Below are positions 1 to 64,000 of a stretch of DNA of 64,000 bases, in pieces (positions within the stretch are counted from its first letter, which is position 1; every line of letters begins with the position of its first letter). Both the position numbers and the translations under genes were made by a program. Source of the stretch: Promethearchaeota archaeon (GTDB lineage: Archaea; Asgardarchaeota; Lokiarchaeia; Sigyniarchaeales; SOKP01); NCBI GenBank assembly GCA_048940925.1, contig JBHLOC010000003.1, forward strand, positions 146,583 to 210,582, written 5' to 3'. The notes beneath the pieces were generated by a model that ran no database searches, had not been told where the DNA came from, and was given only the letters and a program-made list of their open reading frames with translations.

Positions 1-2070
1 CTAAGAGAGGGAAGGATATTAGAAAAAACACCATACCAAGAAGTGATTGAAATTTATAAAGAATTACGTGATAAAGTATTAGCAAGAGGTTGGGAAGATC
101 AAGCTAGAATATATTCTAATCAAATCAAAATATATCAAGATAAGTTAGAGAAACATGAAAAATTACTCGAAGTAGAAACTCAGAAAGCAGAGAGAGAAAA
201 ATTATTAGAGGAAATGCATAAGGTCGAACGAAAATCAGAAATTGATGAAGTTAAATTGAAAGCTATTGAAAAGAATAAAGAAGAAGAGGAATTTGAAAAA
301 CATATAGCAGATATGGTTAATAAAGCTGAGAAACTTGTGCGAAATCATGAAATTGCAATGAGGAAAGCTCTAAGAGAAGGATTTATAATAGAAGACACAC
401 CATATCCAAATGTAATTGCACTCTATAAACAAATAAATGATGAAATATTAGCAAGAGGATGGGAGGATCAAGCTAGGATTTATTCCAATCAAATCAAACT
501 ATATCAAGATAAGTTAAAGAAACATGAAAATTTACTTGAAGTGGAAGCTCAGAAAGCAGAGAAAGAAAAACAATTAGAGGAAATGCGAAGAGTAGGGCGA
601 AAATCAGAAGTTGATGAAAGAAGAATAAAAGCTATAGAAAGAAAAAAAGAAGAAGAGGCATTTGAAAAATCTATCACTGGTTTAATTAATCAAGCTGAAA
701 AATTGGAGAGAGATTTTGAAAGGGCTATGAAAAAAACTATAAAAAAAGGGGAGATGCTTGAACAAACCCCCTATGTCGAAATTATAGATATTTATAAAGA
801 AATTAAAGAAAAGGTATTAGAGAAAGGGTGGGGAGATCAAGCTAGTATCTATTCAAATCAAATAAAATTATACCAAGACAAATTAGAGAGACATAAAAAA
901 TTATTAGAGGTAGAAGCTCAGAAAGCAGAAAAAGAAAAACAATTAGAAGAAATGCATAAAGTTGATCGAAAATCAGAAATAGATAAAGGAAGAATAAAAG
1001 CAATAGAAATAAAAAAAGAGGAAGAAGAGGAATTTGAAAAATTTATAACTGACCTAATTAACAAAGCTGAAAAATTAGAAAGAGATTTTGAAAGGACTAT
1101 GAAAAAAACTATAAAAAAAGGGGAGATGCTTGAACAAACCCCTTATATTGAAATTATAGATATTTATAAAGAAATTAAAGAAAAGGTATTAGAGAAAGGG
1201 TGGGGAGATCAAGCTAGTATCTATTCAAATCAAATAAAATTATACAAAGACAAATTAGAGAAACACAAAAAATTATTAGAGGTAGAAGCTCAGAAAGCAG
1301 AGAAAGAAAATCAATTAAAGGAAATACATAAAGTTGATCGCAAATCAGAAGTTGATGAAAGAAGAATAAAAGCAATAGAAAGTAAAAAAGAAGAAGAGGA
1401 ATTTGAAAAATTTATAACTGACCTAATTAACAAAGCTGAAAAACTGGAAAGAGATTTTGAAAGGGCTATGAACAAAGCCATGAAAAAAGGGGAGATATTT
1501 GAGCAAACCCCCTATGCTGAAATTATAGATATTTATAAAGAAATTAAAGAAAATATATTAGCAAAAGGCTGGAGAGAACAATCAGAGATTTATACCAACC
1601 AAATCAAACTATATCAAGATAAGTTAGAGAAACATGAAAAATTGCTTGAAGTGGAAGCTCAGAAAGCAGAGAGAGAAAAACAATTAGAGGAAATGCAAAG
1701 AGTAGAGCGAAAATCAGAAATAGATCAAGGAAGACTAAAAACTATGGAAAGAAAAAAAGAGGAAGAAGACGAATTTGAGAGAACTATTTCTGATTTAATT
1801 AATCAAGCGGAAAAATTGGAAAGAGATTTTGAAAGGGCTATGAAAAAAGCTATAAAAAAAGGGGAGATGCTTGAACAAACCCCTTATGTTGAAATTATGG
1901 ATATTTATGAAGAAATTAAAGAAAAAGTATTAAAGAAAGGGTGGGGGGATCAAGCTAGTATCTATTCTAATCAAATAAAATTCTATCAGGATAAATTAGA
2001 AAAACACGAAAAATTGCTCGAAGTGGAAGCTCAGAAAGCAGAGAAGGAAAAACAATTAGAGGAAATGCAT
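1..2070 (+). repeat. Intragenic tandem repeat, 369-372 bp period
   Basis: Near-identical DNA blocks, e.g. GGGTGGGGAGATCAAGCTAGTATCTATTCAAATCAAATAAAATTATAC at 826 and 1198. Confidence 0.9.
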
Positions 2071-4089
2071 AAAATAGGGAAAAAGGAAGTTAAACCATAT
2101 AAGCCAGAAAAAATAAAAGAAATTGAAGAGGGAAATAAGGAAGAAGATATAGTATTAAACCAAGCAATGAATCTTATAGATGAGGCTGAGAAGTTAGTTA
2201 AAAATTATGAATTAAGTATCAAATCAGATGTTTTATTATACGAAAGTCCTTACAATAAAGCAATTGAAAATTATGAAGAAGCTCAAAAACTACTTAAACA
2301 AATTGACTGGAATGAAGAAGCTATTCGTTTAATCAAAACAATTAAATTTTATAAAGAAAAGAAAGATAAAGATGAAAAATTAAGAGAATTTGAGAAAAAG
2401 AAATTAGAGGAACCAGAACCAACATTATTAACTGCAAAAGTTGATACTGAAAAAGAATTACTTGCAAGAGAAGAGAAGATTTTAGAATTTGAAAAGAAAA
2501 AGAAAGAAGAGGCAAAAGTAGCAGAAGAAATTTTCAATAAAATCCATAAAGCAGAAAGAATGGCACAAGAATATGAAGTGAAAATTAAGGATGGTGTTTT
2601 TGAGCAAGAAGCCCCATATGAAGATATTCTTAAAATATATCGGGATGCTAGAAAAGATTTTGAAGAAATTGGTTGGATGGAAGAATCAATGAAACTCATC
2701 AATACAATACAATTTTATAAAGAAAAGTTGGAAAAAGATAAAAAACTGCGACTCATGGAGATTCAAAAGGAAAAGAAACGAGAAAAAGAAATTTTAATGC
2801 AACAAAAATTACTTCAAGAGGCGAAGGAGGAACAAGAGCGATTTTTAAAACAAAAAGAAGAAGCTCTAATTTTACAAAAGGAAAAAGCAAGCGAATTTGA
2901 ATCAGCTAAGAATAGTGCATTTAATTTAATGGATCTAGCTAAAAATAAATTACAAGAAAACAATTTTGATGAAGCTATTGAACTTTACAAAGCAAGCGGA
3001 GAAATATTTTCTGATATAGGCTGGCAAGAAGGAATTAAAATGGTTAATGATTCAATTATAATGATTAAAAAGAAAAAGGAATCACTTGAGTTTGAAAAGA
3101 AATCATTAGAAGAGAGAAGAATTGAAAAAGTAAAAATTGAAGAAAAATTAGAAGAAAAATTAGCTAAAGCTGAAGAGTTAAGGATATTACAGCAGGAAGA
3201 AAAGAGAAAAGAATTATTGCGAATTCAGAGAGAGAAAGAATGGGAAAGTGAAATTTCAGAAGACGCTTACGAACTTCTAGAACAAGGTACTATTCTGCTA
3301 GAAGCTAACAAGTTTGATGAAGCTTATGAAAAGTATATTGAAGCAAGAAAATTATTTAATAAAATTTCATGGAAACGAGAAGTCTCTAGGATAAACAATG
3401 ATTTATTATTTAAACTCAAGAGAGAAAGGAAAAAATTTGAAATTCTCGAAGATATCAAAGTAAAAAAAGCTGAGGAAGAAATAGAAATGGAGAAATTAAA
3501 ACAAGAAGCTGATAGGAAACGTAGGGAACTTGAGAAAAAGAAAAAAGAAGATAAGCGTAAATTTGTAAAGGAAGAAATTGGGAAAGAGATTAAGAGTAGG
3601 TTAAGAAAAGCTGAAAAACTTCTCCAAAGTTCCAAATATAATGAAGTAATATTATTATTTAAACAAGAACTCACAAGGTTGAAGAAATTAGGAAATAAAG
3701 ATGAAATTGAAAAAATTTCTGACCAAATTAATGACATTATTGCTCAAGCCCAGATTCCTTTAATTACCTTAGAAGTTTTCTCTGAGAATGAAAAATATAA
3801 ATCAGCGTATAAGGCATTAGATAATGCTCAATTTTCTATATCAAATAATCGTTTGATGAAAGCAATTTCAGAATTAAATGAAGCTAAGTTTAACCTCAAG
3901 AAAGTTAAAATAGATAAGAAATTCATTAAGGAAATTGACAATAAAATAAGTGAGTTTAGAGAAAAGCTGGGGAAAAAACCTGAAGTAAAAGGGGAAGCTA
4001 AAAAAGATGAGATGGAACGTCTTAAAGCCCGAATTGCTACTAGACGGGAAGAAAGGAAGAAAAGAGTATTAGATTTATTACGGAAGTAA
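1..4089 (+). CDS. Giant Glu/Lys-rich helical repeat protein (5'-truncated), at least 10 units of ~116-124 aa
   Basis: Frame 1 is open from base 1 (LREGRILEKTPYQEVIEIYK), upstream of the tracked start at 43. A conserved Trp codon recurs at 91, 460, 829, 1201, 1570, 1942, 2308, 2674, 3022 and 3370. Confidence 0.9.
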   Translation, partial: LREGRILEKTPYQEVIEIYKELRDKVLARGWEDQARIYSNQIKIYQDKLEKHEKLLEVETQKAEREKLLEEMHKVERKSEIDEVKLKAIEKNKEEEEFEKHIADMVNKAEKLVRNHEIAMRKALREGFIIEDTPYPNVIALYKQINDEILARGWEDQARIYSNQIKLYQDKLKKHENLLEVEAQKAEKEKQLEEMRRVGRKSEVDERRIKAIERKKEEEAFEKSITGLINQAEKLERDFERAMKKTIKKGEMLEQTPYVEIIDIYKEIKEKVLEKGWGDQASIYSNQIKLYQDKLERHKKLLEVEAQKAEKEKQLEEMHKVDRKSEIDKGRIKAIEIKKEEEEEFEKFITDLINKAEKLERDFERTMKKTIKKGEMLEQTPYIEIIDIYKEIKEKVLEKGWGDQASIYSNQIKLYKDKLEKHKKLLEVEAQKAEKENQLKEIHKVDRKSEVDERRIKAIESKKEEEEFEKFITDLINKAEKLERDFERAMNKAMKKGEIFEQTPYAEIIDIYKEIKENILAKGWREQSEIYTNQIKLYQDKLEKHEKLLEVEAQKAEREKQLEEMQRVERKSEIDQGRLKTMERKKEEEDEFERTISDLINQAEKLERDFERAMKKAIKKGEMLEQTPYVEIMDIYEEIKEKVLKKGWGDQASIYSNQIKFYQDKLEKHEKLLEVEAQKAEKEKQLEEMHKIGKKEVKPYKPEKIKEIEEGNKEEDIVLNQAMNLIDEAEKLVKNYELSIKSDVLLYESPYNKAIENYEEAQKLLKQIDWNEEAIRLIKTIKFYKEKKDKDEKLREFEKKKLEEPEPTLLTAKVDTEKELLAREEKILEFEKKKKEEAKVAEEIFNKIHKAERMAQEYEVKIKDGVFEQEAPYEDILKIYRDARKDFEEIGWMEESMKLINTIQFYKEKLEKDKKLRLMEIQKEKKREKEILMQQKLLQEAKEEQERFLKQKEEALILQKEKASEFESAKNSAFNLMDLAKNKLQENNFDEAIELYKASGEIFSDIGWQEGIKMVNDSIIMIKKKKESLEFEKKSLEERRIEKVKIEEKLEEKLAKAEELRILQQEEKRKELLRIQREKEWESEISEDAYELLEQGTILLEANKFDEAYEKYIEARKLFNKISWKREVSRINNDLLFKLKRERKKFEILEDIKVKKAEEEIEMEKLKQEADRKRRELEKKKKEDKRKFVKEEIGKEIKSRLRKAEKLLQSSKYNEVILLFKQELTRLKKLGNKDEIEKISDQINDIIAQAQIPLITLEVFSENEKYKSAYKALDNAQFSISNNRLMKAISELNEAKFNLKKVKIDKKFIKEIDNKISEFREKLGKKPEVKGEAKKDEMERLKARIATRREERKKRVLDLLRK

Positions 4090-4169
4090 TAAAATTTAAT
4101 TTCTATTTATGAATGTTTTTAGTTTTAGTATTAAGTTTACATATAAAAAGAAAAAAGGATAAAAGTTAA

Positions 4170-4391
4170 TTAGGTTAACAACTTTTCTTCCAACTCATTC
4201 GAGATTTCAGATTTTATTAAATTAGGAGAAATATTTCTTTCAATAGATTCTTCTATTAGATATTCTGTCTTAATTAAATCTCTGATTGCCACTCGAATCG
4301 CCTCACTCCTGTTTGGAAACTTAGACTCGCTAACGAGAAATTCTAGAACTTTTAAATAGGATTCAGGTAAATTTACAGAAATCAACTTCAT
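4170..4391 (-). CDS. Ribbon-helix-helix (CopG/Arc/MetJ) regulator, CdrS-like
   Basis: MKLISVNLPESYLKVLEFLVSESKFPNRSEAIRVAIRDLI has the RHH pattern with an FPNRSEAIR motif. ATG at 4391 is preferred over GTG at 4403. Confidence 0.8.
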   Translation of the reverse strand: MKLISVNLPESYLKVLEFLVSESKFPNRSEAIRVAIRDLIKTEYLIEESIERNISPNLIKSEISNELEEKLLT

Positions 4392-4462
4392 TGAGATACA
4401 CACTAACCCAGTTTTATATTAATCATATTTATAAATTAATACACTAGATATCACCACGGTTA

Positions 4463-4477
4463 TATTTAAGCTTTTCA
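4463..4477 (-). promoter_or_regulatory. Putative BRE/TATA promoter of the RHH gene
   Basis: Minus strand reads TGAAAAGCTTAAATA (purine-rich BRE-like element followed by a TATA-like box). Confidence 0.5.
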
Positions 4478-4613
4478 ATCGAAAATGACCTCATGTAGTC
4501 CGACAGAAATCAGTTTCATGCCTTTCTTATGCATTTGAGGTGAGAATGGGAAGAAATTGTATGATATGTAATAGCTGAATATTTTTAATAAATTATATGC
4601 TCAAGATATTTTA

Positions 4614-4658
4614 CGAAAATTTTTATATATGTGTATTGTGTTACATGTAACCCATACA
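4614..4658 (+). promoter_or_regulatory. Putative BRE/TATA promoter with downstream palindromic operator
   Basis: CGAAAATTTTTATATA is followed by the perfect 12-bp palindrome GTTACATGTAAC (4640-4651), itself flanked by TGTAT/ATACA. Confidence 0.5.
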
Positions 4659-4727
4659 ATTTTTATTTGAGATTAATATTTTAAAATTAAAAATTAAAAT
4701 AAAAAAACAAATAGAATTTGAAAGATC

Positions 4728-5051
4728 ATGGCAGATATTGAATTACAATTAAAAGAACACTTAAAAAGTGGAAAAGATTGGGAAAAAATGGAGACTCCGA
4801 TTGAGGGTGTAAATGTTGTTAAAGTTCCTGCTACAAAAGCCAGACCTGCATTGCTATTTTTAGAGATAAATCCTTTAAAAGAAGATGGTAGACCCCTAAA
4901 AAAAAGAGGATTATTCGTTGGTAATAAGGAAATGCTTATTAAATTTAGCGAAGCTTTAAACGATGACAAAACATTTCAATTAATTGGAGAAATAGAAAAA
5001 GTTAATCCAAAAGTACCTGAAAATGGTACAGCTAAAAAATTAAAAATGTAA
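4728..5051 (+). CDS. Hypothetical protein (107 aa)
   Basis: Clean ORF with typical composition, an upstream promoter and a downstream T-tract; motif LEINPxxxxGRPxKKRGL. Confidence 0.75.
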   Translation: MADIELQLKEHLKSGKDWEKMETPIEGVNVVKVPATKARPALLFLEINPLKEDGRPLKKRGLFVGNKEMLIKFSEALNDDKTFQLIGEIEKVNPKVPENGTAKKLKM

Positions 5052-5177
5052 ATAGCTTCTTGTTTTTTTCATCTATTTTAAATTTTTTACTTCTTTATAT
5101 CCTTATTGAAAATAAGATTAAAAAAAAAGTTAGTTATTGATTAATTTTTTATTGATACCCTCACTCCTTAAACGTCA

Positions 5178-6962
5178 TTAATCAAAGTACCAGTGCCAGC
5201 AATCAAGCATAGCCATAACGTTGTATCCCACTCCTTTTAAGCCTTTTATATGAGCTTGTTGAATTAAAAATACCCATCCTGGAATGTGACAGTAAGAGGA
5301 AGGATTAACTGGTCGAGTTATGTCAAAAAGGTAAGATTGAATGTCCATATATATAGACTGCCTAGCTATAGGATCGGTCAATGATGCAGCAGACTCTATC
5401 ATTGAAATTAATACAGGATCGCTTATTCTAGAGAAACATGACCCCGATTGGTTGTTAAATATTGGATCAAGCATGTTAAATGCATCTAAATAGTCAGGAC
5501 ACCAACCAATAAATCCAACATCCATCTCCCAAGGAGTATGTTCACCTGTATCTAAGTATTCTCCCCATGTTCTAATGGTAACCTCAATATTTACTCCAAT
5601 TAAAGCAAAATTATTTTCCATTAATTGATTTAATCTCTGGTTAGTGGTATCACCAAAATGTTGATTTACTTCGAGTGTTTTCAGTGATAATTCGGTCCAA
5701 TCAGATTCAGAGTCACCAGGATAATTAGGATCAAGACCATTCGTTTCTGAGGGATACAGTGCCATTATAATTTCTCGTGCCTTTTTTACATTACTTTCAT
5801 AATCCCCACCAAAAGGATAATCAGCCACCATCTTCCCTTCAATTGACTTATTATATCCAGGCATAGCCCGTGGAACAGCAGGACACGCGGGATAAGCATA
5901 CCCAGATAGAATTTCATCAGTAATATAAGAATAGTTGGTTACTAAAGCAAGAGCTCTTCTAAACTCTGCAGATAGTTTCTGATTTACTTGACCTCCTACT
6001 ATAGGTGATTCACCCCCGGGAGGTCCACTATAAATCTCCAAATAAAAGTAACATAAATCTTCGCCAACATCTTCAACTATAATATCAGATTCTGCTTTAA
6101 ATTGTGTAATATATGACTTCGGTACATTATTAACATAATCGAATTGCCCTGCTAAACCTGCAGTCATTCTAGCTGTGTCATCTTCAATTATTCTAAAAAT
6201 AAGAATTTCTGCCCAAGGATTGGTTCCCCAATATCTCTCCCATCTTTCGAATCTAACTTCACGATCATATATATAATGTATATATTTAAATGGACCAGTA
6301 CCAATTATTATGTCTGAATTCATATCTAGAAATCTATATTTGGGTGTAGAAGCTGGTGATAAGATATAAGTACCACAAAAAGTCATTAAGTCTATAAAAG
6401 CACCAAATGGTTTATTCAAGTAGACAGTGAAGTTATACATATCAGTCACTTCTGTTTTATTTATAATCGGAGTCCCATCAGAGAAATAATACACTGCTGA
6501 TAGAAAGGCTTCCCAAGAGGTATCATTAGCAACAAGATCACCTGACGAATTGATGAAATACATTAGCCTATCAAAATTCCATTTTACGGCCTCAGCAGTT
6601 AAAGGATACCCATCATGGAAAAAGACATTTTCTCTAATTTTAAATGATATACAAGATGAATTATGCCAAAACCATTCTTTAGCAAGTTTTGGTATTATAC
6701 TATAGTTTGGATGATCCTGATAATCATAATCTACTAAACTCTCAGCAACTTGATGTTCTGCGATATGTGATGGAACATCCCAGGTGTCGAGAGGATCAAT
6801 TGCAGCTAAATTTGACCCATAACCTACTATAATTGTATTCTTTTTTTCAGATCTGCGCCCAAGTATTCCACCAGAAACAGCTAAAACTATATTTCCAATG
6901 CCTGATGCAACAAGTACAATAGAAAGAATTATGATTGCAAAATTTTTTTTCTCCATTTCCAT
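5178..6962 (-). CDS. ABC transporter substrate-binding protein, family 5 (oligo/dipeptide)
   Basis: N-terminal TM anchor; PKLAKEW, FKIRENVFFHDGYPLTAEAVKWNFDR, IGTGPFK. Confidence 0.9.
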   Translation of the reverse strand: MEMEKKNFAIIILSIVLVASGIGNIVLAVSGGILGRRSEKKNTIIVGYGSNLAAIDPLDTWDVPSHIAEHQVAESLVDYDYQDHPNYSIIPKLAKEWFWHNSSCISFKIRENVFFHDGYPLTAEAVKWNFDRLMYFINSSGDLVANDTSWEAFLSAVYYFSDGTPIINKTEVTDMYNFTVYLNKPFGAFIDLMTFCGTYILSPASTPKYRFLDMNSDIIIGTGPFKYIHYIYDREVRFERWERYWGTNPWAEILIFRIIEDDTARMTAGLAGQFDYVNNVPKSYITQFKAESDIIVEDVGEDLCYFYLEIYSGPPGGESPIVGGQVNQKLSAEFRRALALVTNYSYITDEILSGYAYPACPAVPRAMPGYNKSIEGKMVADYPFGGDYESNVKKAREIIMALYPSETNGLDPNYPGDSESDWTELSLKTLEVNQHFGDTTNQRLNQLMENNFALIGVNIEVTIRTWGEYLDTGEHTPWEMDVGFIGWCPDYLDAFNMLDPIFNNQSGSCFSRISDPVLISMIESAASLTDPIARQSIYMDIQSYLFDITRPVNPSSYCHIPGWVFLIQQAHIKGLKGVGYNVMAMLDCWHWYFD

Positions 6963-7185
6963 AAATATTCACTTTTAATTTTTAATTTTTTTTTACGTTT
7001 TTATTCTGTTAAATTAAAGATTTATCAATCTTTATTTAATTTTTAAATCTAAATTATAGGTTAAATATATCTCTGAAATCGCCAATTTAAACATTGTTAT
7101 ATGCATTTTATGATAAAAAGATTTCTCTACATTTCATAATATCTCTAAAATTTCATGATATTTTAAGTCATCTCGATATTTTATG

Positions 7186-7535
7186 AAGTTTGGATATTTC
7201 CACATATTTCCCATTTATGCTCAGAAAAGAAAAGACTTCTCCCAGAAGTATGTTTTCTAGGAGAAGATTTGATATTATACAATATGCAAATGGAAATGAA
7301 AAATGAGAGTTGATGAATAAATGCCCGTATTAACATATTAATAATTGCAATTTTCTTAATTTCCTCTCAAATTTCGCTTTATATAAATAAAACTAGAAAA
7401 TCTTAAATATAAATAATTATCAAACAAAGTTTTATAAATAATATTTTCCCACACTTCAAAAAATTACGAGAAATTTAGATTTCTTTATTTTTCAAAATAT
7501 TATTTGAAAGTTTGGATATTCCCACATATTTCCCA
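7186..7535. repeat. Pair of 28-bp direct repeats in a 710-bp intergenic region
   Basis: AAGTTTGGATATTTCCACATATTTCCCA (7186-7213) and AAGTTTGGATATTCCCACATATTTCCCA (7508-7535) are 27/28 identical; partial copy at 7441-7454. Confidence 0.85.
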
Positions 7536-7674
7536 CATAACTGTCAATGACTCATATATGTGTTGTATGCCAAAAATAAAGATTTTTAGATAAATCCCTT
7601 TTTTGAAAAACATTTAATTTTTAATTGCATAATTTATTTAATATTATAATATAATAAGTCAATTATGTGATTAT

Positions 7675-7962
7675 ATGGTTAATCAAGAAGATGGTGTGCA
7701 TTGTATAGTTTGTGGAAAAGATAATTTTTCTCTGGCTCATGATGAGTGGATGAGAAGAGCATTTCCATTTGTAGAACAAGGTCAACTTAAAATGTGTTCG
7801 GGTTGTGGAGCGAAATATTTAGTTTGTAATAATTGCGGAGGTTTATATTGTCGCATACATCCTGCTCTTGAAGCATGGGAACTTCCAGATAAATGTCCTA
7901 AATGCGGATGGATAAATAAGGACGTAAAAGTTTGGGACGGAACATCTGCTCGTCATTTTTAA
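7675..7962 (+). CDS. Small multi-zinc-ribbon protein
   Basis: Four CxxC(G) motifs (CIVCG, CSGCG, CNNCG, CPKCG) in 95 aa. Confidence 0.8.
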   Translation: MVNQEDGVHCIVCGKDNFSLAHDEWMRRAFPFVEQGQLKMCSGCGAKYLVCNNCGGLYCRIHPALEAWELPDKCPKCGWINKDVKVWDGTSARHF

Positions 7963-8173
7963 TAGAAGATTTTTTAATTGACATTATGTTTTTTATATTT
8001 TAAATTTTAAGCAGAAGAAATTTATATAAATTTCGAAGTCTAACGGGTTCAAAGTTAATTAGCTATAATAAAATTAACATATTTTGAGTTCTTAATTAAT
8101 AATAAGTCAAGAAAGTTTTAATTTTAAAGAATCAATAATATTTTTATTAATAATTATTTTGTAATGGTTAGAT

Positions 8174-8647
8174 ATGACCAATATAAAGGTAGAAATAGCT
8201 TCCCCTGAGCAGATCGAGGATTTAAAAAATTTAACGAAGCTATTGGTGGAAGGTCTTGGACAAGAATTTGATCCAAAGCGATTTGACTGGGGTATTCGTC
8301 GTCGACTTTATGATCCCCTCCAACGACATGGTATACTCATCGCTGTAGATGAAGATGAGAATAAAGTTGTAGGAATGATTATTGCTGAATTGCGAATAGA
8401 TCCATTTGGGTCATCTGAAGGATATATTAAACAATTCTTCTTGAAGGAAAAATATAGAAGAAAAGGTTCTGGACATCTTTTACTAGAAAAAGCACTTGAA
8501 CACTTAAAAAAAATAAAAGTGGAAAAAGTAAAAGTTAATATTAAAGAACAAGCAATAGATGCTTCAAGTCTTTATGAACAGATGAATTTTAAGAAGGTCT
8601 ACGAGGTTTTAGAATTAGATTTAACTAGAGAAAAACCCATAAGTTAA
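8174..8647 (+). CDS. GNAT family N-acetyltransferase
   Basis: Acetyl-CoA motif A YRRKGSGHLLL and motif B ASSLYEQMNF. Confidence 0.85.
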   Translation: MTNIKVEIASPEQIEDLKNLTKLLVEGLGQEFDPKRFDWGIRRRLYDPLQRHGILIAVDEDENKVVGMIIAELRIDPFGSSEGYIKQFFLKEKYRRKGSGHLLLEKALEHLKKIKVEKVKVNIKEQAIDASSLYEQMNFKKVYEVLELDLTREKPIS

Positions 8648-8665
8648 ATATTTAATATTAAAAAA

Positions 8666-9637
8666 ATGAGTCTAGAGATTCCTTGGGTTGAGAAATATCG
8701 TCCAAAGTCACTTAATGAAATAGTTAGCCAGAATATTGCGATTAATCGTCTAAGAGAATTTTTGAAAACTCCCAATATGCCTCATATGATTTTTACTGGC
8801 CCTGCGGGTACAGGTAAAACTAGTACTGCCTTATTAATAGCGAAAAATTTCTTAAAGACAAAAGATTTAGATACAAACCTTTTAGAATTAAATGCTTCTG
8901 ATACTGTAAGAATAGATTATGTAAGAAATATTTTAAAAAGTTTTGTTAATCAAAACTTAGTCAAAGATGGGAGTCTTAAATTTGTAATTTTAGACGAGGC
9001 AGATAACATTCCTGGACAAGTTCAGCAAGCTCTTAGAAGAATTATTGAAAAGGCATCATCTAATATAAAGTTTATCTTATTATGTAATTATATAAATAGA
9101 ATAATCGATCCAATTATTTCTAGATGTGCTGTATTTAGGTTTGTGAATTTAGCAAAGGAAAGTATTGTACAAAGGTTAAAATTCATAATTAAACAGGAAA
9201 AATTAAAGATAGCCCCTGAAAAATCAGAAGAATTTTTTAATCTATTATTTTTTATATCAGGAGGGGACTTAAGAAAAGGTATAAATACTCTTCAAATGTC
9301 TGTATCTCTGGAACTACTAACCAACTTAGATTTAGACGAAATTTTAAAAATATCTGGATTCTTGGATAAAACAACCTTGAATGATTTAATAAATGCTCTT
9401 AAAAAGAAAGATTTAATACAAGCAAAAGAAATTATGGAAACTATTGAGTCACTTGACAGTCGAAATTTTATACGACAATTACTAGAAGTTGTACCACAGT
9501 TTAAAATTAATCCTGAAAAAATGTTAAAAATTAGGAGTTATGTTGGAGAGATAGATTACCGAATAAGTCAAGGTGCTGATGAAGATATCCAAATTTCAGC
9601 ACTACTAGCAACAATTTTAGAGAATATAGAATCATAA
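8666..9637 (+). CDS. rfcS: Replication factor C small subunit
   Basis: PWVEKYRP, GPAGTGKTS, LELNASD, ILDEAD, ISRC, GGDLRKGIN. Confidence 0.95.
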   Translation: MSLEIPWVEKYRPKSLNEIVSQNIAINRLREFLKTPNMPHMIFTGPAGTGKTSTALLIAKNFLKTKDLDTNLLELNASDTVRIDYVRNILKSFVNQNLVKDGSLKFVILDEADNIPGQVQQALRRIIEKASSNIKFILLCNYINRIIDPIISRCAVFRFVNLAKESIVQRLKFIIKQEKLKIAPEKSEEFFNLLFFISGGDLRKGINTLQMSVSLELLTNLDLDEILKISGFLDKTTLNDLINALKKKDLIQAKEIMETIESLDSRNFIRQLLEVVPQFKINPEKMLKIRSYVGEIDYRISQGADEDIQISALLATILENIES

Positions 9638-9682
9638 TTATTTTAATATATATTAACCATAATAATAGAGAAAAAAACAAGC

Positions 9683-10729
9683 TTGACCAATAACATTCCA
9701 ATTTGGCGAATCAAATATCATCCTAAGAATTTAGACCAAATTTGTGGAAGAGAGGAGGTTAGAGACAGATTAAGCAAATTTGTTAAACTGAAAAACTTTC
9801 CCCATTTACTAATTGTAGGATCAGAAGGTATTGGTAAAACAACTATTTCATATTTATTCTCAAAAAAGTTTCTGGGGAAAACTTTTGATGCTAATTTTAA
9901 ATTAGTTTATGCGAATGTTCCGCTGAGTAATGAGGAAAGAAAACAAGCAAGAAGTGAAGCCTATATTTCAACTAGTAAAATTGGAAGCTTGGCAGGTAAA
10001 AGAATTACGACTCCTGCATTTATCCAAGTGAAAGTAAAACCTTTTGTGCAATTGAAAGTTTTAGGAGGTGCTCCTTTTAAAATCTTGATTGTAAAGAATT
10101 TTGAGGCTTTAGATACTAATCAACAGGGATTTAGGAGACTAATGGAGATATATGGTACAAATTGTAGGATGATTTTAATAACAACTAAAATATCGAGTAT
10201 AATTGAACCAATAATTAGTCGATGTCAAATATTTTTAATACCTCGAGTAGATTTAAAGAATTTTAAAAATTTAATTCTTTATATCGCTGAAAACGAATCA
10301 TTACAGATTTCCGATGAAACAATTGAGATCTTATACAAAATTTCTAGAGGAAGATTCAGTCGAGCGATAGATCTTTTACAATTAAGCAGTATTACTGGGA
10401 ATATCATTGATGAGGAAAAATTGTATGAAAATTATCAGATATTTCATAATGATTTAATAAAAAATCTTTTAATGATGGCTTTAAAAGGTGATTTTCCAAA
10501 ATCTAGAGAATTAGCCCGGAAAGTTCTTTCAAATTATAAATATAATTCTCATGAACTCTTTAAACTACTTCTTGACGAATTACATAAATTACCGTTAAGC
10601 AGATATACAAGATGTCAATTGATTAAATATATTTCAGATTCTGATTTTCGCGCACTTGCTGCGAGGGATACTGACATTCAAATTTCTGCCTTAATATCTA
10701 AGATTTGTTTATTTAGTCAATATTTATAG
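9683..10729 (+). CDS. Second, divergent RFC small subunit (degenerate Walker B, SRC retained)
   Basis: WRIKYHP, FPHLLIVGSEGIGKTT, ILIVKNFE in place of hhhhDEAD, QQGFRRLME, IISRC. Confidence 0.85.
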   Translation: MTNNIPIWRIKYHPKNLDQICGREEVRDRLSKFVKLKNFPHLLIVGSEGIGKTTISYLFSKKFLGKTFDANFKLVYANVPLSNEERKQARSEAYISTSKIGSLAGKRITTPAFIQVKVKPFVQLKVLGGAPFKILIVKNFEALDTNQQGFRRLMEIYGTNCRMILITTKISSIIEPIISRCQIFLIPRVDLKNFKNLILYIAENESLQISDETIEILYKISRGRFSRAIDLLQLSSITGNIIDEEKLYENYQIFHNDLIKNLLMMALKGDFPKSRELARKVLSNYKYNSHELFKLLLDELHKLPLSRYTRCQLIKYISDSDFRALAARDTDIQISALISKICLFSQYL

Positions 10730-12091
10730 GTGAATCAAATGAGTAATACTAATAAACTTCCATGGGTTGAAAAATATCGACCAAAAAGCTTATCTGAAAT
10801 GGCATTACCTACAGCAAGAGTTAGGGGTCAAAAAGTTAAGTTGGATGAAGAATTAAACAATTTTGTTAAAAATTTCTTTCTGGAACGAAATCGAATAAAT
10901 AAAGAAAAGATAAAAATTAGAATCTTTAATAGAACCGCTAATGAAAAAGAACAAAAAGAAGAAATTATGATTTCTCCCGAAAAAGCAGCGGTTCTGTTAG
11001 AGGGACCTCCAGGAATCGGTAAAACATCAATTGTTTACGCACTTGCTAATGACCTAAATATGGAAGTGATTGAGACAAATGCTTCTGATACAAGGACTAG
11101 AGCTACTCTTGAGAGAAAATTAAAAGAAACGACTAAAACTCGTGGGATAATGGATTTTATTACTGAATCTAAAGAAAAGTTAATTTTGATCGATGAGATT
11201 GATGGGATTTATGGGGTACAAGATAGAGGAGCAATTCCAACCGTTATAGATTTAATTCAAAGTACTCAATTTCCCATTATTATGTGTTCTAATGAATACA
11301 AGACTAATCTTCAACCAATATATAATAAGATTAGAAGATTTGAGGTAAGACCCTTACCTAAAAAGGAAGTAATTAAAATTGTAAATAGTATTCTCAAAAA
11401 AGAAAAGATTACAAATATTAAAGATGATGATTTAGAACTACTTATCGAAAAGAATAATGGAGATTTAAGAGGAATTATTAATGACCTCCAAGGGATTAGT
11501 CAAGGAAAAGTTGAAGAAGATGCTAAAGAGTTAATCCTTAGTCTACATCGAGATAGTATCGAAGAAATTTTTACTTTAATACGAGATTTGTTCCAAGTCT
11601 CCTCACTAAGAGAAGCTCGGAATTTAACTGATAAATCTGATGTGGATTATAATTTTTTGTATAAGTGGATAAATGAAAATCTTCCTACATTTATCAAATC
11701 AAATAGTGAGATTGCAGAGGCATATGAAAATCTCTCATTGGCAGATGAAATATTTGGTAGAATCCGTATTAATCAATATTGGGGATTATTGCCTTATTTT
11801 TTTGATCTTTTTGCGGGAGGTGTTGCTTTATCCCGAAAAGAAACTCCCATATCTAATGGTTTTCGAAATGTACTATTTCCTAGATATAGTACTGGAAGTT
11901 ATTTTTCTTTAAATAGTACAGAGAAAGAATTTTTGGAAAAGGTTAGAATAAAATATGAGATATCTCCAATTGAATTTGTACAAAATTTCCTCCCTTTTTT
12001 AAAAATTTTATGTGGAACTTCAAGAAGACAGCTTAAAAATGTCAGTGATTGGTTAGATTTAGATGCTAAAGAAAAAAAATTATTAAAATAA
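10730..12091 (+). CDS. rfcL: Replication factor C large subunit
   Basis: PWVEKYRP, GPPGIGKTS, ETNASD, LIDEIDG, GDLRGIIND, WINEN, LSLAD, YWGLLPY. Confidence 0.9.
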   Translation: MNQMSNTNKLPWVEKYRPKSLSEMALPTARVRGQKVKLDEELNNFVKNFFLERNRINKEKIKIRIFNRTANEKEQKEEIMISPEKAAVLLEGPPGIGKTSIVYALANDLNMEVIETNASDTRTRATLERKLKETTKTRGIMDFITESKEKLILIDEIDGIYGVQDRGAIPTVIDLIQSTQFPIIMCSNEYKTNLQPIYNKIRRFEVRPLPKKEVIKIVNSILKKEKITNIKDDDLELLIEKNNGDLRGIINDLQGISQGKVEEDAKELILSLHRDSIEEIFTLIRDLFQVSSLREARNLTDKSDVDYNFLYKWINENLPTFIKSNSEIAEAYENLSLADEIFGRIRINQYWGLLPYFFDLFAGGVALSRKETPISNGFRNVLFPRYSTGSYFSLNSTEKEFLEKVRIKYEISPIEFVQNFLPFLKILCGTSRRQLKNVSDWLDLDAKEKKLLK

Positions 12092-12383
12092 AGACCTAAT
12101 TTAGAGATGTTTGGATGAAATCACCAATCTTATTAATTATATCTCCAAAAATGGGTAGATTAAATTTTTAAAAATTTAGACCATGAAGATAAAAACATTA
12201 AGACATTTATTGATCTTATTAATATGTATTTATTAGGTATTTCAATTTCTATTACAAAAGATGAATTTGACTATTTTTAGTCATTTTAGTTTATCAATTT
12301 GGAGCTAGTTATTTTCCATAAATGATTTAAATAGATGTTTATTTACCCCCATAATTATAATGTTAATAATATAGGTATGGAAA

Positions 12384-13016
12384 ATGCCAGATATCAAAAC
12401 TTCTGATGTAGAAATATATGAGGAAAAAGAAGTTGCTATGTCTCCAAAAGCACGTTTAACATTAGAAATTGTAGGAGCTGCTATTTTTGGGGCATTATCA
12501 TTGGTATTATCGCTATTTGTAGTACCATTTTTACCAAGGACTCCTGAGGGTTTTGCATATTTCGATCCAGTTTCGATAATTTGGGTTACATGTTTTCTCA
12601 TATTCGGTCCATTAGCAGGAATATTATGTTGTTTAATTGGTATGACAGCACTTTTTCCTTTTGATCCATTTACTCCTATTGGACCACTAATGAAGTTCTC
12701 AGCTACTTTTTCATTAATTATTGTTCCAATATTGTTATTATACTGGTATAAAAAAAGAGGAGGAGGAAGATTAAGCCAAAAACTAAAGGACCCGAAGACT
12801 TACATTATTTATGGATCCCTAGGTATCGCATTTAGAATAATTGTAATGGTCATTTTAAATATAATTGTTTATTTGGCGTTTTACGGTCAAAAAGGATTAG
12901 AATATTGGATTTTTATCGTAATTTTACTTAATGCGTTGACAAGTGTATGGGACTTAGTAATTCCATATTTTATTGTATTTGGAACAAAAATAGACCAAAA
13001 ATTTGAGATTTGGTAA
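12384..13016 (+). CDS. ECF transporter S-component-like membrane protein
   Basis: About 6 TM helices; AAIFGALS, YFDPVSIIW and IFGPLAG patterns. Confidence 0.65.
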   Translation: MPDIKTSDVEIYEEKEVAMSPKARLTLEIVGAAIFGALSLVLSLFVVPFLPRTPEGFAYFDPVSIIWVTCFLIFGPLAGILCCLIGMTALFPFDPFTPIGPLMKFSATFSLIIVPILLLYWYKKRGGGRLSQKLKDPKTYIIYGSLGIAFRIIVMVILNIIVYLAFYGQKGLEYWIFIVILLNALTSVWDLVIPYFIVFGTKIDQKFEIW

Positions 13017-13160
13017 TCTTTTTGCTTTCTTTTTTTTTCTATTAATTTAAATTTCATAATAATTCAAGATAAATTAAAGAATTTTATACTAAATACTACT
13101 ATATTAAAATAATCTAGTATCATTTGAGAATTTACTTCATCCAATCAAGAGGGGATTACC

Positions 13161-13958
13161 ATAATTAATAAAGATTATAAAGACATTTTATATAATTTCG
13201 AGAATGATATTGCTACTATTACTTTAAATCGTCCTGAAAAACACAATGCCTTACAATATCCATTATTAATGGAAATTATAGATGTGCTAGAATATGTGAA
13301 GAAAAAGAAGTTAGTCCGAGTCATTATTATAGAAGGTGCAGGAACAAGTTTCTGTTCTGGAGATGATTTGATAAATTTGGGACCTGAAGGTGTGCGATTT
13401 GCCCCATTAGAAGATGGGTCAAGGCTACCACACCATAAAGTTGTGCGTTTAATACGAGAAATTCAAAAGCCTATTATAGGATTACTACATGGATATTGTT
13501 TAGGAGCAGGATTTGAGTTAGCACTTGCCTGTGATTTTCGATTAGCCGCAGATGATCTGAAAATTGGAGATTATCGTGCTTCCATAGCTCAATGTGCTAT
13601 GAGTGGTGTAAGCTGGTTTCTTCCACGAATAATAGGATTTAGTCGTGCAACAGAGATTATTTTAACAGGTAGGCAGCTTGATGCAAAAGAGGCTTTAGAG
13701 ATAGGTCTGATAAATAGGGTTTATTCTTCTTCAGAATTTAAAGAAAAAGCGGTAGAATTTATTCAAAAAATAGCAGAATTACCAACAACATGTCTTGGAT
13801 ATAATAAGGCTATGTTAAACTATTCACAATTTAATGAACTTTTTCCTTCACTACAATATGAATTCAAGTTATACTTAAAAAACATTAGGACTTATGACTT
13901 TGGAGAGGGAATGAAGTCTTTTATTAAAAAAAGAGAACCTAAATTTAAAGGAAGATAA
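13161..13958 (+). CDS. Enoyl-CoA hydratase/isomerase family protein (probable non-canonical start)
   Basis: FCSGDD, KPIIGLLHGYCLGAGFELALACD. The conserved N-terminal IATITLNRPEKHNAL lies in frame upstream of the tracked ATG at 13269. Confidence 0.85.
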   Translation: MINKDYKDILYNFENDIATITLNRPEKHNALQYPLLMEIIDVLEYVKKKKLVRVIIIEGAGTSFCSGDDLINLGPEGVRFAPLEDGSRLPHHKVVRLIREIQKPIIGLLHGYCLGAGFELALACDFRLAADDLKIGDYRASIAQCAMSGVSWFLPRIIGFSRATEIILTGRQLDAKEALEIGLINRVYSSSEFKEKAVEFIQKIAELPTTCLGYNKAMLNYSQFNELFPSLQYEFKLYLKNIRTYDFGEGMKSFIKKREPKFKGR

Positions 13959-13999
13959 AAATAATTTAATAATAATCAAAGATTTAAGATTGAATAATA

Positions 14000-15262
14000 A
14001 TGGCTTTATCGAAAGAGATTCAAGAATTTTTGCTAAATGATGCATTGGAAAGATTTTTAAAATATGTTAGAGTCTGGACAACCTCAGATGAGAGTTCACC
14101 TTCTTTTCCATCCACAGATAATCAATTTGAACTAGGAAAAATATTAGTAGAAGAATTAATGCAACTTGGTTTAGAAGATGTTATTCAAGATAATTTAGGA
14201 TTTGTATATGCTTATCTCTCACCAACTCGAGGATGTGAACAAGTTAAACCCATAGGCTTATTAGCACATTTAGACACATCTTCAGCCGTAAATGGTAAAG
14301 ATGTAAAACCCGTGATTCATGAAAACTATGATGGAAGTAAAATTAAATATGCTCAAAACAAGGATTTAGGTTTAGGCATGAATGATTCTCCTAATTTAGA
14401 AAAATATATCAATCTTGATATAATTACTTCACAAGGCGATACGTTACTAGGTGCTGATGATAAGGCGGGTATAGCAGAAATTATGGCAGCTTGTGCTGCA
14501 TGGAAAAAATATTCAGAATTAAAACATGGACCAATAACAATTTGTTTCACTCCAGATGAAGAGACAGGAAAACAATCTATTTTAAAAATTAATAAGAAAA
14601 GGCTTCAAGCGAAAATTTGTTATACGTTAGATGGAGGCGAGATGGGAGAATTAGAATATGAATGTTTTGATGCATGGTTAGCAACATTTAAATTTAAGGG
14701 ATTAAGCGTTCATCCTGGACATGCAAAAGATAAAATAAGAAATGCAATACATATTGCCTGTAGATTTTTTAGCGAATTACCTGAATCTGAATCACCAGAG
14801 CATACAGAAGAAAGGGAAGGATTTTTTCATTTAACTAAACTTCAAGGAAATGCAGAAGAAGCTATAGCAAGAGTATTGATTAGAGATTTTGATATAAAAA
14901 GAAATCAAAGGCGAATGGATTATGTCAAAGCATTAAAAGATTTATATGAGATTCGTTATCCTGGATTAGAAATAGAAATGAATTTTGAACACCAATATGA
15001 AAATATGCTAAGATATTTAGAGAAAGAACGAAATGTTATTGAATTAGCTCAAAAAGCAATAGAGGCAGCTGGACTAGAAATTAAAATTCATGCAATTAGA
15101 GGAGGTACCGATGGATCCCTTCTTAGTGCTATAGGTATCCCTACCCCTAATATTTTTACAGGTGGAGAATTATTTCACTCTAGAAAAGAATATATACCCA
15201 CTATAGCCTTACAAAAAGCTGCTGAAGTTTTAATCTACTTGGCTGAACTATGGACTAAATAA
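14000..15262 (+). CDS. pepT: Peptidase T (tripeptide aminopeptidase, M20B)
   Basis: AHLDT, LLGADDKAG, FTPDEE, VHPGHAK, IRGGTDG, TPNIFTGG, FHSRKE. Confidence 0.95.
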   Translation: MALSKEIQEFLLNDALERFLKYVRVWTTSDESSPSFPSTDNQFELGKILVEELMQLGLEDVIQDNLGFVYAYLSPTRGCEQVKPIGLLAHLDTSSAVNGKDVKPVIHENYDGSKIKYAQNKDLGLGMNDSPNLEKYINLDIITSQGDTLLGADDKAGIAEIMAACAAWKKYSELKHGPITICFTPDEETGKQSILKINKKRLQAKICYTLDGGEMGELEYECFDAWLATFKFKGLSVHPGHAKDKIRNAIHIACRFFSELPESESPEHTEEREGFFHLTKLQGNAEEAIARVLIRDFDIKRNQRRMDYVKALKDLYEIRYPGLEIEMNFEHQYENMLRYLEKERNVIELAQKAIEAAGLEIKIHAIRGGTDGSLLSAIGIPTPNIFTGGELFHSRKEYIPTIALQKAAEVLIYLAELWTK

Positions 15263-15288
15263 TAGTGAGATTTAGCAAAGTTTTATAT

Positions 15289-16077
15289 TTATTTTTTTTT
15301 TATGTTTTTTATTGTTCCTAAAGCAATTTCTCCCTCAAGCTTTACACAAGATTTATATTGATCTTGAATCCAAGGAATTTTCCATCCTTCAAGGGGATTA
15401 TAGTAGCTATAGAAAATTGCACCAAATCTAACATTTTTTAGTTTAGTTACTGTTGCTAATACATTAAGTTCTCCATTCTCCATCGAAATGAATCCTCTAT
15501 TTTGTAAATTATAAATTTCTTCTTTTGTTATAGAGTAAAATGCTTCTTTTGAGTAATTTTTGCCGATGTGATAATTTTTTGTTCTTTTTGATGTCTCTTC
15601 AACTATGATATTAGTTATTCCTTTGTCAATTTCTATTTCTTCCTCAACATTTCTTCCATAATGGATTGAGGTTCCATCAGACCCTAATCCATGAGTTGGT
15701 ATTAAGTAATCAAGCAGTTTTACGTCTTTTCCTATGCCCCAAGAACCACATATGAGAAGAATGAGCTTTGCTCCACATTGAATTAAGTCTTCTGCTATTG
15801 AAGCCATTGGTGAAGCTCCCATTGGTGGAATTAATATAGTAAGGGGAATATCATGATATTTACCTCTAAAAATTTTTTCTGGAGCTGCATAGGGATGATA
15901 TGGTGTTAACCATTCAAAAGATTCTAATTCGGCTTTTTCCGTTAGAAATTCTAATAGATATCTTGAAAATATTAAGAAAATATTAGGATCAACTTCAAAA
16001 TCCTTTTTGCTTTTTCCAGAAGATTTTATTGCAGTTTTAATGACATCTACAGAGGTTAAACATAAATTGTTTTTCAT
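15289..16077 (-). CDS. Nucleoside phosphorylase (PNP/UDP) family protein
   Basis: MGASPMASIAEDLIQCGAK, GSWGI, DGTSIHY, SMENG. Confidence 0.7.
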   Translation of the reverse strand: MKNNLCLTSVDVIKTAIKSSGKSKKDFEVDPNIFLIFSRYLLEFLTEKAELESFEWLTPYHPYAAPEKIFRGKYHDIPLTILIPPMGASPMASIAEDLIQCGAKLILLICGSWGIGKDVKLLDYLIPTHGLGSDGTSIHYGRNVEEEIEIDKGITNIIVEETSKRTKNYHIGKNYSKEAFYSITKEEIYNLQNRGFISMENGELNVLATVTKLKNVRFGAIFYSYYNPLEGWKIPWIQDQYKSCVKLEGEIALGTIKNIKKK

Positions 16078-16108
16078 AAAAGCAAATATAATATTTGAAT
16101 ATATTAAT

Positions 16109-17347
16109 TTACGCTTTCTTTTGGATAATTTTCGAGAAATCAGTTATAATAAATATTAACATACATAAAAATAACAAAATTGAAGTATAAATAAATGCCC
16201 ATATAAATGAAAACAAATCATAAATCAACCCAAAAATCAAAGATTCACCTAGAGATATCAGTCCAACTGACAAATAATAATAACCGTAAGCTCTACCTCG
16301 CTTATTTTTACCTGCTAAATCAGCAATATACGCTCTAGAAATTGGATCTACAGAAGATAGATAAAAACCGTACAATATGTAAATTAAAATAATCATTATT
16401 AAGGAAAATAAAGAAACTTTGATGGGAAATGCTAAAAAAATACAAGATAATAATAATGCACATAAACCAACAACAATAACAGGCTTTCTTCCTATCTTAT
16501 CTGAAATTGTACCAGTAATAGGTGAAAACACCATGTAAACTACATTACTAAGGAGATATAATAAAGGTATTAAAAATGTTAGTGAACCAATATAATCTCT
16601 TGATCTAATTATAAGAAACGCAATATCCAAGCTTGCAAATTCTATGACTCCTAAAACAATAATGAGTTTTATAAAATTCTTATCTATTTTATCTACTTTC
16701 GATACTCCATAATATTTAAGCTTAGATTCGTCTAATTTCGTTGGATCAACATCTTTTACCATTAAAATAAAAAAGATTGCTAATAACCCAGGGAACATGG
16801 AAAAAAAGATTATATGTGAGTAATTCCATGCTAAGAGTAGGAATATAGATGCTAGAAGAGACCCCACTACCGCACCGAAAGTATCCATTGCGCGATGCAT
16901 TCCGAAGGATTTTCCTTTCTCAATAGCGTAATATGAAATTAATGTATCTCTTGCAGATGTTCGTAAACCCTTACCAAAGCGATCTGTTGCTTTTAATCCC
17001 AAAATATATTGCCAAGAAGGGCTAAATCCAATAAAAGGTTTAGATAGATTTGAGAGTGAATACCCTGCAACAACAAATGGTTTTCTTTTGTTGATTTTAT
17101 CACTTAACCAACCTGAAAATCCCTTCATAATATTTGAAAGTGCTGTAGTAACTCCTGAAATCAGCCCTAAAATAAACACTGTTCCCCCAATAGAAACAAT
17201 AAATAAAGGTAAAATCGATTGGATCATCTCTGAAGATATATCAGTAAAAAATGAAACGAGTCCCATAATAAAGACTGGTATTGTGACTCCTAGAATCAGT
17301 TTTTGTTTTTGACTGGTCTTCTTATTTGATTCCTTACTTTCAGACAT
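16109..17347 (-). CDS. MFS transporter
   Basis: SFFTDISSEM, GWLSDKINKRK, DRFGKGLRTSARD, HRAMDT; about 12 TM helices. Confidence 0.9.
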   Translation of the reverse strand: MSESKESNKKTSQKQKLILGVTIPVFIMGLVSFFTDISSEMIQSILPLFIVSIGGTVFILGLISGVTTALSNIMKGFSGWLSDKINKRKPFVVAGYSLSNLSKPFIGFSPSWQYILGLKATDRFGKGLRTSARDTLISYYAIEKGKSFGMHRAMDTFGAVVGSLLASIFLLLAWNYSHIIFFSMFPGLLAIFFILMVKDVDPTKLDESKLKYYGVSKVDKIDKNFIKLIIVLGVIEFASLDIAFLIIRSRDYIGSLTFLIPLLYLLSNVVYMVFSPITGTISDKIGRKPVIVVGLCALLLSCIFLAFPIKVSLFSLIMIILIYILYGFYLSSVDPISRAYIADLAGKNKRGRAYGYYYLSVGLISLGESLIFGLIYDLFSFIWAFIYTSILLFLCMLIFIITDFSKIIQKKA

Positions 17348-17576
17348 TTTCTACTGGCGGTATCAGATTTAATTTTTCTTTAATTTCTATTTCTAAAAAA
17401 ATGGCATCTATTATTATTTATAAATAAGAATAATAAATAAGAATACTCTAAAATAATCTTACAGAAAGGTCATAGAACTAAATATAAATGAAATAGTTAT
17501 TGTTCGTTCTAGTATTTTATATAAATTTTTAAATAGAAAAAGGATTCTTATAATTATCAAATTAATAATATTTAAT

Positions 17577-18281
17577 ATGATTCCAATGTCAGAAGAAGAA
17601 ACATTAGGGATAATTGATAAAACTCTTCAAGCTGCTGAGGCAAGTTTTCAAGAATTTATTAAAGTGTTAGAAAAATCAAGAATTGAGTTGGCTAAGCTTG
17701 AAAATGACAAAAAAGAACTAAGTACAGAAAAGGAAAAATTAGAACACGAAAAGATGCAATTAGAAGGGGAGAAAACAAAATTGGAAGCTGAAAAAAAACA
17801 ATTAGAATTTGATAAACTGAAGTTAGAAGAAGAAACTGAAAAATTGGAAAAGGAAAAACAAGAGAGAGATCAAAAAATTGGTTCATTAACAGAAGAACAA
17901 ATGAGACTATTAGATGAATATAAAAGTGTAAAAGTCGAATTACAGAAATTTATGATAGCTGCAGAAGAAGCAGAAGAAGCAGAATATAATTTTGAAAGAG
18001 TACGTGCTTTATTATCTATTTATACCGTGCTAGTTTCAGATATATGGCAAGGACAACCTCATTATCAGATTTTAAAATTACTTCATGGTGAGAAGGAAGA
18101 GATGACACGTGATCAGATCAAGAGCACGACGGGTATAGGAGGAGCATTTGTATTACATTCAGTTCAAGAACTAGCTAAGGTTGGTCTTGTAGAATATGAT
18201 ATGGATACTAGTAAAGTCAAGTTAAAAGAACGTTTATTTCCAAAGAAAGCCTTAGAAGAAAAGGAAGAAAAAATAAGTTAG
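17577..18281 (+). CDS. Coiled-coil protein with C-terminal winged-helix-like domain
   Basis: Eight consecutive L-x-x-E/D-K-like heptads; C-terminal ILKLLH...TRDQIKSTTGI...VQELAKVGLVEYD. Confidence 0.7.
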   Translation: MIPMSEEETLGIIDKTLQAAEASFQEFIKVLEKSRIELAKLENDKKELSTEKEKLEHEKMQLEGEKTKLEAEKKQLEFDKLKLEEETEKLEKEKQERDQKIGSLTEEQMRLLDEYKSVKVELQKFMIAAEEAEEAEYNFERVRALLSIYTVLVSDIWQGQPHYQILKLLHGEKEEMTRDQIKSTTGIGGAFVLHSVQELAKVGLVEYDMDTSKVKLKERLFPKKALEEKEEKIS

Positions 18282-18314
18282 TAATTTTTTAAATTTGTAT
18301 AAAGTAATAACAGC

Positions 18315-19361
18315 TTATTTTGCTATTACCATTTCGTGAAGTGTACTTCCTTTTTCTGTATATGTTTTACCATCATGTATTATCTTGAGTATAAAGTTAG
18401 AATTTAATCTAAAATAGCCAGGCTTTAATTTTAAAATATTTTTTGCTATAAAACGTGTGATAGGATTTAGTTCATAAAGCAAATTATCAGCATCAATAAT
18501 CTTTTCAACATTAAGAATAATTTCATGTTGTTGAGGAACATCAATCTTTATGAGCGTTGGATATTGATTTCCCGCTTTTTTATTAAATTTAAAATTTTCT
18601 TGGCTTAGTTCAAATTCTCCTGTACTCAGGATAACATTTTCATTTTTAGCAATCATAAGCACTTTTATTGGATAATTATCCATTTTTTTATTACATTTGA
18701 TATATGCGAAAACCACACTAAAATTCTGGGAATAAATTCGCCCCCAATACCAATAATCTATTATGAGAGCAAAATTAAAATTTAGCCAGTTATGATCGTG
18801 ATATCCAATTCCCTTTACTTTGATTACTTCATTATGAACTTTAATAGTCCCTTCTACACTTGCGCGGGGAAGAGCTACACACCACCCAAAATAGTTTGAC
18901 TTACCAAACTCAATATATCCTTTCCCAGGTTTCCAGCCTTTTACTAAGGCGCTATATTTTAAATGCATGCCATATTCACCTTCATCTAAATAAATTTCGT
19001 AGATAGGAAATTTTTCATTAGAAAGATCAACAGATATATAATTTTTGCCAATTTGTACATCTGCTACATCTTGAGAAGCTTTAAGATCAGAGTGATGGTA
19101 GTTAATTACATTTTGTATTTTTTCTCCATTCGGTTTATAGATCGTAATCTCTACACCTGTCTTCCCTGTTTGTTGATGTTTTGCTCGAAAAAAGCCAATT
19201 ACAGTGTATCCATTCTCAAGACGAGCATCAAAATACCACCATTCAATAGTTCCTCTTTTTTTCATATCTATATGTAATGCATCATCTTTTGGTTGAATGG
19301 GCTTTATCTCTCCATCTTTTCGACCAGGTCCTAACCATTTTTCTTTAATCTTTTCACTCAT
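18315..19361 (-). CDS. AttH/CrtC-like (lipocalin-like, hydroxyneurosporene synthase-like) protein
   Basis: EWWYFDA, GYHDHNW and WYWGR motifs. Confidence 0.7.
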   Translation of the reverse strand: MSEKIKEKWLGPGRKDGEIKPIQPKDDALHIDMKKRGTIEWWYFDARLENGYTVIGFFRAKHQQTGKTGVEITIYKPNGEKIQNVINYHHSDLKASQDVADVQIGKNYISVDLSNEKFPIYEIYLDEGEYGMHLKYSALVKGWKPGKGYIEFGKSNYFGWCVALPRASVEGTIKVHNEVIKVKGIGYHDHNWLNFNFALIIDYWYWGRIYSQNFSVVFAYIKCNKKMDNYPIKVLMIAKNENVILSTGEFELSQENFKFNKKAGNQYPTLIKIDVPQQHEIILNVEKIIDADNLLYELNPITRFIAKNILKLKPGYFRLNSNFILKIIHDGKTYTEKGSTLHEMVIAK

Positions 19362-19402
19362 ATTATTAGTCTCTCTTATTCCTAAGCTTTATTAAATATA
19401 TT

Positions 19403-19819
19403 CTAGTTATTGTTATTCATTAAAATTTTAACCAATTTCAATAAATATAGTAATTTACTGATTCCTTGCAACTTTATTTTACGAATTATCCATTTTTTAG
19501 CGATTCCTAATAATGACATTCTATTCATGACAAACGCAAGAAAAATTTGACTATCCATTTGTAAGAATCCATCCCAACCTATATTTTTCTTTTTTAGATT
19601 TTCTTTTGGTTTGTTTGGGATACTTTCTACCCTTAATTCACCGTTATCAATAATAATCAATGCCGCAAAATTTACATTTATTGCATTTATGAGAATTTTA
19701 ACATGTGTATCTTCAAACTTCTTTTTAAATTTATCAGTTTCATTTAAAGGGGCAAGCAAATTATAAATAAGTGCACCGAAACCTCTAATCTTATTATTTC
19801 CTATTTCTACTTCTGACAT
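19403..19819 (-). CDS. SCP2 sterol/lipid-binding-like domain protein
   Basis: Size and pattern IIIDNGELRV...DGFLQMD...KIKLQG. Confidence 0.55.
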   Translation of the reverse strand: MSEVEIGNNKIRGFGALIYNLLAPLNETDKFKKKFEDTHVKILINAINVNFAALIIIDNGELRVESIPNKPKENLKKKNIGWDGFLQMDSQIFLAFVMNRMSLLGIAKKWIIRKIKLQGISKLLYLLKLVKILMNNNN

Positions 19820-19830
19820 TTTACTATTTA

Positions 19831-21396
19831 TTATTCCTTTGATGAGATATAAAATCCTGAATCTGCTATATTGTTCGGATCAAATGATTCTTTAATCTTT
19901 CTAAGCCAAATGTGGTAATTTGACATATGAGGTCCAAATAACTCATGCATTCGTGTTCCTTCTACGAAAAAGGGTGCACCGAGATGCTTAAGCAAGTCCA
20001 ATTGGTTACTTTCTTCCATATATTCTGCCATTCCTTTAACGCTATTTTCATCTGTTTGATCAAACATAGTAGGTGATTCCATATGAAAAAAATGTCCTGA
20101 TTCATAAGACGTCATCCAAGTTCCTTCTCCAAAATCATTGGCTATTACTCCCTTATTAATATAATTTTTCTTTATAGGGATATTCGTTTTCGTACTGCGA
20201 AGACATACCGCTGCTGTGTCTGCAACACCCTTTGAGGACTGAAAACCTCCCGTTGCTATAAATCCATGTAATCCTAGATTAGAACGTAAAGCTTCAGCAT
20301 AAAAGATTGATTTAGGAGTATAGATTCTTCCAATAATGTTTTTTAACTTAAATTTTTGTAATAAATGTTCCATTACTTTTTGTTTGTAATTAAATTCTCC
20401 TTTTGTACGAGCGGCAATTAATACAACGATAGGAGCTTTCATACTCCCAATTGTTAGTTTATCCATTAGACTTTCAATAGAATTAGAAAAGATAGCCATT
20501 ACCGCAAAACCACTTAAATAACTACACATAAAAGAAATTTCTTCCTCTTCCACCCCTAACATTATCGATTCGAGCTTCTTAAAATTCCCACAATCCATTA
20601 CATATAATTTCATATAATTAGGAATATCAAAACCATAATTAGGAGAATATCCTTTAATATTATATTCTGTACTGCAAGGATAAGGAAAAAGTTTTATAGC
20701 TACTCGAGTAAACACTCCAATACCGGATTTTGCACCTGCCCAACCACGCATTATTCCCCTTAAACTTGGACCTGGACCATCACCATGATACCAATCTGAT
20801 CCCTTCTTAAGACCAAGAGAACCTAATCTTAAAACTTCTCCATCAGGTAATACCCACTCAACACCTAGTACATTACGGGCCGAATGTCCTGTTTGAGGGG
20901 AGGTAAAACCCGGACCATTCATTGAAGTATGACTCGCTAATGGAGAAACCATTGGTCCTGCACCAGGCATATGACAGTTAAGATTATATTTCATTAATTC
21001 TGCTTGTAGTTGTGCCCCACTTACATACGGTTCAATTACAGCATACAGGTTTTTCTCATCAATTTTGACTATTCTATTCATTCTGCGGAGGTCTAATATA
21101 ATAGAATTGTCTGTTGAAGGTTGATTCCAAGGACCAAGACCAGTGCTTTGAGCCTTGAATACAATTCCATATTTATTGCATAGTTTGACTATTTTCTGTA
21201 CTTCCTCAGTTGAACTTGGTAAAATTACTGCTTTGGGAACCGGGGAGAAGGGAATTGGTTTTTTACCATCCATATAATTAAAGATTTCCATGCACCAATT
21301 ATATGCATAGACATTAGTAATTACCTCCCCATCATTGATATTTTCGCTTCCAACGATTTTTTCGAAATCTATGTAGATCTCCTTATCAAGAACCAT
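19831..21396 (-). CDS. FAD-binding oxidoreductase (GlcD/VAO family)
   Basis: VILPSSTEEVQKIVK, LDLRRMNRI, LGVEWVLPDG, IKESFDPNNI. Confidence 0.9.
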   Translation of the reverse strand: MVLDKEIYIDFEKIVGSENINDGEVITNVYAYNWCMEIFNYMDGKKPIPFSPVPKAVILPSSTEEVQKIVKLCNKYGIVFKAQSTGLGPWNQPSTDNSIILDLRRMNRIVKIDEKNLYAVIEPYVSGAQLQAELMKYNLNCHMPGAGPMVSPLASHTSMNGPGFTSPQTGHSARNVLGVEWVLPDGEVLRLGSLGLKKGSDWYHGDGPGPSLRGIMRGWAGAKSGIGVFTRVAIKLFPYPCSTEYNIKGYSPNYGFDIPNYMKLYVMDCGNFKKLESIMLGVEEEEISFMCSYLSGFAVMAIFSNSIESLMDKLTIGSMKAPIVVLIAARTKGEFNYKQKVMEHLLQKFKLKNIIGRIYTPKSIFYAEALRSNLGLHGFIATGGFQSSKGVADTAAVCLRSTKTNIPIKKNYINKGVIANDFGEGTWMTSYESGHFFHMESPTMFDQTDENSVKGMAEYMEESNQLDLLKHLGAPFFVEGTRMHELFGPHMSNYHIWLRKIKESFDPNNIADSGFYISSKE

Positions 21397-22701
21397 CTAT
21401 ATTGCCTCCTCTGCTTTCTGTTTATAAGTTTTAATATCAAATCCAAGAGCGATTAGTATTAATTCACTGATATCATAAAATTTTAATTTAGAACCAGTTT
21501 CTTTAATTGCATCTTGCAAATTTGTTGAACAGAAAGGACACGTAGACGTAATTATATCTGCACCTGTATCTTCCGCTTCTTCTATTCTATTTTTTGCTAT
21601 TTTTAGTGCAAAGTCTGGAAAAGCAGATTTAACTCCAGCTCCAGCTCCACAACAATAAGAATATTCTTTAATTCTCTCCATCTCAACAAGATTTAATCCA
21701 GGTATTCTTCTGATAATATTTCGCGGGATTTCATAGATACCTTGTGAACCTGTTCTTTTAGGTTTAGGTGGAATATTAATAGACACTAAAGGCATTAAAT
21801 GTACGGTGTCACCATCCCATTCCTCATACTTTTCAGCATTTCTTCCTAAATGGCAGGGATCGTGATATGTGACCTTCAAAGGCACATCTTTTATAAAGTG
21901 TAACTGCTCTTTCTCAAGTAATTCATTAAAAAACTCTACTGTATGAAGAACACGAAATTTGTATTTTCTAAAGAGTGGGTAATCAACTTTAAACGTATCA
22001 TAACACCCAGCACAACTAAAAATTACCGTCTCTATTCCTTTTGATTCAATTACATCAAGATTTTTGTTGAGATACTCTCTAAAAGTATTAATATCTCCAG
22101 TCCTCAAAACAGGACTCCCGCAACAAAATTCTTCATGTTGTATAATATTAAAAGAGACTCCAGCAGCTTGCATAATCTTAACAGTTGCTAACGCTATTTC
22201 TTTCCTCCTATAAGATGATGTACATCCTACAAAATACAAGATTTTTGCATCTGGATCAAGTTGAATATCATCAGGGAGCCAATCCATTCTTTTTTCATGA
22301 GGCTCATTATACGGATTATTTATTTTTTTCACTGCATCAATGTATTGCTGTTGTTTAGGCATAGGACCATATCCGCTATCCACTAATTTTTCTCTTAGCT
22401 TCATGATAATTTCGAGTGGTTCTAAAGTATTTAAAAATTTACAAGCAACTGCGCAACCACCACATGCAGTACATTTATACACAATTTCCCGTAATTCTGG
22501 TGAGGGTTGTAACCTACCCATTTCTAAAGCTAAAGCTAAAATAATACGACCTCCAGCACTATATGCATGATAATTGTATAAATCTATGGATGGGCATATT
22601 GTTGCATATTTTTGGCTCTTGATTTGGAGTTGTGGTATCCACTTGCATATAGAGCAACGGAGACAGCGTTTGATCATTTGGTTGTATTCTTCTTCATTCA
22701 A
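21397..22701 (-). CDS. Fe-S oxidoreductase with CCG domains (GlcF/HdrD-like)
   Basis: CLRCSIC, CTACGGC, CCGSP, TYHDPCHLGR, CCGAGAG, CPFC. Confidence 0.9.
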   Translation of the reverse strand: MNEEEYNQMIKRCLRCSICKWIPQLQIKSQKYATICPSIDLYNYHAYSAGGRIILALALEMGRLQPSPELREIVYKCTACGGCAVACKFLNTLEPLEIIMKLREKLVDSGYGPMPKQQQYIDAVKKINNPYNEPHEKRMDWLPDDIQLDPDAKILYFVGCTSSYRRKEIALATVKIMQAAGVSFNIIQHEEFCCGSPVLRTGDINTFREYLNKNLDVIESKGIETVIFSCAGCYDTFKVDYPLFRKYKFRVLHTVEFFNELLEKEQLHFIKDVPLKVTYHDPCHLGRNAEKYEEWDGDTVHLMPLVSINIPPKPKRTGSQGIYEIPRNIIRRIPGLNLVEMERIKEYSYCCGAGAGVKSAFPDFALKIAKNRIEEAEDTGADIITSTCPFCSTNLQDAIKETGSKLKFYDISELILIALGFDIKTYKQKAEEAI

Positions 22702-22885
22702 AGAATAAAAGATCCCCTTTTATTTATCAAAATTGTTTAGTTTTAAATGATTACTCATTTATTCCTAGTGAAATAAAGTAATTATTAATTGAATAAAATT
22801 ATATCTATTAGTTTTTTCAATTATGATTCTTAAATAGGTATAAATATAAAACAAAGTAAAAAAAATATTAAAACGATTAGATAAT

Positions 22886-23761
22886 TTATTCAAGTTCTAG
22901 CAGTTTTTCCCAATATTCTTTAATACTCCAGATTTTATTGATTTTTATTTTAAAAGCAATTTTGCTAAGAATTTCTCTAATCATTTTTGATTGTAAATAG
23001 TGAAAATTAGGAGTAATTGCACAGATCATAAAAGTTTTAGTTTCATTATCAGAAACTCCTTTTTCAAACTTATCTACTAAGGCATAAACTTCTAGTAAAT
23101 CTCGTACAACTCTTATTGTGAATTGATTAGTTTCCAAAACTTCATCAAACTTATAAATTTTGATTAAAGAAGAATACAATTGAGAAGTAAGTGCTTTAAG
23201 ATTAAGCGATTGAATCTCGTTTATAGGGAAATAATTTTCTAACACTGGTCCAGTCTGATTATCCCAAACCAAATAAAATATATAAAAAAAATCAGCTCGA
23301 GAATGCCTTTTTAAAGAAGGTTCCTCAAATTTCAATATATCTTTTAATTCTTTTTCGATAAGCCTAGAGTCTTCAATTATTTTTTCATTATTTTTCACAG
23401 TTTTTTTTATTTTTTTCCTTAATTCTTTAGACTTAAATGGTTTGGTAATATAATCATCAGCTCCTAATAATTTTCCAAACCTTACATCATCTGGTTCAGT
23501 TTTGCCTGATAGAAAAAAGAATGGTATCATTGACCATTCTAAGTTTTCAGCCACTTTCATGTAGAAATCATACCCATCCATTTCTGGCATTAATATATCA
23601 CTGATTATAAGATCTGGCAGTATTTCGAGATCAGAAAGAATTTCTAAACCTTCTTTCCCATTTGAAGCAGAGATTAAATTAAAATCATTCATTTCCAAAT
23701 AGATTTTTAAGTTTCGGGCCAGAATTTTGTCATCTTCAACTATTAAAACAAAAGGCTCCAT
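22886..23761 (-). CDS. Response regulator receiver domain fused to a longin/uDENN-like domain
   Basis: REC: LIVEDD, DLIISDILMPEMDG, FLSG, ITKPF. The C-terminal domain begins YIFYLVWDNQTGPVLENYFP. Confidence 0.8.
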   Translation of the reverse strand: MEPFVLIVEDDKILARNLKIYLEMNDFNLISASNGKEGLEILSDLEILPDLIISDILMPEMDGYDFYMKVAENLEWSMIPFFFLSGKTEPDDVRFGKLLGADDYITKPFKSKELRKKIKKTVKNNEKIIEDSRLIEKELKDILKFEEPSLKRHSRADFFYIFYLVWDNQTGPVLENYFPINEIQSLNLKALTSQLYSSLIKIYKFDEVLETNQFTIRVVRDLLEVYALVDKFEKGVSDNETKTFMICAITPNFHYLQSKMIREILSKIAFKIKINKIWSIKEYWEKLLELE

Positions 23762-23890
23762 AACAAATATCTCATTTAACTAGCATTATAATTCTATGAC
23801 GCCTCTATAATAAAAGAATCCATATTTAATATTTATGAAAAGGAAGATCTTTAAAAAACTCTGATTCTAATATGAATTATAAAAATTTAA

Positions 23891-25354
23891 TTAGGTATCA
23901 AAACATAAAACTCCCGGATTTAATATATTATTAGGGTCAAAGATCTTTTTTACTTTTTTCAAAGCTATTTGGGTCGAATCTTGATGTCGTTTAAAGACTT
24001 CTTTTGCCCAAAGACCATAGGGTCTATTAAAAAAAGCACCAGAATCCATCAATTTAATACTGGCTTCTAGGAATTTTTCCTTAGCATTCATAATATCTTG
24101 TTTGTCAAATGGATTATAGAAAATATCAAATTCACAGTGATATGATGTTCCTTGATTGATTGGTTGGATATATATTCCTAAATTAAGAGGGATTAATTTT
24201 TCCATAATTGAGATAAATTCTGGTATTTTTTCAAAGTTAGATATAAAGAATATATCTTGATATCCTCCACTTAATCTTAACTTCCAAGGATTTATATCTG
24301 CTTGATTTAGAAAATTTAAAATAATGTCATTATTAAGGATATTATCTTTTTTCAAAATTGATATATTTTTTTCTTTCATTATATCCCTAATATCTTCTTC
24401 TAGATATGAGATTTTTTCTTTCGCAAATTTACCCCTTCCTGATAATACAAAAATTAAATTCCACTTAGGTAAACTATCAGCTAATTCTATGATATCACTC
24501 GAATCTTGCTTAACTAAGCAAGCTAAATTTAAATTATTTAAAATTAGTAATTCATCACATAAACGAAATTTTAGCAATTCAAATTGAAGGTTCAACAACT
24601 CTTGAATAGTATCTAAATAGATATGATGTACTTCTTGAATAGAAGGAAGTAATTCTAATTTTAATGTAGCCCATGTTACAATCCCTATACTACCTTGTGC
24701 TCCTTGAATAACCCTAAATGGACTAAATTGAGTGGGTCCCATAGGGTTTACCTGAGCTTGTCCTGCTCTTCTCTGTTGTTTTATACTACCTGGACCTGCT
24801 GCAGTTCCTGTTCTAAATAATTCACCATTTCCAAAAATTACTTCTGTACATAACAATGGATCCGAACTATCCCACATATAACGGGGAATTATTACAGGTT
24901 CTCTTTCGAGTGCAGCAGTGAGTACAGATTTCGATGCTCTTGGATGTAAAGGGATCATTAATTTTAATCCCTTTTTCTGAAGATATGGAATTAAATCACC
25001 AAAAGTCACACCAGGTTCTACCATAATTACTCTGTTTTTTCTGTCTACGTTTCGAATTTTAGTTAATTTAGAAAGATTCAATATAATGCAATTATCATTT
25101 CGGGGAATTGTATCTCCATGGTGCCGAGGACCAGATCTAGAACTTATAGGGATAACAGAAAAGTTTAAAGCATTAGCCAATTTCATAATATTTTCAATTT
25201 GGTAAACATTTTGTGGCCAGATGATATATTTAGGTGCTTTCTCAGGAAAAAAACTCAAATCCTTGGAAAAATTCTTTATAATCTGAGGATTATCTGAAAG
25301 ATTTTTTGAACCACAGATTTTAACTAGTTTTTGATAAATCTGCTCTTGATTCAT
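23891..25354 (-). CDS. FAD-binding oxidoreductase (GlcD/VAO family)
   Basis: VEPGVTF, GAQGSIGIVTW, KVKKIFDPNNILNPG. Confidence 0.9.
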   Translation of the reverse strand: MNQEQIYQKLVKICGSKNLSDNPQIIKNFSKDLSFFPEKAPKYIIWPQNVYQIENIMKLANALNFSVIPISSRSGPRHHGDTIPRNDNCIILNLSKLTKIRNVDRKNRVIMVEPGVTFGDLIPYLQKKGLKLMIPLHPRASKSVLTAALEREPVIIPRYMWDSSDPLLCTEVIFGNGELFRTGTAAGPGSIKQQRRAGQAQVNPMGPTQFSPFRVIQGAQGSIGIVTWATLKLELLPSIQEVHHIYLDTIQELLNLQFELLKFRLCDELLILNNLNLACLVKQDSSDIIELADSLPKWNLIFVLSGRGKFAKEKISYLEEDIRDIMKEKNISILKKDNILNNDIILNFLNQADINPWKLRLSGGYQDIFFISNFEKIPEFISIMEKLIPLNLGIYIQPINQGTSYHCEFDIFYNPFDKQDIMNAKEKFLEASIKLMDSGAFFNRPYGLWAKEVFKRHQDSTQIALKKVKKIFDPNNILNPGVLCFDT

Positions 25355-25503
25355 GATTAATTTACTTTAATTATAACCTATTTCTTCATAAAATACAGCA
25401 AACTATTAAGATATTCTCATAAAAAAAAACTAAATTTTATATAATTGATAAGTATTATTAAACAATTATATTTTTCAAAAAGTAATAAAAAAAGGAAATT
25501 CAC

Positions 25504-26907
25504 ATGAAAAAATATGATTTAATTATAGTTGGAGCTGGACCTGGGGGTTCTGTTGCTGCTAAAACCGCTGCAGAACGAGGTCTAAAAACGATTTTTTTTG
25601 AACGTGGTAGGAAACCTGGTGAAAAAAATTCTTCTGGTTGCGGATTAGGACCAAGAATGTTCAGAGACTTTCCTGAGATGATGAATGAGCTAACTCCAGA
25701 AAAATGTCCATCAATGAGAGAGGGACGTGCAGCGAGGAATTATTTCATTAATAAAGATGATATAGTAGCGGGTTATATAATGACTCGCCCAACCGAATCT
25801 GTATCATATGAACCAGCAAAAAGATGGATTACTATGAACATATATCGCAGTGAATTCGATCCTTGGATTTCTGAATTTGCAACAGATGCAGGAGCGGAAT
25901 TAAAAACATCAACTCTTATTGTGGATTTAATAAAAAATGAGGGAAAAGTATGTGGTGTAATCGATGAAAAAGGAGAGAAATATAGTGCTCCCCTTGTTAT
26001 TGGGGCAGATGGAGTCATATCAACTGTAGCACAAAAATCTGGATTGAGAAATAAATGGGCTCAAAATCAAGTTACATTAACACCCCAGTATGATTTTCAT
26101 GCATCTTCGGATAAAATCGATGATATTATGGGTGATGAAGCTCTTGCTATATGGTGGGGCTCAACTTTTCCGGCATCCTATCAAGTTTTTTTTAATGATG
26201 GTTTTCATCAAGGTTTAGGCAACTGGATGAATTGGTGGGATAAAAATCCATTATATTATTTGAATAGGGTAGTGAATTTAAAGTATTACCAGAGGTTATT
26301 GAAAATTCTTGGAGCTAAGCCGCGAGAACTTCAAGTACATTTACTTCCTTGGTTAGATTATCCATATAATACTCATACCGATGGAGTAATATTGATTGGA
26401 GATGCTGGGGGTTTTCCATGTCCTCTTGAGGCAGAAGGGATTTACCCTGCGATGATAACTGGAAAAATTGCTGCTGAAATAGCTGTCGAGAGTGTTACCT
26501 CGGGTGACGTTTCTAAAATAGCATTAAAAAAGTTTGATGAAGAATGGCAAAAAACAAGTATAGGAGAAGAGTTTGAAGCAGGGAAAGAGTTATGGACAAT
26601 TTGGGAAGCCTTACCATTCAAACCTAAAGAAACTATGTCGTGGTTTATTCCAATGATTATGGAAATTCTTGGTGGTATTTTTGATTGGTCCCAACCCCAT
26701 ACAAAACGTGTACGACAAATTGTGAGTCAAGTTAAATCGTATATGCCAAAAGCAACACCATTTATAATGACTTATGTGCTTCCTCTAGTTGCTAAGATTT
26801 TTGAAGATGATTTAGATAAAATATTAGATCCAAAGAAGATCATGAGAGTTTTACCTAAACTTATAGATATGCTACCACAGAAGAAAAAGAAAAGAGGTGG
26901 TAAATAA
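25504..26907 (+). CDS. FixC/geranylgeranyl-reductase family flavoprotein
   Basis: YDLIIVGAGPGG, GEKNSSG, IGADG, LIGDAGG. Confidence 0.85.
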   Translation: MKKYDLIIVGAGPGGSVAAKTAAERGLKTIFFERGRKPGEKNSSGCGLGPRMFRDFPEMMNELTPEKCPSMREGRAARNYFINKDDIVAGYIMTRPTESVSYEPAKRWITMNIYRSEFDPWISEFATDAGAELKTSTLIVDLIKNEGKVCGVIDEKGEKYSAPLVIGADGVISTVAQKSGLRNKWAQNQVTLTPQYDFHASSDKIDDIMGDEALAIWWGSTFPASYQVFFNDGFHQGLGNWMNWWDKNPLYYLNRVVNLKYYQRLLKILGAKPRELQVHLLPWLDYPYNTHTDGVILIGDAGGFPCPLEAEGIYPAMITGKIAAEIAVESVTSGDVSKIALKKFDEEWQKTSIGEEFEAGKELWTIWEALPFKPKETMSWFIPMIMEILGGIFDWSQPHTKRVRQIVSQVKSYMPKATPFIMTYVLPLVAKIFEDDLDKILDPKKIMRVLPKLIDMLPQKKKKRGGK

Positions 26908-26909
26908 AA

Positions 26910-27179
26910 ATGAATTTTGAATTAGATGGATTAACTAAAAGAATATTCGGTACAGGAGATTTTATTTCAATAGATTATAATAAATGTAATAATTGTGAGC
27001 GTTGTTTAATTATATGCGTAATGAATTTATGGAGAAAAAAAGATGGTATAATTCATATTGTTGACGATTACCAATCAAAGTGTTTAGAATGTGCAGCTTG
27101 TTATCAAGTTTGTGATAGTGGGGCAATTCAATTTCAATATCCTGCAGGAGGAACAGGGATAGTAATTGAAAAAGGTTAA
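26910..27179 (+). CDS. FixX-like ferredoxin
   Basis: CNNCERC...C, CLECAAC...C, FQYPAGGTG; starts 2 bp after the FixC-like gene. Confidence 0.85.
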   Translation: MNFELDGLTKRIFGTGDFISIDYNKCNNCERCLIICVMNLWRKKDGIIHIVDDYQSKCLECAACYQVCDSGAIQFQYPAGGTGIVIEKG

Positions 27180-27347
27180 AATCCCATTCAAATTCATTTT
27201 TTATCTCTTAAACTTATTAAGGAATAAGCAGAAATGAGAAGTGCTAAAAATCATATTAATGTTATGTTTTTTACATATAATCAAAGGATACAGTATAATT
27301 ATTAAAGAGTAAAATGAAGAATGAAGTAACACATCCAGAAAAAGGAA

Positions 27348-27911
27348 ATGAGCAATTTATCTAGATACCTATTTAGCCTTTCTATATTGGCTAGTAAAGA
27401 TGTTGGTAAAAAAATGTTAAGAAGATTTTTACCTAATACATCCCAACGGAGGACTGCTCATACTATTGGAGTTGAATTCTTCATTAAAGATATAGAAATT
27501 GCTGGTAAAAGTATAAGACTTACAATTCACTTATATTTCTATGAAGAGGAAGATTTACCTGATATAAAACATTCTCTAATAAGGAGTGCTGCTAACAATC
27601 AAGGAGTGTTATTATTGTACGATATCACCAACTTAAAATCGTTGACCATATTGTCTGAATGGTATAAATTGCTGAAAAAAAACGTAGAACGGGATATTCC
27701 TTTTTTCTTGGTAGGGAACAAAAAAGACTTAGAAGAACATCGAGAAGTATCTAAAGAGCACATAGAGAAATTTAAAGAAAAATGTGATATAACTACATCT
27801 ATGGAGATCTCTCTTAAAACGGGAGAAAATGTGGAAGAAATGTTTGTAGGAATAACAAGACTAATAATTACAATCCTTCATCCAGATTTAATACAAGAAC
27901 TAAATGAATGA
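27348..27911 (+). CDS. Rab/Ras-like small GTPase with degenerate G1 and G3
   Basis: TIGVEF, LLYDIT, LVGNKKDL, EISLKTGENVEEMF. G1 reads ASKDVGKK and G3 lacks DxxG. Confidence 0.85.
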   Translation: MSNLSRYLFSLSILASKDVGKKMLRRFLPNTSQRRTAHTIGVEFFIKDIEIAGKSIRLTIHLYFYEEEDLPDIKHSLIRSAANNQGVLLLYDITNLKSLTILSEWYKLLKKNVERDIPFFLVGNKKDLEEHREVSKEHIEKFKEKCDITTSMEISLKTGENVEEMFVGITRLIITILHPDLIQELNE

Positions 27912-28079
27912 AATTATACATAGAAATTGTAAGGTGTTGTTATTAATTCATTTTTATGTAAAGTCTTAGGAAAAATTCGATTGTTTTATAATGATGAAGT
28001 TCTTACTTTAAAATAAAGACAAAAGTAATATTAAAATTGACTAGAACTATTCTCCACTTCATAGGTACAGTGATTTCTA

Positions 28080-28430
28080 ATGTTAGAAGAAAATAATAAA
28101 GATAAAGAAGAGAAGTATTATTCTGGAAGAACCAATTTAGAAAAGATAGATCAAATCTTAAGTGATACTTCTTTAACAGCAGAAGAAAGAAAAAATCTCT
28201 TAGAGAAACACTTTTCTATGCTTGAGAAAGAAAGACCATCTGTTGGTTTCGATTTTCTTAAAAAACAACTCATGGAACGCAACTACATGAGATCTAAACA
28301 GATGGAGGATGATCAAACGACCAGAGCAATATTATATCTTACTTCACATATACGAAAATCACAATTTAACCATCTACTACCTACTAATACATTAATTTTT
28401 ATTTATAGTTCAATTGTAAATAAAATTTAA
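28080..28430 (+). CDS. Hypothetical protein
   Basis: ORF with a charged, coding-like N-terminal part; no recognisable motif. Confidence 0.45.
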   Translation: MLEENNKDKEEKYYSGRTNLEKIDQILSDTSLTAEERKNLLEKHFSMLEKERPSVGFDFLKKQLMERNYMRSKQMEDDQTTRAILYLTSHIRKSQFNHLLPTNTLIFIYSSIVNKI

Positions 28431-28494
28431 GAATTTTATTCAACTAGAAGTGAAAAATAGTTTATATTGCTTCTTGGGTTTTCTTTATTATGAT

Positions 28495-29376
28495 TTAGAT
28501 GATTACATTTAACTTAGTTTTTAACTCTTTATATCTAGACCTTAAGGTTACCTCAGTAACTCCTACAACATCTGAAATCTGTTCTTGAGTATAGCCACTA
28601 TTTTTAATCTTACAGGCGAGATAAATTGCTCCAGCACATATTCCTTTTGGATCCTTTCCACTTATAGAATATTTTAAACTATAACTTTTTAAGATATTTA
28701 CTGTTAATGTTTCTATTTCAGAATCCAATCCCAATTCCGTAATATAACGTGGAACTAAAGAAATTGGATTAGTAGATGTAGTTTTTAAGTTAAATTCTCT
28801 TACCAATACACTTAAGCTTCTTCTTATATCCTTTGCGTCAACAGAAGCTTCATCTAAAATTTCTTGAAGTGTTCTAGGAAATTTCTCCCTTCTACAAGCT
28901 AAATATAAACATGCCGCAACCATAGCATTTATAGATCTACCTCGTAATAATTTCCTCTTAAATGCTTCAATATAAAGCCGCATCGCATCTTCCTTGATAT
29001 GATTTGGTAAATTCATATTGCTAGCAATTCTTTTTAATTCAGTAGAAGCAATTAATAAATTCCTTTTTTGCCAAGTTATTCTAGTATTCCATTTAGCTGC
29101 TCTTTTTAAATCAGGATTACTAATTTTTTTCTTGTCTATCACTGTACTTAAACCCATGTCGGGTAATAAAATTGAAATTGGGGATCCTGTTTGCTCCCTT
29201 TTGGTTCTCTCCTGATTTGTATATGCCCTTTTTCCACTATGAGAAGTATCAACAATTCGATCATTAATAATTAATCCACATTGACCACAAACTGTCTCCC
29301 CTTTTTCCTCTATGAAAAGGATTGATCCTCCACATTCTGGACAAAAATTTTTATATTTAATTATATCTGAAATCAT
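28495..29376 (-). CDS. tfb: Transcription initiation factor IIB paralogue
   Basis: Zn ribbon CPECGG/CGQCG; cyclin repeats RGRSINAMVAACLYLACR, GKDPKGICAGAIY, VTEVTLRSRYKEL. Confidence 0.95.
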   Translation of the reverse strand: MISDIIKYKNFCPECGGSILFIEEKGETVCGQCGLIINDRIVDTSHSGKRAYTNQERTKREQTGSPISILLPDMGLSTVIDKKKISNPDLKRAAKWNTRITWQKRNLLIASTELKRIASNMNLPNHIKEDAMRLYIEAFKRKLLRGRSINAMVAACLYLACRREKFPRTLQEILDEASVDAKDIRRSLSVLVREFNLKTTSTNPISLVPRYITELGLDSEIETLTVNILKSYSLKYSISGKDPKGICAGAIYLACKIKNSGYTQEQISDVVGVTEVTLRSRYKELKTKLNVII

Positions 29377-29439
29377 AATCTTTATTCTAATTTATGAATA
29401 CTGTTAATTTTGAATTTAATTTTAAAAAATGTGTGTTTT

Positions 29440-32067
29440 TTAATTTGATCCTAATTTCACCTCATTAAGGGTTCCAATTTTTATAAAGCTTAAATCTCCT
29501 TTTTTGTTTGTATCGACTTCAATAAGATCGTCTGGATTGAATTCACCTTCTAACATCTTTAAAGATAGTGGATTTTGAATATAAGACTGAATTGCTCGTT
29601 TTAATGGTCTTGCTCCATAATCGGGATCAAAACCCTTATCGCTAAGATATTCTTTAGCTCGTTCTGTAAGTTTTATTTTAATTTTATGTTCTAATAAGGT
29701 TTTATTTAAATTTCGAATTTGAATATCAACAATATCTTTAATTTGGTCTTTTTCCAAAAAATTATAGATTATTATCTCGTCAACTCGATTTAGAAATTCA
29801 GGTCTGAAAAAGTTACTTAAAGTTTTTAAAATTAATTCTTTATTCTCAATTTCATCCTTTCCCCTATTTTCTAATATATATTTACTACCTACATTACTTG
29901 TCATTATTATAATCGTATTCTTGAAATCTACAGTCCTACCATGACCATCAGTTAAACGTCCATCATCCATAATTTGTAATAAAATATTGAAAACTTCTGG
30001 ATGTGCTTTTTCAATTTCATCGAAAAGAATTACTGAATATGGTCTTCTTCTCACCGCCTCTGTAAGGTAACCTCCTTCATCATAACCAATGTATCCAGGA
30101 GGGGCTCCAATTAATCTAGCAACACTATGTCGTTCCATAAATTCAGACATATCAATTCTTACCATTGCATTTTCATTATCAAAAAGAAATTCTGCTAAAG
30201 CTTTTGCTGTTTCCGTTTTTCCTACTCCTGTTGGTCCCATAAAAATAAATGAACCAATAGGTTGGTTTGGATCTTGAATTCCAGCTCTTGCCCTTCTAAT
30301 TGCATTTGATATAGTGGTAAGAGCTTCATTTTGACCAATAACCCTTCTTTTTAACCGTTCTTCCATTTTTAATAATTTCTGTCTTTCACCTTCTAACATT
30401 CTTGACACAGGAATACCTGTCCATTGGGAAACGATGTTTGCTATATCTTTATCATCAACTTCTTGCTTTAGCATAGTCTTATTTTTTTGGATGTCTTGTA
30501 ATTCAGCATTATAGTTTTCTAATTTTTTTCTCAGTTCATTAAGCACACCATATGTTAATTCCGCAGCTTTTCCCAGTTCTCCACTTTTCTCAGCTTTCTC
30601 AGCTTTGATTTTGGTGTCTTCCATGTTTTTTTTAGTCTCATTAATTTTTGATATTATATTTTTTTCATTATTCCATTGAAGCTTCAATTTATCACTTTCT
30701 TCCCTTAGGTTTTGCAGGTCCTCATCAATTTTTTTCATTTGCTCTTTACTCGATTTATCATCTTCCTTTTTGAGGGCTTCTTTTTGTATCTCTAATTGTA
30801 TAATTTTCCTCTCAAGTTCATCAATTTCAGTAGGCATACTGTCTATTTCTATCCTTAACCTTGAAGCTGCCTCATCCATTAAATCAATAGCCTTATCAGG
30901 TAAGAAACGATCTGAAATATATCTATGAGATAAAGTAACAGCCGCAATAATCGCTGAATCAGTGATGCGTATGCCGTGATAAATTTCATATTTTTCTTTT
31001 AAGCCTCTCAAAATTGCTATAGAATCCTCGACCGAAGGTTCATCAATAAAGACTGTTTGAAATCGTCTAGTTAACGCTGCATCTTTCTCTATATATTTTC
31101 TATATTCATCTAAAGTGGTTGCTCCTACAGCTCTTAATTCACCTCTTGCCAAAGCAGGCTTTAACATATTAGAAGCATCTATAGCTCCTTGGGCTGCTCC
31201 AGCCCCAACTAATGTGTGTAATTCATCAATAAATAATATATATTTTCCTGAACCTTTTTCAACCTCTTTTAAAAAAGCTTTAAGTCGATCCTCAAATTCA
31301 CCACGATATTTAGCTCCTGCTACCATGGCGGCTAAATCCATAGCTAAGATATCTTTATTCTTTAAAGATTCTGGTACATCACCACTAGCTATTCTTTGGG
31401 CAAGGCCTTCTACTATAGCTGTTTTTCCGACTCCTGCTTCCCCTATTAAGACAGGATTATTTTTTGTTCTTCTTGAAAGAATATGCATTACTCTCCTAAT
31501 TTCATCATCTCTCCCAATTACAGGATCTAATTTCCCTCTTCTAGCTAAATCCGTCAAATTACGACTATATTTCTCTATAGCTTGATACTTTCCTTCTGGA
31601 TCTTGATCTATGACAGTTTGAGAACCCCTTATTGCCGTTAGTGCTTGTAAAACTCTCTCCTTAGTTATTCCATGTTTATTAAGTATAGGATATATTGATA
31701 ATGAACTTTTAGAACTCATAGCTAAAAGTAAATGTTCAGTACTTAAGTACTGATCTCTTAACATTTCAGCTTCTTTCCAAGCAACGTCAAATAATGTACT
31801 TGATTCACGCGATAAAACTACATCGGTAGCTCCTGAGCCAGTTACTTTTGGAATTCTTCCAATCTCATTATAACAATCGCTAAGTAGTTGCTTTATATTT
31901 ATTCCTAATTTTTGTAATAATGGTGTGGTTATTCCCTCTTGTTGATCTATTAACGCAATAAGTAAATGGATAGGCTCTATCTGTTGATGATCTCTTTCTT
32001 GAGCTAGAGATCTAGCAGCCATTAATGCTTCTTGGACTTTAATTGTAAATTTATCAAATTTCATCAT
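29440..32067 (-). CDS. clpB: Chaperone ClpB
   Basis: Two AAA+ domains ([16 protein letters not shown]), KYRGEFE, coiled-coil M domain, GARPLKR. Confidence 0.97.
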
Positions 32068-32082
32068 AATTTAAAAATCTCC

Positions 32083-33117
32083 CTATAATCCTGTCTGTTT
32101 TAATTTTTGTATTAATTGTTTTTGAGTTTTATTCAATTTTTTTGGGATTTTTATAATTATTTTAATTAACTCATTTCCCCTTTCATCAGAACCTGTTTTA
32201 TGAAATCCTTGATTTTTTAATCTAAGAATTGAGCCATCTGAAGTTCCGGGAGGTACTGAAACGTTTAATTTTTTTTCTATTCCTGGAACTTGTATTTTTC
32301 CACCTAACACTGCGGTAGTAAATGGTATTTCTTGTTCAACATAGATATCATCCTCATCTAATTTAAAAGTAGGATGAGGTCTTACATTTACATTAATATA
32401 CAAATCTCCAGGAATTCCCCCATTGATACCTGGCATACCCTTACCTTTAAGGCGTAATTTTTGTTGATCCTTTATTCCTTTCGGAATTTTAACCGTTAGT
32501 GTAGATGTTTCACCCGTTTGAGGATCTCTATATGATATTCTTTTTTCTCCTCCATAAAATGCTTCCATAAAATCAATCTCCATATCATATCGTAAATCAT
32601 CTCCTTCAATAGGTCTATTCCCAAAGCCACTTGAGCTTACTCGAGAACTTCTTCCTTTGCTTGAAAATACATCAAAAATATCCCCTAAATCATTGAAAAA
32701 ATCAAACCCACTGAACCCACTTGATCTCCTACCACTACTAGAGCCTCTAATGTTACTAAAAATATCATTAAAATCAAATCCTCCTGGGGAACCTGAAGTT
32801 GAATAATAATAGGTTGTACCATCAGGTGATCTATATATTCTATTTCCTCTAGGACTGCCAGTGGTATATTGATAACTAGAGGGATCACCTTCTACAACTC
32901 CAAATTTATCATACATCTCTCTTTTTTTATCATCATTTAATATACGATAAGCTTCATTAATTTCTTTGAACTTTTCTCCAGATTTATGCTCATTGGGATT
33001 AACATCTGGGTGATACTTACGAGCCATCTTTCGAAATGCTCTTTTAATTTCATCCTTTGAAGCATTTTTATCTATTCCTAATATATTATAGTAATCTTTT
33101 ACCATACAGTTAATCAC
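32083..33117 (-). CDS. dnaJ: DnaJ class B (no Zn finger, CbpA-like) co-chaperone
   Basis: KDYY..LG, HPD, G/F-rich region, C-terminal domain; no CxxCxGxG repeats. Confidence 0.9.
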
Positions 33118-33197
33118 TATCTAATAATTATAAATAATAATTTGATAATCGTGAATTTTTAAAAAAAATAAAAAAATTAATAAAAAAAATATTTTAT

Positions 33198-35105
33198 TTA
33201 TTCATAATCCGCATCTACTACATTATCATCTTGACCTGTTGCTCTCCTGAATTGTTCTTCCTCAATTTCGTCTTGAGTTTTTCCTTGATATTTTGCACCT
33301 GGAGGGACATCACCCATTCCCCCAGGTGGCGTCCCTTGATAAGTGCCTTGAGTAGGTCCTTGTTGTTGTCCATAAATTTTAGCTGAAACCTGATGTAATG
33401 CATTTTGTAATTTCTCTGTGGCAGTCTTTATTCTACTTATATCATCAGATTCCATAGCACTTCTTAAATCAGATATCTTTTCTAATATTCCAGATTTTAA
33501 ATCGCCAATAATAGTCTCATTGTCTTTCAATAATTTCTCAGTTTGATAAATCAATGCTTCAGCATGATTTTTAGCCTCTGTTAATTCCTTAAATTTCTTA
33601 TCTTCTTCAGCATGTTTCTCAGCTTCCCGAATTTTTTGTTCAATTTCATCCTCAGACATTTTTTTAGACGCAGTGATTGTTATTGATTGGCTTCGTCCAG
33701 TTCCTTTATCGACTGCCGACACATTCAAAATTCCGTTTTGATCGATATCGAATTTCACTTCGATCTGAGGGACTCCCCTAGGTGCTGGTGGAATACCTGT
33801 TAAATTGAACTTACCTAATGTAATATTGTCAGCTGCTCTCGGTCTTTCACCTTGTAATACATGAATCTCTACTGCGGGCTGATTATCTGCTGCTGTACTG
33901 AAGATCTGCTTCTTTTCAGTTGGGATAGTAGTATTTCTTTCAATCAGTTTAGTAAAAACTCCACCCAAAGTTTCAACTCCTAAAGATAACGGAGTAACGT
34001 CGAGTAATAATAAATCTTCAACTTCACCAGTTAATACACCTCCTTGAATTGCAGCACCCATAGCAACACACTCCATTGGATCGATACTACGTTCCGGAGT
34101 TTTCCCAAGTAAATCTTCAAATTTCTTCTGAATTATTGGCATTCTAGTGGGTCCTCCAACTAAGATGATTTTATCTACTGCACCTCTTGCTATACCCGCA
34201 TCTTGTAAAGCCTTCAAAATTGGACCATCTAATCTTTTTAAAACTGGATCGATTAATTGTTCTAATTTAGCTCTTGTGAGTGTCGTATTGAAATGTTTTG
34301 GACCAGAATTAGTCGCAGTAATATACGGTAAATTGATATCCGTCGAAATTGAGGTGGACAGTTCTATTTTTGCTTTTTCAGCAGCTTCTTTAATTCTTTG
34401 CATTGCCATTGAATCTTTGGTTAAATCAACTCCTTCTTGTTTTTTAAATTCTTCAACTAAATACTCAACAAGAATCCTATCCATATCAGTTCCACCTAAT
34501 TGTGTATCTCCTGCCGTAGAAATTACCTCAAAAACACCTTGCTCCATTTCCATTATGGTGACATCAAAGGTACCACCACCAAGATCTAATACCGCAATTT
34601 TTAATCGTACATCTTTCTTATCCAACCCATAAGCTACAGCTGCGGCAGTGGGTTCGTTAATTAAACGTTTTACATCTAATCCTGCGATCCTTCCCGCATC
34701 TTTTGTAGCTTGTCTTTGGTTATCATTAAAGTATGCAGGTACTGTAATTATAGCTTCAGTTACCTCCTCTCCAAGATAAGCACTTGCATCTTCTTTTATT
34801 TTCCTTAAAATCATTGCTGAAATCTCCTGTGGTGTATATTCCTTACCATCAATTTTTACGGTGTATGAAGTGCCCATCTTCCTCTTTATTGCTGTAATTG
34901 TACGATCTGGATTTGAAATTGCTTGTCTTCTTGCTGGTTCTCCAATAAGTCTTTGTCCATCCTTTGTAAAGGCTACTACCGAAGGAAATGCTTTTCCTCC
35001 TAAAGTTAAGCCTTCAGCACTTGGAATTATTGTAGGTTTTCCACCACTCAATACAGCGGCTGCTGAATTCGAAGTTCCAAGGTCAATTCCTATTATTTTT
35101 CCCAT
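33198..35105 (-). CDS. dnaK: Chaperone DnaK (Hsp70)
   Basis: [37 protein letters not shown]. Confidence 0.98.
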
Positions 35106-35152
35106 TTAATTTCACTCCTTTTTTTTTAAATTTTTATATTAATTTTATTATT

Positions 35153-35872
35153 TTATTTATTTTCTAAATTTACAATATGTGATTTTTTTGAAATTTTGAC
35201 CTTCGCCGGTCTTAAAATTTTGTTATTCAAATAATAACCCTTTTCTAATTCTTCTGTTATTGTGTTTTCAGGAAGATCATCCCTACCATCTTCAACTATT
35301 AAAACTTCATGTTTATAGGGATCAAATTTTTCACCCTCTGAAATTATTGGCTTAACTCCCTCCTCTTCAAGTATTTTCTTAAAATTATTAACTATGATTT
35401 CAAATCCTTTCCCTATACCATCCATGCCTTCAACCATCTTTATTAAATTCATTGCTCGAATTAAATCATCATAGTGATTAATTAATTTCTTCAACACTCT
35501 TTCTAATGCATACGCTTTATAATCAGCATATTCTTGTTCATTGCGTTTTTTATAGTTATCAAAATCTGCACGTATACGCAAAAGTGAATGTAGGAATTTT
35601 TCCTTCTCTTCCTCTAATTCTTTAAATTTCCTTGCATCCTCCTTCATATCATCAAGCTCTTTAAGCAGTTGATCATTCCATGTTTTCACTTTTTTATGTT
35701 CTTCCACAAGTGCTTCATATTTTTCTGCCTTTTTTTTGAGATTTTGATATTCATCTTTTAAAAGTGTAATCTTTGAATTTGATCCTTTCTGAAAACCTCG
35801 CTCGTTTAAAAACCTATCAAAATAATCTTCAAATACCATATTACTCATATTTTTTTTCGCTTTTTCCAACAT
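35153..35872 (-). CDS. grpE: Nucleotide exchange factor GrpE
   Basis: LRIRADFDNYKKR, GEKFDPYKHE, KGYYLNNKILRPAKV. Confidence 0.95.
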   Translation of the reverse strand: MLEKAKKNMSNMVFEDYFDRFLNERGFQKGSNSKITLLKDEYQNLKKKAEKYEALVEEHKKVKTWNDQLLKELDDMKEDARKFKELEEEKEKFLHSLLRIRADFDNYKKRNEQEYADYKAYALERVLKKLINHYDDLIRAMNLIKMVEGMDGIGKGFEIIVNNFKKILEEEGVKPIISEGEKFDPYKHEVLIVEDGRDDLPENTITEELEKGYYLNNKILRPAKVKISKKSHIVNLENK

Positions 35873-35946
35873 CTAAATAATAATTTTGAAGTTTTAATTT
35901 TAAAATCCCATTTTTTAAGTTTTTTATAGGGATAAAAACTTGTTGT

Positions 35947-36056
35947 TGTCAATTACTACTTGACACATCTTAATATACAATTATGAATTCACCTATTTAA
36001 ATATTGTGTTTTTGGAAAATAACGAATTAATCTGACTAGTAATTAATCTGATTAGT
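35947..36056 (-). promoter_or_regulatory. Putative promoter and operators of the chaperone operon
   Basis: Inverted repeat TGTCAA-N7-TTGACA (35947-35965); minus-strand TTTAAATA (35994-36001); 16-bp tandem repeat AATTAATCTGA(C/T)TAGT x2 (36025-36056). Confidence 0.6.
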
Positions 36057-36175
36057 AAAACTAAAATTTCTTTTTAAAAATAAATAGAATCTTATTCATT
36101 TTTTTAATCGAGCAGCAAGATATTTTGCTTATGATTATTTTAAAGAAATAAATATAAATCATTATTATATCTGTT

Positions 36176-36955
36176 TTAATATATGAAGGGGATGAGAGCT
36201 TTTCGATTTTCAGGATAATCTTCAAACGAATCTTGGTACCAGTGATGATTACTTCGAGCCCTTGGTCCTAAATTGGCAGAAGTCCAGATTGCAAAGACTA
36301 ACCCCGGTAATGACCATGTCATAATCGCCCAGCCATACCACTCAATTATCTCACCAAAATAGCTAGGACAACTTATAAATCGAAACATACCTCCATGAGG
36401 GATCTTAAAATCAGTTTCACCAGGTTTCCGCAGATTTCTAATTATATGATCAGAATGTACATGCATGAAAAAACCTGTAAAGAAGATTAGTATACCAATA
36501 ATAAACATTGGAGTGAGTAGCCAGCTTGTTTCGTAACCTCCTGAAAATTTATTAATCCATAGTCCTTGAAGATATGCATTAGCAGAATTAAATATCATCC
36601 CAAAAAGGATTATAGTTACTGGCATTTTTCGTTTTCCTCTTATTAAAATGGGAAAAACAAATGTCCGATATCCATAATGCATAAACCATAACCCCGAAAA
36701 AAGAAGTGTCATGAATTTTGTATGGTAATCCCCAATTAAATAAAATAGAGTATAAAGAATTACTGTTGGAATTTCCATAATCACCCAACCTACTTTATCA
36801 TTAATTGTTGGGCCCCATTTTTTTGAGATATGTTGTCCATATCCTGCTGTTATTTTTAATAATGTAAAAAAAACAAGGATTGCAATTATAATCATAGCAA
36901 TCATAAACCAGTTGAAAAAAATCCTATCATCCATTATTATAAACCTTATAATCAT
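36176..36955 (-). CDS. 3-oxo-5-alpha-steroid 4-dehydrogenase (SRD5A/DET2-like)
   Basis: AGYG, GWVIMEIP, HYGYR, HSDHIIRNLRKPGE, SCPSYFGEIIEW, NLGPRARSNHHWY, RKALIPF. Confidence 0.92.
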   Translation of the reverse strand: MIIRFIIMDDRIFFNWFMIAMIIIAILVFFTLLKITAGYGQHISKKWGPTINDKVGWVIMEIPTVILYTLFYLIGDYHTKFMTLLFSGLWFMHYGYRTFVFPILIRGKRKMPVTIILFGMIFNSANAYLQGLWINKFSGGYETSWLLTPMFIIGILIFFTGFFMHVHSDHIIRNLRKPGETDFKIPHGGMFRFISCPSYFGEIIEWYGWAIMTWSLPGLVFAIWTSANLGPRARSNHHWYQDSFEDYPENRKALIPFIY

Positions 36956-36991
36956 TTAATATAAACTTCTAATTAATAATAACAAAAAAGA

Positions 36992-38542
36992 CTATTTGAT
37001 AATGTTTTTAAAACAATCTTCTTGATAAATGTTATTTTCATCCTTATCGTGATTTGGGTACCAAACTTGGGCAAAATATTGATTTTTTTTTGCTTGTTCG
37101 TCATAATTCCAAGGTGGGGGTAAACATTCTGGGCACCAATGACCTGCTTTAAGGACGGTATATGGTTTCAATTCAAATTGATGACCAAATGCACATTTCC
37201 ATTTGACCTTAAAGTACATATCTCCATCCCATTGAGTTGATAAGCATTGACCGCCTCTGAATTCTGCAGCTCCTTTTAAATCTTCTAAATCCAGTTTCTC
37301 CTTTGATTCATCATACCCATGTTTGAGGGGGTGCCATTCTGGTTCAGGATGCATTTGAGGCATATCCACACCCCAGTCTGAAATAGATTCAAATTTTTCA
37401 TAGGAACCATAAAATGCTGAAATTCTCATATCCATCTTATTATTGTACCAATATAAGGGTCCTGTTTTATCCATTGCTAATTTTTTCAATTTTTTATAAG
37501 TGATTTTTTGAATCTTTTTCTTTAACCATGAAATTTTACTAGTTAAATTTACTATGATTTTCAAGTAAAAAGGTCTATTCTTCTTTACAATTTTAAAATA
37601 GTCTTCGATAGAATCATTCCAATTATTAATGTATTTATTAAGTTCCTTACTATCATCAAAATATTGCATATGAAAGTTTCTTAAAGCAAACCAGTGACGT
37701 TCTGTTACATCATCAATTCTTCCAACACCATTTATTTTCATTACTTTATTTAAAAAGTCATAGAAATTTATCCTGCAGGAGGGTCCTCCACCCATATTAT
37801 AACATCTTCTCCAGAAATCAGAGTCTTCTGGAACATCTAAACAATTAATTAAACCCCTACCCGCGTCTCTTGAGGTATTGTTTTCCATAAATGTATTAAT
37901 TGGTTGATGGAACATAATTGGATCCATAAGAGACATGATGTCAGGGATCATGATAAATGTTTGACGGAGTGAAGCCCAGTACTTAAGATTAGATTCACAA
38001 AGTGCTATTTCTCCCCTAATTTTTGTGGTAGCATAGAAATCAAACACACTGGGTTTTATGGGATCACCAATCCTACCATGATAAATAGGAGGGAGGCGAT
38101 CACCTGTCGCTGCAACAGTTCCTATATAAATAAATTTGATATGATCAGCACCACCAGGTTGTGACTCTATGGCTTTAATGATATGTTCAATGGCTGTTGT
38201 ATTTACAGCTTTAGCCATCTCTGGATTAAGATCTGCTGCAGGGGAGATAAAAGCCATCGGACAAAGACACCAATCAATCCCTTTACAAGCTTCTTCAACA
38301 TCATCATAATTAGTAGCATCTCCCCAAACAATTTTCAATCCTTTATTTTCTACTATACCATTTCCAGGAATGGGTTTAATTCCACATTCTTTTTCAAAGG
38401 ATTTAAAAATTTTTTTATTTTTCTTAGAAGGGCGTTGAAGTAAGACAATTTTAAATGTATCCCTTCGTTCCCATAAATTTTTAAATGCTTCAAAACCCAA
38501 AGTACCACTTGCACCAGGTAAAAAAACTTTTTGTTTATTCAT
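36992..38542 (-). CDS. Extended SDR (NAD-dependent epimerase / 3-beta-HSD-like) with C-terminal Zn-ribbon
   Basis: GASGTLG, VWGD, YATTK (YxxxK); C-terminal WKCAFGH...WCPEC. Confidence 0.8.
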   Translation of the reverse strand: MNKQKVFLPGASGTLGFEAFKNLWERRDTFKIVLLQRPSKKNKKIFKSFEKECGIKPIPGNGIVENKGLKIVWGDATNYDDVEEACKGIDWCLCPMAFISPAADLNPEMAKAVNTTAIEHIIKAIESQPGGADHIKFIYIGTVAATGDRLPPIYHGRIGDPIKPSVFDFYATTKIRGEIALCESNLKYWASLRQTFIMIPDIMSLMDPIMFHQPINTFMENNTSRDAGRGLINCLDVPEDSDFWRRCYNMGGGPSCRINFYDFLNKVMKINGVGRIDDVTERHWFALRNFHMQYFDDSKELNKYINNWNDSIEDYFKIVKKNRPFYLKIIVNLTSKISWLKKKIQKITYKKLKKLAMDKTGPLYWYNNKMDMRISAFYGSYEKFESISDWGVDMPQMHPEPEWHPLKHGYDESKEKLDLEDLKGAAEFRGGQCLSTQWDGDMYFKVKWKCAFGHQFELKPYTVLKAGHWCPECLPPPWNYDEQAKKNQYFAQVWYPNHDKDENNIYQEDCFKNIIK

Positions 38543-38661
38543 TTTTAATTTACTCGGGTCTTACTTTCATTCTATGTTTTATTAATCATTCTTATAATAT
38601 CTTCTGCTTAAAATGATTTACTTTTAATAAAAATTAGGAATCAATTTTTATTTTTTATAAG

Positions 38662-38801
38662 AACGGCTCTTTCGCATAGTATTTACCGATTTGAATCTTT
38701 GTCAATTAACACGACTTTATCTCTGCGTTGGCTAAAAATTCAGCATATTGTGAGCCTGAAGGTCCAGCACTTGAGGTTATATTATCATATTTAATTGCAT
38801 C
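38662..38801 (-). pseudogene. Decayed 5' fragment of a geranylgeranyl-reductase-like FAD oxidoreductase
   Basis: Manual translation: KYDNITSSAGPSGSQYAEFLANAEI(K), frameshift, VVLIDKDSNR*ILCERAV. Confidence 0.6.
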
Positions 38802-38844
38802 CTAATATAATCATAAAATTTTAAAAAATTTATTATATTTAATT

Positions 38845-39813
38845 CTAAACTTTTTTAATTATCTTTTTAAATAGCGATTCTTCGATATTGCCTCCACTTA
38901 TTACAGCTACGATGGTTTTATCTTTAATTTTCTGTTTATTTTCAAGGATATAAGCAACACTTGTAGCACCAGCACCTTCAACAACTTGACCTTCTTTCCT
39001 CCAGAGTAGGTTAATTGCTTTCTTAATAGAGCCTTCCTTTACTAAATCTAACTCATCAACATAACTTTTTATTATTTCCCAACTTATTGCATTAGGCTCA
39101 AGCCCACCTAATAAACCTTCAGCTAGAGTAGAAGATTCTTTAATAGAAATGATTCTACCTCTTTTCCATGATTGATACATTGTAGAAGCACCTTTAGTTT
39201 GAACTCCTATGATTTCAATAGAAGGATTTAAATGTTTTATAGCAATAGCAATTCCAGAAATCAAGCCACCCCCTCCTACCGGAACAATAATAGCATCAAC
39301 ATTTCCTATTTCATCATAGATTTCAAGACCTATAGTTCCCTGTCCTGCTATAATTTCATCGTCATTATATGGACTAATATAGGTTAATCCTTCATTAGTA
39401 GATAATTTTCTTGCTTTTGCTTCTACCTCATCATATATACCTTCTTGAATAATTATTGCATCATAGGTTTTTAATTTGTCTAATTTAAGCTTCGAAATAA
39501 CCTTTGGAACAATAATTTTAGCAAAAATACCTAATTCTTTTGCTGCTACAGCAACTCCTATTGCGTGATTTCCCGATGACGCAGTGATAATTCCTCTTTT
39601 CACCTCTTCACTGCTTAATTGTAATATTCGGTTAAAAGCGCCTCTTACTTTAAATGAGTTTGTAGTTTGTTGATTTTCTAACTTCAAATAAACTGTTGCT
39701 TTACATAAATCACTAAAAAATTCTGAATGAATAAGAGGTGTTTTCTTGATAAAATCTTTAATTCGCTTATGTGCATTTTTAATTATATCAATAGTTAAAA
39801 TATCTATCATCAT
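38845..39813 (-). CDS. Threonine/serine dehydratase (PLP-dependent)
   Basis: LKLENQQTTNSFKVRGA, ASSGNH, VGGGGLISG, VISGGN. Confidence 0.92.
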   Translation of the reverse strand: MMIDILTIDIIKNAHKRIKDFIKKTPLIHSEFFSDLCKATVYLKLENQQTTNSFKVRGAFNRILQLSSEEVKRGIITASSGNHAIGVAVAAKELGIFAKIIVPKVISKLKLDKLKTYDAIIIQEGIYDEVEAKARKLSTNEGLTYISPYNDDEIIAGQGTIGLEIYDEIGNVDAIIVPVGGGGLISGIAIAIKHLNPSIEIIGVQTKGASTMYQSWKRGRIISIKESSTLAEGLLGGLEPNAISWEIIKSYVDELDLVKEGSIKKAINLLWRKEGQVVEGAGATSVAYILENKQKIKDKTIVAVISGGNIEESLFKKIIKKV

Positions 39814-39948
39814 ATCTCTTTATTCCTTAATAAAATTAAAATTCAGGTAAAATTAAATCTATCTAAGATGTGCCCTAATTAGAAAAATTAAAAATTTATA
39901 ATTAACTAAATACCTTTAAAAATTGGAAAAAAATAAGAGAATATAAAA

Positions 39949-40464
39949 TTGGAGTTTTATGAAGTAGTGAGGAAAAGGAGAAGTTATCGTGTGTATAAAC
40001 CTAATATGCCTGAAAAAGATAAAATTGAGAGAATTTTAGAAGCCGCACGTTTGGCTCCTACTTGGGCGAATCTACAAGGGGTAGAATATATATTGGTTCA
40101 AGAACCAGAGAATATAAAAGCAGTTTGGAAGGCAGTAGACCAAGATACGAAATTTGGTAATGCTCCTATGTTTATCGTTGGTATTATAGCTGAATCAGGT
40201 TCAGGTGCCAATAAAAATGGAGAAAAATATTATGGTGTTGATTTTGGTATTTGTTTTGAACATTTAATATTAGCTGCAACAGCAGAAGGTCTCGCAACTT
40301 GTTGGATTGGGCGATTTAATGAAAACAAGATAAAAGATATATTAGGAATTCCAAAAAAATATAAAGTTATGGGATTAACACCTTTAGGTTATTCTACTAA
40401 ATCTAAAGGCGAAGTAACTGAACGAAAGCCAATTGAAAAAATAGTTCATTATGAAAAATTTTAA
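39949..40464 (+). CDS. Nitroreductase family protein
   Basis: KRRSYR, AARLAPTWAN, LAATAEGLATCWIG. Confidence 0.92.
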   Translation: MEFYEVVRKRRSYRVYKPNMPEKDKIERILEAARLAPTWANLQGVEYILVQEPENIKAVWKAVDQDTKFGNAPMFIVGIIAESGSGANKNGEKYYGVDFGICFEHLILAATAEGLATCWIGRFNENKIKDILGIPKKYKVMGLTPLGYSTKSKGEVTERKPIEKIVHYEKF

Positions 40465-40511
40465 ATCTCACTTTATTATCTTTTTTTAATTAAATTAATT
40501 TAAACTTAATT

Positions 40512-40709
40512 ATGAGAGAAAGAAAATGTTTTAGATGTGGTAAAACGTTAGATTTTGAAAGCTACATTAAAAATATTGGTCCACATGAAAAAGAAGATTT
40601 GACTACACTTTGGAATAGTGATTATATTGAATTTTTTTGCTGCCATTGTTTTTCTTTTAAAATGAAATATCAGCCTAGCTTAGATGAGGATCATTTTCAA
40701 TATTACTAA
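40512..40709 (+). CDS. Small Zn-finger protein
   Basis: CFRCG...FFCCHC in 65 aa. Confidence 0.7.
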   Translation: MRERKCFRCGKTLDFESYIKNIGPHEKEDLTTLWNSDYIEFFCCHCFSFKMKYQPSLDEDHFQYY

Positions 40710-40720
40710 CCTCATTAGGA

Positions 40721-41125
40721 TCACTCCTCTCTTAATTTTTGAATAGTATCTTCTAAAATTCTTATAATACGTTCTTTATATGGAACTTGTTCTGGGTAAT
40801 TATAACTAAAAGTTTTCCAGTACGGACGTTTATGGCCAATTTTAAATTTTATTCCTTTCATAGAAGTTAGATAAGAGTTATTATCTTTTTTCGTTGCAAT
40901 TTGGTCTGCAATTATATACCAATGATATTTTGTATTAAGACTTGCTCCTGTATTATTTGGAGCAGAATTCACTCTTGTTTTTAAAGAATTAAATTGAAAT
41001 CTCCATTTATCAGGGGATTCTTTAGTTTCATACCATTTCCCATTATTATAATTCCAATAATGAGAAGAACCTACTTTCATGCCAGTATAGATTTTTTTGT
41101 TGTATACCTTGAGTGAATTATACAT
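40721..41125 (-). CDS. Hypothetical protein (aromatic/basic, beta-rich)
   Basis: YTGMKVGSSHYWNY, YHWYIIADQ, KIGHKR; clean ORF. Confidence 0.7.
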   Translation of the reverse strand: MYNSLKVYNKKIYTGMKVGSSHYWNYNNGKWYETKESPDKWRFQFNSLKTRVNSAPNNTGASLNTKYHWYIIADQIATKKDNNSYLTSMKGIKFKIGHKRPYWKTFSYNYPEQVPYKERIIRILEDTIQKLREE

Positions 41126-41231
41126 TATTGCTTCACAAAAATTACATTAATATTAATAACATATATGAAAAAGAAGAGTGAAATATATAAATACTAAAAG
41201 AGTAAGGATTTTTTATTTCTAGTTCAATATT

Positions 41232-42689
41232 TTAAGAACTATTTTCTAATATTTCTCCTACATAATAGAAACCAACTAGATTTCCTCTTCTTTCAAACTT
41301 TCTTGATACTAATAATATTATTACATGTTCATTCTCATCAAGTAATTTTTTTTCAACAGCATATTTTACAGATTGCTCTATTATTTCCTCAGCATCTAAG
41401 TTGAAAAAATCAATATTTTCAATATATATTGGCTGTACCCCCCATACAAGTCCCAGCTCTCTTGCTGTCCGTTCTATAGGTGTGATCGCAATAATCGGTA
41501 AAGGGGGTCGATATTTTGAAATCATTCTTGCACCATATCCTCTTCGAGTAATCACTAAAATTTTTCCTCTGAAATTTAAGTCCTGCATCTCTGAAGCCAG
41601 GGCATGAATAGCATGTCCAAGTGTCTGTGTATGAGTTAGTCTCTCAGAATCGTATTCATCTGGAATCCTCATTGGCATATTCTCAGTAGCGGTTTTTGCT
41701 ATTTGATTCATGTAACGTACAGCATTAAGGGGATATTGCCCTACAGCAGTTTCTCCAGAGAGCATCACTGCATCACTCCCATCAAATACTGCATTAAATA
41801 CATCGTTAGCTTCTGCTCGTGTAGGAATCGGTGCATTTATCATAGATTCTAACATCTGAGTGGCAACAATAATAGGTTTTCCTTCCTTATTGCTTTTATA
41901 AATCATTTCTTTTTGCCATAATGGTACTTTATCAGGGTCAATTTCTACTCCTAAATCTCCACGTGCGACCATAATCCCATCGCTTACTTCAAGTATCGCA
42001 TCAAAATTATCTAAAGCGATAGGTCTTTCAATTTTTGAAATTAATTTAATTTTATCATTGCCATAATTTTCAAGAATTTTTCGGACATGAAGAACATCAC
42101 TGCTATCTGACACAAAAGAGATTGCTAAATATTCTGGGTCTAATTCAGCGATAACTTTTAAATCTTTAATATCTTTCTCAGTAGGAACTCTTTGCTTCAA
42201 TTCACCTGTAGGGATGTTGACTCCCTTTCTATTACTAATCATTCCACCTGCTAATACTTCTCCTATAATATGATCTTCTGCTTTACTTTTTACTTGTATT
42301 TTGATAATTCCATCATTTACAAAAAAAAAGTCTCCTTTTCTTATAGTCTTAAGAAATCCATCTAAAGGTATCGAGAACTGATCTTGATCTCCTTCAATTT
42401 CTTTTTCAAAGACTTTTACTTCTTGTCCAATATTCAGACTATAGGCCTTATCATCTTTAAATTCTCCAACTCGTATCTTTGGACCTTGAATATCAGCTAA
42501 AATTCCGATGAATCGATTAATTCCTCGTATTTTTTTTACCAATTCTCTTTTTTCATCATGACTCCCATGTGAAAAATTCAATCGAAAAATATCCACTCCC
42601 GCATCTACTAAATTCTTGAGCATTATTTTTGAACTTGATTGGGGACCAAGTGTACTTACAATCTTGACTGTATTTTCTCTAAGTGACAT
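41232..42689 (-). CDS. pyk: Pyruvate kinase
   Basis: RLNFSHG, DIQGPKIR, MVARGDLGVE, ATQMLESM, PTRAE, MLSGETA. Confidence 0.97.
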   Translation of the reverse strand: MSLRENTVKIVSTLGPQSSSKIMLKNLVDAGVDIFRLNFSHGSHDEKRELVKKIRGINRFIGILADIQGPKIRVGEFKDDKAYSLNIGQEVKVFEKEIEGDQDQFSIPLDGFLKTIRKGDFFFVNDGIIKIQVKSKAEDHIIGEVLAGGMISNRKGVNIPTGELKQRVPTEKDIKDLKVIAELDPEYLAISFVSDSSDVLHVRKILENYGNDKIKLISKIERPIALDNFDAILEVSDGIMVARGDLGVEIDPDKVPLWQKEMIYKSNKEGKPIIVATQMLESMINAPIPTRAEANDVFNAVFDGSDAVMLSGETAVGQYPLNAVRYMNQIAKTATENMPMRIPDEYDSERLTHTQTLGHAIHALASEMQDLNFRGKILVITRRGYGARMISKYRPPLPIIAITPIERTARELGLVWGVQPIYIENIDFFNLDAEEIIEQSVKYAVEKKLLDENEHVIILLVSRKFERRGNLVGFYYVGEILENSS

Positions 42690-42804
42690 TTGAGAAAATC
42701 CTCTTGGTTTTATTATTTAGTTAATTTTTTTAATTATTTTAGAATGTGTTCTTAAATGCTATACTTTTTAATTACTAATATTATTATTTTGTAATCCTTA
42801 AAAA

Positions 42805-43275
42805 TTATTCATTTTCAACAATCCTTTTTAACTTCATAAATTTTTCTCTAAGCTTTTTTCTAAATTCTATCAATAACACATTTGAAGAATTATAATCTTC
42901 GATTTTTCTAATTTCTTTTAAGGATATTAATTGAATTCTTAAAGATCTCGGAAAAATTGAGTACTGAATTAATTGTAAATTATTTTTAACAGCGAAATCT
43001 CTAGCAAGCTGAACTATAAAATCAGAGGAATTATTTGCAAGAGTACATGCTAAAAAATATCTTAATTTAGGATTCTTAGAATAATTCTTTACAATAAATA
43101 GGAATAAATTCTTAAATTTTTCTTTTAAATCATAAATTGATTTAACTGATAAATTGTAAATCTTATTATCTATAACTTCAGCAATTGGTGCATGTTTTCC
43201 TCTTACCTTCTTCATATTTTTAATTACATCTTTTTTTAAAAACATTTTCAATGTTTTCAAGTTTGATTTCTTCAT
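42805..43275 (-). CDS. Hypothetical protein
   Basis: Co-oriented ORF between aor and pyk. Confidence 0.6.
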   Translation of the reverse strand: MKKSNLKTLKMFLKKDVIKNMKKVRGKHAPIAEVIDNKIYNLSVKSIYDLKEKFKNLFLFIVKNYSKNPKLRYFLACTLANNSSDFIVQLARDFAVKNNLQLIQYSIFPRSLRIQLISLKEIRKIEDYNSSNVLLIEFRKKLREKFMKLKRIVENE

Positions 43276-43334
43276 TTTTTATCTTTTTGTGGTATTATAA
43301 TTGGATTAAATTAATAACTATATATGATAGAGGT

Positions 43335-45296
43335 TTAATATAAGTCTTTAATAACAAATTCTAAGTTAAGCTCTTTCAATGTATCTTTTAAAGGATATCC
43401 ATTTTCAGGATTCCATCCCATTTCGTAACAATATCCTTTATAAAAATCTTCATATTCTATTGTTATGCCTTTTGTTGGTCCCTTAATATCAGGAGGATCT
43501 CCAATTACTCTTCCCGGTAAGGTGTTTTTTGCTATATCTATTCCTTCACGTAAGGTGAAAGCTTGTCTTAAAGTTTGAATTCTTAACCCTATTTTAATTA
43601 TTTCATCAATATTGATTCCCCAACCTGTAAATGAATTTAGAATGTCAAGGAATGGATAAGATCCAAATAAAGTGGAAAAGGAGCATAATCCAGCACTGTT
43701 TAATACTTGGTGAAAAGCAGTGACTAATTTTTGTGCTTTTTGTTTCTTTTTTTCATTATACTTCCAATTTTTTGGTAAAGTAAACCCTTTTTGAAATTTA
43801 TTGATTGGTCCAATATCCATAAAATCAATACTTGCTGCTGTATGCCTTCCCGGAGTAGGATCATAATTATAAGTAAAAGCTAATGAAGGAAAAATCCTTG
43901 GATTATGCATTGCTATTTCTGAACCTAAAGAAGATATAGAATATTTGTATGAATCTTTTCCTATTCTTTGAGCAGCGAGTTCGCTTCCATCAGCTAAAAT
44001 ATCTCCAACTCCATCTCTTTTAATTATTTTCTTCACTAATTCGATAATTGCTTTCGAATTCCCCCACGTGAGATTTAAACCATCAGTATCTTCTTTTGTT
44101 AAAATATTATTTTCAAAGCATTCGATAGCAAAAGCAATAGTAGCACCCGTAGAAATTGTGTCTATTGCAGCGCGATTACAGATCTCATTTATTTCAAATA
44201 TGGACATTAGATCATCATTTAGCAAAAGAGCCCCAAATGCGCAACATGTTTCATATTCTGGTTGGTGAGTTTCTTCTAAGTTTAATTCTGGAACTTTCAA
44301 AATTCCGCCACATTGTATTGGACAACTAAAACACCCATATTCTCTTATTTTATAATTGTAAATTTTTGTTGATGAGATTTTTTTTGAGTTTTTGAAAGGA
44401 AAATCAAGATAGGTTCCATTCCAGTTTTTAATTGGACTATCGCCAATTTCTGCCATTAATGTATTTCCTACGCTTGTACCAAGAGTATGATAAATATCTC
44501 TCAATAGGCTTGCTGTAGAAATCATCCCTATTCTGAACCTTCGCATTGTCTTAGCTTGTTTTGGGATAATTTTTAAAAGACGACTTTTAAATTTCCCTGG
44601 TTCTTTTGCTGTACCCTTTTTATTATATTTTTTTACTAAATTAATAAATTTATTTTTGTCGTTTATAGAAATTTTATGGTTTCCTTTCAAAACTAACATT
44701 TTCAATTTTTTCGAACCCATAATTGCTCCTAACCCTGATCTTGCCGCAATTCTACCTTTATCATTGGCGATTCCTGAGATCCGAGATAACTTTTCTCCGG
44801 CTATCCCTATTGCAGCAGTTTTAATGAATTTCCCGTGTTTTTTTTTAAGTTTTTCTTCAGCTTCGATAACATCAATACCCCAAATATCTGTTGCATCTGA
44901 TATTTCTTTATCTTCTCCTATTAGTGAAATATATTTAGGTTTTGATGCTGCGCCTATTATTAAGATAGCATCATATCCACACTTTTTTATTTCTGGACCA
45001 AAAGTTCCTCCCGAATTAGAATCTCCCCACGTCCCTGTCAGTGGAGATTTTCCAGCAACCATATATCTTCCTGAAAATGGTGCTGCTGTGCCTGTTAATA
45101 ATCCCGGAAAAAAACCAATAATTGATTCAGAACTTAAAGGATCAATTTTAGCAGGCATATTTTCATAAATTAATTTTACAGCTAAACCATATCCCCCCAG
45201 ATATTGGTGATATATCAATTCAGGGATTGATTCTTCCTTGAAAGTCCCTTCAGTGAGATTAACCCATAAAACTTTTCCAAAGAATCCAGTTCCCAT
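43335..45296 (-). CDS. aor: Tungsten-dependent aldehyde:ferredoxin oxidoreductase family
   Basis: KSPLTG, SNSGG, GLGAIMGSKKLK, CFSCPIQC, PEYET, DTISTG. Confidence 0.92.
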   Translation of the reverse strand: MGTGFFGKVLWVNLTEGTFKEESIPELIYHQYLGGYGLAVKLIYENMPAKIDPLSSESIIGFFPGLLTGTAAPFSGRYMVAGKSPLTGTWGDSNSGGTFGPEIKKCGYDAILIIGAASKPKYISLIGEDKEISDATDIWGIDVIEAEEKLKKKHGKFIKTAAIGIAGEKLSRISGIANDKGRIAARSGLGAIMGSKKLKMLVLKGNHKISINDKNKFINLVKKYNKKGTAKEPGKFKSRLLKIIPKQAKTMRRFRIGMISTASLLRDIYHTLGTSVGNTLMAEIGDSPIKNWNGTYLDFPFKNSKKISSTKIYNYKIREYGCFSCPIQCGGILKVPELNLEETHQPEYETCCAFGALLLNDDLMSIFEINEICNRAAIDTISTGATIAFAIECFENNILTKEDTDGLNLTWGNSKAIIELVKKIIKRDGVGDILADGSELAAQRIGKDSYKYSISSLGSEIAMHNPRIFPSLAFTYNYDPTPGRHTAASIDFMDIGPINKFQKGFTLPKNWKYNEKKKQKAQKLVTAFHQVLNSAGLCSFSTLFGSYPFLDILNSFTGWGINIDEIIKIGLRIQTLRQAFTLREGIDIAKNTLPGRVIGDPPDIKGPTKGITIEYEDFYKGYCYEMGWNPENGYPLKDTLKELNLEFVIKDLY

Positions 45297-45691
45297 ATTG
45301 TTTGTCTTAATTTCTTTAAATTGTAGTCTAATCTGTTTAAATTTATAATCGAGAAGTGAAGTATAAATTAAGAATATTTGGAATTTTCATAATTAGTTTT
45401 TTGATATTTATATAAGAGCCTTTTTATTAAAAAGAATAACTTTATATTTGAATTCTTGGAGTAAAAATTATAAATCTATATTTAAAGCGTAGATCTTCTT
45501 TAAATAGATTAAAGAAATATTTAAATATGCCATTTATTATATAATTGGTGATACGAATTCACGCTAATCTATAAAAATAAATCTTTTATTCAACAAATAA
45601 GAATAATTTTGGCTTTTCAAATATCATATGTTAAAAATATTAAGTTATTTTTGAATTACAATCAATTTATACAGAGAATTAATTAAAAATT

Positions 45692-45904
45692 ATGTCATTA
45701 ATCCCAACAGTAAAAAAAGAAGAAATAGAAATTCAAAAGTTTATCGATTGGGATAAATTTGAGAATGTATTTTACAATAATATCTATTTAGAAAATTATA
45801 AAATCGTGATTAAAATGCCTCTGATTCCTAAAAAAGGTTCAGAAGAAGAGATTAAAATAAATAAATTTGATCTAGAAAAATATACTTATCTTTGTGCTTA
45901 TTAA
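45692..45904 (+). CDS. Small hypothetical protein
   Basis: 70-aa ORF, convergent with the Zn-finger micro-ORF. Confidence 0.5.
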   Translation: MSLIPTVKKEEIEIQKFIDWDKFENVFYNNIYLENYKIVIKMPLIPKKGSEEEIKINKFDLEKYTYLCAY

Positions 45905-45925
45905 ATAACTAAAAGTTTTCAAAGT

Positions 45926-46060
45926 TTATTTATGAGAGTTATCTTTTTTCTCCTTGCAGTATTGATTCCAACATGAGAAACACATATAACTCTTATCATG
46001 TAATAAAACAAGATCCTTCACAGATCTTATCATTCCACACTCCTTACATCTTGCTAACAT
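45926..46060 (-). CDS. Zn-finger microprotein (44 aa), absent from the ORF track
   Basis: MLARCKECGMIRSVKDLVLLHDKSYMCFSCWNQYCKEKKDNSHK*; starts 23 bp after the ArsR-like gene. Confidence 0.7.
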   Translation of the reverse strand: MLARCKECGMIRSVKDLVLLHDKSYMCFSCWNQYCKEKKDNSHK

Positions 46061-46083
46061 ATATACATAGAATTTTATCAATA

Positions 46084-46434
46084 CTAAGCTTTAAAATTAA
46101 TTACAATTTTATCAAGATTTAGTTTCCAGACTTTTTCTGGAGCTCTTTTACTTTCACTAGGCCTATAATCTGCCTCAATAATACCCACACTTTCTAATTC
46201 TCTTAGATGATAATACAAAGAATGTTTTTTTAAATCCTTAAAGTCTCCTTTGCCACACATTCCATGGCACTGAATATTATTATCTATATTTTCACTTACA
46301 CTTTTAAGATGAGAAAAAATTTCATCAGAAGATTTTGGGCCATCTCGTAAAATATCTATTAAGACCCATCGAATTTGACAATGTAGCGCTTTTATATAAG
46401 TACCTAAATTTTCAAGATCTATTTCTTTCGTCAT
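46084..46434 (-). CDS. ArsR-like winged HTH regulator with Cys-containing insert
   Basis: IKALHCQIRWVLIDILRDGP, SLYYHLRELESVGII, insert CHGMCG. ATG at 46434 is preferred. Confidence 0.8.
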   Translation of the reverse strand: MTKEIDLENLGTYIKALHCQIRWVLIDILRDGPKSSDEIFSHLKSVSENIDNNIQCHGMCGKGDFKDLKKHSLYYHLRELESVGIIEADYRPSESKRAPEKVWKLNLDKIVINFKA

Positions 46435-46674
46435 ATCCTTAAACCACCAAAATCTTATAATATATAAGAAATACAAAAGATTTAAATATTGGGTTTGATT
46501 AGTTTAATCTAATATTTAACTAATTAAAAAAAATATTGAAAACTTTAATTTGGCAGTTCTATTTAGGTCATGATGGAATTTTAATGTTCTTTCTAATAAT
46601 ATAAGAAATTACACGTAAGTTACAGAATAAAATATGATATGAATAAAAAAAATTTAAAGAGAGGTAATTGAAAA

Positions 46675-46830
46675 ATGAAATTAAAAGAAAGAGAAGAATG
46701 TGCATGTGATAAACCCGAAATAAAAGAAAAGCATCCACATGGATGTAGTTTAAATCAAATTATTAAATGTCATGGGGATCAACCAATCAATGAACTTTTT
46801 AAGCACATTCAACTAGAAGAAGAAAAGTGA
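46675..46830 (+). CDS. Small Cys/His metal-binding protein (51 aa), absent from the ORF track
   Basis: MKLKEREECACDKPEIKEKHPHGCSLNQIIKCHGDQPINELFKHIQLEEEK*; SD-like GAGGT at 46661. Confidence 0.7.
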   Translation: MKLKEREECACDKPEIKEKHPHGCSLNQIIKCHGDQPINELFKHIQLEEEK

Positions 46831-46857
46831 GAGAAGTATCATTAAAGAGGTGCTATA

Positions 46858-47847
46858 ATGAGTGCTATTGTTGTAAATAATTTAACTAAACATTTTGAGT
46901 CCCCTAAAAGAGGAAAACTTAGAAAAATGAGACCAAATGGTCCGCAGAGAATACCGGGTATAATTCATGCGGTTGATAACATTAGCTTTGAAGTGAAAAA
47001 AGGGGAAATATTTGGATTTTTAGGGCCAAATGGAGCAGGTAAAACGACAACGATTCGGATGATGACTGGAGTATTAAAACCTACTAAAGGGGTTGTATCT
47101 ATATTTAGACAGGATGTATGGAAAAATCCAATTCTTGTCAAACAAATTACTGGTAATGTACCTGAGGAAGCAAATGTATATTTTGAAATGTCAGGAATGC
47201 AAAATTTATTATTTATTGGGGAATTATATGGAGTTTCTAAAAAAAATAGCTTAGAACGAGCAGAAGCTCTACTTAGAAAATTCGAATTATACGAAAAGCG
47301 AAATTTGAAGGCAATAAAGTATTCGAAGGGAATGAAACAAAGATTATTATTATGTATGGCACTAATGAGTAATCCAGAAATTTTGTTTTTAGATGAGCCA
47401 ACAAGTGGATTAGATGTCCAATCTGCTCGTATTATTAAACAACTGATTAAGGGATATAATCAAAAAGGTGTAACTATTTTCCTTACTACTCATGATATGG
47501 AAGTTGCTAATGAATTATGTCATAGAATCGCAATTATTAATCATGGAAAAATTATTAGTTTAGATACTCCTGAAAACTTAAAAAAACTAACTCAAGAATA
47601 TAAAGCTATTGATTTTTATTTTGCTAATGGAGTTGATACAACTAAAATTGAAAAATTGGGTAGTGTAAGAGAAGTACAACAAGTAAAAGAGGGTATTCAT
47701 GTAATTGTTGAAGATATTCATGAAAGTATGTTCGAAATTATGGATTTCATAAAACAGAATCATCTTATAATAAAAAAACTAAACACACACCAACCAAAAT
47801 TAGAAGACGCATTTTTAAAAATTATTGAAAGAGGTGGTAAAAATTAA
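46858..47847 (+). CDS. ABC-2 exporter ATP-binding protein (DrrA-like)
   Basis: GPNGAGKTT, YSKGMKQR, LFLDEPTSGLD, TTH. Confidence 0.93.
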   Translation: MSAIVVNNLTKHFESPKRGKLRKMRPNGPQRIPGIIHAVDNISFEVKKGEIFGFLGPNGAGKTTTIRMMTGVLKPTKGVVSIFRQDVWKNPILVKQITGNVPEEANVYFEMSGMQNLLFIGELYGVSKKNSLERAEALLRKFELYEKRNLKAIKYSKGMKQRLLLCMALMSNPEILFLDEPTSGLDVQSARIIKQLIKGYNQKGVTIFLTTHDMEVANELCHRIAIINHGKIISLDTPENLKKLTQEYKAIDFYFANGVDTTKIEKLGSVREVQQVKEGIHVIVEDIHESMFEIMDFIKQNHLIIKKLNTHQPKLEDAFLKIIERGGKN

Positions 47848-48628
47848 TAATGAAGTTATTTTAGCTAAAAAATCTAAATATAATAATTTTATTACTCAAT
47901 TAAAGAGATCCTTTGTACTAACCAAAAAAGACTTGAAAATTTATTATAATAAGCCTCCCGTGTTGATTCAAGGGATTTTCTTTCCGATTATCTTATTCTT
48001 TGCTTTTACAGTTGGAAGAAACATATCACCACCATATCTTATTTCTGGAATAATAGCAATGGTTATTTTTTTAACTTCATCTTCATTGGGACCAATTATT
48101 TTTCCTTGGGAGACTATGCGTGGTACTTTTGAACGGTTAACAACTTGTCCAATCTCAATTAAAACAATACTCCTTGGTAACGTTTGGAGTTCATTTATTT
48201 ATGGCGTATTTTTCTCATCAATTCCCTTAGTCTTAGGAGTAATATTTCTATCAACTAGTATAGTTTTTAATTATTTTCTTATTATTACTGCAATGATTAT
48301 TGCTGCTTTGGTGTTTTCTTGTTTTAGTCTGATAATCTCCACACCACCAACAAGAAATCCTGGAAATACTATGGTTTTACAAATTTTCATCAAATTTCCA
48401 CTATTATTTATCAGTCCCTTATTTATGCCAATTGCGTCACTCCCTACTGCAACAATCTCTCCAATTACATATTGTCTTGACATATTAAATGTTGGATTAG
48501 GAGAAAATAGTGTTTTTGGAATATTTGGATTGTTGATTGATTTTGCTGTCTTAATCGGTTTTGGTTTTGGTTTTCTCTTCCTAGCTTTTACCTTACATCA
48601 AAAAACTTTAGAAAAACGATTTAAGTGA
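47825..48628 (+). CDS. ABC-2 exporter permease
   Basis: About 6 TM helices, E.MRGTFERL..P; overlaps the ATPase gene. Confidence 0.88.
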   Translation: MKEVVKINNEVILAKKSKYNNFITQLKRSFVLTKKDLKIYYNKPPVLIQGIFFPIILFFAFTVGRNISPPYLISGIIAMVIFLTSSSLGPIIFPWETMRGTFERLTTCPISIKTILLGNVWSSFIYGVFFSSIPLVLGVIFLSTSIVFNYFLIITAMIIAALVFSCFSLIISTPPTRNPGNTMVLQIFIKFPLLFISPLFMPIASLPTATISPITYCLDILNVGLGENSVFGIFGLLIDFAVLIGFGFGFLFLAFTLHQKTLEKRFK

Positions 48629-48637
48629 TAAACTAAA

Positions 48638-49147
48638 ATGTCTGAAAATGTTGATAAACGTTCAAAGCAGATGTTAAATTTTTTTAATTCTAAAAAAGGT
48701 AAGAAATTAAAGGATTTTGCTAAAATTGCTTATGCAAGATGGTTAAATGGAACATTAATAAATGTGGAACGTGGTTTTATCGAATTAGAATATTTCTTAA
48801 GACCAGAAATGGCAAATCCGGTTAATTTACTCCATGGAGGAATACAATGTGGTATGTTGGATAATGCTATTGGTATGGCAGTAGCTACTCTAGGTTATGA
48901 AGGATTTCCAATTAGTATAGATTTTCATATTGATTTTATAGGAAAAGTTAAAGTTGAGGAAAAAGTTAAAGTTCATGGTAAGGTAATTAATGAAGGTCAT
49001 AATATTCTTCATGCAGTCGGTGAAATATACGATATAAGAGGGAATTTAATCTCGACTAGTAATTCCAAATTATTAATAACGGATATAACTCCTGTTTATG
49101 TAAAAGAAGTAGATAAGATTTCCAAGAGTGAGAATAATAATAGTTAA
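48638..49147 (+). CDS. PaaI family thioesterase
   Basis: NPVNLLHGG hot-dog fold motif. Confidence 0.88.
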   Translation: MSENVDKRSKQMLNFFNSKKGKKLKDFAKIAYARWLNGTLINVERGFIELEYFLRPEMANPVNLLHGGIQCGMLDNAIGMAVATLGYEGFPISIDFHIDFIGKVKVEEKVKVHGKVINEGHNILHAVGEIYDIRGNLISTSNSKLLITDITPVYVKEVDKISKSENNNS

Positions 49148-49276
49148 TAAACACTTAAATTGTATTTAAAACCTAAATTTCCATATAATTCATCTTTTTT
49201 TTTATATTTAGTTGCATCAGAAGAAATATAATATCTATTGAAAAAATATACTTAATTAAAATATTGAATTAAAATT

Positions 49277-49531
49277 TTATCTAGTCAGATATCAACAATA
49301 ATCATGGATGAACCTACAATCTATCTTGATTCGTAAAGACGAAAGGAGTTAGTTGAAGCTATGAAAAGTTTCAAAAAAGAAAGTAATACAATACCTCAAA
49401 TAATAATTGTAACACATCATAAAGAACTTGAAGAATTAGTTGATACTTTATATAAAGTACATATAAAAGAAGGTGTCTCGAAGGGGGAGAAAATCAATAT
49501 ATATAGAATTCGAAATTCAAAAAAAGATTAA
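49277..49531 (+). pseudogene. 3' fragment of a rad50/SbcC-type SMC ATPase
   Basis: ISTIIMDEPTIYLDS*RRKELVEAMK...IPQIIIVTHHKELEELVDTLYKVHIKEGVS; in-frame TAA at 49334. Confidence 0.75.
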
Positions 49532-49585
49532 GAGATTTTAAGAAAAGTTGATAATTTTATACAAAATTAATTTTAATTAGTAATT

Positions 49586-49753
49586 ATGACAGAAGAATCC
49601 TATATTCAAAAACCATTAATTGAACAGATTTATGATGAAATGTTTAAAATCATTGAAATAAATAAGAGGTTCAAAGATGTAGAGATTCAAACTCTTGGAC
49701 AGATTGCTTATAAAGAGAACTTTAAAAAAGAAAATTCTTTTACTTTTTATTAG
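49586..49753 (+). CDS. Small hypothetical ORF or remnant (55 aa)
   Basis: MTEESYIQKPLIEQIYDEMFKIIE...; follows the rad50 fragment. Confidence 0.35.
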   Translation: MTEESYIQKPLIEQIYDEMFKIIEINKRFKDVEIQTLGQIAYKENFKKENSFTFY

Positions 49754-49796
49754 GTAGAATTTTTTTTAGTATTTACTATAATAAATAAAAGTTAAT

Positions 49797-51395
49797 ATGC
49801 TAAAACTTAATGAATATAAAATACAAATAATTCTATTAGCACTAGTATTAACCTCAATAAGAATCATCTATATTTTTATTGGAGGTCTTAGATATATAGC
49901 TACTACATTAACTATTGATGATACTTATTATTATTTAAACACGGCTTGGAATACTAAAAATCATGGGTTTGTGACTTTCGATGCTTTACATTCAACTAAT
50001 GGTGTCCAATTTTTGTGGTTTTTAATTGTTTATATATTCAGTTTTCTCACCACTTCTAAAGATGTCTTTCTAATCATTATTCTAATTCTCGATGTAATTA
50101 TAATGGGACTCTGTTTTATACCCATCTGGAGTGTTGGTATAGAAATTAACAATGATTATTTTCCATTAGTTTTATCCATGGTATGGTTTATTATGATATT
50201 TTTTTCAAGATATTCAAAAAAATTTTTTATGGGAATGGAAAATGCTATTCATAGTTTGATAATTTGGTTTATTATCCTTTATTTTATAAGAGTAATGAAA
50301 AAGGATGAGAATTTGAGGAGAAATTTCTTGATTCTAACATCTCTATTAATTTTAAACGTTTGGACTAGATATGATTCAATAATTTTTGCAGGAGTAATTT
50401 ATTTGTTTATTCTATTTGATTTATTTATTTATAAAAAAAAAATTAACTTAAAAATGGTAATATTATCAATTTCTTTGATTATAATTGGAATGGGTATATT
50501 AATCCTTGGATTTTATTTAATGGGTGGTTCTGTTATCCCCATAAGTGCAAAAATTAAAACTACATTTAATCCAAATACTACATTTTCTCAATATTTATTT
50601 AATATTATGTTTATCAATACATTGGAATTTGCATTCAGGGAAATTTTATCAGCAATGCTTATAGTATTTCTGATCTCACTTAATTTGAAATTCCTCTATG
50701 ATATTTTAAAGAAAAAAAAGAAAAAGACTACATTGAAAAGTCTAATAATAATATTAACGTTATCCAATTTTATATATAGTTTAATTATTGGGTATATATT
50801 TAATCGGTACTATGTTTGGTACTTATCCTTAAGTTTTATTCTCTGGGCGTGTGTAATCACTTATATAATTACCATTATAATAACCGGATTTCAAAAGAAA
50901 ATACATATCTCTAACAGAAATTTCAATTATAAAAAAAAAATTTCATATGGATTAATGATGTTATTTATTTCAACAACTATTTTACGTTTTAACATTTACA
51001 TGTTAGATGAAATTGGTGATTATTATAATGAAAGTTATTCCGCGAGATATAATACTGCAATTTGGTTAAAATCAAATACAAACGCGGAAGATATTATTGG
51101 ATCTTGGAATGCTGGTATTATTGGATTTTTCTCAGAAAGAAGAGTTATCAATCTCGATGGGTTAATAAATAGTCATGATTATTATGAAAGGATATTATTG
51201 GATAGTAATATTAGGTGCTATTACTGTAGGTTCAATTCAAGTGAATTTGTGGAATATCTAAACGATAACAATGTATCATATATTGTTGACTATAAGTTTC
51301 ATGGATTTAAACCGTGGTATGCAAATTTTACATTAATCAAGGAATTTCCATGTCAAGGTTGCCTTCCGATACAGGTTTGGGCTAGGATTACTTAA
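49797..51395 (+). CDS. Polytopic membrane protein, GT-C superfamily glycosyltransferase-like
   Basis: DDTYYY after TM1, TNG, GMEN, more than 10 TM helices, WNAGIIGFFS..VINLDGL. Confidence 0.7.
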   Translation: MLKLNEYKIQIILLALVLTSIRIIYIFIGGLRYIATTLTIDDTYYYLNTAWNTKNHGFVTFDALHSTNGVQFLWFLIVYIFSFLTTSKDVFLIIILILDVIIMGLCFIPIWSVGIEINNDYFPLVLSMVWFIMIFFSRYSKKFFMGMENAIHSLIIWFIILYFIRVMKKDENLRRNFLILTSLLILNVWTRYDSIIFAGVIYLFILFDLFIYKKKINLKMVILSISLIIIGMGILILGFYLMGGSVIPISAKIKTTFNPNTTFSQYLFNIMFINTLEFAFREILSAMLIVFLISLNLKFLYDILKKKKKKTTLKSLIIILTLSNFIYSLIIGYIFNRYYVWYLSLSFILWACVITYIITIIITGFQKKIHISNRNFNYKKKISYGLMMLFISTTILRFNIYMLDEIGDYYNESYSARYNTAIWLKSNTNAEDIIGSWNAGIIGFFSERRVINLDGLINSHDYYERILLDSNIRCYYCRFNSSEFVEYLNDNNVSYIVDYKFHGFKPWYANFTLIKEFPCQGCLPIQVWARIT

Positions 51396-51814
51396 TTTTC
51401 ATTATTCGCGCTCCATACAGATCAAAATTAAGCTTCAATAAAAAGAATTTACACAACTTAGCATTTTTTTCTTTTTATTTTTATTAATTATTTTTTCATT
51501 AAATGATTTCATAATGGATTTTTAAATTGATTTTTATATTAAAGACTTCCCAATAATTAGATCTAAGAAGCAGTTTTCTTAAATTATCATGAACTTTTCT
51601 AAATTTTCCTTTAAATTTAAGAAAATTATTTTCTGGCTCGGATTTGAAATAGCTCTTAATCTTATAAAAATTATTAGTCACAAGTTCCATTAATTATTAT
51701 CTCTTTTTAATCTGATGATTCATGTATTGAAATGTCCCTATTTTCCTTTTAAGTAATTCTATTAAGTAATGAACTATTATCATATTAAAGATTAGTTAAG
51801 TTCAATAAAAAGGT

Positions 51815-53140
51815 TTGTACATGTTGACAAAACAGAAAATTGTGTTAATTGGAGCAGGATCACTACAATTTGGGCTGGGAACCGTTGGTTCGATTCTAGA
51901 TAGTGAAATATTACAAGGCTCTACTATCTGTTTGCATGATATAAATACCGAAACTCTAGATCTAGCTTATATTGCATGCAAATCTACAATTGATGAGAGG
52001 GATTTAGATTTTATTTTGGAATCTACAACAGATAGAAAAGAGGCGCTGAAAAACGCTAACTTTATTGTTAATTCCATTGAAATCACTCCCAGATTTGAGT
52101 TATTAGAAATGGATTATCGAATTCCCCTGCAATTTGGGTGTAAAGCAATTACAGGAGAGAATGGGGGCCCTGGAGGTTTATTCCATGCACTTAGATTAAT
52201 ACCACCAATTTTAACTATTTGTGAAGATATTAATAGAATCTGTCCCAATGCCTTATTGATTAATTATTCTAATCCTATGAGTACTATTTGTCTAGCAATC
52301 AAAAGACAATTTCCCAGGTTAAAATTTGTCGGACTTTGCCATGAACTTCATGATTTCTATCCAATTCTAAAGAAAATTCTCGGAACTTCAGCTTCAAATT
52401 TAGACATTAGAGCAGGAGGCCTAAACCATTTTGGTGTTATACTAGACATTAAATATAAAAATACCGGTAAGGATGCATATCCAGATATACGCAAAAATGG
52501 ACCAAAAATACTCAGATCTATAGAAAATGGACCTTATCTCGATAATGGCTATGATTTAATTGCTTTTATTTTAGAAACATATGGATATTTACCATATACT
52601 ACAGACTCACATTATGGAGAATATATACGATGGGCATGGGAAAAAGCAGATATTCCTTCAGTCCGTAAATTTCATAGAGATTATGAAGCCTATTTAAAAA
52701 ATAATTTTGAAAAGCTAAAAAAATTAATAAAAAGGGGAAAAAGCACTAAACTGGTAGGACCTGATGAAGAGAGGGCTGTACCTATTATTGAAGGTATTTT
52801 AGGCAATACTGATAATAGAGAACCTTCAGTAAATATTCCCAATGATAATATTATTATCAATTTGCCAAGAGATTTAGTCGTTGAATGTCCTGCTATAATA
52901 AATAAAAATGGTATTCATGGCATTAAGCTAGGCGAATATCCAAAAGGACTTGTAGCACTGTTAAATACACAAGCTTCAGTTCAGGATTTAATAGTTGAGG
53001 CTATACTTACAAAATCTAAAACGATTGCTTTACAGGCATTGCTAGCTGATCCTGTAGTTGAAACTTATTGGCAAGCAAAAAATATACTAGAAGAGATGTT
53101 AAAGCTTCAGGAAAAATATCTTCAAATTAAATTAGAATAA
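51815..53140 (+). CDS. Family 4 glycoside hydrolase (NAD-dependent alpha-glucosidase/galactosidase)
   Basis: IGAGS, GPGG, NYSNP, GLCH, GLNHF. Confidence 0.92.
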   Translation: MYMLTKQKIVLIGAGSLQFGLGTVGSILDSEILQGSTICLHDINTETLDLAYIACKSTIDERDLDFILESTTDRKEALKNANFIVNSIEITPRFELLEMDYRIPLQFGCKAITGENGGPGGLFHALRLIPPILTICEDINRICPNALLINYSNPMSTICLAIKRQFPRLKFVGLCHELHDFYPILKKILGTSASNLDIRAGGLNHFGVILDIKYKNTGKDAYPDIRKNGPKILRSIENGPYLDNGYDLIAFILETYGYLPYTTDSHYGEYIRWAWEKADIPSVRKFHRDYEAYLKNNFEKLKKLIKRGKSTKLVGPDEERAVPIIEGILGNTDNREPSVNIPNDNIIINLPRDLVVECPAIINKNGIHGIKLGEYPKGLVALLNTQASVQDLIVEAILTKSKTIALQALLADPVVETYWQAKNILEEMLKLQEKYLQIKLE

Positions 53141-53169
53141 AAAATTTTTATTGTATATTTCTCTTGATT

Positions 53170-54264
53170 CTATTTTTTTAATTTAATTTTTGCTTCTTGA
53201 ATTAAATGGAATAAATCCTCCATGGTCGGTGGTGGAACATACTCTTTTTCTTTTTTCTGAAGTGTAATAGCATCTGAAGGACAAACTACAACACAATTTC
53301 CACACCCAATGCATCTTTTTCTATCTATTGAAGCAGTATCATCAACAAGAGTTATAGCTTTAAGTTGACAACGATCAAGACATATACTACATCCAGTACA
53401 TAATTCAGAATCTATTTGAGAATAGTAATTAGAATCAACATAATTGGCGGGATCAGGAACTTTTAACAAATTAGCTATCCCTTCATCACAGCAATAGCAG
53501 CAACTACAAATAAAATCAATATTTTGGGCATTATTTGGGCGAAAAATTAAGCCTTCTTCTTGATTTTGGTTTAATATTTGTAGAGTTTCTTCTTTAGTAA
53601 TTTGAGTCCCCCAACCTTGATCTATATAATTTTGGGCTAAAGCTCCAAGTCCAAGACAATTTTCTTTATGTTTAGTCATTTTACATGGGTCTCCATGAAG
53701 ATCCATTTCTTGACGACAAATACAGTTAATTTTTACGAATGGGCCTTTACTCTCTTCTATAGTTTTTTTTATATTATCATATGGGGCAATATTATGCTCT
53801 GGTTTAATACCTATATCAATTGGAATGATGCGAAGTTGATGATAATCTGTTGGGTTAGCTTGTTTACCCCAGATTTCAACAATATACTCTTCTAAAGTCT
53901 CTAAAAATTCTTTTGTGAGTTTGTTAACTTGAAATTCGTACATACCAACGATTAAAGCAGCATTACCATAAAATTTTTTCTCCCCTTCTCTTTTTGACGT
54001 GATTGAGCCTTTTTTAGCCATGATATCTAATTTTTCCTCTAATTGTTTTAGAGAAACTCCAGATTCTTTTGCTCTTTCGTATATCTTCTCTATTGGTTCA
54101 AGATCTTTATCCCATCCAAATCTTAAATATTGGGCAATTTTAGCTTCTTCAGGTGTAAAAAGCTGCTTTAATAACCGTATGTCCGAGCCTGATTTGGCAG
54201 GAGGAAATCCAATAGGCATTTGATCAAGATGTTCCTGCAATTTTCGGTAATTTTCTTCACTCAA
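53170..54264 (-). CDS. 4Fe-4S binding protein with N-terminal wHTH-like domain (paralogue 2)
   Basis: FTPEEA, CICR, ICSCCYCC, two CxxCxxCxxxC motifs. Confidence 0.88.
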   Translation of the reverse strand: MSEENYRKLQEHLDQMPIGFPPAKSGSDIRLLKQLFTPEEAKIAQYLRFGWDKDLEPIEKIYERAKESGVSLKQLEEKLDIMAKKGSITSKREGEKKFYGNAALIVGMYEFQVNKLTKEFLETLEEYIVEIWGKQANPTDYHQLRIIPIDIGIKPEHNIAPYDNIKKTIEESKGPFVKINCICRQEMDLHGDPCKMTKHKENCLGLGALAQNYIDQGWGTQITKEETLQILNQNQEEGLIFRPNNAQNIDFICSCCYCCDEGIANLLKVPDPANYVDSNYYSQIDSELCTGCSICLDRCQLKAITLVDDTASIDRKRCIGCGNCVVVCPSDAITLQKKEKEYVPPPTMEDLFHLIQEAKIKLKK

Positions 54265-54314
54265 AATTTAGTTTTCACCCTGTAAGTCCGTTTAATACAC
54301 AATGTTTATAACTT

Positions 54315-55439
54315 TTATGAATCTTTTTCTTTAATTTTAATCTTTCTTTCCATAACTTTATCAAATAAATCGTCCATTGTCGGATAAGGTATGAATTGTC
54401 TTTCTCTCTTATGAAGGAAAATAGCTTCTTCAGGGCATTTCGCAACACAATTTCCACATCCGATGCAACGTTTTATCTTTATTGAAGAGACTTCATCCTT
54501 AAGTGAGATTGCCTTCATCTGGCATACTTCAATACAAGTACCACATCCTGTACATAAATCAGGATCCACTTCTGCATAATAATTTGCTACTACTACAGCT
54601 CCAGGATTAGGCAACATTACATATTTTGATAAATTTTCACAGCAACAACTACAACAACTACAAATAAATGATAATTTCTGAGAATTATCTGGTTGAATTA
54701 TTAAGCCTTCTTCTTGATTTTTTCGTAAAATTTCACGAGCTTCTTCTTTAGTTATTGAACGACCCCATCCTTGATCGATCATCAATTGAGCTGGAACTCC
54801 GAATCCCATACAAACTTCTCTTCTGTCAGTAATTTTGCAAGGATCTCCTAAAATATCCTTTACTTGTCTACACACACAGTTAGTGATTGCAATTGATCCT
54901 TCATAAGTGTCAAGACACTTTCCAATATCATCAAAAGGACTAACATTTTTTTCGAATTCTATACTTTTTTCTACTGGAATTGTTCGTAATTGGGCTGCCT
55001 TTACCCTAAATGCTTCTGGAAACCAAGCTTGCACACTATAATCTTGGAAATCTTTAACAAATTCTTTTGTGAGCTTATTTACCTGAAATTCAAACATGCC
55101 TACCATTAATAGAGCATTTCCGTAATATTTTGTATTTCCTTCTCTTTTAAACATTATAGAACCTTTTGATACCATCCTATCTAAAATCTCTTCTAACTCT
55201 TCAAGAGAAATTCCAGTTTCTTTTGCACGTTCGTAAATAACTTCTAAGCGCTCTAAATCTCTCTCCCAACCGAATTTTAAAAATGTGGCTATTTTAGCTT
55301 CTTCAGGTGTGAAAAGATGCTTTAATAAGCGAATATCTGCACCTGATTTCACAGGAGGGAATCCTACAGGCATTTTATCCAGATGTTGTTGTAATTTCCT
55401 ATAAATTTCATCATCTTGAATTAGACTGTTATCAGCCAT
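54315..55439 (-). CDS. 4Fe-4S binding protein with N-terminal wHTH-like domain (paralogue 1)
   Basis: FTPEEA, CVCR, ICSCCSCCC, CTGCGTC, CIGCGNC. Confidence 0.88.
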   Translation of the reverse strand: MADNSLIQDDEIYRKLQQHLDKMPVGFPPVKSGADIRLLKHLFTPEEAKIATFLKFGWERDLERLEVIYERAKETGISLEELEEILDRMVSKGSIMFKREGNTKYYGNALLMVGMFEFQVNKLTKEFVKDFQDYSVQAWFPEAFRVKAAQLRTIPVEKSIEFEKNVSPFDDIGKCLDTYEGSIAITNCVCRQVKDILGDPCKITDRREVCMGFGVPAQLMIDQGWGRSITKEEAREILRKNQEEGLIIQPDNSQKLSFICSCCSCCCENLSKYVMLPNPGAVVVANYYAEVDPDLCTGCGTCIEVCQMKAISLKDEVSSIKIKRCIGCGNCVAKCPEEAIFLHKRERQFIPYPTMDDLFDKVMERKIKIKEKDS

Positions 55440-55658
55440 ACTTTAGTCATCTTTTTATCATTCAATTTCTAAATAAATTATTATATTGTAATTTTCTTTT
55501 TTTAAATTCTTTATTAAAATAGAAAAAAAGGTGCTATCTTCATTATTAAAATTTGTTATATAATTTTAACTTAGAAGCGAATAAAAATCTTAATACATTG
55601 TGAATCAAATATCTAAAATATAGATTTTTCTATTAAATTTTATGAGGTCAAACTAAAA

Positions 55659-56681
55659 TTGAAAGTAGATATTTCTGATGGGATAGAGAGTGGTAATTTA
55701 ACTATTAGGGTTTTAACAGCAAATACAGTTCTTTTGTCTTTATTAACAGATGAAAAATTCAAGGGTAAAGTATTACATCCCCATGCTTTTGCTAGTAGAC
55801 TATATGCTGAACATGGATTTGCTTTGAGTATTGAAATAAACAATAAAGAACTCAAAAAAAAATTTCTTTTTGATACAGGGGGCCCTAGAAATGCAATATT
55901 AACAAATACTGAAGCATTGGGAATTGACTTTAAGGATTATGATAAATTAATCCTGAGTCATGGGCATACAGACCATTTTGGAGGTCTTTTGAATGTAATT
56001 CCAAAATTAAGAGAAGGAAGTGAGATAATTTTATCACCCAATTTTTATAATCAAAATATTATCTTAGTACCAAAATCAGGTCAAGAATATTTCTCTTCCG
56101 ATACTTTAAATGAAAAATACCGTGAATTATTAAAAGAAAATGCTTTTCTTTTTAACTTAAAAATTCCAGTTTTAAATAAAAATATATTCGAAAATTTAGT
56201 AAATCAAAATAATCTTAAAATAGTTGAAATCGCTGATCCAATAAAATTAACAAATGGTATCACTACGAGCGGAGAAATAGAAATATTTGACGAAAAGGAA
56301 ATTACTAAATGTATATATCTAATGAAAGGGAGGAAAGAATTTGCACAAAATACCTTTAGAGACGAAATTTCAATCTATATTAATGTCAAGGATAAAGGGC
56401 TTGTAGTTCTTACAGGATGTGGACATACGGGAATTGTAAACACGATTAAACACGGTCAAAAAATAACTGGTATTAATAAAATTTATGCAGTTATTGGTGG
56501 TTTCCATAAAGAATGGGAGAAATCTGAAGACATTGAAGAATCAGTAAAATTTATTGAAAATTTAAATCCTGAAATAACCTGTGGAATGCATTGCACTGGT
56601 TTTGAATTTAACAAAATAATGAGCGCGAGAGGACATCCATCTCATACTTTAGGTGTTGTTGGTACTGAATTTCATTTATAA
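55659..56681 (+). CDS. MBL-fold metallo-hydrolase (COG1237-like)
   Basis: AEHGF, FDTG, SHGHTDHFGG, TGCGH.G, GGFH, HCTG. Confidence 0.88.
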   Translation: MKVDISDGIESGNLTIRVLTANTVLLSLLTDEKFKGKVLHPHAFASRLYAEHGFALSIEINNKELKKKFLFDTGGPRNAILTNTEALGIDFKDYDKLILSHGHTDHFGGLLNVIPKLREGSEIILSPNFYNQNIILVPKSGQEYFSSDTLNEKYRELLKENAFLFNLKIPVLNKNIFENLVNQNNLKIVEIADPIKLTNGITTSGEIEIFDEKEITKCIYLMKGRKEFAQNTFRDEISIYINVKDKGLVVLTGCGHTGIVNTIKHGQKITGINKIYAVIGGFHKEWEKSEDIEESVKFIENLNPEITCGMHCTGFEFNKIMSARGHPSHTLGVVGTEFHL

Positions 56682-56770
56682 TTCATTATTTCTATTTTTT
56701 TTAATAAATTGACAAAAACTTAAGCTTTATAAATAAAAATTTACTCTTCAAAAATTTGTAATATTTCCCT

Positions 56771-57238
56771 TTAATCATCCCAATTTATGATATGTTCTGG
56801 GAACGACTTAATATTTTTTAGAGCTTTACGTAGGAATAAGGGATATAATTTTATTGTGCCTATTGTACTAATATCAACCCACTTAAAGATTAATTTAAAT
56901 TCTCTCCCATGGAAAGTGTCATTTTCAAAAATAATTTTTGAATCAGAATTACATTCCATTAGATAAAAAATAGATATTTCATGGTAATTTTTACCTTCAA
57001 AATAAAAGAAGTTTTCTACAAAGTAGAGTGGTCGAATTATTTCTACCTCAACTCCAATTTCTTCTTTCATTTCTCGGATAAGTGCATCTTTTGATATTTC
57101 TAAAAATTCACATCTTCCCCCAGGTAATGACCAGAAATCATCAATGATATTTCGGTGCACTAGAACTTTACCCTCATGAATAATGACTCCAGCGACCCTA
57201 TAAGAAAAGATATAACCATTCTTTTCGAAAGTTATCAT
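56771..57238 (-). CDS. NUDIX hydrolase
   Basis: LPGGRCEFLEISKDALIREMKEEIG. Confidence 0.9.
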   Translation of the reverse strand: MITFEKNGYIFSYRVAGVIIHEGKVLVHRNIIDDFWSLPGGRCEFLEISKDALIREMKEEIGVEVEIIRPLYFVENFFYFEGKNYHEISIFYLMECNSDSKIIFENDTFHGREFKLIFKWVDISTIGTIKLYPLFLRKALKNIKSFPEHIINWDD

Positions 57239-57336
57239 ATGAAGTATTTAAGTCTTAAACTATAATTAACCTTCTGTTTTTTGTTAATTTTAACTGTTTA
57301 TAATTATAAAATAAGAAAAAAAAGTGTGTTATAACT

Positions 57337-58110
57337 CTAATCCCTGAAACCATAATATACGTTGATTAATAATAATAAAAGTCCAACAAGACTTAATTTA
57401 TAATCTGTCAATTTAATTATTACTACATCCCATTCAAAGGTAAAACAAACCAAGGATGCTACTACTATTATGAACATTAAAGTTGAGATAATGTTCCTTC
57501 CTTTTCTCTTCCACCAGCTACCTTCTTCTAACATCAATTTTTCAATAATTTCGACTTCAGAAAGAGAAGCATCCATAATTGCAATCTTTCCTCTAAGTTT
57601 TTTCTTTTCTCTAGAATAAGCTATAGACCTAAGAGATGCACCAATAATAAATAATATAATTATAATTAATAGATCAAATAATGTATTAGTTGCTTCAAAT
57701 GGGATTTCTGCAAAATAAATAGTAATTATAGCTATGGATAACATTGATACTAAAAGAATCCGAACAGAATATTTAGGCAAGTATAACGGATATTTTTCCT
57801 TCTTTGCCTCCTGCATTACTATATCAGGTTTTTTAATTTCATCAACTAATTGTCTCATTTTTTCATGCTCACTTCTTCTTGCTTCAAAATAAAAAGCAAC
57901 CACAACAAAGATCACATTTACGATTAAACCCGGTATTACTTTACCAGTCAATAAATAACCAAAAGGAAATGCTACAATCATAATGGTGCTCAATCCTCTA
58001 ACCGTTCCACGTGGCATTCCAAGAGGATGCCCCTCAACTTTTCCTCCTTCACTAAATCTGTTAATTAAAACCCAGGTACCAAAAACTAATAATAAAATAA
58101 ATGATATCAT
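57337..58110 (-). CDS. Membrane protein with internal duplication
   Basis: HPLGMPRGTVR and YPLYLPKYSVR each precede a TM hairpin. Confidence 0.7.
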   Translation of the reverse strand: MISFILLLVFGTWVLINRFSEGGKVEGHPLGMPRGTVRGLSTIMIVAFPFGYLLTGKVIPGLIVNVIFVVVAFYFEARRSEHEKMRQLVDEIKKPDIVMQEAKKEKYPLYLPKYSVRILLVSMLSIAIITIYFAEIPFEATNTLFDLLIIIILFIIGASLRSIAYSREKKKLRGKIAIMDASLSEVEIIEKLMLEEGSWWKRKGRNIISTLMFIIVVASLVCFTFEWDVVIIKLTDYKLSLVGLLLLLINVYYGFRD

Positions 58111-58307
58111 TTTTTTTGCCTTTTTAATGTATTATTCAAAAAATATCTGTATAGAATTTAAAATTATTTTATGATACTATTTGATTTTGAGATTTTTAAT
58201 ACTTATGAAATTATTCTTTCATGATCTCAATAGATCTATATATATTTTAGATTAATTAATTTTACAATTCAATTTCATTATTCTATTTTTCAGTTATTAG
58301 TAAAAAA

Positions 58308-59216
58308 TTAGATTAATGCCGCCATGTCTTTAATATTCTGCGCAATTCTCATTAAATTTTTAATCTTTTCCTTATTTTCATAACTTAAATTCTTCAAAAT
58401 TTCATCTGCCTTGCTGAAAAGTTTGTCTTTTTTAATCCATACAATAAAAGCTAATTTATCATCTTTTTGTAAAAAAGCTCTCATAACTTCATCAAAATAT
58501 TGCTTAACATCCCTATAAAAATTTAACACTTTATTGTTTAACCTCAGATCTTTCAGGATTTCACCAATTTCTTGAATCTTTTCGCAGAACATTCTATAAT
58601 CCATTGCTTCGAGAGGTGTAAATTCACTACTTGATGAAATATAGACGCCTGTCCTAAGATAAGTTCTAATATGAATAACTAATATAAAGTAAAACTTTCT
58701 TAATTGCTCGAAATTATCACTTAAATCATCTATTGATTTGTTTTCTAAATCTTGAAACATATTAGCCACCAAATATAATAAGCGTTGGATTAACTTTTTA
58801 GTAGGTATTTCTTTGTAGCCAAAATTTTGAACAATTATTTTTTGGTTAGTTTCTTCAATAATCTCGGTATTTGGGAGCCTATTTACATATTTTCTAATAT
58901 ATTTTCTTAAGACTTTATTAATTTCTGTATCTGACATTATAGTTATCTTTGTTTGACCTGCGAGACTTAATTTAAGTAATGCCCAAATTACATATTCATC
59001 TGCTTCTAAAACTGTTTCATGCTTACCTGTTTTTTCCTTTTCTTTTTCCTTGTTTGGAAATATTAATAGTGTTCCATTGTCTTGAACTTCTATAGTTGCG
59101 GTTGAACCTGCTTCTAACTCGTAATTGTCTGCCCATTGTTTAGGCAAACTTATAACTAATGAACCTCCTAATTTTTGCAGTTTTCTATAAGAATGTTTTC
59201 TCTCCATAATTATCAT
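58308..59216 (-). CDS. Archaeal PhoU-family regulator with N-terminal AbrB/MazE domain
   Basis: RKLQKLGGSLVISLPKQW followed by a helical PhoU-like domain. Confidence 0.82.
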   Translation of the reverse strand: MIIMERKHSYRKLQKLGGSLVISLPKQWADNYELEAGSTATIEVQDNGTLLIFPNKEKEKEKTGKHETVLEADEYVIWALLKLSLAGQTKITIMSDTEINKVLRKYIRKYVNRLPNTEIIEETNQKIIVQNFGYKEIPTKKLIQRLLYLVANMFQDLENKSIDDLSDNFEQLRKFYFILVIHIRTYLRTGVYISSSSEFTPLEAMDYRMFCEKIQEIGEILKDLRLNNKVLNFYRDVKQYFDEVMRAFLQKDDKLAFIVWIKKDKLFSKADEILKNLSYENKEKIKNLMRIAQNIKDMAALI

Positions 59217-59333
59217 ATATATATTGATATAATATATACTTTTTGATCTTATATATATACTTTATACCATAAGTTTATACATCAATTTATACTTGTATAA
59301 TTTAGATATAAAAAAAGATGTGATTACAAAAAA

Positions 59334-59477
59334 ATGGCATTATTTGATATATTACTTCCTGAAAAAAGTGAGAATAAACTAAAAGAATTAAAAGAAAAGC
59401 TTGAATTGAACCCTAATTATATTCAAGAAAAAGAAGCATATAAGATAACGAAAGAGTTTAAAGTATATACTCTATAA
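59334..59477 (+). CDS. Small hypothetical protein (47 aa), absent from the ORF track
   Basis: MALFDILLPEKSENKLKELKEKLELNPNYIQEKEAYKITKEFKVYTL*; divergent from the PhoU regulator and followed by a T-tract. Confidence 0.5.
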   Translation: MALFDILLPEKSENKLKELKEKLELNPNYIQEKEAYKITKEFKVYTL

Positions 59478-59654
59478 AAAATACTTTTTTTACCCTATTT
59501 ATTATATACCGTATATAGATTTAAACATTCGATTTTATTCGAGATAACAGTAAAGATTTTTAGCATTCTATAATCTTGAAATAAAATGTAACTCAAATAC
59601 TACTTTTTTTATGATTTATTAGATTTTGATGGAATTGGATTTAAAAGAACCACT

Positions 59655-59760
59655 ATTTCTAATCCATGATTCCTTTAAATTATTTAAATTATCAGGTCCC
59701 TTGATCTATATTATGTTATCATGTTTTAGATATGATTCTTCTAAATTTCGTAAATTATCA
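59655..59760 (-). pseudogene. Decayed leucine-rich-repeat fragment
   Basis: DNLRNLEESYLKHDNII*IKGPDNLNNLKESWI resembles the SDS22-type LRR consensus. Confidence 0.4.
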
Positions 59761-59882
59761 TAAACACAGACTTTGAACAGATAATAAAATAGGTTAATTC
59801 AATTTTTTTCTTTATTATACTCTATGAGCATTAATCTTAAATAGGCGAGTATTCTGTTTGAAATATAGCATCCTATAAAAGA

Positions 59883-60506
59883 GTGATAAAAATACCGAGA
59901 ATCCTAACTTTACAATATAAAGACTTGGAGATCCCCACTAGCCTAAAAATATTTTCTCGTAATACATTATATGGGAGAAGTATGATAGAGAAAAGAGGAG
60001 CAGGAGGAGAAGTATATAGAAACGCTTATCTAACTGCGGATGGAACTCACATACTTCCAAGCAAGTCGATCAGCGCCCAATATGTCGATCCTCGAGGAGA
60101 TTATATTGCAGAAACTATGCTGGTGGATGCTGATGGAAAAGCTATCCCCATTACGAGATCAATGTATAAAGAACCTGTAGAGCTCTCGAAGACCATTTCC
60201 CTTGAAGATTTTTTTAGTTATAATGTAGAACGGACGTATATCTTGACTTCTGAACAAGAAGAAGAGCTCAATCAGCTATATCTAATATGTAAAAAACTTC
60301 TTGCCCAAGACAAACTTTTTCATTTCACTTATGCGTATTATGATACCACCAACCCACGAGATGCGATTCTACTCCCAAAGGACAATCAACTTTTTGTAGT
60401 GGATGCTGAGTTTGCCGACTTAATCTTACTCAAACCTTCGGAGATCCTTTACAGTGACATTGAAGAAGAAGAATTGGAGGAAGAAATAGCGTTTGAGGTG
60501 TGGTAA
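59883..60506 (+). CDS. Ku-core-like protein A
   Basis: By-eye collinear similarity to prokaryotic Ku: IPTSLK, ISAQYVDPRGDYI, VELSKTISLEDFFSYNVERTYIL, AILLPKDNQLFV; acidic tail. Confidence 0.6.
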   Translation: MIKIPRILTLQYKDLEIPTSLKIFSRNTLYGRSMIEKRGAGGEVYRNAYLTADGTHILPSKSISAQYVDPRGDYIAETMLVDADGKAIPITRSMYKEPVELSKTISLEDFFSYNVERTYILTSEQEEELNQLYLICKKLLAQDKLFHFTYAYYDTTNPRDAILLPKDNQLFVVDAEFADLILLKPSEILYSDIEEEELEEEIAFEVW

Positions 60507-60510
60507 TACC

Positions 60511-61206
60511 ATGAAAATACATATTGCTCACGAAAATGTTGATGCAGTCCTGGAACTGGTACCCACACACCGACCACAAAAGCAATTCCACCTTACGCCA
60601 CAAGGAGAGAAAGCTGTATATCAACGAATGATTAAATTTGATGCTACATTAAGCGATGAAAAGGTATTACAGGAAGAAAAATTGGGAGAAAAGTTAAAAG
60701 AATCTGATTTTGAAGTGGATATGGAGTTAACGGGAAAAACAATTCGCCACACATCTCGAATCACTGTATCCGAAGATTTAGAACCAGTTTTTAATTATTC
60801 AATGTATGATGTACTTACTCTTCCCGATGGTAGTGTGAAAGAACGTCCTCACATGCAAACAATTGGAAATATTAATACATCCATTCCTGTTAGGATCTCC
60901 GATGAGCTGGTTGACCCAAAGACTCTGATGTTAGAATATATATTTCGGAAGAGTTATTATATTACGCATTATGATGGGGTAACCTATAAATTCCTTTATG
61001 AAATTGCAAATTGGTTGCATCAAGCTAAAAAGTTCGCTCGCCTGGATACTTTTAACTTAGAATCTAAGAAACGAGAACCGTTAATTTTGACTGATGGGGG
61101 TAGAAAATTCCCAAGAGCATATCTAAGCGGCACAGTAAAGGGAGAGGCGTATCGGCTTGTGTTATATCTATCTGATCAAGAATTAAAAATAACGAAAGGT
61201 GCATAA
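60511..61206 (+). CDS. Ku-core-like protein B
   Basis: VRISDELVDPKTLMLEYIFRKSYYITHYDGVTYKFLYEIANWLHQAKKFARL and YRLVLYLSDQELK. ATG 60511 has SD GAGGTG at 60495-60500. Confidence 0.6.
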   Translation: MKIHIAHENVDAVLELVPTHRPQKQFHLTPQGEKAVYQRMIKFDATLSDEKVLQEEKLGEKLKESDFEVDMELTGKTIRHTSRITVSEDLEPVFNYSMYDVLTLPDGSVKERPHMQTIGNINTSIPVRISDELVDPKTLMLEYIFRKSYYITHYDGVTYKFLYEIANWLHQAKKFARLDTFNLESKKREPLILTDGGRKFPRAYLSGTVKGEAYRLVLYLSDQELKITKGA

Positions 61207-62731
61207 GATCAAGATATCACCAGAACAAATTGCGAACTCATTTGGCACCTATGTACGAGGGATCGCCGAAAGCGTTCCCGTGAAAGAGGTCATCCCACCG
61301 GTTGATAACTATCGAAAGCACATAGCTCAGAGATTTATTACCAGAAGAGAAGAAGATATTCCTAACTTATTAGGAGAAGAGTTTATTGTAAGCATAAAGG
61401 TAGACGGAGCGTTTAGTGGGTATTATAACAATGAAGATCAGAGTTATTCGTTTTTTTTCAACGTACCTCAGCATAGAATCTATATCGGGTTACCCGTGAA
61501 TAAAGATATTGAAGATATTTTGCGACAAAATCATATCAAGGAAGCCTTATTAGTAGGAGAGTTATTCTGCTCTACCCGTGAGCCAGTTGATTTTTCAAGA
61601 CGCTCTCGGATCTATGAGCTCGCACACTGTAGAAGAAATCCATCTTCTCAAGATGATTTGGAGAGGATAGGATTCAAGGTGTTTGATATTCTCGAGATTA
61701 ATGGTGAAAAGTGGATTGATAACCAATTTCGAGAGCGATACAATAAACTTCACAGCCTTTTTCCCAAAGAAGGTAGACTTTCAGTGGTCAAGACAAAAAT
61801 ATTCAAAAATCCTTATGAAATTCTTGAGTTTTATAGAAAGGAAGTGATTGAACAGAATCATGAAGGTATTGTGATACGCACAGGAAATATTGCATATAAG
61901 ATCAAACCTACTCATGTTGTAGATGTGGCTATCATTGCTATTGCTGAAGGAAGAGAAGGCACAAAAATAGGAAGGCTACAGCTAGCAAGTTCCCTCGTAG
62001 CATTACGTTATCCCGATGGAAAATACCAAGTGCTAAGTAGAGTAGGAGGAGGACTCACTGATGAGATGCGTAGCGAGTTATTAAAAATATTTAGGGTAGT
62101 AAACACTAAAGATTTTATCCCCATCACGCGCGATGGAAGAGCGATGAAGATGGTGTATCCCGAAATTGTGGGGCAAATCGAGTACGAAGACATTATAACT
62201 GATACAGGGGGTGAACCTATATATCAACCATGTTTATCTTTCGATCAAAAAGCCAATTCTTGGGAGATTATTAGGCAAGTACCCTTTTTGAGTCTTATAG
62301 CCCCTCGATTTATTGAAGAGGATCCCATTAGAGAAGACAAAAATGCTGCGGATATAAAAGATGTCCGCATAAGCCAACTCATGGATCTAGTTGATATACC
62401 TCAAATGGAGAAAATTTCAAAATATGAGTATGAGAATTCTGAAACCCTCGCGCGAAATGTCTATGAAAAAGGAGATGCCATGGTCCGCAAGTTTATATTG
62501 TGGAAGACCAACAAAAGCGAATCCTATGAATATCCCAAATACGTTATCTATCACCTTGATTACAGTAAAAATCGAAAAGAACCGCTTGGTCGTGATATTA
62601 AAGGCACGAATAGCGAATCTCAAGCATGGGAACTTTTTAACAAGACCATAGAATCTGAGATGATTGGGACGTCAGGTTCGTTAAAACGAGGGTGGAATGT
62701 ATATTCCATTATGGATGATAGAGAAAGCTAA
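61199..62731 (+). CDS. ATP-dependent DNA ligase (NTase + OB) with C-terminal WGR-like domain
   Basis: Motif I SIKVDG, III VGEL, IIIa FKVFDI, IV EGIVIR, V YKIKP, OB VGGGL, VI PRF...REDK. Confidence 0.88.
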   Translation: MHKIKISPEQIANSFGTYVRGIAESVPVKEVIPPVDNYRKHIAQRFITRREEDIPNLLGEEFIVSIKVDGAFSGYYNNEDQSYSFFFNVPQHRIYIGLPVNKDIEDILRQNHIKEALLVGELFCSTREPVDFSRRSRIYELAHCRRNPSSQDDLERIGFKVFDILEINGEKWIDNQFRERYNKLHSLFPKEGRLSVVKTKIFKNPYEILEFYRKEVIEQNHEGIVIRTGNIAYKIKPTHVVDVAIIAIAEGREGTKIGRLQLASSLVALRYPDGKYQVLSRVGGGLTDEMRSELLKIFRVVNTKDFIPITRDGRAMKMVYPEIVGQIEYEDIITDTGGEPIYQPCLSFDQKANSWEIIRQVPFLSLIAPRFIEEDPIREDKNAADIKDVRISQLMDLVDIPQMEKISKYEYENSETLARNVYEKGDAMVRKFILWKTNKSESYEYPKYVIYHLDYSKNRKEPLGRDIKGTNSESQAWELFNKTIESEMIGTSGSLKRGWNVYSIMDDRES

Positions 62732-62932
62732 TAAGAATGTTATCATATTCTTATTATTTTATCGACAAATTTTATCTAATAATCGATTAATATTGTTCAA
62801 TCATAGCTACGTATTCATCTGCATAGATTTTCCCTTTAAGTGTCAAGAATTAGAAACAATATAAGGTAATCTTCAGTTCTTATAAAGACAAATCATTTAG
62901 AATTTGATATTAAAAAATAAATAAGAACTAAT

Positions 62933-64000
62933 TTACACTTTTTCAAAAATATGGACGCAAAGTGCTGCTTCTCCAGGACCTAAATTACCTCCCCCATTAT
63001 GGGTTAAAGCAATTTTAGGATCTTTTACTTGTCGCTCACCAGCTTCTCCACGTAACTGTGTAACCATTTCATATATTTGTGCAAGACCTGAAGCTCCAAT
63101 TGGATGTCCTCGAGCCAATAGGCCACCACTAGTATTAATCGGAATTTTGCCATCTAATTCAGTCGCACCACTTTCCACAAATGGACCTCCTTTGCCAACG
63201 GGACAGAATCCTAATCTTTCAGTTAAATCCAGTTCTGCATATGCTGTAGCATCATGAACTTCTGCAACATCTATGTCTTCGGGTCCAACACCAGCCATTT
63301 CATAGGCAGCTTTAGAAGCTACTCCAACTGCATTATATCTCTGCAATGAACCAGATCTCAAAATAGAAGCACGTACTTTCACAGTTCTTTCTTTATGATG
63401 GGGATTCTTTTCTAAATACTTCTCAGAACAGAGTATAGCAGCAGCAGATCCGTCACCAATCGGAGCACACATAGCTCTTGTTAAAGGATAAGCTACAACA
63501 TAATCTTCCATTACTTGCTCCACAGTTTGAGGGAATGTATACTGCGCCAATGGATTCATTGTGGAATTATTGTGATTTTTCGCTGCAATAACTGCTATTT
63601 GTCGTTGAGTAGTTCCATATCGCTTCATATGTGCACGAGCACCCATCGCGTAAAAATCCATAAAAATGGAATGGTCTTTCTTTTTTGACTTATTATTTCC
63701 CTCAGATTTTTCTTTATTAGCCTGTTTATTTCCTTCTGCTATTTGCTTTTTTAACTGATCTATCATTTTAAGTGTAACTTCAACATCTGTCCCAGATATA
63801 AATCCACTCATGCGACCACTTAAGGGTCCACTTCCACCTGCACGCGCATTTAAAGGTCCTGTTTCATAATACATTTTTTCAGTTCCGACCGCTAAAACAA
63901 GATCGTATACTCCCGCCTTTACCGCAGTCCATGCCCCATGAAATGCGGTACTCCCCCCAGCACAAGCATTTTCTACATTAGTAATGGGTATTCTGTCGAT
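62933..64000 (-). CDS. SCP-x type thiolase family protein (5'-truncated)
   Basis: Frame is open to the window end (VENACAGGS...VGTEKM); EVHDA, INTSGGLLARGHPIGASG. Confidence 0.92.
   Translation of the reverse strand: MDRIPITNVENACAGGSTAFHGAWTAVKAGVYDLVLAVGTEKMYYETGPLNARAGGSGPLSGRMSGFISGTDVEVTLKMIDQLKKQIAEGNKQANKEKSEGNNKSKKKDHSIFMDFYAMGARAHMKRYGTTQRQIAVIAAKNHNNSTMNPLAQYTFPQTVEQVMEDYVVAYPLTRAMCAPIGDGSAAAILCSEKYLEKNPHHKERTVKVRASILRSGSLQRYNAVGVASKAAYEMAGVGPEDIDVAEVHDATAYAELDLTERLGFCPVGKGGPFVESGATELDGKIPINTSGGLLARGHPIGASGLAQIYEMVTQLRGEAGERQVKDPKIALTHNGGGNLGPGEAALCVHIFEKV

Follow-up and report, generated by a model that had tools for sequence, protein, structure and literature searches.

A probable orphan response regulator of a Lokiarchaeial genus with a predicted longin output domain and no arginine finger

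A gene in a 64,000-nucleotide stretch of a Promethearchaeota genome (the window, that is, the whole stretch analysed here) is best explained as encoding an orphan two-component response regulator with a longin output domain. The protein joins a published class of receiver (REC)-longin fusions and has an informative defect: its predicted longin domain keeps the WD...GP hairpin of the GAP-type longins and carries an aspartate at the position of their catalytic arginine. We tentatively propose that it acts as a phospho-switched, non-catalytic adaptor on or beside a Rag/Arf-like small GTPase. Eukaryotes use longin-domain GAP complexes (GATOR1, folliculin and C9orf72-SMCR8) to control membrane traffic and nutrient signalling; the origin of these complexes is traced to Asgard archaea.

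Results

An intact receiver at the head of the protein

The reading frame is intact and begins with an ATG that agrees with the start codon of 29 aligned orthologues; the surrounding window has about 30% G+C and contains archaeal genes, for example for TFIIB. We recovered 115 homologues of about 290 residues, and those that carry an organism name come from Promethearchaeota/Lokiarchaeota and other Asgard MAGs. Pfam recognizes the receiver (Response_reg) with an E-value of 1e-23 and 84 bits, for a cut-off of 30.2. All the expected residues, E9-D10-D11, D55, S85 and K107-P108, are present; in 30 orthologues E9, D11, D55, S85, K107 and P108 are invariant and D10 is nearly so. The full-length AlphaFold2 (AF2) model superimposes on solved receivers with an rmsd of 1.2-1.6 Å (Foldseek). 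These data bear out the initial annotation, which had described an intact receiver with its acidic pair, phospho-Asp, serine and Lys-Pro. It had also noted that no kinase gene is adjacent, and indeed none of the 25 HATPase_c matches of the genome lies on the same contig (C77).

Behind the receiver, the AF2 model has a long linker helix (residues 111-143) and then a segment with pLDDT below 50 (residues 144-156). The C-terminal domain that follows, of about 133 residues, is covered by no Pfam model; the protein ends with it at residue 291, and a C-terminal DENN module is absent.

Table 1. Coordinates of the regulator gene and its parts, of the neighbouring genes and of the paralogous loci. Positions are those of the window unless a locus is named; L009 is G000:C30:12000-23000.
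Feature	Position	Strand	Basis
REC-longin response regulator, type 1, whole gene, 291 aa	22886..23761	-	ORF and translation
Receiver (REC) domain, aa 5-119	23405..23749	-	Pfam PF00072, Foldseek, coordinates checked
Phospho-acceptor Asp55	23597..23599	-	Invariant in 30 orthologues; codon checked
Helical linker, aa 120-158	23288..23404	-	AF2 model
Predicted longin-fold output domain, aa 159-291	22889..23287	-	
W166-D167-N-Q-T-G171-P172 motif, b1-b2 hairpin	23246..23266	-	Translation and family conservation
b4-b5 loop KGVSDNE, aa 234-240, including Asp238	23042..23062	-	Model and family alignment
Arg217, strand b3, invariant in type 1 clade	23111..23113	-	Orthologue alignment
234-aa coiled coil (E/K repeats) with winged-helix-like C-terminal part	17577-18281	+	
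CrtC/AttH-like lipocalin protein	18315-19361	-	
138-aa protein	19403-19819	-	No Pfam match
Second FAD_binding_4	19831-21396	-	
CCG iron-sulfur protein	21397-22701	-	
FAD_binding_4	23891-25354	-	
FixC-like flavoprotein and FixX-like ferredoxin	25504-27179	+	
Ras-family (Rab-like) GTPase	27348-27911	+	Pfam 1.3e-26
Type 2 REC-longin	L009 3229-4143	-	
MASE3-PAS histidine kinase, 725 aa	L009 4205-6382	-	
Rag/Arf-like GTPase, 182 aa, G4 = HKFD	L009 6494-7042	-	
ArsR-type wHTH	L009 7086-7421	-	
Third longin copy, contig C24	L003:541-3357	+	

A longin fold for the C-terminal domain

Because Foldseek with the full-length model returned receivers only, the C-terminal domain was modelled alone. An exhaustive phmmer search with residues 150-291 yielded 83 cluster representatives, which served as the alignment. 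The resulting AF2 model (pLDDT 87.4, pTM 0.81) has strands at residues 11-18, 22-29, 64-71, 74-84 and 92-101 and helices at 39-59, 106-124 and 131-141 (domain numbering). This b-b-a-b-b-b-a-a order is the longin order and not that of roadblocks: there is no N-terminal helix, and there are two C-terminal helices. Longins ranked top when the model was compared with 48,161 chains by VIA-align, and the model is closer to solved longin domains than to roadblocks. In Foldseek, the best matches are SEAC/GATOR1 chains (E 5e-4 to 2e-3), assigned to Npr2/NPRL2 by chain size; a Loki longin, sedlin, DENND10 and FLCN come next. In language-model features, an archaeal ESM-Atlas cluster comes nearest (score 0.96; 19% of its members have Pfam NPR2), followed by eukaryotic C9orf72-like/NPR2 (0.80) and DENND11 (0.78) clusters. 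The initial annotation had proposed a longin/uDENN domain of NPRL2 type here; both the order of elements in the model and a Foldseek list headed by chains that fit Npr2/NPRL2 in size agree with it.

Sequence searches were silent on this relationship. Against PDB chains, the domain gave chance-level matches only, as a single sequence or as a 15-member profile, and a profile that still included the receivers found receivers only. Pfam assigned only the receiver to the whole protein, with NPR2 (PF06218), Folliculin (PF11704), Longin, Sedlin, Sybindin and uDENN unmatched. On the domain and 15 domain-only relatives nothing was significant, the best being one match each to Folliculin (E 0.14) and Afi1 (E 0.076). 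Nor do bona fide archaeal NPR2 proteins provide a bridge, since PF06218 has no match in the same genome and, across 201 genomes of the phylum, none that passes its cut-off. No sequence-profile link having been found, membership of the GAP-longin class rests on fold, motif and language-model features. All together, the modelled domain is supported as a longin fold whose nearest relatives are the GAP-type longins (NPRL2/Npr2, FLCN, Lst4 and C9orf72-SMCR8). A complex prediction for two copies of the domain scored 0.04 (mark 0.42) and speaks neither for a dimer nor against one.

The WD...GP hairpin is kept and the finger arginine is replaced

According to a 2025 survey, the GAP longins FLCN, NPRL2, SMCR8 and C9orf72 have a specific GP motif that closes the b1-b2 loop; some Asgard longins share it, and FNIP2, NPRL3, TRAPP, adaptins and DENND proteins do not have it (PMC12290439). 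In C9orf72, W33-D34 stands five residues ahead of G38-P39 (PMC12290439, PMC8213707), and a W33G/D34K mutant loses its ARF1 GAP activity (PMC8213707). W166-D167 and G171-P172 of the window's protein have exactly this spacing, and the motif is well conserved among the family representatives (W in 67/68, G in 63/66 and P in 65/68). Thus, the initial annotation of a uDENN/NPRL2-type opening motif holds in part: the WD...GP of the GAP-longin class is present, but the term uDENN is too broad, given that DENND proteins do not have the GP (PMC12290439).

The catalytic arginines of SMCR8 (R147) and FLCN (R164) are found in the b4-b5 loop (bioRxiv 10.1101/2020.04.16.045708). Most family representatives (49/63) have an arginine at the equivalent of residue 238, in the pattern D-x3-D-x3-R-G-G. 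The window's protein has Asp238 instead, aligned with the loop arginine of a paralogue in its own genome and standing where the catalytic Rag/Arf GAP longins NPRL2 (GATOR1), FLCN/Lst7 and SMCR8 have their finger. Because of this aspartate, GAP action by the protein appears unlikely.

Two types of REC-longin proteins

When 200 family members were sorted by their hairpin and loop motifs, two groups emerged. Type 2 proteins have WDDxxGP and the loop arginine, and their longin domain follows receivers, PAS, RsbRD_N, DUF1638, hybrid kinases or a Ras domain, or stands alone. Type 1, to which the window's protein belongs, comprises solely REC-longin proteins of 288-296 residues; their b4-b5 loop has no conserved arginine, only scattered ones at other positions, and in many orthologues the aspartate of the WD pair is an asparagine. 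Every type 1 protein has Arg217, a position that varies in type 2. A large type 1 subset (for example P0003-P0017) has the hairpin T-W-N-N-E-S-E-P, in which Asp and Gly are replaced and W and P are kept. Among metagenomic relatives, the longin domain also ends proteins that start with a Ras-family GTPase (P0168), DUF1638 (P0140), RsbRD_N (P0156) or PAS (P0161), as well as PAS-HisKA-HATPase-REC hybrid kinases (P0152, P0190); the loop arginine is kept in P0168, P0140, P0156, P0152 and P0190 and absent in the PAS fusion P0161.

In a maximum-likelihood tree of 68 REC-longin proteins, with midpoint rooting only, type 1 forms one clade (SH-aLRT 99), nested within a clade that holds seven intermediate sequences (support 100) and separated from type 2 by a long branch. 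Because the arginine is also present in members without a receiver, its loss in the type 1 lineage is the simpler reading. Type 1 proteins (E <1e-30, 54-69% identity) occur in 29 of the 54 species genomes of the window's genus and in none of 81 genomes from the other 12 genera of the family. Of 201 genomes of the phylum, 50 have a member of the longin family, mainly within two families, and type 2 was found in every sampled genome of the window's genus, so that co-occurrence of the two types is uninformative. The C-terminal half of type 1 is as conserved as the receiver (57-70% identity, with many invariant residues), which argues for a retained function.

A paralogous cassette with a kinase and a GTPase

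The genome that contains the window (4.8 Mb, 90 contigs) has three copies of the longin domain. One is a type 2 REC-longin protein on contig C30, which aligns collinearly with the window's protein from end to end (37% identity, E 7e-67) and has WDDVMGP and the loop arginine. It is the last gene of a tight, co-directional row that runs wHTH, GTPase, kinase and REC-longin (Table 1). The cassette GTPase matches both Pfam Arf (1.5e-20) and Gtr1_RagA (4.6e-19), and among solved structures it is closest to the Loki RagA-like GTPase 8yl2 (E 3.5e-22). The four-gene order was found in 8 of 14 other genomes examined, and a kinase adjoins the type 2 regulator in 13 of these 14; in further lineages, other GTPase genes abut the type 2 regulator.

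The third copy is part of a protein of more than 939 residues whose frame is open at the 3' end. It has an unassigned N-terminal region, an Arf-family GTPase domain (residues 148-308, E 1e-34), a longin domain with RWDENLGV and the loop arginine, at least two PAS domains and further sequence; similar open frames of about 1,130 residues are seen in several related genomes. The genome also has five further receivers in frames of 286-299 residues (G000:C51:13472-13789, C82:64945-65274, C82:69081-69404, C33:980-1303 and C85:41786-42097). At least four of them adjoin histidine-kinase matches; at E 0.01, the longin profile finds none of the five C-terminal halves.

The conserved type 2 cassette and the Ras/Arf fusions support a tie between the longin family and small GTPases. 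This evidence concerns the type 2 paralogue and not the protein of the window. The type 2 regulator shares with the latter the REC-linker-longin plan and the WD...GP, but the loop arginine, the wHTH, the GTPase and the kinase belong to type 2 alone. Of the initial annotation, which saw a phosphorelay wired to small-GTPase regulation, the link to small GTPases is supported for the family, through the cassette and the fusions; for the protein in which it was seen, the aspartate at the finger position makes GAP action unlikely.

Gene neighbourhood of the type 1 regulator

In the window and at all five orthologous loci inspected, the type 1 gene is flanked by the same FAD_binding_4 gene on one side and the same CCG gene on the other, and these loci also share the divergent FixC/FixX genes, the second FAD_binding_4 and the genes for the 138-aa, CrtC/AttH-like and coiled-coil proteins. 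Gaps of 129 and 184 bp flank the regulator gene. The gene set from 18315 to 27179 resembles GlcDEF-type oxidases joined to lipid-handling proteins. The coiled-coil protein at its edge passed no Pfam cut-off and is 74% identical to the product of a gene at the equivalent cluster edge in another genome (locus L007).

In four of five congeneric genomes without type 1, FAD4, CCG and FAD4 are directly adjacent (the fifth locus ended before the upstream FAD4). The cluster would thus work without the regulator and is independent of it, and the type 1 gene is, by comparison of these gene orders, an insertion or a loss at the FAD4/CCG site. This weakens the idea that the oxidoreductase cluster includes the regulator as an integral part. 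Moreover, the type 1 genes all belong to a single genus, which makes the shared gene order weak evidence of a functional tie.

The initial annotation had named a GTPase gene 3.6 kb away among the small GTPases of the genome to co-fold with the regulator. It is absent from four of the five orthologous loci, and the GTPase near the fifth (L004) is only 35% identical to it. With some 98 Arf-model GTPase matches in the genome, one per about 49 kb, finding a GTPase within a few kb of a gene has a chance expectation of about 1 in 5. Being neither a conserved neighbour nor a rare kind of gene, this GTPase is unsupported as the cognate partner. In a pairwise alignment with a normal relative, which has GDAGCGKT in the P-loop and WDFAGEE in the switch II region, it shows ASKDVGKK and YFYEEE, respectively; it is probably not a working GTPase.

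Discussion

The role that we favour for the type 1 regulator, with reserve, is that of a phospho-switched longin adaptor without catalytic activity, on or beside a Rag/Arf-like GTPase; it may well be so because Asp238 replaces the finger arginine and the WD...GP hairpin is kept. A kinase encoded elsewhere would phosphorylate Asp55, the receiver and the long linker helix would change state, and the longin domain, thereby exposed or paired, would bind its partner, most probably a Rag/Arf-like small GTPase or a GTPase-bound paralogous regulator. On this view the protein, like C9orf72, NPRL3 or FNIP, would be a holder or an adaptor and would have no GAP function alone. The analysis shows the identities of the domains, the fold, the motifs, the missing arginine, the paralogy and the distribution; that the protein binds a GTPase, what phosphorylation does to it and which kinase and partner it has are inferred. 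Three observations count against the proposal: the regulator has neither the arginine nor the kinase and GTPase neighbours that define the cassette, the hairpin of some type 1 proteins has eroded to W-N-x3-E-P, and the sequence searches gave no profile link to Pfam NPR2, Folliculin or Longin or to any PDB chain.

The loss of the arginine and of the GTPase neighbour speaks for a rival reading, in which the longin domain has been re-used for a partner other than a GTPase, such as an enzyme of the oxidoreductase/lipid cluster or the protein encoded at 17577-18281, and would tie phosphorylation to that cluster. SNAREs and adaptor complexes have longin domains that are known for binding helical partners and not GTPases, and the FAD_binding_4 and CCG flanks are the same in the window and at the five orthologous loci. 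However, with type 1 confined to one genus this gene order may be plain inheritance, the cluster is intact without the regulator in four of five congeners, and the 129- and 184-bp gaps suggest a transcription unit of its own; we consider such re-use unlikely. The regulator could also pair with its paralogue: type 1 would, through its longin domain, be the non-catalytic half of an asymmetric archaeal longin GAP, as C9orf72 is with SMCR8 and NPRL3 with NPRL2, in which the arginine-bearing type 2 protein acts on the Rag/Arf-like GTPase of the cassette. We hold this to be quite unlikely.

That the protein is still a GAP, with an arginine brought in from elsewhere (for example Arg217) or with the GTPase's own residues being positioned, seems improbable. 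In its favour, the protein has both WD and GP, the Arg217 of type 1 never changes within that clade but does so in type 2, and roadblock-type MglB acts as a GAP without an arginine finger (a GAP role of MglB is cited in PMC10933270). Yet the model places Arg217 halfway along strand b3, whereas the known fingers sit in the b4-b5 loop beside the GP hairpin, and a conserved GAP function would not predict that the finger position reverses its charge to Asp. Just as improbable is a role mainly at the level of the receiver, which would compete for the type 2 cassette kinase or be its phosphate sink, with the longin only as a dimerisation or decoy module. The receivers of the two types are close relatives in their own genome, type 1 has no kinase of its own, and every sampled genome of the genus has type 2. 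A sink, however, needs no output domain, whereas the type 1 longin is as conserved as the receiver, and many single-domain receivers are already present in the genome.

The architecture itself had been published before. Liu et al. (bioRxiv 10.1101/2020.10.19.343400; Nature 2021) describe NPRL2-like longins of Asgard archaea fused to receiver, kinase or PAS domains and propose that Asgard growth or nutrient control stays centred on prokaryotic two-component systems, with 'eukaryotic' regulators. The protein of the window is likewise Asgard, combines an NPRL2-like longin with two-component domains and leads to the same signalling proposal. Their text gives only the class; here it is split into an arginine-bearing type with a cassette and a type lacking both arginine and kinase. 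Our literature search found no description of REC-longin proteins beyond the class of Liu et al.

Among known systems, C9orf72 is comparable in that it is a longin subunit without catalytic activity in an Arf GAP, the C9orf72-SMCR8-WDR41 complex. The window's protein differs from it in having its longin fused to a receiver and in lacking a DENN module, which yeast Lst7 likewise lacks at its C-terminus, and no homology between the two was detected at the sequence level. In Myxococcus, the MglA/MglB/RomR-RomX module places a small GTPase under a roadblock/longin-superfamily protein and the receiver protein RomR (PMC13408092, PMC6785124). That module is bacterial, its receiver and roadblock are separate proteins, and MglB is a roadblock and not a longin. 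Thaumarchaeal REC-NitrOD3 (Galperin et al., PMC5847659) is an archaeal receiver with an output related to Roadblock/LC7 in place of a DNA-binding domain; it belongs to a different phylum, and its roadblock-like output has no WD...GP. The longin of a Lokiarchaeota Roadblock-Longin protein (PDB 8yqg) is 11% identical to that of the window's protein and is fused to a roadblock, not to a receiver.

Asgard regulators have been reported not to be matchable to their GTPases from genome layout (PMC10933270), and which GTPases are the targets of GP-motif longins has been posed as an open question (PMC12290439). The type 2 cassette offers such a match, of one Rag/Arf-like GTPase with one kinase and one arginine-bearing REC-longin protein. 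The value of the type 1 regulator lies mainly in being the arginine-less companion of the cassette regulator in the same genome: it is a natural paralogue in the same cell that could serve as a control, and possibly as a partner, in GAP, binding and phosphotransfer assays. If the two types did work as a pair, two separately phosphorylated receivers would gate a single GTPase switch, and a catalytic/non-catalytic longin pair would have arisen independently and recently, by gene duplication within one Lokiarchaeial genus.
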